Assembly: GCA_030748495.1 (NCBI GenBank) | Contig: JASMLX010000007.1 | Location: 18,856-82,855, forward strand | Direction: 5' to 3' | Origin: Candidatus Poribacteria bacterium | GTDB taxonomy: Bacteria > Poribacteria > WGA-4E > UBA9662 | DNA: 64,000 nt | In this document: positions 1 to 64,000 of the stretch, piece after piece | Layout: every line of letters starts with the position of its first letter | Position numbering within the stretch: position 1 is the stretch's first letter | The notes under the pieces: generated by a model | The model's input: the letters and a program-made list of their open reading frames with translations, nothing else | What the model was told of the DNA's origin: nothing | Databases searched by the model: none | Position numbers and translations under genes: made by a program

Positions 1-38
1 AGCCTGTTGGTCTTGGTTTGCCTCTATAACTCCCCCTC

Positions 39-1175
39 CTAATATTGCTCACCGTTCTCTTTTTCTATTTTGGTATTCTGCCGTTTCTCTAACGGGTGCT
101 GTCGGTCGGTCATCGGCAAATTAACCCTAGCGGCTGTAAAGTGCGATTCATAAGTTGCACTAACACATTCCAAGGAAACCAGTGCTTGTTTCCCGCTCAA
201 CTCAGGTTGCTGTCCTTCTCGAATCGCTGTCACTACATTCTGAATACTCCAGATGGTATGGCGGCTCGGCCACGCTTTTCCTTCAATTAAAAACAGTGCC
301 TCATCGAACGGTACCAGTTCCCAATCAGGTGTCTGATTGGCAAAGGAGACGTCAAAAGGGCAGTACCAGATTTCGTCGATTCCCGTTTTAGCGTTAGGTT
401 TAACCATCATTTGTCCTCGACTGCCGAGCAGGTGAGGCCCCATCATCCAACCGTGCCGCTCCGGACGACAATAGAGTTCAATTTCACCATAGGTGCCGTT
501 TTTACCACCGACGTGTACTAACATTGTGTCACCAGTAACGGTGCCGTTGTCCCGCTGGTCAGTTTGGCAGAGTTGGCTACTGTGCATAATATCTTCGATA
601 GTTGCGCTATGACCTTGATAGGAGATCTGGGCATGAACCCATTCGATACCGCCAAGGAAAAAATCGATTTCGTCGAAGTAATGAACCCCCATCTCCATCA
701 GTTCAAAACCGGCCTCTCGTCCCTTTCCCACCTCGCGGATAGAGCGTAATTGACCAATTCTTCCGTCATCAACCCACTGTTTGACCTGTCGGAAAATCGG
801 TGTGAACCGAAATTGATGGCTAACAGCTAAGTGAACGCCTGCTCGGGTGCAGGCCGAAAACATTCTGTCGGCCTGTACTAGATCTACAGCCAAAGGCTTT
901 TCGGACAAAACGTTGATTCCACGCTTGGCTGCGGCCACCGCAATAGGCATGTGCAACGGGGCATGAGTGCAGATACTAACCAGATCTAGCCCCTCCTGAT
1001 CCAGCATTTGCTGGTAATTGGTGTAGCGACCCTTGACCTCGAATTCATCAGCCCGTTTATGCAGAGCCGTCTCATTAATATCGCTGACGGCCACAATTTC
1101 GGTTTGGCTCAAATTTGCATATCCCGATAGGTGACTACCGCTGATTCCGCCACAACCTACAACGCCTACTCTCAT
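39..1175 (-). CDS. Gfo/Idh/MocA family oxidoreductase
   Basis: Rossmann GVVGCGGIS and 'VLSEKP' motif; start moved to ATG at 1175 (MRVGVV). Confidence 0.9.
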   Translation of the reverse strand: MRVGVVGCGGISGSHLSGYANLSQTEIVAVSDINETALHKRADEFEVKGRYTNYQQMLDQEGLDLVSICTHAPLHMPIAVAAAKRGINVLSEKPLAVDLVQADRMFSACTRAGVHLAVSHQFRFTPIFRQVKQWVDDGRIGQLRSIREVGKGREAGFELMEMGVHYFDEIDFFLGGIEWVHAQISYQGHSATIEDIMHSSQLCQTDQRDNGTVTGDTMLVHVGGKNGTYGEIELYCRPERHGWMMGPHLLGSRGQMMVKPNAKTGIDEIWYCPFDVSFANQTPDWELVPFDEALFLIEGKAWPSRHTIWSIQNVVTAIREGQQPELSGKQALVSLECVSATYESHFTAARVNLPMTDRQHPLEKRQNTKIEKENGEQY

Positions 1176-1197
1176 AAGATCTCTCCTTCGAAAACCG

Positions 1198-2283
1198 TTA
1201 ACCAGCCAGTGGATGTTGACGATTTTCCATCGGGAAACTAACACGGGCTCCGGTCAGTTGTGCCTGATACGCACCGACAATCATCTCCAGGGCGGCTACT
1301 GCGTCGCTGGCACTGGAGAGTGGTTTTCGATCCTGTTCAATCGCCGCAATTAAGTCGATAATGGCCAGATGATTACCATGATCCAGCGAGTTTTGGCTGG
1401 CCGACGTCGGCGGGCAAATGTCGATTATTTCCCATGGTTGAGACGGGTCACCAATTTTCCAGATCGGATTTGAACAGATCGCCACCTGATGAGATTGGCC
1501 CGCATTCAGTGAAATTATGCCCTGGCTACCGTAGATCTCCATCCCTCCTCGTCCAAATCGATCCTGGCGTGAATCATAGAAACCAGAAACCCCATTCTTG
1601 AAAGCAAAGTAGCTTTCAATACAATCACCAGCTACAGGTCCAACGGGTTCAGTTGGCGTCCGAACATGATCGACCCCAACCTCTTCTCCAGTCTGAGTAA
1701 TATGGGCCGTCATCCAACCAACATCACCCACCAGAAAGCGCATCGTATTGAAAGTGTGTGTGCCAAGGGTTATCATATCTTCGCCACCACCACGTCCATC
1801 CTGCTTCCCATGTGCCCGAATCGACTCGACTTGGCCGATTTTTCCATCCTGCAAAAGTTGTTTCAGGGCATGGGTAGATGGGAAATAGACCCCCTGATGA
1901 GAAACTGCCACCTTCAACCCTTTTTGTGCCGCTGTTTCAACAATCAGGTCGCCGTCTGCTAGAGTTGCCGTCATCGGTTTCTCGCAATAAACGTGACAAC
2001 CCGCTTCCAAGCAGGCCAATACCATCTCCACATGATCTGTTACCCATCGAGGGCAAACACTAACGATGTCCAGATCTTCCTTCTCTAACATCTCTCTGTA
2101 GTCGGTATAACTACGCTGGGCGTTGGTTTCCGTTGATGCTTTTTCTCGACCCTCCGGATTGGGATCCGAGACTGCTATAAACTCAACATTTTCCAGGTGA
2201 CGATAGGCAAGATGAAGCCCATGACCATAATTGCCAGCGCCGGTGTGACCGATGGCCGCCGCTCGATAGTGTTTCTGTCTCAT
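1198..2283 (-). CDS. Gfo/Idh/MocA family oxidoreductase
   Basis: 'HVYCEKPM' motif; AGGAG RBS ahead of ATG at 2283. Confidence 0.9.
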   Translation of the reverse strand: MRQKHYRAAAIGHTGAGNYGHGLHLAYRHLENVEFIAVSDPNPEGREKASTETNAQRSYTDYREMLEKEDLDIVSVCPRWVTDHVEMVLACLEAGCHVYCEKPMTATLADGDLIVETAAQKGLKVAVSHQGVYFPSTHALKQLLQDGKIGQVESIRAHGKQDGRGGGEDMITLGTHTFNTMRFLVGDVGWMTAHITQTGEEVGVDHVRTPTEPVGPVAGDCIESYFAFKNGVSGFYDSRQDRFGRGGMEIYGSQGIISLNAGQSHQVAICSNPIWKIGDPSQPWEIIDICPPTSASQNSLDHGNHLAIIDLIAAIEQDRKPLSSASDAVAALEMIVGAYQAQLTGARVSFPMENRQHPLAG

Positions 2284-2397
2284 AACCAAACTCCTATATT
2301 TCCAGAAGAACCCTTATTGTCTTTATACAGTGTTGGGTTCAGTATTTTTTGATTTCAAAACATCATTGCCGCCCACTGATGGCGTCGTCAGATCATC

Positions 2398-3378
2398 TTA
2401 TAACCGAACGACTTTTCCAGAATGGGCAGATTCGTGTAGCGCATCAATCAGACGCATGTTTCGAAGCGAGTCTTTCAAGGGTACTATTAGGTCATCTTGA
2501 CTGTCTGCTTGACACAGGTTGAGCATCTCGGCTGCGTAGGGGTTAACGCCTTTTACCGCGATAGGTTCGCCGTTTAGTATAAACCGGTACTCTCCAACGT
2601 TATTGCTCCAAGCCGGTTCAACTTTGATAGACCCTTTGGTACCCACAATTTCGTAGGATTCTCGCCAGATCATACCGAATCCGGTGTCTATCTGTGCCAC
2701 CACATTTTCGCTATAGCGGATAGTAGCGTACATGGTCTCCCAAACATTAATGCCGTGAGCGTATTTCCCGGTTCCAAAAACAGAAACCGGTGATATATCG
2801 GTCAAGTAGCCGATCAAATCCACACAGTAGCAACCAAGATCCATTATCGTACCACCACCTAAATCGCCTCGCAAGCGCCAGTTGGTATAGTCGGTCAAGC
2901 CTGTCGTGAAAACGGCATTGACCGACCGCAGGTCTCCAATTTCGCCGGCTGATATTTTTTGCTTAACCGTTTGTGTTACCGGATGATGGCGGTACATGAA
3001 GGCTTCCGTTAATAGCGTCTGGCTATTGTCAGTGATCTGAATCATCTGCTTAATCTGCTTGGCGTTGACCGCCAGTGGCTTTTCACAGAGTACTTTTTTA
3101 ACCCTACCGCGAACCGCTTCCAGCAAATTCTTGAGGTGGGACGAAGGCCAGGTAGCGATCACCAATACGTCCGGCGTGTGATTCTCCAGCATGGCCCGGA
3201 GATCGAGATAACTATCTGCAACTTGGTATTGTTCGACGAAGGTTTTCAGTGACTCAACATTGGTATCACAGGCTGCAACTAACTCAATCTGCTCTATATC
3301 CTGCCAAGCATCGGCATGTACTCTAGAGATTCCACCACAACCAACGATGGCCACTTGAACTGAACTTACGGGTTTCAT
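2398..3378 (-). CDS. Gfo/Idh/MocA family oxidoreductase
   Basis: GCGGIS, 'VLCEKPL', 'EAFMYRHHP', 'GGGTIMDLGCY'. Confidence 0.92.
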   Translation of the reverse strand: MKPVSSVQVAIVGCGGISRVHADAWQDIEQIELVAACDTNVESLKTFVEQYQVADSYLDLRAMLENHTPDVLVIATWPSSHLKNLLEAVRGRVKKVLCEKPLAVNAKQIKQMIQITDNSQTLLTEAFMYRHHPVTQTVKQKISAGEIGDLRSVNAVFTTGLTDYTNWRLRGDLGGGTIMDLGCYCVDLIGYLTDISPVSVFGTGKYAHGINVWETMYATIRYSENVVAQIDTGFGMIWRESYEIVGTKGSIKVEPAWSNNVGEYRFILNGEPIAVKGVNPYAAEMLNLCQADSQDDLIVPLKDSLRNMRLIDALHESAHSGKVVRL

Positions 3379-3720
3379 TTAGCTTAGTGTAGATTCATGA
3401 AAGTTTGTAGACAATGGCCAGCGCCTGGTATTTCAGCTAATTTTGCGCTAACAATAGGCGTGCCAGCAACAGGTGTAAAATGACTTAGAAGGAACTATCT
3501 TTTCAGTGTGTTATCCGTTGCAACGTTTCCTGACAGGTAAAAATCACCAACTTACCAGAGCAAAAAAATAAAAAAATATTAAGCCTTGGTATAAATCACA
3601 AGGATACCGGCAGTTCGACGAGCCCCATTCCATGAACCAAAATGTGCAATTTACAATATGCGATTACAGAAGATGCGGTAACATCAGCATAGATGATCTA
3701 TCCCATGAATGTCAATGTTG

Positions 3721-4283
3721 TTATCTGAACTCTCGCCTGAGCACATCAAATAGTGGGTTATTGCCTCTCGGCTTTTCTGGTTGCTCTCCCGCCTCAATCG
3801 CCTGCCAGTATTTCCAGCCCAACCTACCGGTTCAGGTATCTTCCCGATAAGCGTAGAAGGTCCAGTACCACTGCTGCTTGTTAAAAATCTGAACCAGGTC
3901 TGCCAGATAGGACTGGGCTCCAGCCACTTCCCGGTTACACCCGAATTCACCGACTAAGATCCGATTGGTCAGGATATTGTAACGCTTACTCCAGTCTAGC
4001 ACCGGTCTCATCATCTGCTGAGGATGGGCTGGCGTCCATTTTTCGGCCACTCCCGACCATCCAGTCGGCATCTGATCGGGATAAGCAGACCGTCCATTGT
4101 TGACCTGTTTGGTAGTGTAGTTCCAAGGCTTATAAAAATGGAATGAATAGAGTATCGTATCGTCAGCCACCGGTTCCAAGAGTCTGAACCCGTCGGCTGA
4201 GATGATCCTGCGGCCGCCAATCCTGAACGGATGGTAGAAAAAACGGAGTCTCCACGGTCGGCCTTGATGAAATCAATACTCAT
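3721..4283 (-). pseudogene. Glycoside hydrolase family 5 C-terminal remnant
   Basis: 'YSFHFY' and nucleophile 'ILVGEFG', then 'WTFYAYREDT'; after a break the reading continues 'LGWKYWQAIEAGEQPEKPRGNNPLFDVLRREFR*'; N-terminal half absent. Confidence 0.7.
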
Positions 4284-4481
4284 AGGGCTGATAGGTATGA
4301 ATAGCGTGTATGAATAAGTAGTGTCTCAGAATAGAATAAAACTCATGGTAATATATTTTAAGATGATAATTGATCCCCTATTTACCACTAATTGATGCTG
4401 GACCTTCAGTCCGACAGGCTGCGAGGCTAGAATCTTTGCCAAGAAGTTCAAACATGACCAAGACACGTATCACAGACCTAT

Positions 4482-5387
4482 TCAGCCGCTCGTGCGAAAA
4501 TCGGCGATAGCTTCCCGGAGCTGGTGCCGGGCGTTATTGACACCCGTGGGGTTGGTGTGCAGGTAGTAGGGGATGAAGACCACAGCCTGGGACAGGGCGT
4601 GACCGCGACCTCTAGCCCAGGTCGCATCATCGATGTCGAGTTCTTGGCGAAACAGGTTCCGACTCTGGCCAGAGAACAGGCTCCAGGCGATCATCAGATC
4701 GCAGGTCGGGTCACCCACGCCCATCCCTCCAAAGTCGATAACGGCGCTTAAGCGGTCCCCTTCAAACAACAGATTCCCAGGTAGCAAGTCGCCGTGGAAC
4801 CAGACAGACGATAGCTTTCTCTCAGGGGCTTGAAGAGCGGCTTCCCATACCGCCGTTGCGGCATCAGTATCAATCATACCGTGTAGACGTGCAATCGCTT
4901 GGTGGGTGCGTTCATCACGGCTGGCCAGGGGTCGCCCCCGCGAGTTGCTACCAATAGCCGGTGAAGCCTTCGTGGTATCGATCTGTTGCAGGGCTGTTAT
5001 GAATCGTGCCAGGTTAATGGCCGCCTGGTGTGGATCGGCGATGCCGTCCATCGTTGCGTTTTCGCCTGCGAGCCACTCATAAACCGACCAATGCCACGGA
5101 TATCCTGCGCCGGGGCTCCCCTTGGCCAAAGGGACCGGGATAGCCAGAGGCAGCAAAGGGGCCAGTCGCGGTAGCCAGTAGTATTCCTTGTGGACATTAT
5201 CCACAGCCCAGTCGATGCGTGGAAGCCGCACCACCATGTCGTCGCCGAGTCGATAGAGCGCGTTATCTGTGCCAGCAGACGCAACAGGGATGACCGGAAG
5301 TTGTGCCCACTGAGGAAACTGTGTTGTCAGCAGGCGTCCGACGAGGGAGGCATCGGTCTCCACTTCGTTGTCGTGCATCTTGAGCAT
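4482..5387 (-). CDS. Aminoglycoside phosphotransferase (APH)-family kinase
   Basis: 'GTDNALYRLG', Brenner motif 'HGDLLPGNLL', 'IDFG'; probable start MLKMHD at 5387. Confidence 0.88.
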   Translation of the reverse strand: MLKMHDNEVETDASLVGRLLTTQFPQWAQLPVIPVASAGTDNALYRLGDDMVVRLPRIDWAVDNVHKEYYWLPRLAPLLPLAIPVPLAKGSPGAGYPWHWSVYEWLAGENATMDGIADPHQAAINLARFITALQQIDTTKASPAIGSNSRGRPLASRDERTHQAIARLHGMIDTDAATAVWEAALQAPERKLSSVWFHGDLLPGNLLFEGDRLSAVIDFGGMGVGDPTCDLMIAWSLFSGQSRNLFRQELDIDDATWARGRGHALSQAVVFIPYYLHTNPTGVNNARHQLREAIADFRTSG

Positions 5388-5457
5388 ACCTACTCTCCGT
5401 TGCCAGATAACTTTATGCTGCGACTCACCAATACCAGGATTCATAATAGTGCCCTTT

Positions 5458-6411
5458 TTAGGAAGGAGCACCCACATCGACGTGCAATCCTGCCGCTAGG
5501 CTAGCTTGGGTAGCCAACCGGACATTTTCGATATCCACCAGTTCCGGCCGGTCGGTCTCCAGATGATAGTTGGGATCGGCATACGGATAGGAGCCCACAT
5601 TCATCACCGCCATGGGGAAACCGGCATTGATAAAAGAGCCGTCGTCGTCCCCAGGTTGTTGGCGCATGAATTTTGTCTGCAGTAGTCCAATGTCATAGAT
5701 ATTGTTGACTTCGGCCATCAAATCGGCAAAGGGTTCTCCGGCCGGGTCGGTATACAGAGTGACGTTGGTTTTTTGTCCCGCTTCCACCGCCTCCTGAGAC
5801 TTTCCACCCAAAGAGTCGAGATTGAAAATGGCTATCAGGTTATCGCCTCTGGCCTTAGCGTTTTGTGCTGCGGCGACACTGGTCCAGGGAGTGTGCTCTT
5901 CGTTACAAAACAGAAACCAGATCGATCTGTGGCAATCATAATCCGCCACCAACCGACCGATCTCCATAGTGGCTACCGTTCCGGCCCCATTGTCGTAAGC
6001 CCCCGGTGAGTCCACCCAGCTTTGAGAGTCTTTGTGGGAGAGAAAGAGAATAATCTCTTCCGGATGTGTCAGTCCACGCTTTTTGGCGTACAGGTTATAG
6101 GCCGTAAAGTCAGGCGCGTTTTCAACCGGAGCTGCGTACTGATGCGCTTTGGGTTTAGTGGTGTCGCAGCCAAAGGGCTGTACCGCCACCACCTCTTTTT
6201 CAACCGCGTAGCCCGACAGTTCCAACTGTTGGCTGATGAAATCATCGGCTTCGTACAACGTATTTTGCGATTCTCCCTGCCTGGTGTGGTTGAGCTTACG
6301 AAAAGGCAGCGGATGATTGGACAGGTGAAACAGGTTTCGTCGCAATCGATCAGCGTCTACTTGCGCGATCAGGCGCTCGACGATGGCTTGCAGATCTGAA
6401 TGTAGATGCAT
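5458..6411 (-). CDS. M28 family metallopeptidase
   Basis: 'SHKDS', 'PGAYDNGAG', 'NEEH', 'NLDSLG', 'YHLETD' zinc-ligand pattern. Confidence 0.85.
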   Translation of the reverse strand: MHLHSDLQAIVERLIAQVDADRLRRNLFHLSNHPLPFRKLNHTRQGESQNTLYEADDFISQQLELSGYAVEKEVVAVQPFGCDTTKPKAHQYAAPVENAPDFTAYNLYAKKRGLTHPEEIILFLSHKDSQSWVDSPGAYDNGAGTVATMEIGRLVADYDCHRSIWFLFCNEEHTPWTSVAAAQNAKARGDNLIAIFNLDSLGGKSQEAVEAGQKTNVTLYTDPAGEPFADLMAEVNNIYDIGLLQTKFMRQQPGDDDGSFINAGFPMAVMNVGSYPYADPNYHLETDRPELVDIENVRLATQASLAAGLHVDVGAPS

Positions 6412-6678
6412 AAGGTTAACTCCCGGAAATTTCTTTTCTAGTTTATTGCCGATTCAGTGGCAATTCCAGTAGGGCATTCGGCTATGAGAAACTGCACTGC
6501 CTATGGTGCCTATAGATTATGGAGCCTCGATCAGGGCCGTCTGGATTTTGATTCGGACAAAACATTTTATCTATCTAAAATTAAGATGTAATGTTGAAAA
6601 TTCTATCCGGCGACCCCGTGATATACCACCAGGAGAGATCGATGTACCGTCAACACCAAACAGAAAAAGATATCTCAA

Positions 6679-8022
6679 TTAGCGAGCCAGTGCTCCCATT
6701 GGATCCCAAGGTTGTAAAGAAATAGGATCACTTGTCTCAAATACTGCAATTAAATCATCTGGCAAGAATGATTTATGGACTACAATTTCATAATTATACT
6801 CATCAAACCAGTTGTCTGTCATGATATGGTAACCTTTATTACCAGCCTTATCTCCCCAGCTATTTTCCACGCGCCATTTTATTGGTTCACCCTTCAAATC
6901 CAGATCAACGCCGGTAAAAAGCATGGCGTGGGTCATTCGGCTGTCACCATATTCTAGACGAGAGGCTTTATTCAGCCCAAACTCTGTTCCATAGAACATG
7001 TCAAAATCAAAAAGATCTATATCCATGACACCCAGATCCTGATGAAAATGCTTGCCCACATCACAGCCAAACCAAACCGGATCATCGTTTTTTATTGCTT
7101 TGATCGCAGACTTTTTCATGACGTCACTTTCAACGTTCAGATAACGAATCGGTAATCCTTCCATGACATTCCCTAAAAATTCGATGGTATAAACTTTATT
7201 GTATTTCTTATCAGACATTGGACAGTTGATCAGGCATACATAATCATTCAGATCCAGTTCCACATGATCTCTGTAAAATGAGGTCGGGGTCAGGTTTTCA
7301 AAACGATGAAAATTGTTATCCTTATCACGGACCTGCCAGTCAAAGGAATCTGGTGGTGTACCAAGATGAATCACCAGGAGGCGGAAAATAACCTCCAGCA
7401 TTTCAATTTTCATTGTCTGCAGTTCATCATTGCCCACACCACGTTGTTTGAAATCACGAAGTTTTTTCGCGTTTTCCCGAAGTTTGCGGGTGATCATACG
7501 ATTCATTCGCCCGGACTTGCTGGATTGAAACGATTCCGGCATTTCCGATTGAGGAACCACACCATATTTATTTATCAGATTCACCCACATGTCCCACTGA
7601 CCACCATCTTGGATCGGGTCCGCAAGCAGATGCATCAACAGGCGGCTGTTCCATTCCTCATCAACTGTTTTTAATATGGATTCCAGAAAATAGTTAGCTT
7701 TTTCCAACTTATCCCAGAACATGAAATAACTCTGGGAAAACTGAAATTCTTTCAGGTTGTGTTTTCTCCCTAGGTAAATGCGAAACAGGTTTAGCCCAGC
7801 AAAACCCCAGCACCTTCCACTGGATCTCTGATTCGTAACCGGCATTTCACCGGTGACAACATCCGAAAATGCGTGATCAATTCTCCGAAAATGCTCCCAA
7901 TCCATAGCCAGCTCTGTTACTTCATTTCTCGTTGCCGCGTTTCTGGCCATCTTCACGGTATTATCTTGATTGATCTTACTCTTAAAAGACTGGATGTCCT
8001 CCAGTGTTATTGCAGTTGACAT
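6679..8022 (-). CDS. pepC: C1B cysteine aminopeptidase (bleomycin hydrolase/PepC)
   Basis: 'NQRSSGRCW', 'THAM', 'WRVENSWG', C-terminal 'PWDPMGALA'. Confidence 0.93.
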   Translation of the reverse strand: MSTAITLEDIQSFKSKINQDNTVKMARNAATRNEVTELAMDWEHFRRIDHAFSDVVTGEMPVTNQRSSGRCWGFAGLNLFRIYLGRKHNLKEFQFSQSYFMFWDKLEKANYFLESILKTVDEEWNSRLLMHLLADPIQDGGQWDMWVNLINKYGVVPQSEMPESFQSSKSGRMNRMITRKLRENAKKLRDFKQRGVGNDELQTMKIEMLEVIFRLLVIHLGTPPDSFDWQVRDKDNNFHRFENLTPTSFYRDHVELDLNDYVCLINCPMSDKKYNKVYTIEFLGNVMEGLPIRYLNVESDVMKKSAIKAIKNDDPVWFGCDVGKHFHQDLGVMDIDLFDFDMFYGTEFGLNKASRLEYGDSRMTHAMLFTGVDLDLKGEPIKWRVENSWGDKAGNKGYHIMTDNWFDEYNYEIVVHKSFLPDDLIAVFETSDPISLQPWDPMGALAR

Positions 8023-8334
8023 TGCTGCTCCTTTATCTGTCTATCCTAATTCAATGGAAGGGATGAGGTCGTTGGCTTACCGACTTCCCATAACCGTTTT
8101 TAATCATTGTTAATCAGGGTTGCTTTTGGCTACTAACGGTTGTTCGCTTATAATGGTTTGAACTAGTGACGATTGCGGGTGATAATTATAGCCCAAAATC
8201 GTAGCCTCAGGAAAATTGAAATGATTGCTTTAGTCCCAGAGGGCAATTTGATGTGGCCTACCCGACCCTCGTGGACCTTTTTATGGCTCCATGGCGATCT
8301 TTAAAAATGCCCGTAAAGATGTCTGTAAAAATGC

Positions 8335-10164
8335 TCATAAAAACGTCCCGCCCTGAAAATTTTCAATTCTAAATATCAGGATGACGATTCCGACCAGTGT
8401 CACCAGCGAGATCGACAGACCAAGATAGAACGATGTCGGGCGATAGGACAGCCGGATACGGTCAACACCAACCGCCTCCAACCGTAGCCCCAGCAGGCCG
8501 TCGGCATCGTATAACTCACCCGCATTGGTTCGCCAGCCTCGATGATAATTTTGGTTGACGATGATGGTGGCCGGCCTGACGGATGGCGCTTGAATCCGGA
8601 TTGAGTTAGGATGGATCTCGGCGCTCAAATCCAGAGTTGGATCTTCGGCTAAATAAACCTCTCCCCGGTAGTTTGGATTTGGGCCCAGGTTCCCTGACAA
8701 ATCGATAAAGTATTTCGGTTGCGCCTTCTCTGCGATCGGAATCCCCGTATACCAGTCGATGGTACCGATGTTGCGGATCAGGCAGAAGTAGGTGATGGCT
8801 TCCAACGGTTCCTTCCGGTTTCGTGCTAGCCCGCTGCCTTGAAGTTGATAGTATTCGGTAGGGCTAAAATCAGGCGGTTGAAAGACGAAGGTCTTAGCCT
8901 GCACCTGATAGTTCTGCGGGATCAGAAACAGGAGCAGGAACGAAATCAGAACCAGACTCAATAGGTTCTCCAACCAACGCCACTTGAGCCGGGTCAAGAG
9001 CCAGAAGAATTGACCTGATCCTGCTGCCACGACAAAGGCTAGATGATAACTGAAATATTTATAAGGTCGATAAAGGGAGCTGAAAACAGGGAGGTTCCAC
9101 AGCAATTTGAGCAGGTCGAAGGGGGCGTGATGGGCTAAAATCAACCAACTGAATATAAGCAGTAGGATCAGCCACGGGACCGCACGTCGCCAGAAGCAGA
9201 TCACCGACAAACCAAAGAGAGAGACAGGCAAGGCTCCAGCCGTCACCAATCCAACCCGGCCTTTCCAGGCAATCATCTCCTGCCACAGCTGTTCCCACGG
9301 ATAAGCAAAAATCCCACTGGGCGCATACGCTCGGGTGCCGTAATAGAGATCCAGGTTCATCAATCCGCCTTTGGATTGGATTAGCGCCAGAGCCGGTAGG
9401 TAACGCACCGCCCCCAGCAAAAAGGTCAGAATAACGACGCCGATCAGTGTCGCTAACGGTCGCCAGTCCTGGCCGGCTTCTACCGATTCAAAAATATTGA
9501 AGATCGGTATCCAGTGCAACAGACAGACCAGACTCAGGAAGAAGATCACCATTAGTGCGTTATGTTTGCCGTCCGAAAGCATGGTATACAGTACCAGGGG
9601 AAAGATGAGAAGTAGCGTGGTCTGACGACGGGAGATGACCAGTATCAGGCAAAGGGGCAGAAACATGGCATAGGCTTCGTTGGGATTGCCGTCCAGAATC
9701 CGCAACGGCAAGAATAGGCTTAGCCCAAAGGCCAGTCCCGAAAAGAGCGCTCCCCAACGGGTGTAGCCGAAGACATTTCGGGTCAGCGCATACATCCCCA
9801 AACCACCGACCTGAAGTGCTAGAAAGACGATCACCTTCAGTCCATAGACTGCACCAAAGGTCAGGGTCAGCAGAATTAGGGGGTTGAGGGTAGGATCTTC
9901 GGGATCCCCGATGGTCGGGAACCCACCGCCAAACCAGTGGGAGCGGAGCGGATATTGGTGGTGTTCGGCCAGGCTTTTTCGAACCGCCTCATGTCGTGCC
10001 GAATACTGATAAAAGTCGTTGTTGAAATTATGTAGGTCGCCGGAAGTCAAGGCCGGAAAAGAGACAACCGTGATGGCAACAAGGATAACCAGATAAGCTA
10101 GACTATCCCAACTTCGGATAGGCCACCAACGTGTCAAAAATGGAGCCATGTCGAGAATCTTCAA
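8335..10164 (-). CDS. Polytopic membrane protein, YfhO/GT-C-like glycosyltransferase candidate
   Basis: About 12 hydrophobic segments, 'W-GGGFP' loop, C-terminal 'NQNYHRGW...LSYRP' plus TM helix. Confidence 0.55.
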   Translation of the reverse strand: MKILDMAPFLTRWWPIRSWDSLAYLVILVAITVVSFPALTSGDLHNFNNDFYQYSARHEAVRKSLAEHHQYPLRSHWFGGGFPTIGDPEDPTLNPLILLTLTFGAVYGLKVIVFLALQVGGLGMYALTRNVFGYTRWGALFSGLAFGLSLFLPLRILDGNPNEAYAMFLPLCLILVISRRQTTLLLIFPLVLYTMLSDGKHNALMVIFFLSLVCLLHWIPIFNIFESVEAGQDWRPLATLIGVVILTFLLGAVRYLPALALIQSKGGLMNLDLYYGTRAYAPSGIFAYPWEQLWQEMIAWKGRVGLVTAGALPVSLFGLSVICFWRRAVPWLILLLIFSWLILAHHAPFDLLKLLWNLPVFSSLYRPYKYFSYHLAFVVAAGSGQFFWLLTRLKWRWLENLLSLVLISFLLLFLIPQNYQVQAKTFVFQPPDFSPTEYYQLQGSGLARNRKEPLEAITYFCLIRNIGTIDWYTGIPIAEKAQPKYFIDLSGNLGPNPNYRGEVYLAEDPTLDLSAEIHPNSIRIQAPSVRPATIIVNQNYHRGWRTNAGELYDADGLLGLRLEAVGVDRIRLSYRPTSFYLGLSISLVTLVGIVILIFRIENFQGGTFL

Positions 10165-10500
10165 TTAGCCGAGGACCCTTGGCCCCAACCCTTCGACATA
10201 TCGCGACCAGCACTCGAAGGGGCTTCCACTCATACATCGGTTCCTGGATTGAAGATGGAAATCCGGGATAATAACCTTAGTAAATAGTATAAATAGTAGC
10301 CATTCCTTCCTTCAGCATCAGGCTACCAGCATTCCTACCAGGAATTTCTACAGACCCAGTTCAACGGAATTACAGGTCAAGACGACCAGTAAAAGTACAA
10401 AAGTAATAGACCAATCCCTTGCATGATATTTTCTCTATCTTAGACCGACGTAAATTTTATGTCGCGTTCATTTTTCAGCTCGACAATTCACAGCTAGACC

Positions 10501-11571
10501 TTACCTGAAATCGGGAACGGCGACCGGCGTCCCACCGTTGGCGATCGATTCTTCTGATACTAACCCTGGAACGGTGAAATCCAGGGCACGGTAGACGTTT
10601 AGGGGAGGTGGTGTGCCGTTAAGGAGGGCGTCGATAAAGTCTCTCAATTCGAAGTATTCACCCGTGACGCCGGCGGCCTGGGCCTCGGCTGAAGGATTGG
10701 TCCATCGATCGGGTAGAAATTCACTTTCAAAGTTGGAAAACGGTTGCCACGCTTCGCCTTCAATCGAGATCTTGGGTTGGTCACCGAATCCTCGTGTTCC
10801 CTCGTAACAGGCTTTGGTGCCTTGAAGACTAAAGTAGCTGTTGGCTGGGCGAGTAGAGAGCATATCGATCCGGATCTTGATTAAGCAGTCACTCTCGGTT
10901 TTGCACAGCATCAGCACGGTATCTTCCATGGCGTGTTCAGGGTCGGTGTGTATGCCGGTACCCAAAGAGCAGACGCTCTTCACCCGTTCACCGAACCAGT
11001 CTAGCACCGGTCCCAGGCTATGGGTGGCATAGTTGCAGCGGTTGACGCCCACCTGCCAGTAATACCGCCAGGTTGGATTTCCCTGTCCATCGTGGTGAAG
11101 AGATTTGATGTCGTGGACATACTCACCTTCACCGAAGTAGATGTCGCCAAAAACGCCCTGCTGGACCATATTACGAATCAGTATATTCGACTTTTGGTAG
11201 CAGAGATTTTCGGCCATCATATATTGGGCCGAACTGCTTTCGACCGCCTGCACTAATTCAGTACACTGATCCAGCGAAACCGCGGCCGTAACCTCGCTAA
11301 TCACATGCTTACCCGCTTGCAGGGCCTGAACCGACTGGGGAACATGCAGGTTCTCCGGCGTAGCCAAGACCACGATATCGACCTGATCCAGCAGGTCGTC
11401 GTAGTTGGTGAATCGTTGTTTGATCTGATACTGATCGCCAATCTGATCCAGCGCGGACTGATCCAGATCGCAGATGGCGGTTACCTCTGTTTCTGCCATA
11501 GCGGCAAAGGGGCTAAAATAGGATCGACCTCGACCCGCGCCGACAATCCCGATCCGAAATTTTTCACTCAT
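10501..11571 (-). CDS. Gfo/Idh/MocA family oxidoreductase
   Basis: 'GIVGAGRG', 'GKHVISEV', 'YMMAEN', 'GEGEYVH', 'YATHSLGP'. Confidence 0.9.
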   Translation of the reverse strand: MSEKFRIGIVGAGRGRSYFSPFAAMAETEVTAICDLDQSALDQIGDQYQIKQRFTNYDDLLDQVDIVVLATPENLHVPQSVQALQAGKHVISEVTAAVSLDQCTELVQAVESSSAQYMMAENLCYQKSNILIRNMVQQGVFGDIYFGEGEYVHDIKSLHHDGQGNPTWRYYWQVGVNRCNYATHSLGPVLDWFGERVKSVCSLGTGIHTDPEHAMEDTVLMLCKTESDCLIKIRIDMLSTRPANSYFSLQGTKACYEGTRGFGDQPKISIEGEAWQPFSNFESEFLPDRWTNPSAEAQAAGVTGEYFELRDFIDALLNGTPPPLNVYRALDFTVPGLVSEESIANGGTPVAVPDFR

Positions 11572-11582
11572 CTTCGTTTCTC

Positions 11583-12584
11583 CTATTCCATTTTGGTAAC
11601 TTTGACCGGTTGACCGGTTCTAGCCGACTCGACGCCCGCTACCAGCGCAGCAACGGTTTTTGCGCCCTCAATAACGTCAATCTGCGGTTTTGTCCCGTTG
11701 AGAACACAGCTCAGAAAGTGATCCACTACCGCCTCGATAGCATCACCTTCGCTTGTCACCTCGATCGGTTCCGGTTCTCCCTGACGATAGATCCGGTCTC
11801 TCCAAATGGTGCCTTCGGTACCGTAAATGGAGAGAAGTCCCTCTCCCATGCCGTGGCCGCGACAGCCACTGCTAGCCAGAACCTTTCCCAGACATCCGTT
11901 CTCAAACTGAAAGGTGAAAATGTAACAGTCGTCCAGAGGGAAGTCTGGCAAGGTATCACCATTAGCGTAGGCGTGTACCTCCACGATTTCCGAATCGACC
12001 GTCCAGCGCAGAAGATCTAAGGGGTGGCATCCACCACCGATCAGAATATTCTGCGGATTTTTGGGATCCGACCGCCAGGTCATCGGGGTATAGTAAGAGC
12101 GCATATCGTGGATGTAGCTGCCCTCGACGAAAAATGCGCGCCCGATTTGCCCCTGATCGTAGATCTGCTTGATCCGCTGATAGATCGGTTGAAAACGCAT
12201 GAATTGGCTGGCCATGAAGGTTAACCCCGTCTGCTTAACCTTCTGGACCAACGCGTGACAATCCTCCAGATTATCGGTTAGCGGTTTTTCACACAGGACA
12301 TGCTTGCCGGCCTCCAAAGCGGCCAAGGCGTGTTCGGCATGCAGATGGTCGGGGCTACAGACCATGGCAATATCAATCTGATCGTCAGCCAGCAGTTGAC
12401 TGATGTCGGCATACTGCTGATAGGCTTTATCGGCAGATGAGACTTTGGCTTCGGTACCGTCAGGTGTGTTGTCAGTTTGGCAAAAGCCCATCATCTCGAT
12501 TTGTAGGTGTTGACAAAACCCTTGAATATATCCATTTAAATGGACATCATCGCCAATGAAACCGACGCTTAAACGCTTCTTCAT
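11583..12584 (-). CDS. Gfo/Idh/MocA family oxidoreductase
   Basis: 'GKHVLCEKPL', 'GGGCHPLDLLRW'. Confidence 0.9.
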   Translation of the reverse strand: MKKRLSVGFIGDDVHLNGYIQGFCQHLQIEMMGFCQTDNTPDGTEAKVSSADKAYQQYADISQLLADDQIDIAMVCSPDHLHAEHALAALEAGKHVLCEKPLTDNLEDCHALVQKVKQTGLTFMASQFMRFQPIYQRIKQIYDQGQIGRAFFVEGSYIHDMRSYYTPMTWRSDPKNPQNILIGGGCHPLDLLRWTVDSEIVEVHAYANGDTLPDFPLDDCYIFTFQFENGCLGKVLASSGCRGHGMGEGLLSIYGTEGTIWRDRIYRQGEPEPIEVTSEGDAIEAVVDHFLSCVLNGTKPQIDVIEGAKTVAALVAGVESARTGQPVKVTKME

Positions 12585-12790
12585 GCTTGTTCTCCTTTAA
12601 TTTAGCACGGTAAAAGACTTTACCAAGTGGTCGAAAATTGTGTTAAAGACCTCAAAGTACGGTTCCAACCGGGCTAAACCATACACCTTAACTCAAGCTC
12701 AAGTCAAATCCAAGATACGGACAACCTGTTAGCTAAACTTGTTAGCGAAGCGACATCCTCAACTCGATAGCCAAACTAAGCCCATCGGCC

Positions 12791-12809
12791 TGAGATGGAA
12801 GCCATCTCA
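12791..12809. terminator. Possible terminator hairpin
   Basis: Perfect 8-bp stem TGAGATGG-aag-CCATCTCA downstream of the metallophosphoesterase gene; no clear U-tract. Confidence 0.3.
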
Positions 12810-12882
12810 TAGCTCAGCCTGGTGTCGATTCACCTCTCCTCAACTGGACACCAAAAGTACATGCACTAAGAACGCAAATACA

Positions 12883-13791
12883 TTAAGCATCGAGGTTTTT
12901 GCTGGTCGCTTTACGATAGCCGATAACAGAGAGGCTATTATCAGCATCTATTTCAACAACTGCATAGGCGTTATTTTCTTCGCCCTCTCCCACCACCACT
13001 GCTTGAAGTGTATAGTAGTGGATACCATTAATACGGTTATACTGTCCCGCGTGTTGGTGACCATGAAAGACGGCCCGGACCTTTCCTGAGGCCTCCAGTA
13101 GGCCTCTGACTTCCGGCGCATTATTGATGTAGTGGGTGCCTACGCCATCCAACAGTTGGTGCACAAAAACGATAGTCGGAAACGAACTGGCATTCAACTG
13201 TTGTTTTAGCCAACCGAGTTGGTTAGCCGGAATATTGGCCTCGGTCCAGTCAAAGTTGCCGTGGTCGTAGGCCTCACCGTCAGAGCGAAAGTTGGCATCT
13301 AAGACGATAAACTGAAACCCGGCCAAACTAAAGTTGTAAAACGTTGCCTCTGGTGAAATGCCGGTATTGGTGGTCTCAGATAGAAACTGAGACTTGGAGA
13401 TACTGTCCAGATCGTGGTTACCCAGTACATGATAGGTTCGTTCAACACCGCTGCGGAAGACGTTTTCGATAGAGCGCAAATAAGAGAGCGTCAAGGTCTC
13501 ATTTGGCGGACTGTCTTCATCCTTGAAGTCACCCAGTTCTATTAAAAAGTCGACCTGCTGTCGCTTCATGAAATCGACACACTCTTTGACTTTGGCCAGA
13601 GATTGACGATAGTAACGGCTTCCTTTGCTATCAACGTCGGCATAATGCGGATCCGTTACCATACCAAAACGTAATTTAGGGGTTGTTGTGGCAGCATAAG
13701 TAGATGTTGAGATCACGGCGGCTCCAACGGTGGCTGACGATTTAAAAAAGTCTCTTCGGTTGATTATCCATTCTATGTTTTGTGAATCCAT
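12883..13791 (-). CDS. Tat-exported calcineurin-like metallophosphoesterase
   Basis: Twin-arginine 'NRRDFFK'; motifs DxH, GD, GNHD, H and GHxH. Confidence 0.9.
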   Translation of the reverse strand: MDSQNIEWIINRRDFFKSSATVGAAVISTSTYAATTTPKLRFGMVTDPHYADVDSKGSRYYRQSLAKVKECVDFMKRQQVDFLIELGDFKDEDSPPNETLTLSYLRSIENVFRSGVERTYHVLGNHDLDSISKSQFLSETTNTGISPEATFYNFSLAGFQFIVLDANFRSDGEAYDHGNFDWTEANIPANQLGWLKQQLNASSFPTIVFVHQLLDGVGTHYINNAPEVRGLLEASGKVRAVFHGHQHAGQYNRINGIHYYTLQAVVVGEGEENNAYAVVEIDADNSLSVIGYRKATSKNLDA

Positions 13792-13847
13792 ATCTTACAT
13801 ATTACCAGTTGAAAAATTACCAAACCCAGGACAGTGGTTGTGTGTCT

Positions 13848-14306
13848 AACCCCACCCCAACCCGCCCCTTACTAAGGGGAGGGAGCACGGGCGATATGTC
13901 GGGGAGAGAAAATCCAGTTTCGCCATGGTCAAATATCATAGACCTACACTAATCCTATACCGTAGGAGCCAAGCAAACTTCGTCCCATTGGTTTTACCAG
14001 CAACTGGCTGTTGGTCATCGACCCACCTTTGATGATCGACTCCTCTGCTTTGCCCAAGTGGGCCAAATTATCAATATCTTATTGGGCCAAGCAGCCAACT
14101 TCTTCTCAATCATCATCTTAGCGCTACAACAATCGTTTTTGTCACTCGAACATCCTCTCATCTGCTTGGTCCTTACAAACATATATACCATGTTTCCCTG
14201 CACCAAATATATAGGTCTCAAAACCAACATTATTGGCAGTACTTCATGGACGTTCCGTCTACTCCTAACTCCCTCCCTTTACCAAGGGGAGGGCCGGGGT
14301 GAGGTT
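13848..14306. repeat. Inverted pair of 38-bp REP-like palindromes (REPIN/MITE-like)
   Basis: 13848-13885 matches the reverse complement of 14269-14306 at 31/38 nt; each copy contains a CCC(C/T)TT..AAGGGG hairpin. Confidence 0.7.
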
Positions 14307-14328
14307 CTGCCTGCGGTAAGCCCCTCAA

Positions 14329-17104
14329 TCAAAACCGCATCGCCAACCGAATGTTTGGTGATTGCGGGTTGGGCTTAGCGACAACCTCGAAACGGGGTGT
14401 GGGTGTCACCTGCTGGACAATGGAAGGTGACTTGAGCCTAGTCAAATAGGTATGGGCCAAATTTACACCCCAAACCACCGCAACCCTGATGGCAAATGAC
14501 CTCTCTGTAGATTGGGCCTTCTTGACCTGATTATAAAGGACTTTGGCTTCATCAAATCGTGGCTCATCAAATTCATCTGGAGTAAAGGCCTCTCTGTAAG
14601 TGCCAACAAGCGTATCGTAGTCAGCGATTGCTTTAGTCGCCTCCCGATGCGCATTTCGAAACCTCCAGACGGAGCCGGCCGCCGTTACCATAAAGACTGA
14701 TCCCCAACCGCCCCGACCACCGTGGAATTGCCCCCAACCCGGCACCAGCGAAGAGCTCCAGAGCATACCCATCCGACGTTTTATCCTGTAACCGGGTCTG
14801 AGTCGCAGGTCGAAAGAGAGATCTGTTTCGCCGTTGGGAGGAAGGGAAACGGCCTCCATTGGTTGGGTATATGCCGGTCCGCCACTCAATTGGATCGCAT
14901 GCTCACCCGGTGGTAAATTAAGGGTGGAAGGCGTGGTGCCCATCCGCTGCTCGTTTACCATTACAGTTGCGCCGGAGGGAGACGAAGTCACACGCAGACT
15001 CGGTGGTGTTGGCAGGTCGAACCACACACTTTGATCACCCGGCGAAACCTCCACCGTTTTGGTTTCTGACGGTTGGTAATCGCCGTAATCGAGGCTAAAG
15101 CGTTTGCTCACTTTCACCTCATGTCTGCCTAAAGGGAGTTGGCTTTGGTCGAATGGGGTCGTGCCGACCCTCTGGCCGTCGATGAAAACGTCGGCCCGGG
15201 AAGGATTAGAACTGATAGATAGGCGTAGGGTGGGATAGACGAACTGCTTACTATTTTGCGCATAGACCTTGATCACGATGGCCAAGGTCTTGACCCCATT
15301 TCGGCTTTGCAAATTCAGGCGGGCGTGCAAACGGATCTCGACCGTCCCATTCTGCACCGAACTTTTCAGCTTCTTGGCTTGATCGACCGGCACAGCGAAA
15401 TCCCACGAAGAGTCGCGCAACGGAGTATCCTGTTTCGTACTGATTGTGGCGTTGGGAAAGGTCTCCTCTTCAGCATCGTAGGCGCCCAGATCGAGATCGA
15501 GTTCCCCTTCATTAAAGACAGGATCGGCCTCGGTCAGCGGTTGCAGCGCCTGCTGGTAGGCCTCCTTTCTGGTCCGTACTTCGGCCTCCAGTTTGGAGCT
15601 AATCTGACGGACCTCGCGGTTATATCGGTTGGTGGCATCTCTCCCCCGCTGTTTGTCGCGATCGACACGTGCTTGATAGGCGACTTGCTTTTCGAACTCC
15701 CCCTTTCCAGGCGTGCGGATCCGTTGCGGTTTTGGGATGGCTGCGATCTGTTCCTCGATCTCGCTTTCGACTTGCGGACGAACAGCATCAATCTGCAATC
15801 GGATCTGCTCCGCTTTATCCAAGGCTTCGCCCAATGACATCGAAGCGGCGCGTTCGGCCTCCCGTTTTCGGCGTTCGGCTTCGATCTGCCGCTGGAGACG
15901 TTCTTTCCTGGCCTGTTCCTGGCGTGCTTGTTGCCGCACCTCCTGATCACGAATAGCTTGTAGTTCGCGTTGACGTGCCTCTTGCTGGCGTTGTTTCTTG
16001 GCTTGCTGCTCACGCATCTCCTCTGCCTCCTGGTCAGCTTTGGCCTGGCGCAGTCTATTCTCTAGCTCTGCTTGGCGGCGTTTGGTTTCGGCAATTTCAG
16101 TAGCATCCTGGCTTCGTTCCGCCCGATCGCGATCTTGTTGGATTTGTTGGAGTTGCGTTGCCAGGGACTCGGTTTCAGCGCTCAATCGAGACAGACGTTC
16201 CCCTTCACGGTTGGAGGTCAAAATAATCTGGCCCGAGACGTTGGCTCTCATGCGCGGATTCTGTTTTTTGCCGTTTTGAAACGCCCAGGTTTGAACCGAT
16301 TTCGAGGTGTAGTTCGACGCTTCCGATGCGGAGACTACACCGTCCCCCGTTGTCGTCGGCGCGGCCACGCAGACCGTCGATCAGATATTTGGTGAAAATG
16401 CCGTGCCGCGATTTCGGATCCTCGTAAGCCACCTCATTGAGTCTGCACGACGACAGCATCACCCGCCCTTCTGCTTGCTGATCGATGAAATTGGCCAGAT
16501 CATTCCCCATTTCGCCGCTACCCGACTTGTCTTTCCGCGCTCCACTGTGGCAGGCGTCGAAAAACATGACCTAAATTTTGGCTTGAGTTCGATTCATGGT
16601 CCGATCGAAACGCGATCTAGCCACGGCGGTGTCTGCCACGATATTGCGTCGTGTGTCGCGAGTGAGAAAGTAACTTTCGTCCTCCTCCTCAATCCCGTGT
16701 CCGGAAAATAAAATGAAAATCGTGTCCTTTTGGTCTGCATTTTCCTCCAGCGATTTGAGGGCGACCAGAATGTCTTCCCGGTTCGGTTTTATCTCCGTGT
16801 CGTCGGTAATTAGACGGACGTTGCCTGTTTTAAATCCGCCGAAATTTTCGTCGATCAGCAGCTCATACAGTTTTTTAGCATCGTTGACGGCGAAGCGGAG
16901 ATCGGTAATACCGTCGTCGTTGTAGTCGTTGATGCCGATGATGACGGCCCATTTGACACCGCCTGACTGGGTGGTGTAGCGATCCTTGACCTTGAAACCT
17001 TTATTGTCCTGGGCTAGTGTTAATCCGCTACAGATGGCGAAGATCGACACCGCCATGACAACGCTTTCCCAGTGCTGCATGGTCGTCATCTCCATTTCTA
17101 TCAT
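14329..17104 (-). pseudogene. Secreted caspase (C14)-coiled coil-PEGA protein, interrupted
   Basis: Signal peptide, 'SGHG' His and 'DACHSG' Cys, in-frame TAG at 16571-16573, frameshift in G5 run 16344-16348, two PEGA domains, 'SLVPGWGQ' membrane tail. Confidence 0.8.
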
Positions 17105-17291
17105 CTCTATTCGTCATTTTGAACTGAGTGTATCCCAATTCCGCTACTTTTGCAACAGTCCAGACCAAAAAGCCATTAAGAATTACGCCTATAAGCCTAT
17201 CTTATAAAACAGTAGTCTGGCAGGAGCAGAAAACGAAAGCTGCCAACTTCTGGTCTGAGGCGAGTTTAGCTGCTAAACAGGGTAATTTTAC

Positions 17292-19610
17292 TCACGCTAA
17301 CCGGTATGTCTGCCCCTGTTCTGCGGGGAATTCAACTGTTTGGCGGTCGATTTGGGTAGCCGTTACTTCCCGGCCATCAATCGCCTGCACGGTTAGGCTA
17401 CGGTCAGCGCGAACCCGACAGACGTCGGTATAGCTAACGTGGATCTTGGCCTCTTCGATTGTCTGGTCAGACCAGATCATATCGACCTCAAAACCGCCTC
17501 TGGCACGAAGACCGGAAATTTCACCCTTCGGCCAGGCTGAAGGTAGCGCTGGCAGCAGATGAATGAGCCCGGCATGACTCTGCAGCAACATCTCCGCTAT
17601 GCCTGCTGTTCCTCCAAAGTTACCGTCGATTTGAAATGGCGGATGGGTATCAAACAGGTTGGGCAGGGTACAACGGGTCAATAGATCTGTCAGGTGCCGA
17701 TGCGCTGTTTCACCGTTTTCCAAACGGGCAAAGAAACTGACTAACCAGGCCCGACTCCAACCGGTATGCCCTCCACCGTGCGACAGTCGATAATCCAGCG
17801 ATTTTTTGACCGCTTCGGCTAACTCTGGTGTGCCGCTAAGCGTAATCTGCCGTCCCGGATGCAGCCCGTACAGGTGCGACATATGGCGATGTCCCGGCTC
17901 CGGCTCGTCGTAGTCTTCGATCCACTCTTGCAAACGACCTGTCTCTGCGCTGATTTGCAGAGGGGCTAGATCGGCCAGTGCGCTTGCAACACGCAGTCGA
18001 AAGTCACCTTCAAAATCGGGCTCCTCCCGGCGGATCTCATCGATAGCGGCTAAACAGTTGGTGAAGAGATCGTGGGCAATTTGTAGACCCATCGTTGAGC
18101 CGTAGGTAAACATGGAGATGGTACCGTCTGCCTTTTTGAACCGATTTTCTGGAGAGTGGGAGGGATTGGTAACCAGTTTCCCTGACACCGGAGTCTGTTC
18201 GGGCGCCCGCACCAAAAAGTCGAGCATAAACTGGCTACCACCTTTAATTAACGGATAGGCGACCTCTCTCAAAAATTGGCGATCTCGACCGAAAGCGTAG
18301 TGCTCCCAGGGATGCCGGCAGAGCCATGGCCCCCCTACCGGCCAAATGCCCCAGATGCCGTCGGCGGGAACGGTAAAGCCCCAAGTATCAGATAAATGAT
18401 GCACTGTCCAGCCACCTGCGCCGTAGTGAATGCGGGCTGTTCGACTACCCTCCGGAACCAAGCTCTCCATATAATCGAACAGGGGAAGGTGACACTCAGC
18501 TAGGTTACAGACTTCGGCCAACCAATAATTCATCTGCAGATTGATATTAGTGTGGAAATCACTGTTCCAAGGGGCGTTCAGATACTCGTTCCAGACACCT
18601 TGCAGGTTGGCCGGCAATCCGCCCGGACGAGAACTGCCCATTAACAGATAGCGGCCAAACTGGAAATAAAGAGCGAAAAGCTGATGATCAACGCCTCCGT
18701 TTTGTAACGCCTCTAACCGCTCATCTGTCGGTAGATCTGAAGCCTCACCCAACTGGAGTTGGACACGGCGAAACAGTTTCCGGTGGTCGGCGATGTGGCG
18801 CTGACGAAGATCTGCTTCACGTTCGCTGATGAGCCGGGAGAGCGCGTCGGAACAGATTTGGCGTGGGTCAGCAGAGGTGTCGTCCTGATTAACGTAGCTG
18901 GTGGCCGCAGAAAAAATGAGCGTGGTCTCTTTCGCCTGTTGGATTCTCAACTGTCCAGCCGTGGTTTGTGGTTGACCATCGGTAGACAGTATCTGGAGAT
19001 GACCTTCAAAGCGAAGCCCTTCAACACCAATTTGCCCGACTAGCGCAACTGTGTCGGAGGCTAGTACCGCACAGTCGGCACTCTGCTCTCGAGTCAGTTC
19101 AACGGTGAACGTGGTCGGGGCTGTGGTGGTAACTCGAATTACAATCACTTGATTCGGAGCCGAAGCAAACACGTCTCGTTGGTAGGTCACACCGTCTATC
19201 TGATAGGTCGTTGTGGCTACACCCGTATCCAGATCCAGTTCCCGCCGATAAGCGCTCGCCTTATCCGCTGACTCGATATCGTCGAAGATCAAGTTCAAAT
19301 CGCCAAGTGTCTGGTAGGAGTCGATACGGCAGGGAAGCCCCATCATGGTTTCGGCTGCCAATTCGGCGGCGGCTTCATTCTGACCATCGAACAGAAGTTG
19401 CCGCACTGTGGACAAGGCGTCCAGTGCTTGCGGATTATTACGGTCGGTCTTTTTGCCATCCCAAACGGTCTCTTCGTTGATCTGAATCCGCTCTTGCTCA
19501 ATTCCTCCAAAAACCATTGCGCCCAGTCTGCCATTGCCGACGGGGAGTGCTTCGACCCATTCATTTGCGGGTTGTCGATACCAGAGCGTTAAATCAGTCT
19601 GCTGTTCCAT
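17292..19610 (-). CDS. GH95 alpha-L-fucosidase
   Basis: '[13 protein letters not shown]', 'PANLQGVWN', 'NINLQMNYW', 'HRHMSHL', '[10 protein letters not shown]'. Confidence 0.95.
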
Positions 19611-19872
19611 CTGCTTGTTACCTCATGTGGTTGTATGTTGTCAGTCGTTTTGTTACATGTTGACGAAGTATTAGTGTTTATCTCGCCTTATTATGATCTA
19701 ACAATCTAAATCACGCAAGTTTTACCGCTTCAGCTATCTCTTATCGTATCTAGGGATAAGGGTAACGATCGCCATAAGCCGCTTGCCAGATCTCTTTAGA
19801 TCTTGTTACAATTAGTTCGACCCTCCTCTATTAAAATGCGCGTGTTAAAATCAAGGGACAAGTAGAACTGAC

Positions 19873-20445
19873 ATGGGTGGTTTCCGTGAGCATTACATTG
19901 GTGGACTCGTCGTCTATACGACTTTTTTTGTCGTGTCGATGGGGGCTTCGTTAATCGGTGTCTTTCTATTTGATCTGCCACAGAACTGGAATCCAACAGT
20001 GCCGATGGAATTGTTGTCTATCGCCTTCTGTTTCGTGATATCCTTACTTTGTAGCCTGTGGCCGGACGTGGACATCAAGAGTAAGAGTCAGCAGATTTTC
20101 TACGCCCTGTTTGCAGTTTCTAACCTGGTCTTGATCCTTAAACAAGAGTATCGGATCTCGGCCTTTTTCGGTCTGTTTGCTATGCTGCCGATGTTGGGCA
20201 AACATCGGGGATGGACCCATTCACGGCTGACGATGATTCTTTTTCCAGCGCTATTTGTACTGGTCCCGCTCTGTTTTCAGTCGGGTATCGATCACCCATT
20301 GGAGATCTGGAAAAAGTTTGGCCGACTTGAGCAGTTGATTGCCCTCAAGAGTAGTTTGCCTTTTTATGTTGCTGGCGTGGTTGGCTACGCCACACATCTA
20401 CAGGTCGATGCGATTCTCCTGCCAAAATCCAAAAAACGTGCTTGA
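19873..20445 (+). CDS. Membrane-bound metal-dependent hydrolase (YdjM-like)
   Basis: 'PDVD', 'HRGWTHS', 'H-x-x-x-D' motifs with TM helices. Confidence 0.8.
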   Translation: MGGFREHYIGGLVVYTTFFVVSMGASLIGVFLFDLPQNWNPTVPMELLSIAFCFVISLLCSLWPDVDIKSKSQQIFYALFAVSNLVLILKQEYRISAFFGLFAMLPMLGKHRGWTHSRLTMILFPALFVLVPLCFQSGIDHPLEIWKKFGRLEQLIALKSSLPFYVAGVVGYATHLQVDAILLPKSKKRA

Positions 20446-21715
20446 CATCTCAGCAATCGCATCTACTATTCAGCCGTTACAGCAGTTTGCTCAGTCAAAA
20501 CAGGTCTCCCTGTATCTGGTTGGCGGCTCTGTTCGGGATCTTCTACTGGCTCGTCCGACTACCGACCTCGACTTTACGTTAGCCGAAAATGCTATCACGA
20601 TAGCTCAAGATTTCGCCAGGACCATCGATGCGACTTGCATCCAGTTGGAGACGGATCCACCGACCGCACGGGTGATTTCCAGTCGGTCAACCCCACCTCA
20701 GATTTATGACTTAGTTCAGTTTCGGGGACAGGATTTGGAGGCGGACCTGCGACTTCGAGATCTGACCATCAATGCCATGGCGTATAATCTGGATCGACAG
20801 AATTTGATTGATCCTTGTGGAGGCCAACAGGATTTAGCCACGAAAATCCTGCGTTTCCCGGCTCGACAGGTGGTGATCGACGACCCGCTCCGCATGCTGC
20901 GCCTGTTCCGTTTTGCGGCCCAACTCGAGTTCCAGATTGATCCCGCTTCGCTGTCACTGGTTAGCCAGCTAGCAGACACCTTGTCACAGTCGGCCACAGA
21001 ACGCATACGGGATGAATTTCTGAAAATGATGACTGTGAACCAATCAGTACCCATATTGGAAACCATGCAGGACATTGGGTTGCTTCAACAGATCTTAAAA
21101 TCAGATTTTGAGGTGGCAAAGAAAAAGATCTCTTTTTTTGAGCAGCAACCGGTTCCGGATCAACTCAACCAATACCTGCAACAAGCGGAAGAATTGTCAG
21201 TAGAAGATTATCTGATTCATGAGGTCGTCGCAGGTCTAAACCGATCTACGCTGATTAAACTCAGTTTGCTTTCTCCAGCAGAGGATTGGAAAAGACTGCT
21301 ATTAGGACGAAAAGCTGAGCAACTGCTGTCCAATTGGAAACTGGGATTTCAGCAATTCCCATCACTTGATCAAGATCCAACACCGTTTTTACGGACCTTG
21401 CGGCGTGAATGGATCGGTGTGATCGTCCAATACTTTGCCACGGTACAGGCCCAGGCAAAGAGAGAGGCTTCAACCTCAATTACTGATTTTGAGCAGATTG
21501 CCCTTTCGATTGGAGTGTGCTATTATGAAAAAGTCTTGCCGATTTTGAAGCGAGGGTCTCTGCTGACCGGTAAAGCCCTGATCCAGATCTTCAAGATTTC
21601 TGAAGGACCGCAGATTGGTCGGATTCTAACTTACCTTGACGACCTTCAATTTGCAGGACTGATCAGAACACAAGATGAAGCCTGTCAAGCAGTCTCTAAG
21701 TACTTAAATCAGTAG
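20438..21715 (+). CDS. Class II tRNA nucleotidyltransferase, probably CC-adding type
   Basis: 'GGSVRD', 'DLDF', 'RDLTINAMA', 'DDPLR', 'ERIRDE'; probable GTG start at 20438 overlapping the upstream stop. Confidence 0.85.
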   Translation: MLDISAIASTIQPLQQFAQSKQVSLYLVGGSVRDLLLARPTTDLDFTLAENAITIAQDFARTIDATCIQLETDPPTARVISSRSTPPQIYDLVQFRGQDLEADLRLRDLTINAMAYNLDRQNLIDPCGGQQDLATKILRFPARQVVIDDPLRMLRLFRFAAQLEFQIDPASLSLVSQLADTLSQSATERIRDEFLKMMTVNQSVPILETMQDIGLLQQILKSDFEVAKKKISFFEQQPVPDQLNQYLQQAEELSVEDYLIHEVVAGLNRSTLIKLSLLSPAEDWKRLLLGRKAEQLLSNWKLGFQQFPSLDQDPTPFLRTLRREWIGVIVQYFATVQAQAKREASTSITDFEQIALSIGVCYYEKVLPILKRGSLLTGKALIQIFKISEGPQIGRILTYLDDLQFAGLIRTQDEACQAVSKYLNQ

Positions 21716-21743
21716 AACTCAAATCAGCAAAACTCAAGCTAAA

Positions 21744-22472
21744 ATGGGAACCGATAGCGATAATAAGAGCCTGATTGAAACGCTTTGGGAGCAGCACCAT
21801 CAGCTTGGACTTTGCCTCAATTCACCGCTCTCCGAACTATTGGGGGAGCGGACAACCGTTGAGTGCATTAGCATCGAGCAGATACCGAATGAGCGATTTG
21901 GACAATTTAGCATCAATGCGCTTTGGTGCCTGATGAACATATGGCAGTCTCAAATTGTGTTTGGGATTCCCAACGGGTTGGGGTTGAACATCGCGGCTCA
22001 ACTGCTCGACTACCCGTTGACTGAGACGGAGGTCGAAGCCGCTCGTCCACTGGGGCAAGACGAGAAAGTCTCACTGATGCGATTTGTAGATCTACTTAAC
22101 GTCGATCTGGAAAAGCAGTGGAAACTGGTTATTTCGAGTACGCGAATTACGTTTCAGTCGATCGTCGATCAGGTAGCTGAATTCTCCAAATGCTTCAAGG
22201 ACGAAATGGGAATATTGGTAGTGCTCGAAATTAGCCAAAACGCATCGTTGGGTAAACTGATGATCTATTATCCGCCAGATGCTCTGACCTCTATCAAGCC
22301 GGACGAGAAGTTGGTAGAGTTACCACTAAACGCAGATCCTGAAATGTTAGCCGTAGTTGAGTCGGTAGCTCACAAATATTTTCAGCAGATTATGCAACGA
22401 CTCGATCGATTGGAAGAACAGGTTGAAATCCTGAGCAAAGAGGGTAGTCCAAAGAGGTGGTGGCAATCTTAG
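21744..22472 (+). CDS. Hypothetical protein, FliM/CheC-like domain
   Basis: Weak resemblance to the FliM middle domain ('LSELLGERTTVECISIEQI', 'RPLGQDEK', 'GKLMIYYP'). Confidence 0.4.
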   Translation: MGTDSDNKSLIETLWEQHHQLGLCLNSPLSELLGERTTVECISIEQIPNERFGQFSINALWCLMNIWQSQIVFGIPNGLGLNIAAQLLDYPLTETEVEAARPLGQDEKVSLMRFVDLLNVDLEKQWKLVISSTRITFQSIVDQVAEFSKCFKDEMGILVVLEISQNASLGKLMIYYPPDALTSIKPDEKLVELPLNADPEMLAVVESVAHKYFQQIMQRLDRLEEQVEILSKEGSPKRWWQS

Positions 22473-22590
22473 CGGATATCAGGTTTTATTACTGCTCTAT
22501 CACTAAATATTCTACCAAATATTTAGATCTATCAAACTAGAATCGACACAAATAAGATTAGAAAAATTTAGTCATTTGAGGGAGAAACCA

Positions 22591-23334
22591 ATGTCTAACT
22601 TTCAATTATCCTTGCGCACCCGAGTTCAGCCTTTTAAAGGCAGTGATGAATGGCATCCTGTTCAGCTTGAGCGACCGGTTCCGGTTGACAGAACAGCAAT
22701 TTTGTTGTGCGATATTTGGAACGTCCACTGGTGCAAAAGTGCCACGCGCCGTTGTGGTGAAATAGCCAAACAGACCAATCAGGTGGTTTCGTTTGCTCGC
22801 CAGAGCGGTACACAGATTATCCATGCGCCCTCTGATACAATGGATTTTTATCAGGATTTTGAGCAGCGGAAGATGATGCAGAACTTGGTGCCTGTCGCAA
22901 TGCCGGCGTCACAAGACCTGCTAGATCCTCCGCAACCGATCGATGCCTCGGATGGCGGGTGTGACGATGAACCTCAGTGCGAATCCCACGGCCCATGGAC
23001 GCGGCAGGATCCGGCTATCGAGATCGGGGATACCGATGGCATTTCGGACAATGGGCAGGAGATATACAATCTGCTTCAGGCCAAAGGCATTAACACGCTA
23101 CTGATTATGGGGGTACACACCAATATGTGTGTCCTGGGTCGGTCTTTCGCCATCAAGGCCATGACCCGTATCGGCATCGACTGCGTGTTGGTTAGAGATC
23201 TAACCGATGCTATGTACAATCCCAGGAAAGCGCCTTTTGTTAGCCACCACGCCGGTACCGAGTTGGTAATTGAATATATTGAAAAGTACTGGTGTCCGAC
23301 GGTCCTAAGTCAAGATTTGATGCAGATTAGCTAA
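22591..23334 (+). CDS. Isochorismatase-like cysteine hydrolase
   Basis: 'LLCDIW', 'GVHTNMCV', 'VRDLTDA'; GGAG RBS before ATG at 22591. Confidence 0.85.
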   Translation: MSNFQLSLRTRVQPFKGSDEWHPVQLERPVPVDRTAILLCDIWNVHWCKSATRRCGEIAKQTNQVVSFARQSGTQIIHAPSDTMDFYQDFEQRKMMQNLVPVAMPASQDLLDPPQPIDASDGGCDDEPQCESHGPWTRQDPAIEIGDTDGISDNGQEIYNLLQAKGINTLLIMGVHTNMCVLGRSFAIKAMTRIGIDCVLVRDLTDAMYNPRKAPFVSHHAGTELVIEYIEKYWCPTVLSQDLMQIS

Positions 23335-23337
23335 GGT

Positions 23338-24429
23338 CTAATTCTCATCCTGACTTTCACTACTTTCGCTGTTCAAACCGAGTTCTTCTTCCAGAGTGCG
23401 GATCTCGGCTAGCGTATCCGTACGGGGATCAAGTTGGTAGGCCACACGAAAGGCTTCCAGAGCCGAGGTCGGATCATCTAGAAAGGAGCGATGGATCTGC
23501 CCTATCGAGAGCCAGGCATCGACTTCGTCAGGATCCAGTTCGGTGATCCGTTGATAGACCTGCAACGCCTGGTCGTAGAGCCGAATGTTGCCCTGACTTC
23601 GCTCCAAGCTTGATGCTTGCCCATATAACCGATCAATCAACTCCTGTTTCGCTTCAGCAAAATCGGGGTCGAGGCTTACAGCCTCCTCCAGAAATTGGAT
23701 GGCTAAATCTGCCATCCGGTTCAAATCTTCAATCTGTTCATCGGTCAGTTCCTGGTCGGAGAACTGAATTTTTTGGCTTCGTCGATGGTAGGCTCGAGCT
23801 AACTGTAGACGTGCCAACAAACCAAAAGCGGTTGGAGAAGAGGGGCCGGATTTCAACTCCAGATCACCGGCGATGGCTTGCTGATAGTGATCTACTGCTA
23901 AATCGAACTGGTTGGAACCTTGATACAAAATCCCTGACTGATAGTGAGCCTCAGGATGATGGGCGTCCTGCTCTAAAACTTTTAGAAAGGCGCGAACTGC
24001 TTCGACTCGCGCTCCCTGGTCCCGAAATAGTTTGCCCTGTAATAGATGGATGGCAATGTGGTCGGGATTGATATCTACAGCTTTCTGGAGGTGCTGAAAG
24101 GCATCTTCTATCCAACCACTCTGAAAATAGATATCCGAGATACGGACGTGAGCGTGAAGCAGCAGCCCATTTAGTTTAGGATCCGACTTCGATTGAATTG
24201 ATCGAACCGCTTGCCAGTAAGTTAGTAAGGCCTGGCTCAGGTCGTGGGCGTCGAAGTCGCTATCAGCACGAGCAACCAATTGAGATGGATTTCCAGTCGT
24301 TTCCGTCTGATCAGCCTTTCCGCGCATCGACCAGATCGCCAGGCCAAAAAAGGCCAGTACAATGATGGCCTCGACAAAAAAAACAGGTCGGAGGCGAATC
24401 CGATTTTCAACTGTTTGATTGTTGGTCAT
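23338..24429 (-). CDS. Membrane-anchored TPR protein
   Basis: N-terminal TM helix followed by repeated TPR-like helical pairs. Confidence 0.8.
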   Translation of the reverse strand: MTNNQTVENRIRLRPVFFVEAIIVLAFFGLAIWSMRGKADQTETTGNPSQLVARADSDFDAHDLSQALLTYWQAVRSIQSKSDPKLNGLLLHAHVRISDIYFQSGWIEDAFQHLQKAVDINPDHIAIHLLQGKLFRDQGARVEAVRAFLKVLEQDAHHPEAHYQSGILYQGSNQFDLAVDHYQQAIAGDLELKSGPSSPTAFGLLARLQLARAYHRRSQKIQFSDQELTDEQIEDLNRMADLAIQFLEEAVSLDPDFAEAKQELIDRLYGQASSLERSQGNIRLYDQALQVYQRITELDPDEVDAWLSIGQIHRSFLDDPTSALEAFRVAYQLDPRTDTLAEIRTLEEELGLNSESSESQDEN

Positions 24430-25931
24430 AGATCGTAGAGTTGACCATATTTGGTTCGCAGGTACCGAAGGTAGGGATCGATTGTTAGCTCATGGCCAGT
24501 CACTCGCTGAACCAACTCATCAGGCGTAAATTTGCTGCCGTGTTGATAAATATTTTCGGCTAACCACTGATGGAGAGTGTCAAACCGACCGGTCGCGATT
24601 CCGGCTTCAATCGTAGGTTGATCGGTTAAGGCTGTCTCAAAGAATTGGGCTCCCAAGATGTTGCCCAGTGTATAACCCTGGAAAGAACCACCGATTGTGC
24701 CGTGGAACCAATGCACATCCTGTAAAACCCCATCGATGTTGTCGGGTGGAACTAGACCGAGATCTGACCGATACCGTTCATTCCAAGCTTCGGGTAGATC
24801 CTTAATCGGTAGGTGTCCCTCCAACATCTCCAACTCCAAATCGAACCGGATCATTACGTGGAGATTGTAGGTTATTTCATCCGCGTCAGTTCGGATCAGC
24901 GACCGCTGAACCTTGTTGATGGCACGGTAAAATTCGTCGGCCGATGCCCTTTGCAACTGCTGTGGAAAGGTTGATTGCAACCTGGGGAAAAAGTGATCCC
25001 AGAAGATCTTGCTGCGGCCGACGATATTCTCCCACAGGCGTGACTGGCTTTCATGTACGCCGGAAGAGGTGCCGGTTCCGAGTGGAGAGGCCTCATAATC
25101 GCGGTTGATTCCCTGTTCGTAGAGGGCGTGTCCGGCTTCGTGCGTTGTACTAAACAGAGCCTCGCTAATATCGTTGAGTTTAGATCGGGTGGTAATGCGA
25201 ACATCACCCAGTGAAAACTTGGTCATAAATGGATGATGTGTCTTATCCTGCCGTCCACGATTGAAGTCGTAGCCAAACTGCTCGATGACGGTTTTACCAA
25301 ATGCGATCTGCTGGTCTTCCGGAAAATCAGCATGCAGACAAGAATCGTCAGTAGCAGGCTGACCGGAGATCACCTCTACCAGTGGTACTAACTGCTGGCG
25401 AAGCCGGGAAAAGATTTGACGAACAGACGCAGTTTTCATTCCGGGATCACTGAAATCGATCAGTGGATCTGCAATGTGGCTATAGCCGGGGAAAAAGTCC
25501 GCTAATTGGCGACTCAATTCTAGCGTCTTTTCGAGGTGTGGAATAACCGAGGCGAAATCGTTATCAGGTCTGGCCACGGTCCACTGTTGGTAAGACCGCG
25601 TCGAGTGGTCTGAGAACTCGGCCATAAAATCAGCGGGAACGGATGTGCGTCGTTCATAATCTCTACGCGCTACCCGGATAAAACTGGCCTGGTCGGCATC
25701 GTGAGGCAGGTCCGCTTCGTAACCCCGAAGTTGATCTAACAGCCGCCCAATTTCTGGATCGGTGAACTTTTGATGTGCTAACCGTTCCAAAACTGCCAAT
25801 TGCCTTCCTCGAGCTTCGATACCACCAGGCGGCATATAGGTCGTCTGATCCCAATGTAGAAGGCTAGCGGCTGATTGAATATCGTACGCTTCGGTCAACC
25901 GTTGTTTGAGTGCGGACAACTTCTCTTTCAT
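24426..25931 (-). CDS. Carboxypeptidase M32 (Taq-type)
   Basis: 'HPF', 'DVRITTR', 'HEAGH', 'HESQ', 'IRTDADE', 'QDVHW'. Confidence 0.95.
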   Translation of the reverse strand: MKEKLSALKQRLTEAYDIQSAASLLHWDQTTYMPPGGIEARGRQLAVLERLAHQKFTDPEIGRLLDQLRGYEADLPHDADQASFIRVARRDYERRTSVPADFMAEFSDHSTRSYQQWTVARPDNDFASVIPHLEKTLELSRQLADFFPGYSHIADPLIDFSDPGMKTASVRQIFSRLRQQLVPLVEVISGQPATDDSCLHADFPEDQQIAFGKTVIEQFGYDFNRGRQDKTHHPFMTKFSLGDVRITTRSKLNDISEALFSTTHEAGHALYEQGINRDYEASPLGTGTSSGVHESQSRLWENIVGRSKIFWDHFFPRLQSTFPQQLQRASADEFYRAINKVQRSLIRTDADEITYNLHVMIRFDLELEMLEGHLPIKDLPEAWNERYRSDLGLVPPDNIDGVLQDVHWFHGTIGGSFQGYTLGNILGAQFFETALTDQPTIEAGIATGRFDTLHQWLAENIYQHGSKFTPDELVQRVTGHELTIDPYLRYLRTKYGQLYDL

Positions 25932-25962
25932 CGCTCATTAACACCTAATTTTAGTACTAGAT

Positions 25963-26358
25963 TCACTGCGTTGTTGATCCACTGCCAAATGAGACCAGCT
26001 CATCCTTGATAGGTGAAAAGTAGATTAACCCAATCGTAATCCCGGTGACAATTAACAGCATATCCAGTATTGCCTCGACAAAGGGAAGGTTAAGGTAAGG
26101 TGTTCCCTGGCCTGCTGTCCAGAAGACGGCTAACGCTGCTGCCGCCAGATACATGAGTCTAGCCCATTTCTGCAATAAAAACAGCCCGACAGATCCACTG
26201 ACTGTTAACAAGGCAATAATTATCATTGAGGCCATACCTCGACTGTCGGTTTCTAGGAGAAGCTCCCGGTATTCCTTGGCTTGTTCTTCGGATAAAGCAG
26301 AATCTTCAGATAAAGCAAAGGCGGCAAAAGCTAAAACAATCAGAACCCAATGCGCCAT
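25963..26358 (-). CDS. Hypothetical membrane protein (about 4 TM)
   Basis: Hydrophobic helices from MAHWVL onward; the upstream part of the ORF overlaps the neighbouring gene. Confidence 0.55.
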   Translation of the reverse strand: MAHWVLIVLAFAAFALSEDSALSEEQAKEYRELLLETDSRGMASMIIIALLTVSGSVGLFLLQKWARLMYLAAAALAVFWTAGQGTPYLNLPFVEAILDMLLIVTGITIGLIYFSPIKDELVSFGSGSTTQ

Positions 26359-26482
26359 AATGATCAGACGAAACGTTTGTTTTATTTCCACGATATAGTA
26401 TCTCCTGGAACCATTGCTAGAAAATGGCCTGGAGACGTTGCGGTTGTAACATCTCCAGGATGAATCTATTTTCTGGACGGAA

Positions 26483-27286
26483 CTAGAGGTAGGTATCCAG
26501 TTGTTCAGTAGTCGGTGTGGGAGTGCTAATACCGTCTTCAGGAATATCGAGTTTGGCTGCCCAGGCAATCGAATTGAGCATGAACTTCCGGAATTGGTCG
26601 TCGCCCCAGTTATTGTGGTAGTGCCCACCAGTAAAACCAACACCTCGCCCTCCATCAGGCCGTTCTATGCACCAGCCTAAATGCTGTGGTTCTCCCTTAG
26701 CAACTGATGCTCTCACGTGCGGATTACCGCTGTGGGGGCCATCGTCTCTGGTCAAAGTCGATTCCGGTGCAATCGCGCTCAAGATTGGAACTACCTGTTC
26801 CATATTTTCCGGGAAGCGCATATGATAGTACCATTCATCGTCTATAGAGAAGGACTGTAATCCGCGAGAAATCGGATGTGAAGGGAATGCCGTAAATTCC
26901 GCTACCCAGTGGGGGTTAACCGAAAAGTGGGTCTCAAAGTAACCGCCAACCCAATCGAGAAAGCAATCACCTGGACGACCTTTGGGCACTTCGATAGCGT
27001 AGTGCATCATGACTATTCCCATTCCCTGTTTAGCCAAAGCATCGACTTGATCCAGATGCGGGATGATCAAGTGTCCTGATCCACCATCCGAATAGACAGC
27101 AATCGCCGAAACACTGTTAAAAGCGTCTGGCTCTTCCGGCCAAGCTAAATGAACTTCAGCCTCGACCCCATCGACATGTTGATTCAGTGTATCGGCTAGA
27201 AAATGGCAACCGGCTGGATGTTCGTGTGCACCGCTGCCGTGGCTGGCGGTGCCTGCGACAAAGGCGATTTTCGCTTTTTCTGACAT
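26483..27286 (-). CDS. ThuA-like domain protein
   Basis: 'SHGSGAHEH', 'DEWYY', 'GRGVGFTGGHYH'. Confidence 0.85.
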   Translation of the reverse strand: MSEKAKIAFVAGTASHGSGAHEHPAGCHFLADTLNQHVDGVEAEVHLAWPEEPDAFNSVSAIAVYSDGGSGHLIIPHLDQVDALAKQGMGIVMMHYAIEVPKGRPGDCFLDWVGGYFETHFSVNPHWVAEFTAFPSHPISRGLQSFSIDDEWYYHMRFPENMEQVVPILSAIAPESTLTRDDGPHSGNPHVRASVAKGEPQHLGWCIERPDGGRGVGFTGGHYHNNWGDDQFRKFMLNSIAWAAKLDIPEDGISTPTPTTEQLDTYL

Positions 27287-27577
27287 TTTAATTTCCCTCA
27301 TTAAAAAATTCAGACTTGACCAGCGGATCAGTCAAGCCTAACTAAGTACTATTGCTCTCCCAATTATACACAATGGTCCCTCTGCATAAGTAGTAGAGTT
27401 GTTGCAAAACAGATCTGATTTCATTCACATAGACAATTTCACTTCCAGAACTTTCGGGCAGTCGGATTTACCGGTCGGAAACCATTGTAGAACGAAGGGA
27501 CTTCTTACGGATAGAAATCAGTCGCCAGAATTGACCGGTCACTGCCCGCGCTCCTTACCCATCCATTCCGTGAGAAC

Positions 27578-28732
27578 TCAATTCCAGTATGGCTCTCCCT
27601 GGGCTAAATTGGCCTTCAACACCTCTTCGACTAATTCGACCCCCAGCCCGGGACGATCCGGCACCTGGATATAGCCGTCGGTTATGTTCAGGTCATGCTG
27701 CCCCATCTCCTCGATAAAAACCCCCTGGCCGATCCTCGACTCCGTAGCCACGAAGTCACGTACCGTAGCGGCAAAGTGTACGGTGGCCATGGTGTGAATT
27801 AGGGAACCGATATTGTGTGTAGCCACAGGTATGTAAAAAAGCTCCGCCAACTGAGCGATACGCCTGCAGCCAGTAAAACCACCAGCAAAAACGATATCGG
27901 GGTGGATGGCATCCAGCGCGTCGTTAGCCAGAAAGGAATAAAATTGTCGGGGCAACTCCAATTTCTCGCCAGTGATGACACGGATGGGCGAAGCGGCCTT
28001 GAGTGCCTTCCAGGTCTCGTCGTAGGGTACGGGCAGCGGATCTTCGATCCACATTGGCTGGCAGGAGGCAAGCACTTGACAGGCATTGATGGCGGTGGGC
28101 AGGTCCCACTCGTTGTGGCAGTGGACGATAAAGTCGAAGGCGTCCCCTAAGGCTTCGCTTATATTATCGAACCCTTGGCCAATTTGGCGGATCTCACTGG
28201 GTAACAACATACGCGACGGTTTACCGACCTGGACATCTTCCCCCAGAGGAAAGCCGACTTTGACGATTTGCCAACCGTGTGGATCTTCCTTGAGTCGTTG
28301 TACCCACTCGTGGCAGGCGCCTTTATCGGATCGGTTGTCCGGTGCTGTATTGGTATAGAGCTTGACCTTTTCTCGGTAGCGGCCAGTGAGCAGTTTGGAC
28401 ACCGGCCGGTCGAGAATTTTACCGGCCAGATCCCACAGGGCAATATCCACACCGGAGATAGTGGGAATGTTAGGCATATTGGGATGCTGCAGGGTCGTCA
28501 TCCGCTCGTAGTGCAACTCGACCTCCAGGGGATCCTGGCCTTTTAGCAGCGGCAGAATCTCTTTTTCCAGGTGGGCGCGGACAATGGGGCCGTGCGTGCC
28601 AGCTTCGCCATAGCCGATCAGGCCGACGTCGGTCTCGATCTTGATCAAAGTCTGTGGGTGTTTTTGCAACTGCATGGCTTTGATACCGGTAATCTGAACT
28701 CTACCCCGTTCAGGATCTAAAATAGGATTCAT
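27578..28732 (-). CDS. Mandelate racemase/muconate lactonizing enzyme family protein
   Basis: 'SGVDIALWDLAGK', 'WIEDP', 'TGEK', 'PGLGVEL'; start MNPILD at 28732 with GGAG RBS. Confidence 0.92.
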   Translation of the reverse strand: MNPILDPERGRVQITGIKAMQLQKHPQTLIKIETDVGLIGYGEAGTHGPIVRAHLEKEILPLLKGQDPLEVELHYERMTTLQHPNMPNIPTISGVDIALWDLAGKILDRPVSKLLTGRYREKVKLYTNTAPDNRSDKGACHEWVQRLKEDPHGWQIVKVGFPLGEDVQVGKPSRMLLPSEIRQIGQGFDNISEALGDAFDFIVHCHNEWDLPTAINACQVLASCQPMWIEDPLPVPYDETWKALKAASPIRVITGEKLELPRQFYSFLANDALDAIHPDIVFAGGFTGCRRIAQLAELFYIPVATHNIGSLIHTMATVHFAATVRDFVATESRIGQGVFIEEMGQHDLNITDGYIQVPDRPGLGVELVEEVLKANLAQGEPYWN

Positions 28733-29375
28733 GGATACTCCTGTTATATTGCGATTTGAGAGTGACATACTTTTTGGCAACCACGGTTCATGGACGAAGC
28801 TATAAGAGTTTAAGGAAACATCAAGGAACCCGTCGGTGGGTAGCCAAGTGCGGGAGATAAAAGATTTGGTAGTGTCCAATGTTAGCTGATAACACTCTTT
28901 CATAAAGTCTAAAATTTGTTTCTTTTGAAGATCCTAGAACATCAAATTTGTCCTCCTTGTCAGAGCCAAAATAGAGTCCAAATGGGACTACCGCTTCTGG
29001 AAAGCAGAAGATTTATGGCTTAGATTGTTAAGCTGACAGGCTTCCAGACTCTTCACCTGACACGGAAGAGAAAACAGAACCGAGTCTAAAAACCGACCCA
29101 GAAACAGCTTCTTTGACCGGCTGGCCAAGAATCTATGCTGTTGCTCCGCAAACAGTTATCAACTGGATTAAAAAAACAATTGGAGGATCTTTCTCCAGAT
29201 CAAGTCTTAATAGATCCTGGGCCGGAAGATATTTTAGCGTTAGATGAAATCTGGTCTTTGGTTGATTCCAAAGCTAACACAGCCTGGCTTGGGTTTGCAA
29301 TCGGTAGAAGGGGTCAACAATTAGTTGGTTGGCATGTAGGAACAAGAGACCAAGTATCAGCCAACTACTTTTTGC

Positions 29376-30265
29376 TAGAAGCCATTTCAAAACGGCCTCA
29401 ATGTAATCAGGATGCAAGCAAGGCCAAAGAACGCTTGGTCGATCTGAATTTCTCTTTCCCAACCAACAACTAGTCGTCGCCAGTTTGGCCGCCATGCCAA
29501 AGTCGGCTCAACCTTCCGTCGATGCCTGTCAGGCCACAATTTGCTACCATCTTCATCTTTCTTGGTCTGCTTGTTTTTACGCTACCGACAGATCAATTCA
29601 ATGCCACCTTTCAACCGCCTTTGGCTGAGCGGATCACTGTCGTACCCTTTATCCACTATGATGTGGACAGGATTTTGCCACGGCCGACCACCACTTTTCT
29701 GGGCACTGCAATCTTCTCAATCGTGGCTTCCAGTAGTTTTATTTCACTCGGCCAGGTTGAATCAAGGTCAGCACCGATAGGCACTGCCTGGCCATCGACC
29801 ACCACCATCCACTTGGGCTCCTTTCCGCTTTTGCTCTCTCCAAGGCCTGGGCCCCTTTTGGCCCAGGCCAAACTGCCATCGGCCAAGGTTTCTTCGAATC
29901 TAACTGGCCCTGTTGCTCCAGTTAGGACAGGAACTTAGGCCATATTTGGAGCCAAACACCTGGCTCTTCCCATGGCTGTAATCTTGGCTGGCAAGTGTTA
30001 GCTGATGGATATCGATCAGCTAAGTGGTTCCATCCGGCACCAGTTGGCCAGAGCCGGATAATACCGTCAAACACTTGCCTGTTGCCTCCGGGCTTGGGTC
30101 CACCTTTGGGTGAAGGCTGAGGCTTTGGCCGCCAGGGGTCAAGTCTGATTCATTGTCCATCGGTGACATCGGCCATCAAAAGTCCCCTTTCAGACAAACT
30201 AAAACTAGACCTAACTCCTTTGGATGGGCAAGTTTAAATTGTATTTAGTTTTGAAATAGCTTCTA
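29376..30265 (-). mobile_element. Degenerate IS5-family element
   Basis: TIRs TAGAAGCCATTTCAAAAC / GTTTTGAAATAGCTTCTA, CTAG at both ends; transposase fragment 'DGSLAWAKRG..KWMVVVDGQAVP'. Confidence 0.85.
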
Positions 30266-30375
30266 GAAATACCATCTAAAGACAGCATTTGCCGATCTAG
30301 GAGTGAGCCTTAGCATTGTTATTAGTGTTTGCCAAGGGACAGACATAGGATTGGCCAAAAAGGGACTGGTGAAAC

Positions 30376-31180
30376 TAGGGTCTGTTAACACTAAAAAGAG
30401 AAATCCTGTCTAATGGTCTATGATGGAACCAACACATGAACAATCTGAAGAAATAAAGCCGTTTTGACCCGTCCAAAGAGGACAGGTCAAACTATCCAAT
30501 CGGAAGCTTCTGAATCGGATTTGGTCTGTTGCCGAGCAGGGGTGTAAATGGAGAGGTCTTCCCTCTAGGTTTGGAAATTGGCCTACAATCTACAGGCGGA
30601 TGAACCGAGGGGCCAAAACAGGAGTCTTAAATGGCCGATTTGAAGGCTGGTCAGCAAAGCAAATCATTCCAGTCAGGATAGAAGGCTATTCATGAGATAG
30701 TAGACCCTGATGGAACAGGAGCATGAAAAAAACGGTAAGCCGTCGATTGGAAAGTCAGGAGGAGGATGGACCACAAAAATCCACCTGCTGGCCCAAGATG
30801 CTGGTAGGACAACAGCTTTTCGACTCTCCCCCGGCCACGGTCATGATGCACCTGAAGGAGAAGACTGGTTGAAAGGCATAGATTGCCCTTTGGCTGGCGG
30901 CCCAATGACTATGGATCCAGCAGATGAAGGAGATACGACTCGACAGCTGGCTTGAGACTTGATCTTCTCGGCTGTTGTTCCTGCCAAATCGAATTGCCTG
31001 GATCCTTGGGAGTCTGACCAAGAGCACGACCAAAAGAGAAATGAAGTGGAAGGATTGTTCATCAGGTGGAAGGAATTTGGCCGGATCTTCTCTCGCTGGG
31101 ACCAACTGGATCGGGTGTTTTCTGCTTTCGGGTTCTTGGTGCTGATTGTCGATTCGCTTAGATCATGCTAACTAGCCCTA
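30376..31180 (+). mobile_element. Degenerate IS5-family (IS427-group) element, copy 1
   Basis: Ends TAGGGTCTGTTAACAC / ..CTAACTAGCCCTA; 'KSGGGWTTKIH', 'RNEVE'; A-run frameshift site; internal stops. Confidence 0.88.
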
Positions 31181-31532
31181 GTTAGATTGAAGGCTGTAAC
31201 AATATGATTCGACCAAGATTAGCAAGATTTATCAGAAAGACATGTTCTGTTTCCAAGAAATGAGAAAGTGGTTGATCGAAGAATATAATTGAGACAGGAA
31301 ATCAGCTATGGTTTAGCATTACCGATTATTTAATCCCATCTCATACCAACAACTGGCCCGATATAATCGATTGACGACATTTGAACTTAGCGTTAGAATC
31401 AGATACAATCGCTTCTATATCTATTAGTCCTAAGGATTTAGAGGTTCCACATGACACGTTGGTTTTTTGTTCAACTATAGCTATTCCAAAAACAGACCGT
31501 ATGTGTTATTAAAAAAAAGAATAACCGATATC

Positions 31533-32040
31533 ATGCAGTATAAATATAGATTTACGCCCGTGCGTAGTGAATCATGGTTGATCAGGAGACCGGAAGATAG
31601 AGGCTAGCCGCATTTATCAAGTTAGCTGGTGAGGTGTCAATGGGCAGATTTATCGCCCATTGACACCAGTCGGCCCCGAAAAATAGATTGGCAGGAATTA
31701 GGACCGGACATACCAGCCAATCCAGATCAACTTCTGGCTGAACCTGCTGACCAATTAGGCGTTTAGCCTAATGCTATCTGGTATGTCTATCGTCAGATGA
31801 AAATAACTTAACCAAGAATGGGACCATGGGTACGGCATTGTCTTTCTCCAGAAGATACGTAACCTGATCAAGGAGAACGGCTCGACAGATATTGTCGATG
31901 TTGACGAATCCGGATTTGAAGAATCTACATCCTGTCCCTCTGCCGGGTCAAAAAGAGGTACAGATCTGGCTCAGAAAGACCTGGCAAAGGTGGTGTGCAC
32001 ACCGACCTGATTGCAGACAAGAGCAGCCTCAGCCAATCTA
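31533..32040 (+). mobile_element. IS630-family transposase remnant
   Basis: HTH start 'IDLR', 'FGVS'-like segment and 'IVDVDESGF' catalytic segment; many stops; boundaries approximate. Confidence 0.6.
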
Positions 32041-32122
32041 TTAAGACTGAATTAACGGCTCTCCCAAATTGAGCTAGGATTTCACCCTCTCAATAGCAAA
32101 TACCCCATAAGAAGCAATAGAA

Positions 32123-32250
32123 ATGGGTAAGACAATTACAGGTGCTGATGACAAAGAGTATACGATAGAATCAAATGCTCACTTGAGAGAGGCTGACTTA
32201 AGTGGTACCAAGTATAACGATAAAACAGTTTTCCTGGGGGGCCAACCACC
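32123..32250 (+). pseudogene. Pentapeptide-repeat protein remnant
   Basis: 'AHLREADLSGTKYNDKTVF' resembles pentapeptide repeats plus the typical A-Y-x-x-x-T-x-F-P tail. Confidence 0.45.
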
Positions 32251-32252
32251 AG

Positions 32253-32548
32253 TTAGCAAAATAGATGATACCGCTGACCTCGACTACACAAAGTGTCGAG
32301 AATCATTAGAGATATCCAGGCCCCGGACGAGATCTTTACATTCAGTTTCACCTGCTGATCAAACTGTTCAGCTATTCCGATGGCATGGATACAAGCATTC
32401 ACTATAGGCAGGAATTTAACGTTGTTCAGCTGCAAATCGGATGGAATCTGGTTCATCTGATCCCCCATCATAAATCGTCAGATACTACGAGAGTATAGCC
32501 CATCTCCAAAATTAAGAAAGTCATCTCCGTTTTTGTGCGGAATGTAAG
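32253..32548 (-). mobile_element. IS1634-family (DUF4277) 5' fragment
   Basis: 'LPIV...IGIAEQFDQ...MILDTL' N-terminus; terminal GTGCGGAATGTAAG at 32535-32548. Confidence 0.65.
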
Positions 32549-32554
32549 ATATAA

Positions 32555-33709
32555 CTAGGCCGTAACACATTCTGTAATGGTTTGTTGGCGAATGGTAAAT
32601 AACGCTTCTAATTTCTGATGACCGACAAACTTTTTTCTGTGAGCGTCAAAAAACTCGAACTCTCCATCTAACAGATCCAGTACAGTTATATTTGCTGGGC
32701 TTCCAATTTTGAGATATCCGATCTCGTCATCCCGCTGAATCGCCTTGGCCGGTCGGATGGTTGCTTTTTCGATTACCGCCTCTAACGATAGACCCAGATG
32801 TAGAAATTTCGATAAAGTCGTTGGCAGATCATAAACAGGACCATTGATGCTACCGACGTGCAAATCGGTACTGATTACATCTGAAATGAATCCCTGTTGC
32901 ATTGCCTGTTGTGCCACCTCATAGCTAAAACTTCCCCCACCATGTCCAACGTCGAAGATGACACCATCTTGGCGAGCTGCCCAGGCATCAGGGATAACCC
33001 TCCCTTTCTCATCGAGAATAGAGTCTCCTACTCCCTGGAAACAGTGGGTAATCACATCTCCCGGACGCATCAACTTCAAGATTTCAGGCAGCCGAACACC
33101 GGCACCGATATGACACATAATGGGCACATCGGCTCGCTCCGCCGCTTCTATGGCCAGTTTTAAAGGTTCAACTCCGTTGTCACCAACCTGAGCGCTACCT
33201 TGACGAACCTTAACACCAACTATCAGGTCACGATTCTCGATAATTGTGTCGGCAACCTTACCAGGATCTGCGTATCTCAGATCGAGCATCTCCCCCACCG
33301 GGCCATAGACCAGACCGATTCCGGATATATGTAGGTAACACAGTATACGTGTTTGAGCGGGGCCAACGATATAATCAGAAAAACCGGGAAAAGTTGCCCA
33401 GCCGGAACTGCCCGCATCGACAATGGTGGTGACTCCCGTCGTTTGACAAACCGGATCGGCTGCGACCCCCCAGGTCGTAACGCCCACGTAAACGTGCGCA
33501 TGGATGTCGACGAGACCTGGTACTACATACTTTCCTGGAACAGCAATCGTTCGCACCGCTTTTTGTGGATCGATGTTTTTCGCTACGTCAACGATCTGGC
33601 CATCGGCAATCGCGACGTCGAATTGATCGTTTAGATTACCTGGCGGATCAATAACGATTCCACCTGTAAGTAAGATGTCGTATTGCATACGAATAACTTT
33701 GTTCTCCAT
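32555..33709 (-). CDS. Amidohydrolase/deacetylase (dihydroorotase-like)
   Basis: 'PGLVDIHAH', 'VDAGSSG', 'GVKVR', 'DVGHG', 'ISTDLH'. Confidence 0.9.
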   Translation of the reverse strand: MENKVIRMQYDILLTGGIVIDPPGNLNDQFDVAIADGQIVDVAKNIDPQKAVRTIAVPGKYVVPGLVDIHAHVYVGVTTWGVAADPVCQTTGVTTIVDAGSSGWATFPGFSDYIVGPAQTRILCYLHISGIGLVYGPVGEMLDLRYADPGKVADTIIENRDLIVGVKVRQGSAQVGDNGVEPLKLAIEAAERADVPIMCHIGAGVRLPEILKLMRPGDVITHCFQGVGDSILDEKGRVIPDAWAARQDGVIFDVGHGGGSFSYEVAQQAMQQGFISDVISTDLHVGSINGPVYDLPTTLSKFLHLGLSLEAVIEKATIRPAKAIQRDDEIGYLKIGSPANITVLDLLDGEFEFFDAHRKKFVGHQKLEALFTIRQQTITECVTA

Positions 33710-34131
33710 TCAGCGTAATGTCTACTATAAAGCCGATGACCAATTAAGAGACCGTCAAAAATCTCGATATGGTATCAGTTCCATCGCATTTGCCTGAGAT
33801 ATTCTCACTAGGGTGTGTAAGATTAAAGTATCCAGGCTCCCTATGGCAGTTTAGCATAATCTCCAAAAGATAGTAAGAGTAATGAAAAAAGGTCGTCATT
33901 GTAAAAATGCCGTTGCTCAATTAAAATTTCACGACAGGTTGACCTGCACAGCTTTGGTTCTATAGGCGTTTCTGCTGCTAATGGATCAGATTATCCAGTA
34001 TTATAGTGTTTTTATTCTATGATTAACTCAATCTTTCTGTCTTCGAGCTTGACATAGAACACCTTTTATTTTAACCTTCAGTTCGATCAACTTTTTCCCA
34101 CAAGTTTTAGAACCCTCAGGAGAATACTACC

Positions 34132-34953
34132 ATGAGAAGAATCGTTTTAGTTTTCGGCACAATATTTTTTCTATCCCTGTTTTGCACCGTTGCATCGGCT
34201 GTTGTTCCTGGTGCCCTTTTATATCTTGATGCATCTGATAACCCTGGGCATAAGAAGTCCTGGAAAAATCTAGGCAAAGCCGAAGGTGAACTATTAGCGG
34301 CAGATGAAGCTCCAGTGTTAGAAGAAGGAAAAATTGAGATTCCAGCACTGGGTATTTCCGAGGCCAACGTTAAATACTACACTACTAAAAAATCGCTTCA
34401 AACCTTTGGAGTGGAGGGTAAAAACCCGGAGTTACCAGTTGAGGACTGGACCCTAGAGTTCCTGTGCAAGCGAAATGGTGGATTGTTTAAAGAGGAACAC
34501 CACTTCGCCGGTTTCCAGAATATCCCCAGAGAAGGTAAACAAGGAATCCGTCTCTGGATGGAGGGCGAAGAAAAATTGGGGATGTCCATCCATGCCGGGG
34601 GCGGTAAGCAGGGAGTACAACCGTTAAACATAAAACTCGAAGAGGGCATTTGGACCTGGATAGCTGTTGTGGGAACCAATAAGAAATCCATTGTGGCTTA
34701 TCAAGATGGCAAGCAGGTCAGCAAACAACCCGGTTTTGAATTCCAGAAGAAATGGGTATTGAATGATATTTCTATTGGAGCCAATTCTCATTCTGAAAGG
34801 CGCCGTACCTTTAATGGCTCCTTTGCTATTGTGCGAGTCTATGACAAGGCCCTGACTGAGGCCCAGATTAACGAAAATATCGGTAGCGCATTTGCCGTCG
34901 AGGCAACGGATAAACTGCCAACTACCTGGGCCAGGGTAAAAGAGCAATTTTAG
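34132..34953 (+). CDS. Secreted LamG-like jellyroll protein
   Basis: Signal peptide, 'WTWIAVV', 'FNGSFAIVRVYDKALTEAQI', C-terminal 'AVEATDKLPTTWARVK'; GGAG RBS. Confidence 0.85.
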   Translation: MRRIVLVFGTIFFLSLFCTVASAVVPGALLYLDASDNPGHKKSWKNLGKAEGELLAADEAPVLEEGKIEIPALGISEANVKYYTTKKSLQTFGVEGKNPELPVEDWTLEFLCKRNGGLFKEEHHFAGFQNIPREGKQGIRLWMEGEEKLGMSIHAGGGKQGVQPLNIKLEEGIWTWIAVVGTNKKSIVAYQDGKQVSKQPGFEFQKKWVLNDISIGANSHSERRRTFNGSFAIVRVYDKALTEAQINENIGSAFAVEATDKLPTTWARVKEQF

Positions 34954-35239
34954 TCCACTCATATTGACCTAGGCGAAGGTATCAGAAAAATGTCTTCCCT
35001 TTAGAGAAGCGATCTTGGCCTTAACCATGATGTCAGTGATTGTTTGATTGTTATTGGTGATGATTGCAAAAGAGTTCTTCGCTTGGTTCAGAGTGACAAT
35101 GGCCGCTTGACAAGCATACAGGGCTGTTTCTGTAGAGGCTGCCCTGTATACTGTTTCTAGATTCTTCGGTTTGACCAGTAAATTCAGGGGCATAGTTCTC
35201 GCAACAATGGTTGAGTTAGCTTGGTTTGCCAGTTGGTTC

Positions 35240-36385
35240 TTGTTTGACCAAGGTCGGTCTCGTCCAGGCATCGATATGAACGGCGAAGGCGGTTCGCCTA
35301 GCATAGAAAAGCGGTCCGTCTTTGGGAAGGTGTTAGGAACGGTGTCGGTGTGTAGTCGTTCTTCTCTCGCTTGAAGACACGTTCTGCGGAAGAAGGCTGG
35401 TTATAGTCTGCCTTGAAAGTCGAGCTGTTAGGCGGTGTCTTCGAGTAGAACCTGAGATTGTCCTTGGGGGAGGGTAGACCACCCGGCCATTGTCGGAGGT
35501 GAAGCCGACGTCCAGTTGACCACAGAGAAGGTCTTATCCCTTCTTGGGGCAACGCGCCACTTGATGCCGTTTCGAGCCTGCGCCAGACACATGGGAACGC
35601 CTTCTGAGTTAATGCGTGCCATGGGTCTTAGTTCTGGTAGATGGCGGTGGTATCGTGAACCGCGCCCAGACAGGCGTGGTCGAAGTGGAAGCGTTGAAAA
35701 GCAGGTGTCACGGCAATAGATGCCGGGGACACTATCATGACCGACGGCTCCCGTGAGAAGTTATGGCGTTGAGACCATCGGTGGCCGTAGACGAAGCCAT
35801 CATGACAGGTGTCATAGCCCCCAAAACCTCGGACGTATTGTAGTCGCCTTTGCCGTCACCGATCCGTTTGCCGCCGCCACACACCTTCTTACCGTGACGA
35901 TTGCCAAGCACTGGCCGTTTGCGGCCATCGGCCACCCGGTTGAGGTGGTCGACGGTCAACCAGACTGCGACGCGGCGACTCAGTCAAACCATCGCCTCCT
36001 GAATTGGAACAGGGATGGTACCGTTTTTGATGCCATCTGAGGCGTAGTGCATACTCGAATACGCGCAGTGACAGGCACGTGGCCTGTGGTCGTCCTGGTC
36101 TTGTTCTCTTTGAGCTGACTCTTCTGCTTTTTGGTCCGCCGCTTGGGTTTGCGCCATGTCGGGTGCTTTTTGCAGTAGGTTGGCCGTTTCATCGGTCGGA
36201 CCGCAAAGTCATAGAAGGAACCCATCAGGGCACGTCAGCCGGCTCAAAGCCACTGATGATGGCCTAAAACCCCTTTTGTCGTGTCGATAGTCCGGCCCCC
36301 ACCTGGTGGGTGAGGTGATGCCACATCGCATCATGTCCTTGGGTGAGTAGCTCGTCTGGCCCTGTATGCTTCTGATGTCCAACGA
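35240..36385 (-). mobile_element. Heavily frameshifted DDE transposase pseudogene (unclassified, ISNCY-like)
   Basis: Across frames: 'AIISGFEPADVP..GSFYDF', 'GYDTCHDGFVYG', 'INSEGVPMC', 'IKWR', 'DNLRFYSKTPPNSSTFKADYN..SAERVFKREKNDY', 'HIDAW'. Confidence 0.65.
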
Positions 36386-36428
36386 ATCGTATTTAACATC
36401 CTATTTGGCAGAGGATCAAAATAGCACC

Positions 36429-36784
36429 TCACGGTTTTCTAATCAACAGTGAACCACAAGCCCCAATCTTAACTACGCACTCATTCAACAATACACCCAA
36501 AGGTTTTCTCCCTCCATAAATATCCAAAGTAATCGATCCATGAGAATGACCAATCAATTCCTTGATAAAGGGTTCATATACCTTCTTATTGGTTAGTTCG
36601 TTGGCTACAGTATGCCTGAAGGAATGAACATTCTTACCTTTCTTCTTGATCCCGGGTTTAATCAGGTATTTTCTAAACCACCTGCTAATCATTGTTCCAT
36701 AACCTGTGCTTCTCATTTTCTTCAGGTTTGGGAATAACTTCTCTTGATTCTGATTCTGATTCTGGATTTGCTTGACATAATCTA
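36429..36784 (-). pseudogene. Tyrosine recombinase C-terminal fragment
   Basis: 'HSFRH', 'LIGHS', catalytic 'DIY'; N-terminus cut at the IS982 end. Confidence 0.8.
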
Positions 36785-37765
36785 ACGTCAATTATGGATA
36801 AGCAGAAGTATTACATTAGCTGATTAGCCCCCGGATATTTTTACCAATTGTTGCCTTTTTGGGTCACCAAGCATCGGCACACAATGCAGCCAAACTGTTT
36901 ATCATCAACCCCCAACTACTTCGATGACCTGAATGCTCAACCGGGCAAATATTTTTACGCTGCTCGTTAACGGATTCTATCACACCAGGTTTATTTAATC
37001 ATAATTTATCCCTGAGCGGCATTAATTTATTTGTCATGTTTTTCTTGACACCAGTTACCAATTGAACTCCTTGAGCCATCAAAGGTTGAAATAATTTACC
37101 TGACAATTGGCGTCTTAAATCGGCCACTGGATCTCGATCATCAACATCTCCTGCCCTGATTTTAAATGCCATAATCTCTCCCACATCATTGATCACTAAG
37201 TGCAATTTAAAGCCAAAAACCGACCGATTGTTGATCTGGCTTTTGTGGCAACACCTCTCAAGACTCGATTCGGTCGCTCTGGTTTGATGTGATAGGCTTT
37301 TAGAATGGTTGAATCAACCACATAAACTCCTGTTGCTTCTCCTTTGAGGGTGGGCAGGAAAAAATTCAACGGAAGCCAAATAGACTTGACTCGTGTAATG
37401 AATGGTGGGTAAGAAACTAAATTTGGAACCAATCCGCGTCAATATTTTGGAAACTGTTGAAGAGAGAAAAGTTTAAAATTGTCGGTCATGACTTTGGTGA
37501 AAGTGAATCACAATGGTCATAATTTCAGCGGTGGGCAAGATGGTTTGGCGCGGCCGTTTCCGCCAGCCATTTGAGAGTAAAGTTTTATCCCATTGGGGCC
37601 AAAACTGCGGGCCAAATTCATCGACCAGACAATATAAATGTAAGTAGAGTATCTTCCATAATGACGTCCTTGTTTGGTTTGTGCGGCTAAATTGTGATAA
37701 TTCGATCAAGACATAAAAGGGTCGTCATTTCAACAAGTTACACTTTCCTTATCCATAATTGACGT
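36785..37765 (-). mobile_element. Degenerate IS982-family element
   Basis: Perfect 18-bp TIR ACGTCAATTATGGATAAG; 'AEIMTIVIHFHQS', 'VVDST', 'LHLVINDVGEI' fragments. Confidence 0.9.
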
Positions 37766-37767
37766 TA

Positions 37768-37846
37768 CCAGTGTCATCAGGCACTTACTTCTATCAGGTA
37801 GAGGCTGGGGAGTCTACCGGAACAGGTAAAATGGTGATACTGAAGT
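37768..37846 (+). pseudogene. Orphan C-terminus of a FlgD/T9SS-type secreted protein
   Basis: 'PVSSGTYFYQVEAGESTGTGKMVILK' parallels the end of 38339-41653. Confidence 0.75.
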
Positions 37847-38030
37847 CCCCCCCACCTTGATCTTACTCCTTGCTAAGGAGGAGTATGGTACAGGCCGAAA
37901 AACAGTATCTATATACTGTCTTCTTCGACCGTACATATTCGTGGTGGTGACCCGTGATCGTCGGAGAGAGTCTGATTGTTAGCTGCTTCGCCCCTCGGTT
38001 AGAGGTCGGTAAAGGTTATGTATAACATCT

Positions 38031-38131
38031 GTAAGGGCAAAGCAAATGGGGTGGGATTTGTCCAGCTAGCAAAAAATAGTTTTAGCTGCAGAAGCAGTTG
38101 TGAAAAAGAGGATGTGTTGCTTGGCCCCTAC
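38031..38131. repeat. GTAG-type REP/REPIN-like element
   Basis: GTAAGGGCAAAGC...GCTTGGCCCCTAC inverted ends; interior similar to 41683-41776. Confidence 0.65.
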
Positions 38132-38338
38132 GAGGAGCGGGACTGTTCATCTTGACAGAGACGACCAGATGGTTGCTATCTACCTATATTCTTTACCAGA
38201 TTGAGCTAAAAATGAATCCAGATGATAAATCTCCACTGTTTCTCTTTCCCATAACTGCTGAAATTTGGTACACTGTTTATTAATCCTTTAAATTAAACCA
38301 ACATTAACCAGACCAACCTCAGACCGGAGACTACTATC

Positions 38339-41300
38339 ATGAAATCTTCGTACCGTCTGCTTTTTATTCTTTTGCTACTGTTACCTCGAGTTTCTTTAGC
38401 TCAAGAGAAAATTACCTGGGAGAAAGACGGCTCAGAGATGGTGATGATTCCGGGCGGTACCTTTGAGATGGGAGATAGTAAGAATGGGCCCGAGGACTTT
38501 ATGAAACCTTCGCAGCCAGTGCATACTGTGACTCTGGATGCTTTCTATATGGATAAGTGCGAAGTGACCAACACCCAATACCGAGAATTCATGGAAGCCA
38601 CCGGCCACCGTCAGCCTGCATACTGGAATGATCCTCTAATTAACCAACCCAACCAACCTGTAGTTGGAGTGGGTTGGGTTGATGCGGCAGCTTATGCCAA
38701 TTGGGTGGGCAAACGCTTGCCTACTGAAGCCGAATGGGAGTATGCAGCACGAGGCGGATTGGCCGGGAAACGGTATGTTTGGGGAGATGGTAACATTGAT
38801 GGGAAACAATGTAACTTCGCGGACAAGAATGCACCTAACGATTTCACCTGGGCTGATCGGACGGTGGATGATGGCTATCAATACACCGCACTCGTAGGAT
38901 CATATTCGGCTAACGGCTATGGACTTCATGATATGGCGGGCAACGTCTGGGAGTGGTGTGCTGACTGGTATGATGAAAACTACTATGGAAATTCGCCTGC
39001 TAAGAATCCAATGGGGCCGGACACCGGCTTCAACCGGGTGTTGCGGGGCGGGTCTTGGATCCACAATATCGTTCCCCTACGCGTGGCTATCCGCGACCAT
39101 GACGCTCCGAATAATGCGAGCGCTTACATCGGATTTCGCTGTGTAATTACCGGTTTACCTGCAACGATCAACATCAGATCGAGTTCTACTAGCCTGGTGG
39201 CTGACGGTAGTACGACCACCAGCTTAACTATTACTCTCAAAGACACGACCGACCAGGACCTGTCGGGTCAGGTGGTCACCTTGACGGCTGATAATGGGAC
39301 AGTCAGCGCTGTTACGGATAACGGCGACGGCACCTACACCGCCACCTACACAGCGGGCAGCCAGGCGGGTACGGCTACGGTAACGGCTAAGACTGCTAAC
39401 GGTAAAACCGATACAATCCAGATCACGTTGACGAAGGTTGCCACGTTTGTAATGTCGGTACTGGAACCGGAGTTGTCGGTTCCAGTGGGTGAGTCGGTCT
39501 CCTCTCTAATCGAGTTGGAAGGTAAAGATAGCTTTAGTGGTACCATTGATCTATCTGCCACTGATCTACCTAAAAACACGACCGCCGGTTTCGATTCGGA
39601 GTCAGTCAAATTAACGGTGGCCGATCCTATTCAGACCGCGCAACTAACGTTGTCATTGGATCAGGATATTGAAGCTAAAACTTATGAGTTTACGGTTTCA
39701 GCCAGCAGTGAAGGTGGTCAAACGGAAAAAGTTACCTTCACGCTAAAAGTGGAAGCGAGAGATCCCGACCCGACCACGATAACTATTGTGGTTGATCCCA
39801 GAGAATTGACTCTAGGTGGTTCATTGAAAGTAGCTGGACAGTTAGTCTCGATTGCGAAGCTGGCAGTAGAGATTCCAGTCGGTTCTGTCATCGCATTGAC
39901 CTTGACCTCACCCAGTGGAGAAAACATCCCATTTGAAGCCAAGACCGCGGAGAGTGGTAACTATCAACAACCTTATACCCCGGATGAAGTGGGTGAGTGG
40001 CAGATCAGTGCTGAATTTGTCGGCACTGAAACCTTGAAAGTTTCTCAGCACAATGACACCTTTACCGTCCGCGCCAGAGAGGTAGAAAGTGTTGGCCTCC
40101 AATCGGATTCAACCGACTTAACGGCCGATGGTGTCACAACGGCCGCACTGACCATCACCCTCAAAGATACGGCTGACCAAACTGTATCAGGACAGGCGGT
40201 TACCTTAACGGCGGACAGTGGGCAAGTCAGCACCGTTACAGATAATGGGGATGGCACCTATACTTCCACCTACACAGCGGGCAGCCAGGTAGGAACTGCT
40301 ACAGTGACAGCTAAATCAGCTAACGGGAAAACTGGTACCGTCCAGATTACACTGACGGAGGCTATTACATTTGCGCTGTCGGTGCCGAAACCGGAGTTGT
40401 CAGTTAAAGCGGGAGAATTTGCCACCTACCAGATTACGTTGAAAGAGAAAGGCGGTTTCAGTGATACCATTAATCTGTTTGCCAGTAACCTTCCCCCAAA
40501 TACAACAGCTAGTTTTAATCCGGAACAGGTCAAATTAACGTCGGCCGAGCCCGTCCAGACTACGCGACTGACACTGACCTCGGGCCAAGATATTGAAGCC
40601 ACAGATCACACCGTCACCGTTCTGGCCATCAGTGAAGGTGGCAAAGCGAAAACAGCTACTTTAAGACTAAAAGTGGAAGCCGAAGATCCCGGCCCAACTA
40701 CGATTACAGTGGTAGTAGATCTCAAAGATGTAGATTTAGGTGATTCAATAAAAATAACTGGGCAGTTAGTCTCGATTGCAGAACCGGCAGTAGAGATTCC
40801 GGTTGATTCTGTCATTGCACTGACCTTAACCTCCCCGGCCGGAAAGACTGCGAGCTTTAATGTCAAGACTACTGAAGGTGGCAACTATCAATTAGATTCG
40901 CTCTACCGACCAGATGAAATAGGAGAATGGCAGGTTAACGCTGAATTTGTCAGCACCGAGACCTTGAAAACCTCTCAGCACCGTGCCAAATTTACGGTGC
41001 AAAAACCGGCAGATAAACTAACAGCTAAACTAGCAGGTGATGTTAACGGTGATAAGACGGTCAACATCTTTGACCTGGTGATAGTAGCAGGTCAATTTGG
41101 CCAAGCAGGACCAGGTTTAGAAGGAGACGTCAACGGCGATTTTGGAGTTGATGTCTTTGATCTGGTACTGGCAGCCAGTAACTTTGGCCAGTCGGTAGTA
41201 AGCACAGCCCCAACTATAACGACCAGTATCGAACTCAGTACGGAACAGAAGTATCATATTGCCAATGCGATTGACCAATTAGAGTCTAACCCTAATCGCT

Positions 41301-41653
41301 CACCCGCGGAAGAGGTAGCACTTAACGTTCTGCAAGCCATATTGCCAGAGAGATTGCCCACTCAAAACCAATTACTAGCCAACTATCCCAATCCCTTCAA
41401 TCCAGAAACCTGGATACCTTTCCAACTGAGTCAAGATGCCGATGTAACCATTACCATTTATGATGTTCACGGTCGACGGATACGACGATTGCAGCTGGGA
41501 CTGATGACGGCGGGAAGGTATGTAGCTGCAGACCAGGCCGCCTATTGGGATGGGAAGACTGAAACGGGTAAACTAGTGGCCAGTGGCACTTACTTCTATC
41601 AGATAGAGGCTGGAGAGTATACCGAGACACGGAAGATGATAGTTCTGAAGTAA
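38339..41653 (+). CDS. Secreted FGE-sulfatase (SUMF1/CLec) + invasin Big_1/Ig repeats + dockerin-like + FlgD/T9SS-type CTD protein
   Basis: Signal peptide; 'RLPTEAEWEYAARGG', 'GNVWEW', 'RGGSW..GFRC'; two 'DNGDGTYTxTYTAG'; two 'GDVNGD'; 'NYPNPFNPETWIP...TRKMIVLK'. Confidence 0.92.
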   Translation: MKSSYRLLFILLLLLPRVSLAQEKITWEKDGSEMVMIPGGTFEMGDSKNGPEDFMKPSQPVHTVTLDAFYMDKCEVTNTQYREFMEATGHRQPAYWNDPLINQPNQPVVGVGWVDAAAYANWVGKRLPTEAEWEYAARGGLAGKRYVWGDGNIDGKQCNFADKNAPNDFTWADRTVDDGYQYTALVGSYSANGYGLHDMAGNVWEWCADWYDENYYGNSPAKNPMGPDTGFNRVLRGGSWIHNIVPLRVAIRDHDAPNNASAYIGFRCVITGLPATINIRSSSTSLVADGSTTTSLTITLKDTTDQDLSGQVVTLTADNGTVSAVTDNGDGTYTATYTAGSQAGTATVTAKTANGKTDTIQITLTKVATFVMSVLEPELSVPVGESVSSLIELEGKDSFSGTIDLSATDLPKNTTAGFDSESVKLTVADPIQTAQLTLSLDQDIEAKTYEFTVSASSEGGQTEKVTFTLKVEARDPDPTTITIVVDPRELTLGGSLKVAGQLVSIAKLAVEIPVGSVIALTLTSPSGENIPFEAKTAESGNYQQPYTPDEVGEWQISAEFVGTETLKVSQHNDTFTVRAREVESVGLQSDSTDLTADGVTTAALTITLKDTADQTVSGQAVTLTADSGQVSTVTDNGDGTYTSTYTAGSQVGTATVTAKSANGKTGTVQITLTEAITFALSVPKPELSVKAGEFATYQITLKEKGGFSDTINLFASNLPPNTTASFNPEQVKLTSAEPVQTTRLTLTSGQDIEATDHTVTVLAISEGGKAKTATLRLKVEAEDPGPTTITVVVDLKDVDLGDSIKITGQLVSIAEPAVEIPVDSVIALTLTSPAGKTASFNVKTTEGGNYQLDSLYRPDEIGEWQVNAEFVSTETLKTSQHRAKFTVQKPADKLTAKLAGDVNGDKTVNIFDLVIVAGQFGQAGPGLEGDVNGDFGVDVFDLVLAASNFGQSVVSTAPTITTSIELSTEQKYHIANAIDQLESNPNRSPAEEVALNVLQAILPERLPTQNQLLANYPNPFNPETWIPFQLSQDADVTITIYDVHGRRIRRLQLGLMTAGRYVAADQAAYWDGKTETGKLVASGTYFYQIEAGEYTETRKMIVLK
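39172..41005 (+). repeat. Intragenic tandem duplication of an about 0.9-kb three-domain Ig module
   Basis: Units approx. 39172-40080 and 40090-41005 share peptide and DNA blocks (e.g. cagttagtctcgattgc, cggcagtagagattcc-like). Confidence 0.85.
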
Positions 41654-41682
41654 CCCCTACGGTAAGGTTATGTGTGACGTCT

Positions 41683-41900
41683 GTAGGGGCAAAGCGAATA
41701 AGAAAGGATTTGGCCAACTAACAAAAATGGTTTTAACTGTAAGGGGGGCAGTTGTGAAAAAGGTGTGTTGCTTGGCTCAAACAGATTGAGATTGGAGTGC
41801 AATTTGGGCCAAGCAGACAAATGTCTACTCAAATAGAAAAGGAAGACCAGAATCTAGTTTTCTACGGCAGGCAGTCGACTGATATTTGCTTGGCCCCTAC
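41683..41900. repeat. GTAG-type REP/REPIN-like element
   Basis: GTAGGGGCAAAGC...GCTTGGCCCCTAC inverted ends with internal GCTTGG/CCAAGC copies. Confidence 0.7.
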
Positions 41901-42038
41901 GGTGTAGGGTTAGTAAGATGATTTCAACCCAAAAATCAACCCATAACACAATGGGCTATAAACCCTTGTTTTATTGTTTTATCGTTCCATTGAAATTTCG
42001 TCCGAAATATTACGGTAGTAAGTAAGTAAGAAATAGAT

Positions 42039-43217
42039 ATGCTAAATAACACCTGTTCTTTAAAAGTTAATGGGGCCAAAGAATCAACCCGGGAGGGAAA
42101 GTCTCTGCCGAGAACAGCTCATCACCGCCACCCCGGAGGGAAGAAGCAACCGGTACTCCGTCTGCTGTTTTGGGAAACAACTACAGGTTGTAACTTAGAG
42201 TGTGCGCACTGTCGACGGCTTGACGTGAGCCAACGGTTAGCCAAAAGTGATTTGACAACCGAGGAAGGCCTGGCCTTCATCGATGCTCTGACGGCAACAC
42301 AGAAACCGATTTTAGTTTTTAGTGGTGGTGAACCGCTGATGCGTCCGGATATTTTTGAACTTGCCGCATACGCCATTGGGCGAGGATTGATAGTGGCACT
42401 CGCCACCAACGGGACGTTAGTGACAGACCAAATTGCAGCCAAGATCAAGAGCGTTGGCATCGACCGTGTCAGCATCAGCATTGATGGCGAAAATGCTGAG
42501 ACCCATGATGGGTTCCGAAGGCTACCAGGCTCATTTGACCGTGCTTTGGAGGGAATCGCTTACCTGAGAGCGCATGATGTTCCGGTCCAGATTAATTCAA
42601 CTGTTGCCAAGCATAACGATGACCAACTCCCGGGTATCTACGACTTGGCGATCGATGTTGGGGCAATAGCGCTGCACCTGTTTATGTTGGTACCCGTTGG
42701 ATGCGGAGTGCAGATCGCTGACAGTGTTATGCTGTCAGCAGAACGACAGGAGGAGGTATTACACTGGTTCTACGATAAATCTAAGGAAAAAGCACTGCAA
42801 ATGAAAGCAACCTGTGCCCCTCACTACTACCGTATCATGCGGCAGCGTGCACAGGCAGAAGGAACAAAAATTGATCGCTCTACCCACGGTATGGCAGTTC
42901 TAACCAAAGGCTGCTTGGCAGGAACCTCGGTCTGTTTTGTTTCTCATAAGGGACAGGTTTTCCCCTGTGGATACCTCCCGGTTGAGGCCGGCAACGTAAG
43001 ACACCAACCCTTTGGGGAAATTTGGGAAAATGCATCGTTGTTCGAGACACTTCGCCGTCCTGAACTGTTGAAAGGGAAGTGCGGAGTCTGTGAATACATA
43101 AAGGTGTGCGGTGGTTGTCGAGCACGCGCCTATGGAGAGGTCGGGGATCTACTGGAGGAGGAGCCCTACTGTATCTATCAGCCACCAATCCAAATCTCGA
43201 AAACCCTAGATAACTGA
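42039..43217 (+). CDS. Radical SAM/SPASM protein, AhbD/NirJ-like (alternative heme b synthase candidate)
   Basis: 'WETTTGCNLECAHC', 'ATCAPHYYR', 'GCLAG..CFVSH.G..FPCGY', 'CGGCRARA'; true start may lie downstream. Confidence 0.85.
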   Translation: MLNNTCSLKVNGAKESTREGKSLPRTAHHRHPGGKKQPVLRLLFWETTTGCNLECAHCRRLDVSQRLAKSDLTTEEGLAFIDALTATQKPILVFSGGEPLMRPDIFELAAYAIGRGLIVALATNGTLVTDQIAAKIKSVGIDRVSISIDGENAETHDGFRRLPGSFDRALEGIAYLRAHDVPVQINSTVAKHNDDQLPGIYDLAIDVGAIALHLFMLVPVGCGVQIADSVMLSAERQEEVLHWFYDKSKEKALQMKATCAPHYYRIMRQRAQAEGTKIDRSTHGMAVLTKGCLAGTSVCFVSHKGQVFPCGYLPVEAGNVRHQPFGEIWENASLFETLRRPELLKGKCGVCEYIKVCGGCRARAYGEVGDLLEEEPYCIYQPPIQISKTLDN

Positions 43218-43627
43218 AATCATACCGAAAAACTAGAAAGAGGGTTTTAACACGGGGTTAAAACGCACTCCTGAAGGGGTAGAAAGCGAGGTCAAGGAGA
43301 TAATCGATGAGTTCAACCGGAAGATGTTTCCCGGCGGCAATTGCTTCTACGAAGCACGCTTCAGAAGTAAGTATTTTATATCTCTACCGTTGTGACTACG
43401 GCCACACCGTAGTTGAAGCTCAATGTCCATAACCCCTCCCTAAAAACTGAAGCTAAGTCAAACTGATACCACTTGTGTTTCAATAAGGGGTGTGATATAA
43501 TCGAAACTGGTAGCGGTCGATATTTTGGCAGCTATCTTGCCAACGAACGTATATTAGCATACATTAGCGATAATCCAAATATTGTCCCCTCAAAATTGGG
43601 ATCAATAGGCGTTCAATAGGAGATATC

Positions 43628-44254
43628 ATGGGAAAAATTAACACGCTTGTATTTGCTGGTGGAGCAATCCACGACTGGAAAGGGTGCAGTCAGGAAATCA
43701 TCAAGTCCTTGTCGCAAAGAGACGAATTCGAACTCACCACTGTAGAAGAAGATTTGGACACGCTGGTATCACCCAATCTGGATTCTTACGATTTAATCGT
43801 TTTTTACTACACGGTTGGTGAAATCTCCGACGCTCAAAAAAATGGGCTTCTAAATCATATTGCTTCTGGTAAAGGATACGTTGGCATCCACTCAGCTGCC
43901 GATTCCTTCAGAGGTTGTCCCGAGTATAGGGCCATGGTAGGTGGACATTTTATCACTCACCCTCGCTACCGGGAATATCAGGTGAGTATTGTCGATTCTG
44001 ACCACCCGATTACCGAAGGCCTGGTTGAGTTCAACGTTACCGATGAGCAGTATATTCTAGATTATGACCGACGTGTCGATGTTCTGGCCTCGGCCCTCTA
44101 TCAGGGTGATATGGCACCGGTTGCCTGGACGAAAAGTTGGGGAGAAGGCCGAATTTTTTATCTTGCTTTAGGGCACGATGCGCCTGCCTGCCAGCACGAG
44201 AACTTTTCTCTTATGCTCCAGCGTGGTGCGTTATGGGCGGGTACACCAGCATAA
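43628..44254 (+). CDS. ThuA-like domain protein
   Basis: 'GIHSAADSF', 'GGHFITHP', 'DEQY', 'GRIFYLALGH'. Confidence 0.88.
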   Translation: MGKINTLVFAGGAIHDWKGCSQEIIKSLSQRDEFELTTVEEDLDTLVSPNLDSYDLIVFYYTVGEISDAQKNGLLNHIASGKGYVGIHSAADSFRGCPEYRAMVGGHFITHPRYREYQVSIVDSDHPITEGLVEFNVTDEQYILDYDRRVDVLASALYQGDMAPVAWTKSWGEGRIFYLALGHDAPACQHENFSLMLQRGALWAGTPA

Positions 44255-44274
44255 AGTTGCCTCTCTGATCTGGG

Positions 44275-44913
44275 ATGCAACCTAAAATATCTGATATTCA
44301 GGTTCTCTCGGAAGAGAAGCTAAAAGTTGTTTTTGCGGCCGATGTTCCTGATCGGGTAGTGCCTATTAGCTTTGTCGGTATGTTCGGCCTTCGGGTCGGG
44401 ATGACGGTTTCGCCGGAGATTCTGGATCAGTTAGCTCAAGCCGAAGAGGTGATGAAAGCCAAGGCCTACGCTAAAAAGGCTTGTCAAACTTCAGAAATAC
44501 CCCACTCTAAATCGGAGATCATTAAACTGTTACAGCTACAGGGATTTGAGTCAGAGAGTATCGAAGCGACGGTTTTAGATCTGGAACAGAGCGGTCATGT
44601 CAAAGATCAAGTTTTTGCTCGGAAGTGGGTGGATCGCAGGCGTAAGTCTACACCACGAGGCAAACGGGTACTTCGGTTTGAGCTTCGGGGAAAGGGAGTT
44701 GACACCTCAACCATTGATCATGTTTTGTCCGAGGTTGATGAATCCGATGAGACGGAATCGGCCTTGCGAATCTCCCGGAAACATGCCAGGCGCTACAAAT
44801 CACTTGCTCCTCATGTGGCCAAACGCCGCTTGCAAGAACTCTTGCTCAGACGAGGGTTTGGCTACGATATCATCCAGCGAGTAACAGCAACTCTGGAGAC
44901 CGAGAAGTCTTGA
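44275..44913 (+). CDS. recX: Regulatory protein RecX
   Basis: Three-helix repeats 'DQVFARKWV', 'ELRGKGV', 'LLRRGFGY'; sits upstream of alaS. Confidence 0.8.
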   Translation: MQPKISDIQVLSEEKLKVVFAADVPDRVVPISFVGMFGLRVGMTVSPEILDQLAQAEEVMKAKAYAKKACQTSEIPHSKSEIIKLLQLQGFESESIEATVLDLEQSGHVKDQVFARKWVDRRRKSTPRGKRVLRFELRGKGVDTSTIDHVLSEVDESDETESALRISRKHARRYKSLAPHVAKRRLQELLLRRGFGYDIIQRVTATLETEKS

Positions 44914-44928
44914 ATTAGTAATAATCCT

Positions 44929-47574
44929 ATGAAGTCCCACCAGGTACGAGAGAGCTTTCTCCAATTTTTCCGACAGAAAGGGCACACGATTGTTCCCAGT
45001 GCATCACTGGTACCGGCGGAAGACCCAACTCTCCTATTTACCAATGCCGGGATGAATCAGTTTAAGGACGTTTTTCTAGGTCTGGGCAATCGGCCCTATA
45101 CCCGTGTTGCCGATACACAAAAGGTTATTCGCGTCAGTGGCAAGCATAACGATTTAGAGGAAGTGGGTTATGACGGCCATCACCATACCTTCTTTGAAAT
45201 GCTCGGCAACTGGTCTTTCGGTGACTACTACAAGCGTGAGGCGATCCAGTTCGCCTGGGAGTTGGTGACTGAAGTCTGGCAGATTCCAAAAGAAAAAATC
45301 TGGGTAACCGTCTATCTGGACGACAATGAAGCCGAGGATTTGTGGGGATCGGTAACCGACTTGCCGGATGGGCGTGTAGTCCGGTTCGATGAAAAGGAAA
45401 ACTTCTGGGAGATGGGAGAAACCGGTCCTTGTGGCCCCTGCTCTGAAATGTTCGTTGACTTAGGCCCGGAAGCCGACCCCGATTTTACAGGTGATCCACG
45501 TGATGGTATTAACGTCTCAGATCGATTTCGAGAGTTCTGGAATCTGGTTTTTATCCAGTATAATCGAGATCAGAATGGAGACTTACATCCGCTTCCTGAA
45601 AAGCACGTCGATACCGGAATGGGTTTTGAGCGGATTACCGCTATTCTTCAAGGCGTTAATTCTAACTACAAAACCGATGTTTTTCTACCGTTGTTGGAAA
45701 CGATCTCTGATGTCACGGGGCAGCCCTATTTCGATGACGAGCGAGGAGCGCCACACCGTGTTATCGCTGATCATATCCGTTGCTTAACGTTTGCTATTGG
45801 CGATGGTGTGATGCCGTCTAACGACGGTCGAGGCTATGTGATTCGCCGAATTCTACGCCGGGCGATACTGTATGGCAAACGGTTGGGTATGGATACCTCC
45901 TTTATCTTCAACTTTATCGATCCAGTCATCGAACAACTGGGAACGGCTTTCCCCGATGTCATTCCTCGCCGCGAATTAATTCAGAAAATCGTTCAGAGCG
46001 AAGAGAATCGTTTCCACCAAACGCTGGATCGTGGTTTAGATATACTCAATACTTCACTGGATCGGATCGTGGCTAACGGTGATTCGACCTTAGATGGCGA
46101 ACGGGCCTTTGAACTTTACGATACCTTTGGCTTTCCACTTGACCTAACGCAGATCCTAACCCGTGAACGTGAAATCGCAGTCGATGAGCAAGGGTTCAAC
46201 GACAAAATGGAGCAACAGCAAGAGCGGAGTCGGGCTGCTTGGAGAGCTAGTGGCGGTAAGGGACAAGATGACCAGATCTTGGGCGAAATCTTTAAAGAGC
46301 ATGGTCCAACCGAGTTTGTCGGTTACCACTCTGATTCAGCAACAGTTGAAGTTGTCGCTATCGTCCGGGGCCAAGAGATTATTTCTAAAGCCATAGCTGG
46401 AGAGGAAGTCCAATTGCTTCTCAACCAGACACCATTTTATGGCGAGTCTGGTGGGCAAGTCAGTGACCTGGGTACGATTGAAGGCCAGGATGTCAAACTT
46501 CAAGTTTTGGATGTGCAAAAGCCAATTTCAGATCTGATCGTTCATACTTGTCAGGTGGTTGAAGGTTCTGTAACTCCTCAAATGGTACTCACTGCACAGA
46601 TTGATACCGAACGTCGTCAACAAACAGCTATCAGTCATACCGCCACCCATATTCTACACAGTGCTTTGCGAGAGGTTCTCGGCACACATGTAGGGCAGGC
46701 AGGATCTCTGGTTGAACCCGGTCGATTAAGGTTTGACTTTTCCCATTATGAAGGAGTTTCCAGCGATCAATTGCAGCAAATTGAAACCTCAGTCAATGAT
46801 AAAATTCGCCAAAATGATGTGGTCCAAACGAAGGTCATGCCGATTCAAGAAGCTAAGGATCAAGGAGCCCTTGCCTTTTTTGGTGATAAATATAGTGATA
46901 TTGTTCGAATGGTTCAGACTGGTGACTATAGCACCGAACTTTGCGGTGGAACACATCTGCAGATAACTGGTGCGATTGGACTATTTAACGTTATCGGTGA
47001 AAGCAGTGTGGCGGCCGGAACTCGCCGTATCGAAGCGCTGACGGGTGCAACAGCAGTACAGCAGCAACAGATGGATTCTGCGCTACTTCAACAGATGTCG
47101 AATCTGCTCAAAACACAGCGCAGCCAAATCCCAGATCGGTTAAAAAAACTGCTTCGAGACAACCATCAACTGGAACGGGAGTTAGCAGATTTTAAAACGC
47201 AATTATCTACCACTCAGACAACTGACTTGACCCAGCATTCAGTCGAAGTCAAAGGCATTAATGTTGTTGCACAGTTTGTCGAAAATCTAGATCGGAACGG
47301 ACTGCGAAATTTGACCGATGATCTAAAGAACCGGTTAGGGTCAGGAATCGTAGTCCTAGGGACTGGTACGAAAGATAATGTATCCTTGATTGTCGGCGTC
47401 ACATCCGATTTAACCCCTGGTATCCAAGCGGGAAACTTGATGAAAGTCATTGCAACTTCGGCCGGTGGTCGGGGTGGTGGTCGACCGGAGTTAGCGCAAG
47501 GGGGGACTAGCGATTTGGAACAGGCCAAGTCGGCGGTTAGCAAGGCCCCACAGCTAATTGAGGATCTGATATGA
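44929..47574 (+). CDS. alaS: Alanine--tRNA ligase
   Basis: 'DPTLLFTNAGMNQFK', 'HHTFFEMLGN', 'DTGMGFER', editing 'HTATH' and 'ELCGGTH', 'GGRGGG'. Confidence 0.98.
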   Translation: MKSHQVRESFLQFFRQKGHTIVPSASLVPAEDPTLLFTNAGMNQFKDVFLGLGNRPYTRVADTQKVIRVSGKHNDLEEVGYDGHHHTFFEMLGNWSFGDYYKREAIQFAWELVTEVWQIPKEKIWVTVYLDDNEAEDLWGSVTDLPDGRVVRFDEKENFWEMGETGPCGPCSEMFVDLGPEADPDFTGDPRDGINVSDRFREFWNLVFIQYNRDQNGDLHPLPEKHVDTGMGFERITAILQGVNSNYKTDVFLPLLETISDVTGQPYFDDERGAPHRVIADHIRCLTFAIGDGVMPSNDGRGYVIRRILRRAILYGKRLGMDTSFIFNFIDPVIEQLGTAFPDVIPRRELIQKIVQSEENRFHQTLDRGLDILNTSLDRIVANGDSTLDGERAFELYDTFGFPLDLTQILTREREIAVDEQGFNDKMEQQQERSRAAWRASGGKGQDDQILGEIFKEHGPTEFVGYHSDSATVEVVAIVRGQEIISKAIAGEEVQLLLNQTPFYGESGGQVSDLGTIEGQDVKLQVLDVQKPISDLIVHTCQVVEGSVTPQMVLTAQIDTERRQQTAISHTATHILHSALREVLGTHVGQAGSLVEPGRLRFDFSHYEGVSSDQLQQIETSVNDKIRQNDVVQTKVMPIQEAKDQGALAFFGDKYSDIVRMVQTGDYSTELCGGTHLQITGAIGLFNVIGESSVAAGTRRIEALTGATAVQQQQMDSALLQQMSNLLKTQRSQIPDRLKKLLRDNHQLERELADFKTQLSTTQTTDLTQHSVEVKGINVVAQFVENLDRNGLRNLTDDLKNRLGSGIVVLGTGTKDNVSLIVGVTSDLTPGIQAGNLMKVIATSAGGRGGGRPELAQGGTSDLEQAKSAVSKAPQLIEDLI

Positions 47575-47608
47575 CAAAACCAAACGATCTTATAAAGGCC
47601 AATGCATA

Positions 47609-48079
47609 ATGTCAGCACTTTTGTGGCAAATTCCTTTGGCTGTTGCGCTTTTGGGTTTGGCCTGGTTTTTTATCTCGTTGGCTTTCCAATTGGGAAAAAC
47701 CTTAAAGTCGGTTGAGAGTGTAGTTGACGGACAGGTTGTACCACTTCTCAGAGAGTTGAACCAAACGACGACTGATCTCAATCGAGATTTACCCCAATTA
47801 ATCGGCAATTTGAACCAATTGATACAAACTTTGCAAGAGATTAGTACCTCAGAAGTTCAACCAACGCTACATTCGGTGCAAAAGATGACCGAGTTGATGA
47901 ACCAAAATGCCTCTAAAATAGATCTATTGGTAAATGAAATTGGTGAATTTTCAAAAAATACAGTTAGCCGTGCCAATTACTATCGCGACCAATTGGCGAT
48001 ACCATTGACAGACTTGCTCAGTTTATGGAGCGGTATTAAGGCTGGTTTTGAGCATTTAGTAAAGTGGAAAAATAAGTGA
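47609..48079 (+). CDS. DUF948/YoxC-like membrane-anchored coiled-coil protein
   Basis: N-terminal TM helix plus coiled coil, directly upstream of a YtxH-like gene. Confidence 0.65.
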   Translation: MSALLWQIPLAVALLGLAWFFISLAFQLGKTLKSVESVVDGQVVPLLRELNQTTTDLNRDLPQLIGNLNQLIQTLQEISTSEVQPTLHSVQKMTELMNQNASKIDLLVNEIGEFSKNTVSRANYYRDQLAIPLTDLLSLWSGIKAGFEHLVKWKNK

Positions 48080-48103
48080 TGTAATTTTGAGGGAGGTAAG
48101 ATT

Positions 48104-48457
48104 GTGAGCAATGATAAAGACGATGGTGCTCTGGCAATTATTCTAGCCTTTTTTGCCGGAGGGTTAGTGGGTTCGGTTCTAGGGCTTTTACTCGCGCCAT
48201 TTTCAGGCCGAGAAACCCGGGAACGGATTCTGGACACAACATTGGAGACTAAAGATCGAACTGTTGGGGTGGCAACCCAAGTAAGAGAGCTCGCAGCACA
48301 ATCGTTTGAAGCAGGTACGCAAGCCTTTCAGCAGCGGAAAGAAGAGGTTGCTATTGAGTTGGACGACTCCGTCGAAACCTCTGAACCAGAAAAGATGGAA
48401 ACGTTGGAATCCACACCACAGGTACAGGATGCGCTGATAGAAGAACCCACCGCCTAA
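48104..48457 (+). CDS. YtxH domain protein
   Basis: 'FFAGGLVGSVLGLLLAPFSGRETR'. Confidence 0.88.
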   Translation: MSNDKDDGALAIILAFFAGGLVGSVLGLLLAPFSGRETRERILDTTLETKDRTVGVATQVRELAAQSFEAGTQAFQQRKEEVAIELDDSVETSEPEKMETLESTPQVQDALIEEPTA

Positions 48458-48579
48458 CCTATACTTTATTCTACACTCTCTGAGCCACAGTCTATTCTTC
48501 CTCTCGGCCCTGGCCAAAGAAGTAGGTCGTGGCTTATTTTTATGCCACACTTACATATCTTTATTTGTGTCTTCACCTA

Positions 48580-49347
48580 ATGAATCCAGAAAAACTTAAA
48601 ACGCTGCTGACCGAAGTTCAACAGAGCCAAACCAGCATTGACGACGCACTAGATGTTCTGCGCCGTTTACCTTTTGAAGATCTAGGCTTCTCTAAAATCG
48701 ATTTCCATCGCCAACTTCGACAGGGTTTTCCAGAAGTGATCTTCTGTCAGGGAAAAACGGTCGATCAGGTGACGGAAATTGCCAAACGCCTGCTCGAAGC
48801 CGATCAACCCTTGTTTGCCACCCGTGCTACCATTGAAATGTATCAAGCCATCGCTCAACTGGCACCGATAGCGACATTTAATGAGGCCGGTCGAACCATC
48901 AGTCTTCCATCTAACGATCAGCAACCCACTCTTTTGAAAGAAGGTATCTTAGTCGTGTCGGCAGGGACTTCCGATATTCCTGTGGCCGAGGAGGCTGTTG
49001 AGACCGCCACCATATTGGGAAACAAAGTAGAACGCCTATATGATGTTGGTGTGGCGGGAATCCATCGTCTGTTGGGGAACTATGAACAATTAGCTGAGGC
49101 TAATGTCGTGGTTGTAGTAGCGGGAATGGAAGGCGCACTAGCTAGCGTCGTTGGTGGGCTAATCGACAAACCTGTGATTGCGGTTCCGACAAGTATCGGT
49201 TATGGAGCCAGTTTTAGCGGCGTCGCTGCACTACTAGCCATGCTGAACAGTTGTGCTTCGGGCGTTAGCGTGGTTAATATCGACAACGGTTTTGGGGCAG
49301 GTTACAGCGCCGCATTAATCAACCGTCAAATTACAGACGAAAAATGA
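48580..49347 (+). CDS. larB: Nickel-pincer cofactor biosynthesis protein LarB
   Basis: 'GFPEVIF', '[12 protein letters not shown]', '[10 protein letters not shown]', 'VAGMEGAL', 'VNIDNGFGA'. Confidence 0.92.
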
Positions 49348-49348
49348 G

Positions 49349-50290
49349 ATGGGCCTCCATCCAATCGTTTTAGATACGGATCCAGGGGTTGATGACGCAC
49401 TGGCTATTATTTACGCACTCAACCATCTAGATTTACAGGTCCACGCCATCACTACGGTTTGCGGTAACATTGGTGTTGATCAAGCGACCATAAATACCCA
49501 AATCGTTCTATCCCTTCTCGATTGTGTGGTCCCCTTAGCTATGGGGCAGAATCAACCCATCTACTATCCGCTGCAGACTGCGCCCCATGTTCATGGCCTA
49601 GACGGTTTAGGCAACGTCTCGGTCCAGTTTGAATCTTTAGAAGAGCAGGTGGTTAAAAAGTCGGCTGTAGAATTAATACTCGACTTTGTGGCCAAGTTTC
49701 CAGATCAGTTACGGTTGGTCTGCATTGGGCCATTGACCAACATCGCTCAGGCAATTTTAGCCAATTCGCCGCTGATGCGACGGACCAAAGAGATTATCTT
49801 GATGGGTGGTGCGTTCGAGCAACGTGGGAATGTGACCACAAGCGCCGAGTTCAATATCTACGTAGATCCACATGCAGCAAAAATTGTATTGGAATCGGGT
49901 GTCCCCATTACCATCCTATCACTGGACCTGACTCATCAAGTTATACTCTCAGCAGACCGTCTCCATCAAGCCACACTGTGTAGTAATGCCCCTTGGCGTG
50001 ATTTCACCTGGTCTATAACCCAACCGTGTATGCGATTTCACCAGCACCAGGAGGGTTTCCATGGAATGTACTTACACGACCCGCTGGCTGTCGGTTACCT
50101 GTTGCGGCCAGATTTATTCAAAACAGTGCCAGCGGAAGTCAGAGTGGAAACATCAAGTTCATCAACTCGCGGTATGACGGTCGCTAATCTGCACCAGCAA
50201 CCCATGACGCCAAATGCTCAAATCTGCGTTGCTGTCAAAGTTGAACAATTCTTAAACCACTTTCTCCAAACGCTATTAGATTTACCTTGA
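49349..50290 (+). CDS. Inosine/uridine-preferring nucleoside hydrolase
   Basis: 'DTDPGVDDA', 'HGLDGLG', 'AEFNIYVDP', 'HDP'. Confidence 0.93.
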   Translation: MGLHPIVLDTDPGVDDALAIIYALNHLDLQVHAITTVCGNIGVDQATINTQIVLSLLDCVVPLAMGQNQPIYYPLQTAPHVHGLDGLGNVSVQFESLEEQVVKKSAVELILDFVAKFPDQLRLVCIGPLTNIAQAILANSPLMRRTKEIILMGGAFEQRGNVTTSAEFNIYVDPHAAKIVLESGVPITILSLDLTHQVILSADRLHQATLCSNAPWRDFTWSITQPCMRFHQHQEGFHGMYLHDPLAVGYLLRPDLFKTVPAEVRVETSSSSTRGMTVANLHQQPMTPNAQICVAVKVEQFLNHFLQTLLDLP

Positions 50291-50563
50291 CCTCTTGACA
50301 AACCGATAAACTTTTTCGCCCGGTTTGATATAACCAAGTTGACGTACTAGCCGCTCCTGCGTTAATGGGTTAGACTCCAATTGATCAACCCTGGTTTTCA
50401 AATCATCTCTTTGCTGTCGGAGTTTTTCCAGTTTCGCTTGGTAGTCGGTCCGGAAAGCAATTGCCCGGCGCCAATTCAGGAATCCCTGCCCTGTATGGTA
50501 GAGACTGGTTACCAGCAGTACCAGCAGAAAAGCAGCTAAACAGATCCGTAGGAAACGACGCAT
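50282..50563 (-). CDS. Septum formation initiator (FtsB/DivIC family)
   Basis: TM helix, coiled coil and 'RQLGYIKPGE'; follows eno, a conserved synteny. Confidence 0.85.
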   Translation of the reverse strand: MRRFLRICLAAFLLVLLVTSLYHTGQGFLNWRRAIAFRTDYQAKLEKLRQQRDDLKTRVDQLESNPLTQERLVRQLGYIKPGEKVYRFVKRSR

Positions 50564-50614
50564 AACGCTAGTTTTTCGATCGAGGAAGTTATCCCTGGAA
50601 GTAACCTATTAGCT

Positions 50615-51910
<1,296 letters not shown>

Positions 51911-51980
51911 TTATATTTTAGAGAAAAGGCTGATTCAAAGCCTAATTTTTGATATTAATTTCTAAATATTTATCTTTAAC

Positions 51981-52775
51981 TTAAAAGTGATCCCATAAAT
52001 CTGGGTTTTCGGTTAAAATCTCGGGACCGTCCGACAGGATGGCAACAGTATGCTCAAAGTGAGCGGAAAGGCTCAGGTCGGCGGTAACCGCAGTCCAGCC
52101 ATCCTCTAGGGTTACCGAATCTCCAGTGCCAACATTGATCATCGGCTCAATCGCTATCACCATACCGGGTTTCAATCTTGGGCCGGTTCCAGGAACCCCT
52201 GAATTGGGAACTTGTGGTGGCTCGTGCATACTCCTACCGATACCATGTCCTACAAAGTTGTGCGCGATGTGAAATCCGTGCAACTCCGCATAGGCTTGGA
52301 CGGCATGACACACATCGCCCAAACGGTTGCCGGGCTTAGCTTGTTCGATGGCTTTATAAAGTGATGTTCTGGTGACATCCAGCAATTTTTGGGCTTCAGC
52401 CGAAACTTGACCAACTTTAAAGGTAAAAGCGTTATCTCCATGAAAGCCATTCAGAAAGATAGCAGTGTCGATGCTGGCAATCTGTCCGCTTTGCAAGATC
52501 TGGCTTTCGCTTGGCACACCGTGGACGATTACTTCGTTAATCGAGGAACAGATTGTCGCTGGGTAAGGAGGATGATTGGGTAATTGATAACCGAGGAAGG
52601 AAGATTCTCCTCCCAATTCTTTGATCGTTTGACAACAAATCCGATCTAGTTCAGCAGTGGAAACGCCAGGGGAAACAGCTTCTCCAATGCGTTGTAACAT
52701 GATAGCGGCAGTTCGACCGCTTCCCTGCATTTTCTCAATATCTTTTTTGGATTTTAACCGAATTCGATTTCTCAT
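51981..52775 (-). CDS. map: Type I methionine aminopeptidase
   Basis: 'HGVP', 'GHGIG', 'HEPP', 'AIEPM', 'HFEHT'. Confidence 0.96.
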   Translation of the reverse strand: MRNRIRLKSKKDIEKMQGSGRTAAIMLQRIGEAVSPGVSTAELDRICCQTIKELGGESSFLGYQLPNHPPYPATICSSINEVIVHGVPSESQILQSGQIASIDTAIFLNGFHGDNAFTFKVGQVSAEAQKLLDVTRTSLYKAIEQAKPGNRLGDVCHAVQAYAELHGFHIAHNFVGHGIGRSMHEPPQVPNSGVPGTGPRLKPGMVIAIEPMINVGTGDSVTLEDGWTAVTADLSLSAHFEHTVAILSDGPEILTENPDLWDHF

Positions 52776-52881
52776 TACTTAAAGTTATAATTGCGCAATC
52801 TACTCTCAATGATACGATTCAAGGCCACCTTTTGGTTTCGTAGAAGTTACCGTCAGGCGTAATTTTGATGAAAGGTGAATT

Positions 52882-54276
52882 CTAATTGCCAGGTGATACG
52901 ATATTGCCAATTAAGGTTTGTGCCGTAGCCGAGTTAATCTGAACCAACACAGTATCACCAACGTTGGCACTTAAGCGAGGAAAGACAGTTGTCTTAAAAC
53001 TGCGCGTTCTACCGAAGAAGTCGTCAGTTGACCTTTTTGATTCCCCTTCAACTAGCACTTCAACCGTTTTACCGATTAATGCTTGGTTGATTTGATGGGA
53101 GATTTGATATTGTTGCTCAATGATGCACTGTAGCCGCTCGATCTTCACTTTTTCCGGCACATCATCGGTCAGCGACTTGTGGGCTAATGTACCTTCTCGA
53201 TCAGAATACTTAAACATAAAAGCGGAATCGTAGCGGATTTCAGCCATCATGCTGTAAGTCTGTTGAAAATCTTCTTCAGTCTCCCCACAGAAACCGACAA
53301 TAATGTCGGTGCTTATGGACAAGTTGGGCATTCGATCTCGCATCTGGGCTACTAAATCACGGTACTCGTTCGCCGTGTAAGTACGTCGCATAGCTTGCAA
53401 AACTCGTGTTGATCCTGATTGCAGCGGTAGATGAATCTGTTGACAGACTTTGTCGCAGTTTGCCATCGCTTCGATCATCGGTTCTGAAGCATCATTGGGA
53501 TGAGGCGAGGTGAAGCGGATTCTCTTCAGCCCTTCCACTTGATTTAGGGTAACCAGAAGATCCCCGAAATCATGTTTCCCAGCTTGATAAGAATTAACCG
53601 TTTGACCGAGTAAGACAATCTCTTTAAACCCTTCATCGACCAGCCGGTGGCATTCTTCAGCCAGTATCGGAACAGAGATACTTCGCTCTCGCCCACGTGT
53701 GAAGGGAACCACACAAAAAGTACACATCTTGTCGCAACCCCGTTGAATCGTTAGCCAGGCGCGAACCCCATCCTTGCGAATCGGTGCTAGATCGGCATAA
53801 TCCTCGCTTCTGTCGAGTTTTAGTCCCACAAACGGATCTTTAGATCTCGCAGCGTGGATTGCTTGTGGAAGACTACGGTAAGCGTCTGGACCAAGAATAA
53901 TATCTACAAATGGTGCTGCTTCGATAATCTGCTGACGCAGATGCTGAGCCATGCAACCACAAACGCCCAGAACCGTATCCGGTTTTCGACGCTTGATGCT
54001 GTTAAGGTGTTGGAGACGGTGAAAAACCTTCTCTTCCGCATTTTCTCGAATTGCACAAGTGTTGATAAGGATAACATCCGCATCCTCCGCCCGGTCCAGT
54101 AGATAATAACCAATACCTGATAAAATACCAGCCATGAGTTCGCTATCACTGACGTTCATCTGACAGCCGTAGGTTTCGATGTAGACAGTTCCCATCACTT
54201 GTGGCGATGCCATCCCTTTACCAAGGGGAGTGGTAGCTGTCTGAATAGAATTGTAGAGTGGCAATTTTCTTCTCAT
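52882..54276 (-). CDS. miaB: tRNA-i6A37 methylthiotransferase
   Basis: 'TYGCQMN', 'CDKMCTFC', 'RFTSPHP', C-terminal TRAM domain; start may be 54213. Confidence 0.95.
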   Translation of the reverse strand: MRRKLPLYNSIQTATTPLGKGMASPQVMGTVYIETYGCQMNVSDSELMAGILSGIGYYLLDRAEDADVILINTCAIRENAEEKVFHRLQHLNSIKRRKPDTVLGVCGCMAQHLRQQIIEAAPFVDIILGPDAYRSLPQAIHAARSKDPFVGLKLDRSEDYADLAPIRKDGVRAWLTIQRGCDKMCTFCVVPFTRGRERSISVPILAEECHRLVDEGFKEIVLLGQTVNSYQAGKHDFGDLLVTLNQVEGLKRIRFTSPHPNDASEPMIEAMANCDKVCQQIHLPLQSGSTRVLQAMRRTYTANEYRDLVAQMRDRMPNLSISTDIIVGFCGETEEDFQQTYSMMAEIRYDSAFMFKYSDREGTLAHKSLTDDVPEKVKIERLQCIIEQQYQISHQINQALIGKTVEVLVEGESKRSTDDFFGRTRSFKTTVFPRLSANVGDTVLVQINSATAQTLIGNIVSPGN

Positions 54277-54486
54277 TAAGAATTAAGAGGACTGGTAATT
54301 GTCTGGTCTGTAGTCGAAAGTGAATAGGATCGAAGATGTAAGTTTGCGGGAAATTAAACGCAGTTTCAAGCAATCGGGTGCATAAAAGAAAAGAGAGAAA
54401 AGCCCGGTACTATCTGGGAAACTCGCTGTTTTGCTTGCAGCAGTGATAGCTAACCCCATCATGAAAAATCGATGATAGTAAGACAT

Positions 54487-55659
54487 CTAGAATAGAGCCC
54501 GCCGTATTTGCCGCACAGCTTGTCGGATTCGGTCCACATTTTCAACTAGCGCAATCCGGACGTAGCCTTCACCATTGTGGCCAAAACCGGCTCCAGGTGA
54601 AATACAAACCTCCGCTTCGTCGAGTATCTTAGTAGCAAATTCCATTGAAGTCAGGTGCTGATACGGTTTGGGAATTGGTGCCCAGACAAACATTGAAGCA
54701 CGCGGCAATTGCACTGACCAGCCGATGCGATTCAATCCTTCGACCAGAGCATCACGCCGTTTCTGATAGGTTTGCGCATGCTCTTTCACTAGGTCTGGTT
54801 CAGATCGTAAGGCGGTGATACCGGCCACCTGAATCGGTGCAAAGATTCCGTAGTCGTAATAGCCTTTGATTTGGGCTAAAGCGTCAATTAGCTCTGCGTT
54901 CCCGACAGCGAAGCCACACCGCCACCCCGCCATATTGTAGGATTTGGAGAGAGAGAGAAACTCTATCCCTATATCTTTAGCATCTTCAATCTGTAAAAGG
55001 CTGGGTGCTTCATAGCCGTCAAAAACGATATCCGCATAGGCTAAGTCGTGAACAACCACGATCTGGTTCTTTTTGGCAAAATCGACGACCTCTCTGAAGA
55101 AGTCCAGATCGACTACTGCTCCTGTCGGATTATGTGGAAAACTCAGGATTAACACTTTGGGACGAGGCCAGATATCGCGTGTAATCTCCGACAGACTAGG
55201 CACAAACTGGTTTTCTTCATGCAGGGGAATACTGACAACACTCCCGCCTGCTAAGATGATGCTATAAATGTGGATTGGGAAAGTTGGGTTTGGTACCAAG
55301 ACTAAATCACCTTCGTCGATCAGTGCCAACGCCAAGTGAGACAAGCCCTCTTTGGTACCGATTACAGAGATCGCCTCGGTATCGGGATTCAGATCAACCC
55401 CAAAGCGGCGCTGATAGTGCCTGCAGATCTCACGTCGCAAGTTAAAAATCCCTTTTGATGCTGAGTAGCGATGATTTCGTGGGTCTTGAACTGCTTCGCA
55501 GAGTTTATCCACAATTGGTTGTGGTGTTGGATCGTTCGGGTTGCCCATTCCTAAGTCGATGACATCAATGCCCTGTGTTCGGCGCTCGTAGGTCAACTGC
55601 TTCAATTTACCAAACATATAGGGCGGTAAGCGGTCTAGACGTTTTGAAAAGGCGTTCAT
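54487..55659 (-). CDS. Class I/II PLP aminotransferase (AlaC/LL-DAP aminotransferase-like)
   Basis: 'DLGMGNP', 'GTKEGL', 'HNPT', 'DLAY', 'SLSKSYNMAGWR'. Confidence 0.9.
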   Translation of the reverse strand: MNAFSKRLDRLPPYMFGKLKQLTYERRTQGIDVIDLGMGNPNDPTPQPIVDKLCEAVQDPRNHRYSASKGIFNLRREICRHYQRRFGVDLNPDTEAISVIGTKEGLSHLALALIDEGDLVLVPNPTFPIHIYSIILAGGSVVSIPLHEENQFVPSLSEITRDIWPRPKVLILSFPHNPTGAVVDLDFFREVVDFAKKNQIVVVHDLAYADIVFDGYEAPSLLQIEDAKDIGIEFLSLSKSYNMAGWRCGFAVGNAELIDALAQIKGYYDYGIFAPIQVAGITALRSEPDLVKEHAQTYQKRRDALVEGLNRIGWSVQLPRASMFVWAPIPKPYQHLTSMEFATKILDEAEVCISPGAGFGHNGEGYVRIALVENVDRIRQAVRQIRRALF

Positions 55660-55680
55660 CCTATAGCCTCCGAATTTCGA

Positions 55681-56310
55681 TTAGCAGGTTTCCTGTAGTT
55701 CGACAAATCTAACATTATCTATTTGGTGCAAATTCGCCTGGAAGTACTGAACTGCACTTTGCCGGATTTTGACCTGGATCACCACATCTTGATCGTAGAT
55801 GACATTGACAATCTTCCCTTGTAACCTTTGGGTCAATTTGTAAATCTGATCAACTCGATCGTAGCTAACAGTAACTTTCAATTGTCGATAGTAAATCTGA
55901 GTACGAATTTTGGCCTGGGCCAGGCACTGGCGAGCACACTTGCCGTAAGCGCGGATTAGCCCGCCGATGCCGAGATTGATTCCACCATAGTAACGAACAA
56001 CCACGCATATGAGATTCGATAGATCTGAGGATTGAAGTGCGGAGAGAATAGGTGGGCCGGCCGAGTTGGTTGGTTCACCCCCATCAGTGGCGTACTCTCG
56101 TTGTTGCAGGCCTAAACCGATCCGGTATCCGTAGCAATAGTGAGTAGCATTTGGGTAATCTCGCTGTGCTGAAGAGACAAAACCTTTAACCAACTCAATA
56201 GATGCTATCGAGTTGGCAAGTCCGATAAAGCGGGACTTTTTAATCACTGATTTTGACGTTGTCATATCAGCAATCGTACTATATTCATCTATCAAGAGTT
56301 GGCTGGTCAT
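55681..56310 (-). CDS. YigZ/IMPACT family protein
   Basis: 'IKKSRF', 'ATHYCY', 'DGGEP..AG', 'VRYYGG..LG.GGLIRAY'. Confidence 0.92.
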   Translation of the reverse strand: MTSQLLIDEYSTIADMTTSKSVIKKSRFIGLANSIASIELVKGFVSSAQRDYPNATHYCYGYRIGLGLQQREYATDGGEPTNSAGPPILSALQSSDLSNLICVVVRYYGGINLGIGGLIRAYGKCARQCLAQAKIRTQIYYRQLKVTVSYDRVDQIYKLTQRLQGKIVNVIYDQDVVIQVKIRQSAVQYFQANLHQIDNVRFVELQETC

Positions 56311-56315
56311 GGTGA

Positions 56316-57401
56316 CTACCCCAGTTGGATAGCAAAGGCCAGCATCGAAGTCCCACGAGTAACAGTAACGCGTTGAAAAAGCTCCGGTTCTGGTTGAAAA
56401 TAAGGCTGATAGTTAATCGTTAATTGTGTTTGGAATATCTGCCAGGTTAACCCAAATTTCAATCCCTCCATCCGCCACAATCGCCGGGTCGATATAGTTT
56501 TGCCATCGGTCAAGTTGTGAGCCACCTGTTGTTGCCCCTCCACCCATCGAACGTAACCCAACCGCAAAGCCAGTAGATCTTTATACTTCGCTTGGCTGGT
56601 TAGGTCGATTTGCAGTCCATGTTCAAATTGAGGTAGATGTGCCAAGCTAAAGTTCAAATCAAAGTCACCGACTTCACCTCGGTAAAGGCTACTGACAATC
56701 ACATTTGGCTGGAGTTTATCCGGAACTTCCGGGTTTTGAAAAGAGAGACCGTTGCTCAGATTTCTGACCATGACGCCGACCTGAAACTGTGGGTTGATCG
56801 TCTGTACCAACCCTAAATTGTAAACATAACCGTGTCCTAATTGTCCAACGTAGTCAACTTCAGGTGCTAATTCCACTTTTGAACGTAGCCATTTTGCATC
56901 CAAACCGAATGCTAGGCGTGGTACGATTTTCAGCGCGTACCGTAACCCAAAGGCATGATTTGAACGGCGAAAGGAACTGGCCGCTTTACCTACGTTGGTC
57001 ATTCGGCTAAATGGACCATAATGCTCAAAGGCGAAGTCGAGGCCGATAATGCCAATATTCTTTATCGGCGTGGCGAGGCTCCATCGTTCGTACCCCCCAG
57101 AAACTAGATCATATTGCTGGCTATCGACTAACTTCCCCTCCTGATTTTGCTGTGCTAATTGTGAAATCGAATGGGGGTAACGTCCAACAGCAATTCGGGT
57201 TTGTAGACCTACTTTAGGGACAGAGGCAATTGTTGCTGGATTATCATAGAGTAATGAACTTCGGCTAAACTGCCTTAAAAAGTGACCTGTAGTAGACTCT
57301 ATAGCTATTGGTTCTGAAATGGATACGTCAACCTGCCCTTGAGTCCAAGACCAACCGATTAATAGGTGAAAAAGGAGGTAATAAGTCCAAATTTTCATCA
57401 A
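56316..57401 (-). CDS. Outer-membrane beta-barrel, PorV/PorQ-like
   Basis: Signal peptide, 'YDNPA', amphipathic strands, 'GVMVRNL', 'ALRLGY'. Confidence 0.5.
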   Translation of the reverse strand: MMKIWTYYLLFHLLIGWSWTQGQVDVSISEPIAIESTTGHFLRQFSRSSLLYDNPATIASVPKVGLQTRIAVGRYPHSISQLAQQNQEGKLVDSQQYDLVSGGYERWSLATPIKNIGIIGLDFAFEHYGPFSRMTNVGKAASSFRRSNHAFGLRYALKIVPRLAFGLDAKWLRSKVELAPEVDYVGQLGHGYVYNLGLVQTINPQFQVGVMVRNLSNGLSFQNPEVPDKLQPNVIVSSLYRGEVGDFDLNFSLAHLPQFEHGLQIDLTSQAKYKDLLALRLGYVRWVEGQQQVAHNLTDGKTISTRRLWRMEGLKFGLTWQIFQTQLTINYQPYFQPEPELFQRVTVTRGTSMLAFAIQLG

Positions 57402-57823
57402 AACGAGGTTTCGACCTGTTCAGGGTGACCAAGCAGAATCACGTTAGCAATCGCATAATAAGCGGTGTGGGAGAGGGTTATCATGTTGTCCGTAACGCCA
57501 ATTTTCTCTGCGTATCGTTTGGCTCCGTTGGAAAGAGTCAGGATGGGTTTTCCCAATTTATCAGGTAATACCTCCACATCTTTCCATCTAATATCGTTAA
57601 TTAACCCTGTGCCAAGCGCCTTAAAGGTGGCCTCTTTAGCTGCAAAACGGGTGGCTAGTTTTTGATAGCGCAACGGCGGTTCTCCGCTATAATTTAGTTC
57701 TCCTATCGTATAGATACGTCGCTCAAAGCGAGTTCCCCATCTTTGGCAGGAGGTGGTAATCCGGTCGACTTCGATAATATCGATACCAATACCAATAATA
57801 CTGAGTTGTGAGTCGTGCCTCAT
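57398..57823 (-). CDS. acpS: Holo-ACP synthase
   Basis: 'GIGIDII', 'RFAAKEATFKALGTG', 'GKP', 'LSH'. Confidence 0.95.
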   Translation of the reverse strand: MRHDSQLSIIGIGIDIIEVDRITTSCQRWGTRFERRIYTIGELNYSGEPPLRYQKLATRFAAKEATFKALGTGLINDIRWKDVEVLPDKLGKPILTLSNGAKRYAEKIGVTDNMITLSHTAYYAIANVILLGHPEQVETSF

Positions 57824-57849
57824 TATGGGAATTAATGGGTCGCTTACCG

Positions 57850-58674
57850 TCAGCGACAGATTGCGTCGGTGACTTTCACCACACGTTTCACAGTTGCCAC
57901 ATCGTGAACCCTTACAATATCTACCCCTTTGGATATTGACCAGGCGACGGCTGCAGCGGTACCTTCATCCCTTTGATCGGCGGGTAGATCCAATATCTGT
58001 CCAATGAAGGCTTTACGCGAAGTCCCAATCAGCAGTGGACGTTTCAGTTGGCGAAAGACCTCTAAATTTCGTAGTAGCTGAAGGTTGTGATCAAACGTTT
58101 TACCAAAACCAATTCCCGGATCTACAATAATTAGATCTTCTCTAATTCCTTTATCGACTGCGTGATTGATTGCTTCCTTTAACCAGTCGTAGACTTCGGT
58201 GACGACGTTTTGATAGCTGGGCGATTTTTGCATAGTATTTGGTGTGCCCTGCATATGCATCAATATTACACTGGCATTCGCTTCGGTGACCACCTCAACC
58301 ATTTTAGGGTCACCGTAGAGAGCGGTAATGTCGTTGACGAGGTGGGCTCCAGTCTGCAGTGCTTTCATTGCAACCTCAGCTTTGCAGGTATCGACCGAGA
58401 TGATCGTCTCCGTTTGATCCGCCAGTGCTTGGATCACAGGAATTACTCGTCGGCACTCTTCATCTGCCGACACGGGTTGAGCATTCGGTCGAGAGGATTC
58501 GCCACCAACATCGATAATGTCTGCCCCATCGAGAACCATCTGCTTGGCACCAGCGACAGCTATATCGACATCATCATAACAGCCACCGTCAGAGAAGGAG
58601 TCGGGAGTGACATTCAAGATGCCCATAACCGCCGTTTGCTGGCCGAAGGTCCACTGCTTATTTCGAAACTCCAT
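57850..58674 (-). CDS. folP: Dihydropteroate synthase
   Basis: 'MGILNVTPDSFSDGG', 'DPGIGFGK', 'SRK', 'RVHDV'. Confidence 0.97.
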   Translation of the reverse strand: MEFRNKQWTFGQQTAVMGILNVTPDSFSDGGCYDDVDIAVAGAKQMVLDGADIIDVGGESSRPNAQPVSADEECRRVIPVIQALADQTETIISVDTCKAEVAMKALQTGAHLVNDITALYGDPKMVEVVTEANASVILMHMQGTPNTMQKSPSYQNVVTEVYDWLKEAINHAVDKGIREDLIIVDPGIGFGKTFDHNLQLLRNLEVFRQLKRPLLIGTSRKAFIGQILDLPADQRDEGTAAAVAWSISKGVDIVRVHDVATVKRVVKVTDAICR

Positions 58675-58776
58675 CTGATTAGGTCTGTAGATAAAAACAG
58701 AGGCAACACTGATCCAATTAGCTTACAATGGATCAGGTTGCCTCTACAGGTTCGTTTTTAAAGTGTAGGCTCTAAC

Positions 58777-60648
58777 TTAGCTAGTGCTGGTTTGTGGTCT
58801 AGGACCGAGGACAGCTATAATTTCCTCGTTAATGAGTGTCTCTTTTTCCAGTAGTTCCTCTGCCAAATCCCTTAATCCGTTCGAATTAGAGGTAATAATT
58901 GACTTGGCACGGTCATAACAATCGGTCACAATCCCTTGTACTGCGTGGTCGATCTCAAGGGCCGTGCTTTCACTGTAGTCTTTGTGATGTGCCATCTCTT
59001 TACCCAGAAATATTTGTTGTTCGTTTTTGCCAAAAGCCAGCGGCCCTAATTCGCTCATTCCCCATTGCGTCACCATCTTACGAGCCAGATCTGTTGAACG
59101 CTCAAAGTCATTTTGCGCTCCAGTAGTTTGTTCATCGAACTTGATTTCTTCAGCAACTCGCCCACCCAAGAGGACGGTGATCTGTCCGATCAAGTACTTC
59201 TTACCAAAATTATGTCGTTCTTCAGTGGGCAAAGCGACAGTAACTCCCATCGCTCGTCCACGTGGAATAATGGAACACTTATAGTTGGGGTCACTTTCTG
59301 GAATAAAGTGATGGAGAATCGCGTGTCCCGCTTCGTGATAAGCGGTAATTTCTCTCTCTCTCTGACTAATGACCAGACTACGGCGTTCAGGTCCCATCAT
59401 TACCCGATCCTTAGCCTCTTCAAAACACTCTAGATCAACACTCTCTTTATTCTGTTTAGCTGCTAGGAGTGCAGCCTCGTTAGCCATATTAGAGACATCT
59501 GCGCCAGAGAAGTTTGGTGTTGCTTTGGCCAGAATTTTTAGATCTACATCGTCGGCTAGTTTGAAGGGGGATTTGGTGTGAACGGTGAACAGTTCTTCAC
59601 GCCCCTTGACATCGGGCATGTCGACCACAATCTGGCGGTCGAAGCGTCCTGGTCTAAGCAGTGCTGGATCTAATACATCAGGCCTATTGGTGGCTGCGAT
59701 TAAAATCAACCCTTCAGAGCTATCGAACCCGTCCATACTGACGAGCAGTTGGTTGAGTGTTTGTTCTCTTTCGTCATGTCCGCCACCGATTCCAGCACCG
59801 CGGTGGCGGCCTACTGCATCTAGCTCATCAATAAAAATGATACAGGGGGCATCTTTTTTGCCGGTCTCAAATAGATCCCTGACACGAGAAGCGCCGACCC
59901 CAACGAACATTTCTACGAAGTCAGATCCGCTGATACTGTAGAATGGAACCTCGGCTTCACCGGCAACGGCTCGCGCCAAAAGCGTCTTACCTGTTCCTGG
60001 CGGCCCCATTAGCAAGACCCCTTTTGGAATCCGTCCACCCAACCGCTGAAATTTCTTGGGATCTTTCAAAAACTCGATTACTTCCACCAGTGCTTCCTTA
60101 GCTTCATCGCATCCAGCAACATCCTTGAAAGTAGTGTTTGTCTGGCTTTCACCATGAAGTTTCGCACGGCTTTTCCCAAAAGACATGGCTCGATTACCCG
60201 CCCCCTGCATCTGCCGTGAAATAAAGATCATAATGCCAAGGAAAAGTAGAATTGGCAAGACGGTCGAACCGACAAAAACCAGCCATTGTGGAAAGTTAGA
60301 GGACATTTCGTTATCGAAGCGAATCTGATTTTCTATCAGTTCTTCTTCTAAGGGATAGGTGGAATAGACATCTCGGCTCGTTTTGAAAGAACCATCCCAG
60401 TTAGTGTGCGGTGGGTTGATGACATGTCGCTGCCCCGAATTGCTGAGTCGGCCACGAATCCAATCTTTGTCAATTTTAATTGCCCCTTCAAAGAGGAGGT
60501 GACTGTCATCTTTCCGGATGAGAGAGTAAAATTCAGAGGTTTTTAGCTTATGCTCAGGCGGTTTGGGATCCATAAGCCGGTAAGTGGCAAAGACAACAAT
60601 GCCGATTAAGACGAACCAAACGATTGCACTCTTTGCATTTTTTTTCAC
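58777..60648 (-). CDS. ftsH: ATP-dependent zinc metalloprotease FtsH
   Basis: Two TM helices, 'GPPGTGKT', 'FIDE', 'RPGRFDR', 'HEAGH'. Confidence 0.98.
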
Positions 60649-60759
60649 TTACAACTAAACCTCTTTCCCACAGGGCCGAACAAAAACTTAGGTGTTGAAC
60701 CAAGCTATTTAGTGGGCTAAAGTATAACAAAACCCAACCTTGAATATCAAATTAAACTA

Positions 60760-62450
60760 AAGAATCGGTCGACCCATCATCCCCTCCGGAATCGGTGTTC
60801 CTGGTGGGGATAGGATGGTGAGGACACAATCAAAAGGATGCAGATCTAGCCGTTTTCTGCTACTTGATCTGAAGGTATTTTCATAATGAAAACTCCTTCG
60901 TGTGCATGGTTGGCATCGTTTGGCCCAGTATCATTTTAGAATGTATGAATCTGATTCAGTCCACACTGCTAATCGACCGCCAATACAGATTACCAGAGTA
61001 GGTGATCAGATCTAGTGGAATGTTCCGACACTCGACATATTAAGAAAGCTAAGAAAGCATAAAATCCATGAGGGATGCGATCTACGCCCATTTCCACCAC
61101 CATGCAAAAATCCTACGGCTTGGTTTGTACCAGATGCTGAACTAGGGTCTGTTAACACTAAGAAAAGAAATCCGGTATAATGGGCTATGATGGAACTAAC
61201 ACAGGAACAATATCAAGAAATAAAGCCGTCTTTACCCGTCCAAAGAGGAAAGGTCAAACTATCCAATCGGAAACTTCTGAATCGGATTTGGTCTGTTGCC
61301 GTGCAGGGGTGTCAATGGAGAGGTCTTCCCTCTAGGTTTGGAAATTGGCCTCCAATCTACAGGGAGATGTACTGATGGGCCAAAACAGGGGTCTTAAATG
61401 GCCGATTTGAAGCCTGGCCAGCAAAGAATATCATTCCAGTCAGGATAGAAGGCTATTGATTAGATAGCAGATCCGTGAAAGTGCATCCTGATGGAACAGG
61501 AGCATGAAAAAAACGGCCAGCCGTCGATTGGAAAGTCAGGAGGAGGATGGACCACAAAAATCCATCTGCTGGCCCAAGATACTGGTAGGGCAATAGCTTT
61601 TCGACTCTCCCCCGGCAACTGTCATGATGCGGCTGAAGGAGAAGGCTGGTTGAAAGGCATCGATTTCCCTTTGGCTGGCTGCCCAATGATTATGGATCCA
61701 GCAGATGAAGGAGATACGGCTCGACCGCCGGCTTTAGACTTGATCTTCTCGGCTGTTATTCCTGCCAAATCAAATCGCCTAGATCCTTGGGAGTCTGACC
61801 AAGAGCTCTACCAAAAGAGGAATGAAGTGGAAGGATTGTTCAGGGGGCGGAAGGGATTTGGCCGGATCTTCTCTGGCTGGGACCAGCTGGATCGGATGTT
61901 TTCTGCTTTCGGGTTCTTGGTGCTGATTGTCGATTCGCTTAGATCGTGTTAACTAGCCCTAATCAAAAACGCTTGTCGGTTATTTGGTAGATCTGAACCA
62001 GAAGCCAATCTCTATCTTCCGTGCGAAAGTTGCTAACGTCCAGCATATAGTTATTGATGACACGGTTGACCTCTGTCTTAAAGACTGAGGGAAAGATGAG
62101 GGTATTTTCTATCGTCGGGGTCAGGAAGGTTAGGAAACAGGAGACCAAATGGTCTTTTAATGGTTTCGGTGGGTAGGTGACAAGTACACCGACCAAGATC
62201 AGACCGTATCGGCTTTTACCACTTAACCCGTTTTCGAAAGCCGTAAATGCCAAGTTGGCCCGAATCCTGGTTGGTTAATACCGACATCCAGGCGAGACAG
62301 GTAATCGGTGGATCGCAACTTCTGCAGTTATGCCGGAAATCCCTGTAGGGATTGGGAACTGGATACTGAGCGGGCTATCATCGAATTGGTTGAAAACGAG
62401 TTTGACCGTGGCACAACCCAAACCGATGACCAGAACTTTGAAATCCGCTT
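60760..62450 (-). pseudogene. Type I phosphodiesterase/alkaline-phosphatase-superfamily pseudogene split by IS5
   Basis: 'KVLVIGL.CA', 'PPIT..AWM', 'LGIYGFR', 'NFRTEDRD..TDKRF' before the IS; 'MVVEMGVDRI.HGF' and 'DTGPNDANH' after it; ends approximate. Confidence 0.72.
61143..61961 (+). mobile_element. Degenerate IS5-family (IS427-group) element, copy 2
   Basis: TIRs TAGGGTCTGTTAACAC / GTGTTAACTAGCCCTA; closely similar to 30376-31180. Confidence 0.9.
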
Positions 62451-62494
62451 GCACCGAGGAAAGGAAAGAGGGTTCTGATGATCCTCTTTAAAAA

Positions 62495-64000
62495 TTATTC
62501 GCTTTCAATCACTTGGGTATCAGCGATAACTTTCTGGGCCAGTTCGCTTGGTACCTGCTCGTAAGCATCATATTCCATGGTGAAAGTTCCGCGAGCACTA
62601 GTGATTGATTTCAAGTCGATTGAATAGCGGAAAAGTTCTGACAAAGGAGCTGTGGCCTGAATAACCTGCCGTTTCCCAACCTGTTCCATACCCACAATCC
62701 GCCCACGCTTACTATTCAGATCCCCCATTACATCACCCATATACTGGTCTGGAACTGAGATCGACATATTCATAATTGGTTCTAGCAGAATCGGCTTAGC
62801 TGCTTGCACTGCATCTTGGAGAGCTTGTGAACCCGCAATTTGAAAGGCCATATCGGAAGAGTCTACAGGATGGTGTTTGCCATCGTAGAGCGTGACTTTT
62901 AATCCGTAAAGCGGATAGCCAGCTAAAACACCTTTCTGCATAGAACTCTGAACGCCCTTCTCAACTGCTGGAATATAGTTACGAGGAACAGATCCACCGG
63001 TAACTTGGTCAACAAATTCAAGCTCTTCTTCTAAATCTGAAAGAGGTTCTAGGTTAATCCAGACTTCTCCGAACTGACCTCGTCCGCCACTCTGCTTTTT
63101 GAGTCGGCCACGAACCCCGTCAACACGGCCCCGAACCGTTTCGCGATAGGGCACTTTAGGATCTTCCGTGGCGGTTTCAATTCCAAATTTCTCTTGGATT
63201 CGCTCTCGAACAACAGTCATATGCAGTTCGCCCAAACCCGATACCAGCAGTTGCCGGGTTACTTCGTTACGGCTAATCTGAAAAGTGGGATCTTCTTCGG
63301 ACATCCGCTGTAATGAGACAGACAACTTTTCATCATCACCGTCGCGGACCGGAAGAACGGCAACCGAAATTACGGGACTAGGGAAATCGATACCGGGTAG
63401 TTGGATTGGATCGTCGGCATTGCAGAAGGTATCTCCGGTTCCAGCCAAGTTCAGCTTAATTGCCACACCAAAATCACCGGCCACAACCTGTGGTGTACTG
63501 ACGAGATCTTTACCATTCATAAAGGATAGCTTACCAATCCGCTCGTTCTCGTTCTTAGTTGCGTTTCGGAGTTGACTATCACCGGCTAAAGTTCCTGAAA
63601 AAACCCGAAAAAACGTTAGACGACCAGAAAACGGATCGGCCAGCGTTTTAAATACTAATACAGATAAGGGGGCAATTTCGGTGGCCTCAAAAGTTGTTTC
63701 GCCGTCTTCACTTTCAACCACAACAGAAACGGGTGATGGATAGCAGGTTAGTAGGAGATCCATCAGTTGCCCAACGCCAATGTTTTGAGTAGCTGAACCA
63801 CAGGTGACGAGTACAAAGTCGCCTGTCGACAAACCACTCCGTAACCCAGCCTCTATTTCCTCACCACTTAGCTCACCCTCTTCAAAAAACTTCTCAATCA
63901 GGTCTTCGTCATTTTCAGCCGCCATCTCGGTCAATTCTTCCCTCTGGGCTTCGGCTTGTTCTTGCAAATCGTCGGGAACATTAGACTCATCTAACTGGAT
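62495..64000 (-). CDS. fusA: Elongation factor G paralog (5'-truncated by the window edge)
   Basis: 'EEDPT', 'GLGELH', 'VPYRET', 'KQSGGRGQFG', 'VDSSDMAF', 'LLEPIM'; no tuf downstream. Confidence 0.88.
   Translation of the reverse strand: MQLDESNVPDDLQEQAEAQREELTEMAAENDEDLIEKFFEEGELSGEEIEAGLRSGLSTGDFVLVTCGSATQNIGVGQLMDLLLTCYPSPVSVVVESEDGETTFEATEIAPLSVLVFKTLADPFSGRLTFFRVFSGTLAGDSQLRNATKNENERIGKLSFMNGKDLVSTPQVVAGDFGVAIKLNLAGTGDTFCNADDPIQLPGIDFPSPVISVAVLPVRDGDDEKLSVSLQRMSEEDPTFQISRNEVTRQLLVSGLGELHMTVVRERIQEKFGIETATEDPKVPYRETVRGRVDGVRGRLKKQSGGRGQFGEVWINLEPLSDLEEELEFVDQVTGGSVPRNYIPAVEKGVQSSMQKGVLAGYPLYGLKVTLYDGKHHPVDSSDMAFQIAGSQALQDAVQAAKPILLEPIMNMSISVPDQYMGDVMGDLNSKRGRIVGMEQVGKRQVIQATAPLSELFRYSIDLKSITSARGTFTMEYDAYEQVPSELAQKVIADTQVIESE

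Follow-up and report, generated by a model that had tools for sequence, protein, structure and literature searches.

A likely relic variable region of a diversity-generating retroelement in the FGE-type lectin head of a Poribacteria multi-domain protein

The window analyzed here, a 64,000-nucleotide stretch of a Candidatus Poribacteria genome, contains a gene for a 1104-residue protein in which Pfam recognizes FGE-sulfatase, Ig-like and sorting domains (E-values: FGE-sulfatase 5.1e-70, Invasin_D3 1.2e-32, Big_1 4e-17, Por_Secre_tail 8.5e-07). Its features, in window coordinates, are as follows:

38339-41653, forward strand: ORF of 1104 aa whose multi-domain product is predicted to be secreted; from N- to C-terminus it comprises an FGE-type C-lectin head, a stalk of Ig-like domains, a dockerin-like stretch and a sorting domain
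38339-38401, forward strand: probable Sec signal peptide of ~21 residues with a hydrophobic core and an SLA end, from a reading of the translation
38432-39145, forward strand: FGE-sulfatase / C-lectin fold domain (aa 32-269) without the presumed catalytic Cys pair (Pfam and PDB alignment)
39035-39145, forward strand: template-homologous, variable-region-like block RVLRGGSW..GFRCV (residues 233-269), read here as a probable relic (comparison with the template)
39146-39222, forward strand: 3' flank of the block, without the cis elements of its sisters (alignment and hairpin scan)
39158-39433, forward strand: first Invasin_D3 / Big_1 Ig-like domain, aa 274-365 (Pfam)
41033-41164, forward strand: dockerin-like calcium-binding repeats, aa 899-942 (Pfam Dockerin_1, sub-threshold)
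41384-41644, forward strand: C-terminal sorting domain Por_Secre_tail / FlgD_ig, aa 1016-1102 (Pfam, 29.6 bits, cut-off 27)

The head belongs to the FGE fold (PF03781, 236.5 bits against a gathering cut-off of 23.3), and the best sequence matches of the ORF are chains of FGE / SUMF1 itself (PDB 2q17 and 6muj, E-values of 1e-58 to 3e-59 across the entire domain). Aligned to these chains, the protein reads WI-HNIV--PLRVA where the enzyme has YLCHDSYCNRYRVA, and both cysteines of the active-site loop after RGGS, which we take to be the catalytic residues, are missing. Whereas the enzyme loop (..YLCHDSYCNRYR..) carries these two cysteines, that of the ORF is shorter, Cys-free and exactly coincident with the first variable stretch. 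Because the cysteine pair is missing, we read the head as a predicted ligand-binding domain rather than an enzyme, and formylglycine production by this protein would not be expected. Downstream, the first Ig-like domain begins four residues past GFRCV without a linker, and a second Ig-like repeat follows further on (Pfam reports two stretches). The dockerin-like repeats score below the Dockerin_1 cut-off (E 0.0096, 16.5 bits against 22.9), which the C154 paralog exceeds, and the evidence for a T9SS-type sorting domain is the Por_Secre_tail domain match. This layout—an internal segment with Ig-like, dockerin-like and Por_Secre_tail domains downstream of it—is the one an initial annotation had described, and the block that we delimit falls within the 39029-39146 interval that it had flagged. 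Among six genomes of the family, the full 1104-aa protein finds domain-wise matches only.

That annotation had singled out the segment for its codons and proposed a remote target of a diversity-generating retroelement (DGR), i.e., a hypervariable ligand-binding tip. The 17 codons that the fixed residues enclose (RVLRGGSW, LRVA, R, P, A and GFRCV) do all end in C or T, exactly as listed there (ATC CAC AAT ATC GTT CCC / ATC / GAC CAT GAC GCT / AAT AAT / AGC GCT TAC ATC); 8 of the 20 fixed codons of the block do so, as do 580 of 1104 (52.5%) over the whole ORF. At the ORF-wide codon rate, 17/17 NNY codons have a chance of 1.8e-5. Once the amino acids present are considered, many of which have NNY codons only, the figure is 0.023, so that the codon pattern by itself is only mildly unusual.

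The family to which the block belongs is more informative. FGE-type lectins are expanded in the source genome (142 Pfam matches), and the window segment is one of 96 similar blocks among them. Among 99 paralog blocks, codon positions 1 and 2 are scrambled and enriched in A and position 3 is a column-specific C or T, which together predict an AAY-rich template; conservation in the 26 top blocks averages 0.55 at consensus-A columns versus 0.89-0.91 at C and G columns, and the conserved block of the top paralogs has a sharp onset at CGGGTGTTG. The proteins that carry such targets are mostly small FGE-only ORFs, joined by proteins with Ig, dockerin or sorting domains (sorting-type C-termini in the window ORF and C154, dockerin repeats in C503). 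The internal position of the block, flagged earlier as unusual, is real but not unique: about 8 of the best 24 ungapped blocks are also internal rather than C-terminal, and internal targets that match the template occur elsewhere in the genome (e.g., C154 and C58). As for population variants within the assembly, we reject them: none of the 73 ungapped rows yields a pair of contigs with near-identical flanks and unlike blocks, and the short contigs are therefore taken as distinct paralogs.

A template of the predicted kind exists. With a 26-letter pattern built from the paralog footprint, a search that finds only templates fitting the pattern, we recovered a template repeat on six metagenome contigs, where the matching stretch encodes RVLRGGSWNNNTNNLRVANRNNNNPNNRNNNNGFRCV or a near variant of it; viral contigs scanned with the template pattern gave 0 matches. 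Three of these contigs (L047, L050 and L052) share the ORF order reverse transcriptase (RT), template, small ORF, and on L047 Pfam names the flanking genes as an RT (RVT_1, 5.5e-23) and bAvd (7.6e-18). Bases 1-1586 of L052 align with bases 2963-1378 of contig C480 of the source genome (G000) over 1586 bases at 99.6% identity; the two diverge at C480:1378, and the cassette site on C480 has IS remnants on its flanks. The template circulates in at least two variants, in which the serine codon of GGSW is TCT or AAT.

The cassette sits elsewhere than in the source assembly: its sightings are confined to short metagenome contigs from a near-identical strain. Within the assembly, which is 80.6% complete, Pfam finds zero RVT_1 matches, the cassette RT and Avd find nothing better than E 0.59 by tblastn, and cassette DNA matches only variable-region blocks by blastn. 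Neither blastn with the block nor an nhmmer profile of 26 blocks produced a template candidate there, since none of the 104 nhmmer matches exceeds 26% A. If the block is targeted, the action would be in trans, as had been supposed, with RT, Avd and template absent from the window and from the entire 80.6%-complete assembly. Neither RVT_1 nor the cassette RT occurs in the six same-family genomes (0/6 for each), and homologues of the cassette RT at 58-60% identity are found in 11 of 159 genomes of the order. One GTDB MAG with the submitter label Vicinamibacteraceae carries a 98%-identical RT (L053); the MAG lies outside this family's 7 genomes, and the contig may for that reason be mis-binned.

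The window block is homologous to this template repeat. Against the first 108 bases of template L048 (36 A sites and 72 non-A sites), it is 72% identical (78/108), with mismatches at 20 of the 36 A sites and 10 of the 72 non-A sites (Fisher p = 1e-5), so the proposed kinship with a DGR holds. One might still see here an ordinary FGE paralog that was never written by a DGR, its NNY codons arising from the abundance of Asn, Asp, His, Tyr and Ile in the loop and its template likeness from shared ancestry with a template that is itself FGE-derived. The probability of 0.023 agrees with that account, as do the abundance of FGE matches order-wide (6-61 per genome) and the 27 ungapped paralog blocks least like the template, whose mean of 12.1/17 NNY codons indicates that the bias is partly common to FGE paralogs unlike the template. 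The identity of the third bases is another matter: the block has the template's column-specific C or T at 13 of the 17 variable codons, as opposed to a mean of 5.8/17 in those same 27 blocks. The synonymous bases of the fixed codons also agree with the template (CGG GTG TTG CGG .. TCT .. GCT .. CGC .. CCG .. TTT .. TGT), and silent third positions are far more alike within the block (4-9 of 29 differ from the top sister blocks) than just upstream (13-34 of 43), a contrast with p < 0.05 in 23 of 24 comparisons that are not independent of one another. We therefore regard descent without any DGR writing as improbable. The block instead displays what a past variable region would be expected to display, namely an excess of template identity over its flanks together with enrichment of differences at A sites.

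Whether such writing continues at this locus is a separate matter, and we think it probably does not. A currently serviced target should differ from its template almost only at adenines; PMC7517822 applies a rule of >80% adenine mismatches, and PMC5758913 allows 'only A-to-N, minor exceptions.' In the window block, adenines account for 20 of 30 mismatches (67%). Its 10/72 non-A mismatches compare with 1-3 of 70-72 in the best 12 ungapped sister blocks (1/70 in C155), and with a 120-base template and gaps allowed it has 16/82, placing it in row 60 of 96. The bases that a fitting template would have to match include ATC at 39068-39070, CTA CGC at 39077-39082 and the 3' GTAATTACC. A second template behind these deviations was considered and rejected: by nearest-neighbor and shared-deviation counts, no sister group has the block's non-A deviations in common with it. 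Separately, we note that a template variant fitting the window copy could lie in the 20% of the genome that the assembly lacks.

The 3' side of the block bears on the same question. Well-matched blocks are followed by a conserved GTGTCAGGAT motif, a GC hairpin with a 3-nt loop, and CTTTAC, and in 10 sequences 2 of the hairpin's 6 stem pairs show CG/GC swaps (alifold). Around the window block, alignment finds no GTGTCAGGAT motif, and a scan of the 3' flank finds no CTTTAC and no GC-rich stem of at least 6 bp with a 3-5 nt loop; all that the flank has is a 7-bp inverted repeat around a 15-nt loop, at 39194-39222 (read by eye), and 10 of the 14 bases at the template's 3' end differ. The expectation that retrohoming requires 3' cis elements, i.e., an IMH-like end with a GC hairpin nearby, comes from work on Bordetella phage. 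By analogy with that phage, and with the treatment of such elements in PMC8144416, this DGR would presumably need them as well. Since the Ig stalk follows the block directly, the recognition elements appear to be gone from the window copy. In several internal targets the hairpin is apparently translated in frame as a linker (..SGSNFTSGASAGGDFTS..). An internal target might also use signals other than the known 3' elements.

Seawater contigs show little variation in the block. In X6 contigs there are 0 differences over 38339-39305; in X7 contigs (38487-39374) there is one, a T>G change at position 39115, where the template has no A; and in X2/X3 contigs there are 0 over 38339-39058 and one over 39030-39293. 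The remainder of the gene carries SNPs in seawater contigs. Four runs from differing studies and years thus have the same dominant block allele, with one non-A change among the differences listed (142 more fall beyond that listing), although the X2 and X3 figures are almost identical and perhaps represent one data set, giving ~3 independent samples. The X2/X3 breaks (end at 39058, start at 39030) and coverage gaps fit k-mers shared among paralogs and were excluded as evidence. The adenine-restricted variation anticipated for metagenomic reads did not appear in the contigs of these four runs; Logan contigs drop rare variants, so adenine variation at low frequency could exist alongside the dominant allele.

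Taken together, these data bear on the possibility that the cassette, or an unseen variant template, still rewrites the block in trans to give a hypervariable tip on an Ig stalk. Such rewriting would draw on a cassette that does exist in a near-identical strain and on the at least two template variants in circulation; it accords with the adenine-enriched mismatches, with the template-matching internal targets, and with a template identity above the 50% cut-off that PMC7517822 applies to 'remote VPs.' It sits poorly with the non-A mismatches and the 67% adenine share, with the missing motif, hairpin and CTTTAC, with the single dominant allele across four runs, and with the lack of sister blocks sharing the deviations that a second template would leave. 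We consider it unlikely, if less so than the ordinary-paralog account, and the working hypervariable tip of the initial annotation is not borne out in a block that these contigs show unchanged apart from 39115 T>G.

We favor instead, at a probability of roughly 60%, the reading that the segment—with its template homology, adenine bias, missing cis elements and contig invariance—is a former (relic) DGR variable region whose copy is now frozen. Under this reading, an RT would have copied a template repeat of AAC/AAT codons while misreading adenines, and the cDNA would have replaced the homologous block (mutagenic retrohoming), so that the loop codons were once overwritten to give NNY codons keeping the template's third base. 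One template family would service, or have recently serviced, dozens of paralogous heads in the genome, after which the window copy would have gained ordinary substitutions at non-adenine sites, leaving the current sequence fixed across ocean samples. The past homing and this order of events, like the binding of a ligand, are what we infer. The word 'relic' may overstate the age, as the silent-site divergence of the block from its sisters (~17-31%) is not far over that of the top blocks among themselves (13.5%).

For annotation, the window loop is best taken as a fixed specificity left by a retroelement, and labeling it a live variable region is unwarranted. For the genome, we hold in even balance the proposal that its DGR target repertoire exceeds any described to date (a comparison that rests on figures in survey main texts), with one or two closely related templates rewriting at least two dozen FGE heads dispersed along the chromosome, several of them internal with in-frame hairpin linkers, and with the window gene retired. 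If true, one genome would hold a graded, live-to-fossil series of variable regions, one that would show target recruitment by domain shuffling followed by decommissioning and that could be used to study how targets exit DGR control. The in-frame linkers also bear on the explanation, given in PMC8144416, that variable regions are C-terminal because cis elements then escape coding constraint; a cis element appears to be tolerated within coding sequence. The same source states that surveys requiring a variable region beside the RT overlook remote targets. MAG-based DGR counts can be badly low, since in this case the cassette was lost from the bin and dozens of targets were kept, and a missing template can be reconstructed from a paralog codon footprint closely enough to retrieve it from other data.

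Among known systems, the DGR of Treponema denticola is similar in that an FGE-sulfatase-type C-lectin head bears the variable loops (TvpA, PDB 2Y3C; the window ORF matches 2y3c at E 2.6e-20) and in that a single template serves several non-adjacent genes, seven being the highest count of non-adjacent targets given in the main text of a 2018 survey (PMC5758913). It differs in scale and state: the source genome has 23 blocks with ≤6 and 54 with ≤12 non-A mismatches to templates, the window copy is degraded, and the cassette lies outside the assembly. Cyanobacterial DGRs, as presented in PMC7517822, likewise have scattered C-lectin paralogs, template-matched or not, with transposases nearby, and remote and degenerate copies are an established category there ('remote variable proteins,' 'VP homologs'); the cassette RT is also 51-54% identical to RTs on cyanobacteria-labelled contigs (L054 and L055). 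In that account, however, template matches lie only near 3' termini and the partner domains are regulatory, whereas here about a third of the best 24 blocks (~8) are internal and the domains are of sorting type (window ORF and C154) or dockerins (C503). DGRs that target NTPase-type conflict-system sensors share many targets per genome, incomplete loci and action in trans, and the transposon duplication and domain shuffling described for them have a parallel in the IS remnants that flank the C480 cassette site. By contrast, the present targets consist largely of small ORFs with an FGE domain alone, together with Ig, dockerin and sorting-domain proteins, and template-matched blocks are more numerous; activity in the NTPase-sensor systems was demonstrated with reads, while the present one is known from its sequences.

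The block under study (window 39035-39145) lies within a long gene that was recovered from the ORF listing and Pfam as follows:

window 38339..41653, + strand, multi-domain ORF of 1104 aa
aa 32-269 of that ORF, FGE-sulfatase domain (Pfam, 5.1e-70)

Pfam also places two Invasin_D3/Big_1 Ig-like repeats and a C-terminal Por_Secre_tail domain in this ORF, together with a weak dockerin match. True FGEs are the nearest sequences to the FGE domain (E about 1e-58), and the T. denticola variable protein 2y3c is matched as well. The domain lacks both cysteines of the enzyme's ..CHDSYC.. loop, in place of which stands the first variable stretch. Upstream, a 120-aa ORF (window 36429-36791, - strand) whose match covers just the C-terminal portion of Phage_integrase (8e-09) may be a mobile-element remnant, and no further ORF of at least 100 aa was found within 36000-38338. 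The next gene downstream (42039-43217, + strand) encodes a radical-SAM protein whose best match, heme b synthase AhbD (1.2e-145), scores 485 bits, below the 500-bit cut-off. Farther away, a ~150-base repeat (window 28867-29020; C507:47722-47875 in the source assembly) coincides with contig ends, has 87-93% identical counterparts at the end of contig C480 and on at least nine other contigs, and may be an IS end or MITE.

As the initial annotation had observed, C or T is the last base of all 17 codons set amid RVLRGGSW, LRVA, R, P, A and GFRCV. This has a probability of 1.8e-5 at the ORF background of 52.5% C/T-ending codons and of 0.023 once the amino acids are given, such that the codon pattern alone is suggestive, not decisive.

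A broader footprint emerges from the source genome (7.0 Mb, 529 contigs, 80.6% complete, 47% GC), which holds 142 PF03781 matches. In a codon-by-codon alignment of 99 paralog blocks, bases 1 and 2 of the 17 variable codons are scrambled, with A the top letter in most such columns, while each column has its own most frequent base 3: T in columns 16, 17, 29, 31 and 32 (51-68 of 99) and C in the remaining twelve (53-74 of 99). The paralog blocks also share the synonymous bases of fixed codons; at four-fold sites of these, a consensus A (GTA, CGA) varies and other bases are kept, and codon 17 varies at base 1 only (ACT to T, A, S or P). Such scrambling, column-specific third bases and variation at A sites (template adenines) are as expected from adenine-specific copying of an AAY-rich template. 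Among the 26 top ungapped blocks, homogenisation sets in sharply at CGGGTGTTG and extends to about GTGTCAGGA; consensus-A columns have a mean conservation of 0.55 versus 0.89-0.91 for C and G columns, and per-column conservation drops to about 0.3-0.6 beyond the block edges.

A 26-letter pattern drawn from this footprint matched six metagenome contigs and none of the viral contigs scanned. The match on L047, L048, L050 and L052 reads in translation RVLRGGSW/NW NNNTNN LRVANR NNNN P NN R NNNN GFRCV; L048, L050 and L052 agree with the source-genome consensus at nearly every non-A base, and L047 deviates more. Two template variants occur, with TCT or AAT at the GGSW serine codon, and the genome's blocks are divided between both. 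On L047, the order is that of a DGR cassette (RT, template repeat and bAvd) between two larger genes, and the same ORF order recurs on L050 and L052:

1st, two-FGE target, 616 aa
2nd, RT, 355 aa (RVT_1, 5.5e-23)
3rd, template
4th, bAvd, 109 aa (7.6e-18)
5th, Ig / peptidase C13 / dockerin / Por_Secre_tail protein, 1370 aa

Within the source assembly itself, no A-rich template copy was present among 104 nhmmer hits, no RVT_1 match was found with Pfam, and no RT or Avd was recovered by tblastn with the cassette proteins. Given the small size (5-6 kb) and flanking repeats of the cassette contigs, their loss from bins is a plausible cause of the missing RT. L052:1-1586 is 99.6% identical to C480:2963-1378 of the source genome, a common stretch comprising the 3' end of an FG-GAP/UnbV/TPR gene and an rve_3 transposase remnant. 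The two diverge at C480:1378, after which L052 carries a truncated FGE target and the cassette, and C480 a DDE_Tnp_1 transposase remnant before ending 1.4 kb on in a repeat present on at least ten contigs. Remnants of rve_3 and DDE_Tnp_1 border the breakpoint on opposite sides, and the cassette site is an IS-rich spot. A further 6-kb contig (L053, CAZPZZ010000201.1), bearing a 98% identical RT, template and Avd, sits in a MAG labelled Vicinamibacteraceae and is probably mis-binned, since that MAG falls outside the source genome's family. The six other genomes of the family contain no RT but do carry blocks that mismatch the templates at 4-16 non-A sites. Such blocks are far fewer there (1-17 DNA matches per genome) than in the source genome, where all 40 of the candidates scored, from 88, matched.

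Compared with reference template L048 over 108 bases, the window block is mismatched at 20 of the 36 A sites and at 10 of the 72 non-A sites (p = 1e-5 by Fisher's test), an enrichment that bears out the DGR link first proposed for it. Non-A mismatch counts grade across the 73 ungapped blocks: 1-3 in twelve, 4-6 in twelve, 7-12 in sixteen (including the window block) and 23-38 in 27. Scored with gaps against 120 bases of template, 11, 23, 41 and 54 of 96 blocks have at most 3, 6, 9 and 12 such mismatches, respectively, and the window block (16 of 82) occupies the 60th row. Its variable-codon third bases agree with the template at 13 of 17 positions (class means 16.5, 15.4, 13.4, 10.2 and 5.8). 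Inside the block, 4-9 of 29 silent third positions depart from those of the top blocks, versus 13-34 of 43 just upstream, and ~24% of 129 upstream bases differ from the nearest paralogs. Taken together, A-site enrichment, third-base matches and low silent divergence indicate that the block very probably derived from the template after the paralogs diverged. That the gene is an FGE paralog with no DGR history would fit the modest codon statistic, but is improbable given this template signature. No set of sister blocks sharing the window block's deviations was found.

Whether the block is still being diversified is another matter. Well-matched blocks are followed by a conserved 3' element made up of GTGTCAGGAT, a spacer and TTACC, next a GC hairpin (6-7 bp stem, 3-nt GAA or GCA loop) and lastly CTTTAC; across ten sequences, two of six stem pairs swap C-G and G-C in a compensatory manner. 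The element follows the stop codon of C-terminal targets on C155, C22, C46, C150, C194 and C65, and is in frame on C75, C503, C313, C16, C154 and C58 (all source-genome contigs outside the window), internal targets translating it as a linker (..SGSNFTSGASAGGDFTS..). The 24 best ungapped blocks include 15 C-terminal and five internal ones, plus three more that stay open for >150 codons up to a contig end. On C160, C197, C75 (about 7300), C120 and C49, an AT-rich perfect palindrome (10-11 bp, 4-nt loop), possibly a small insert, separates the stop codon of the variable region from the GC hairpin. The window copy has no GTGTCAGGAT, hairpin or CTTTAC after the block: GFRCV leads straight into ITGLP and the first Ig domain; of the 14 bases compared at the template 3' end, 10 are different.

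Across 11 studies, 20 runs of marine or seawater origin contain the window gene, and populations were compared through contigs of four runs from four studies, in which rare variants are invisible. Run X6 covers 38339-39305 in a single contig with 0 differences, and X7 covers 38487-39374 with one, 39115 T>G, which turns AAT into AAG where the template base is not A. X2 and X3, whose almost identical figures possibly reflect one data set, show 0 differences in 38339-39058 and one in 39030-39293. Ordinary SNPs occur elsewhere in the gene, and in-frame insertions of CGGGTA repeats at 39365 in the first Ig domain (12 bases in X6, 6 in X7) are a small tandem-repeat length polymorphism. In these contigs the sole located block change falls at a non-A site. 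A live remote DGR target would be consistent with the A-site enrichment and has a counterpart in the 1081-aa C154 protein, an internal target of the same design with an in-frame element. Non-A mismatches, the absent 3' element and a near-invariant block make this reading less likely for the window copy, and the hypervariable tip initially envisaged is unsupported. We therefore favor, at a probability of roughly 0.6, a retired DGR variable region.

Internal or N-terminal variable regions are described in the main text of PMC5758913 as rare and mechanistically notable, and C-terminal placement is explained in that of PMC8144416 by cis elements then being free of coding constraint; the latter also states that contig-based surveys miss remote targets. 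As to numbers, the main texts give a maximum of seven non-adjacent targets in the 2018 survey (PMC5758913), nine loci with 15 targets in Thiohalocapsa (PMC10907252) and, in cyanobacteria, remote targets alongside non-target homologues, with 121 of 219 paralogs DGR-matched across 21 genomes (PMC7517822). Compared with the main-text figures of these four papers, the number of template-matched blocks in the source genome is large.
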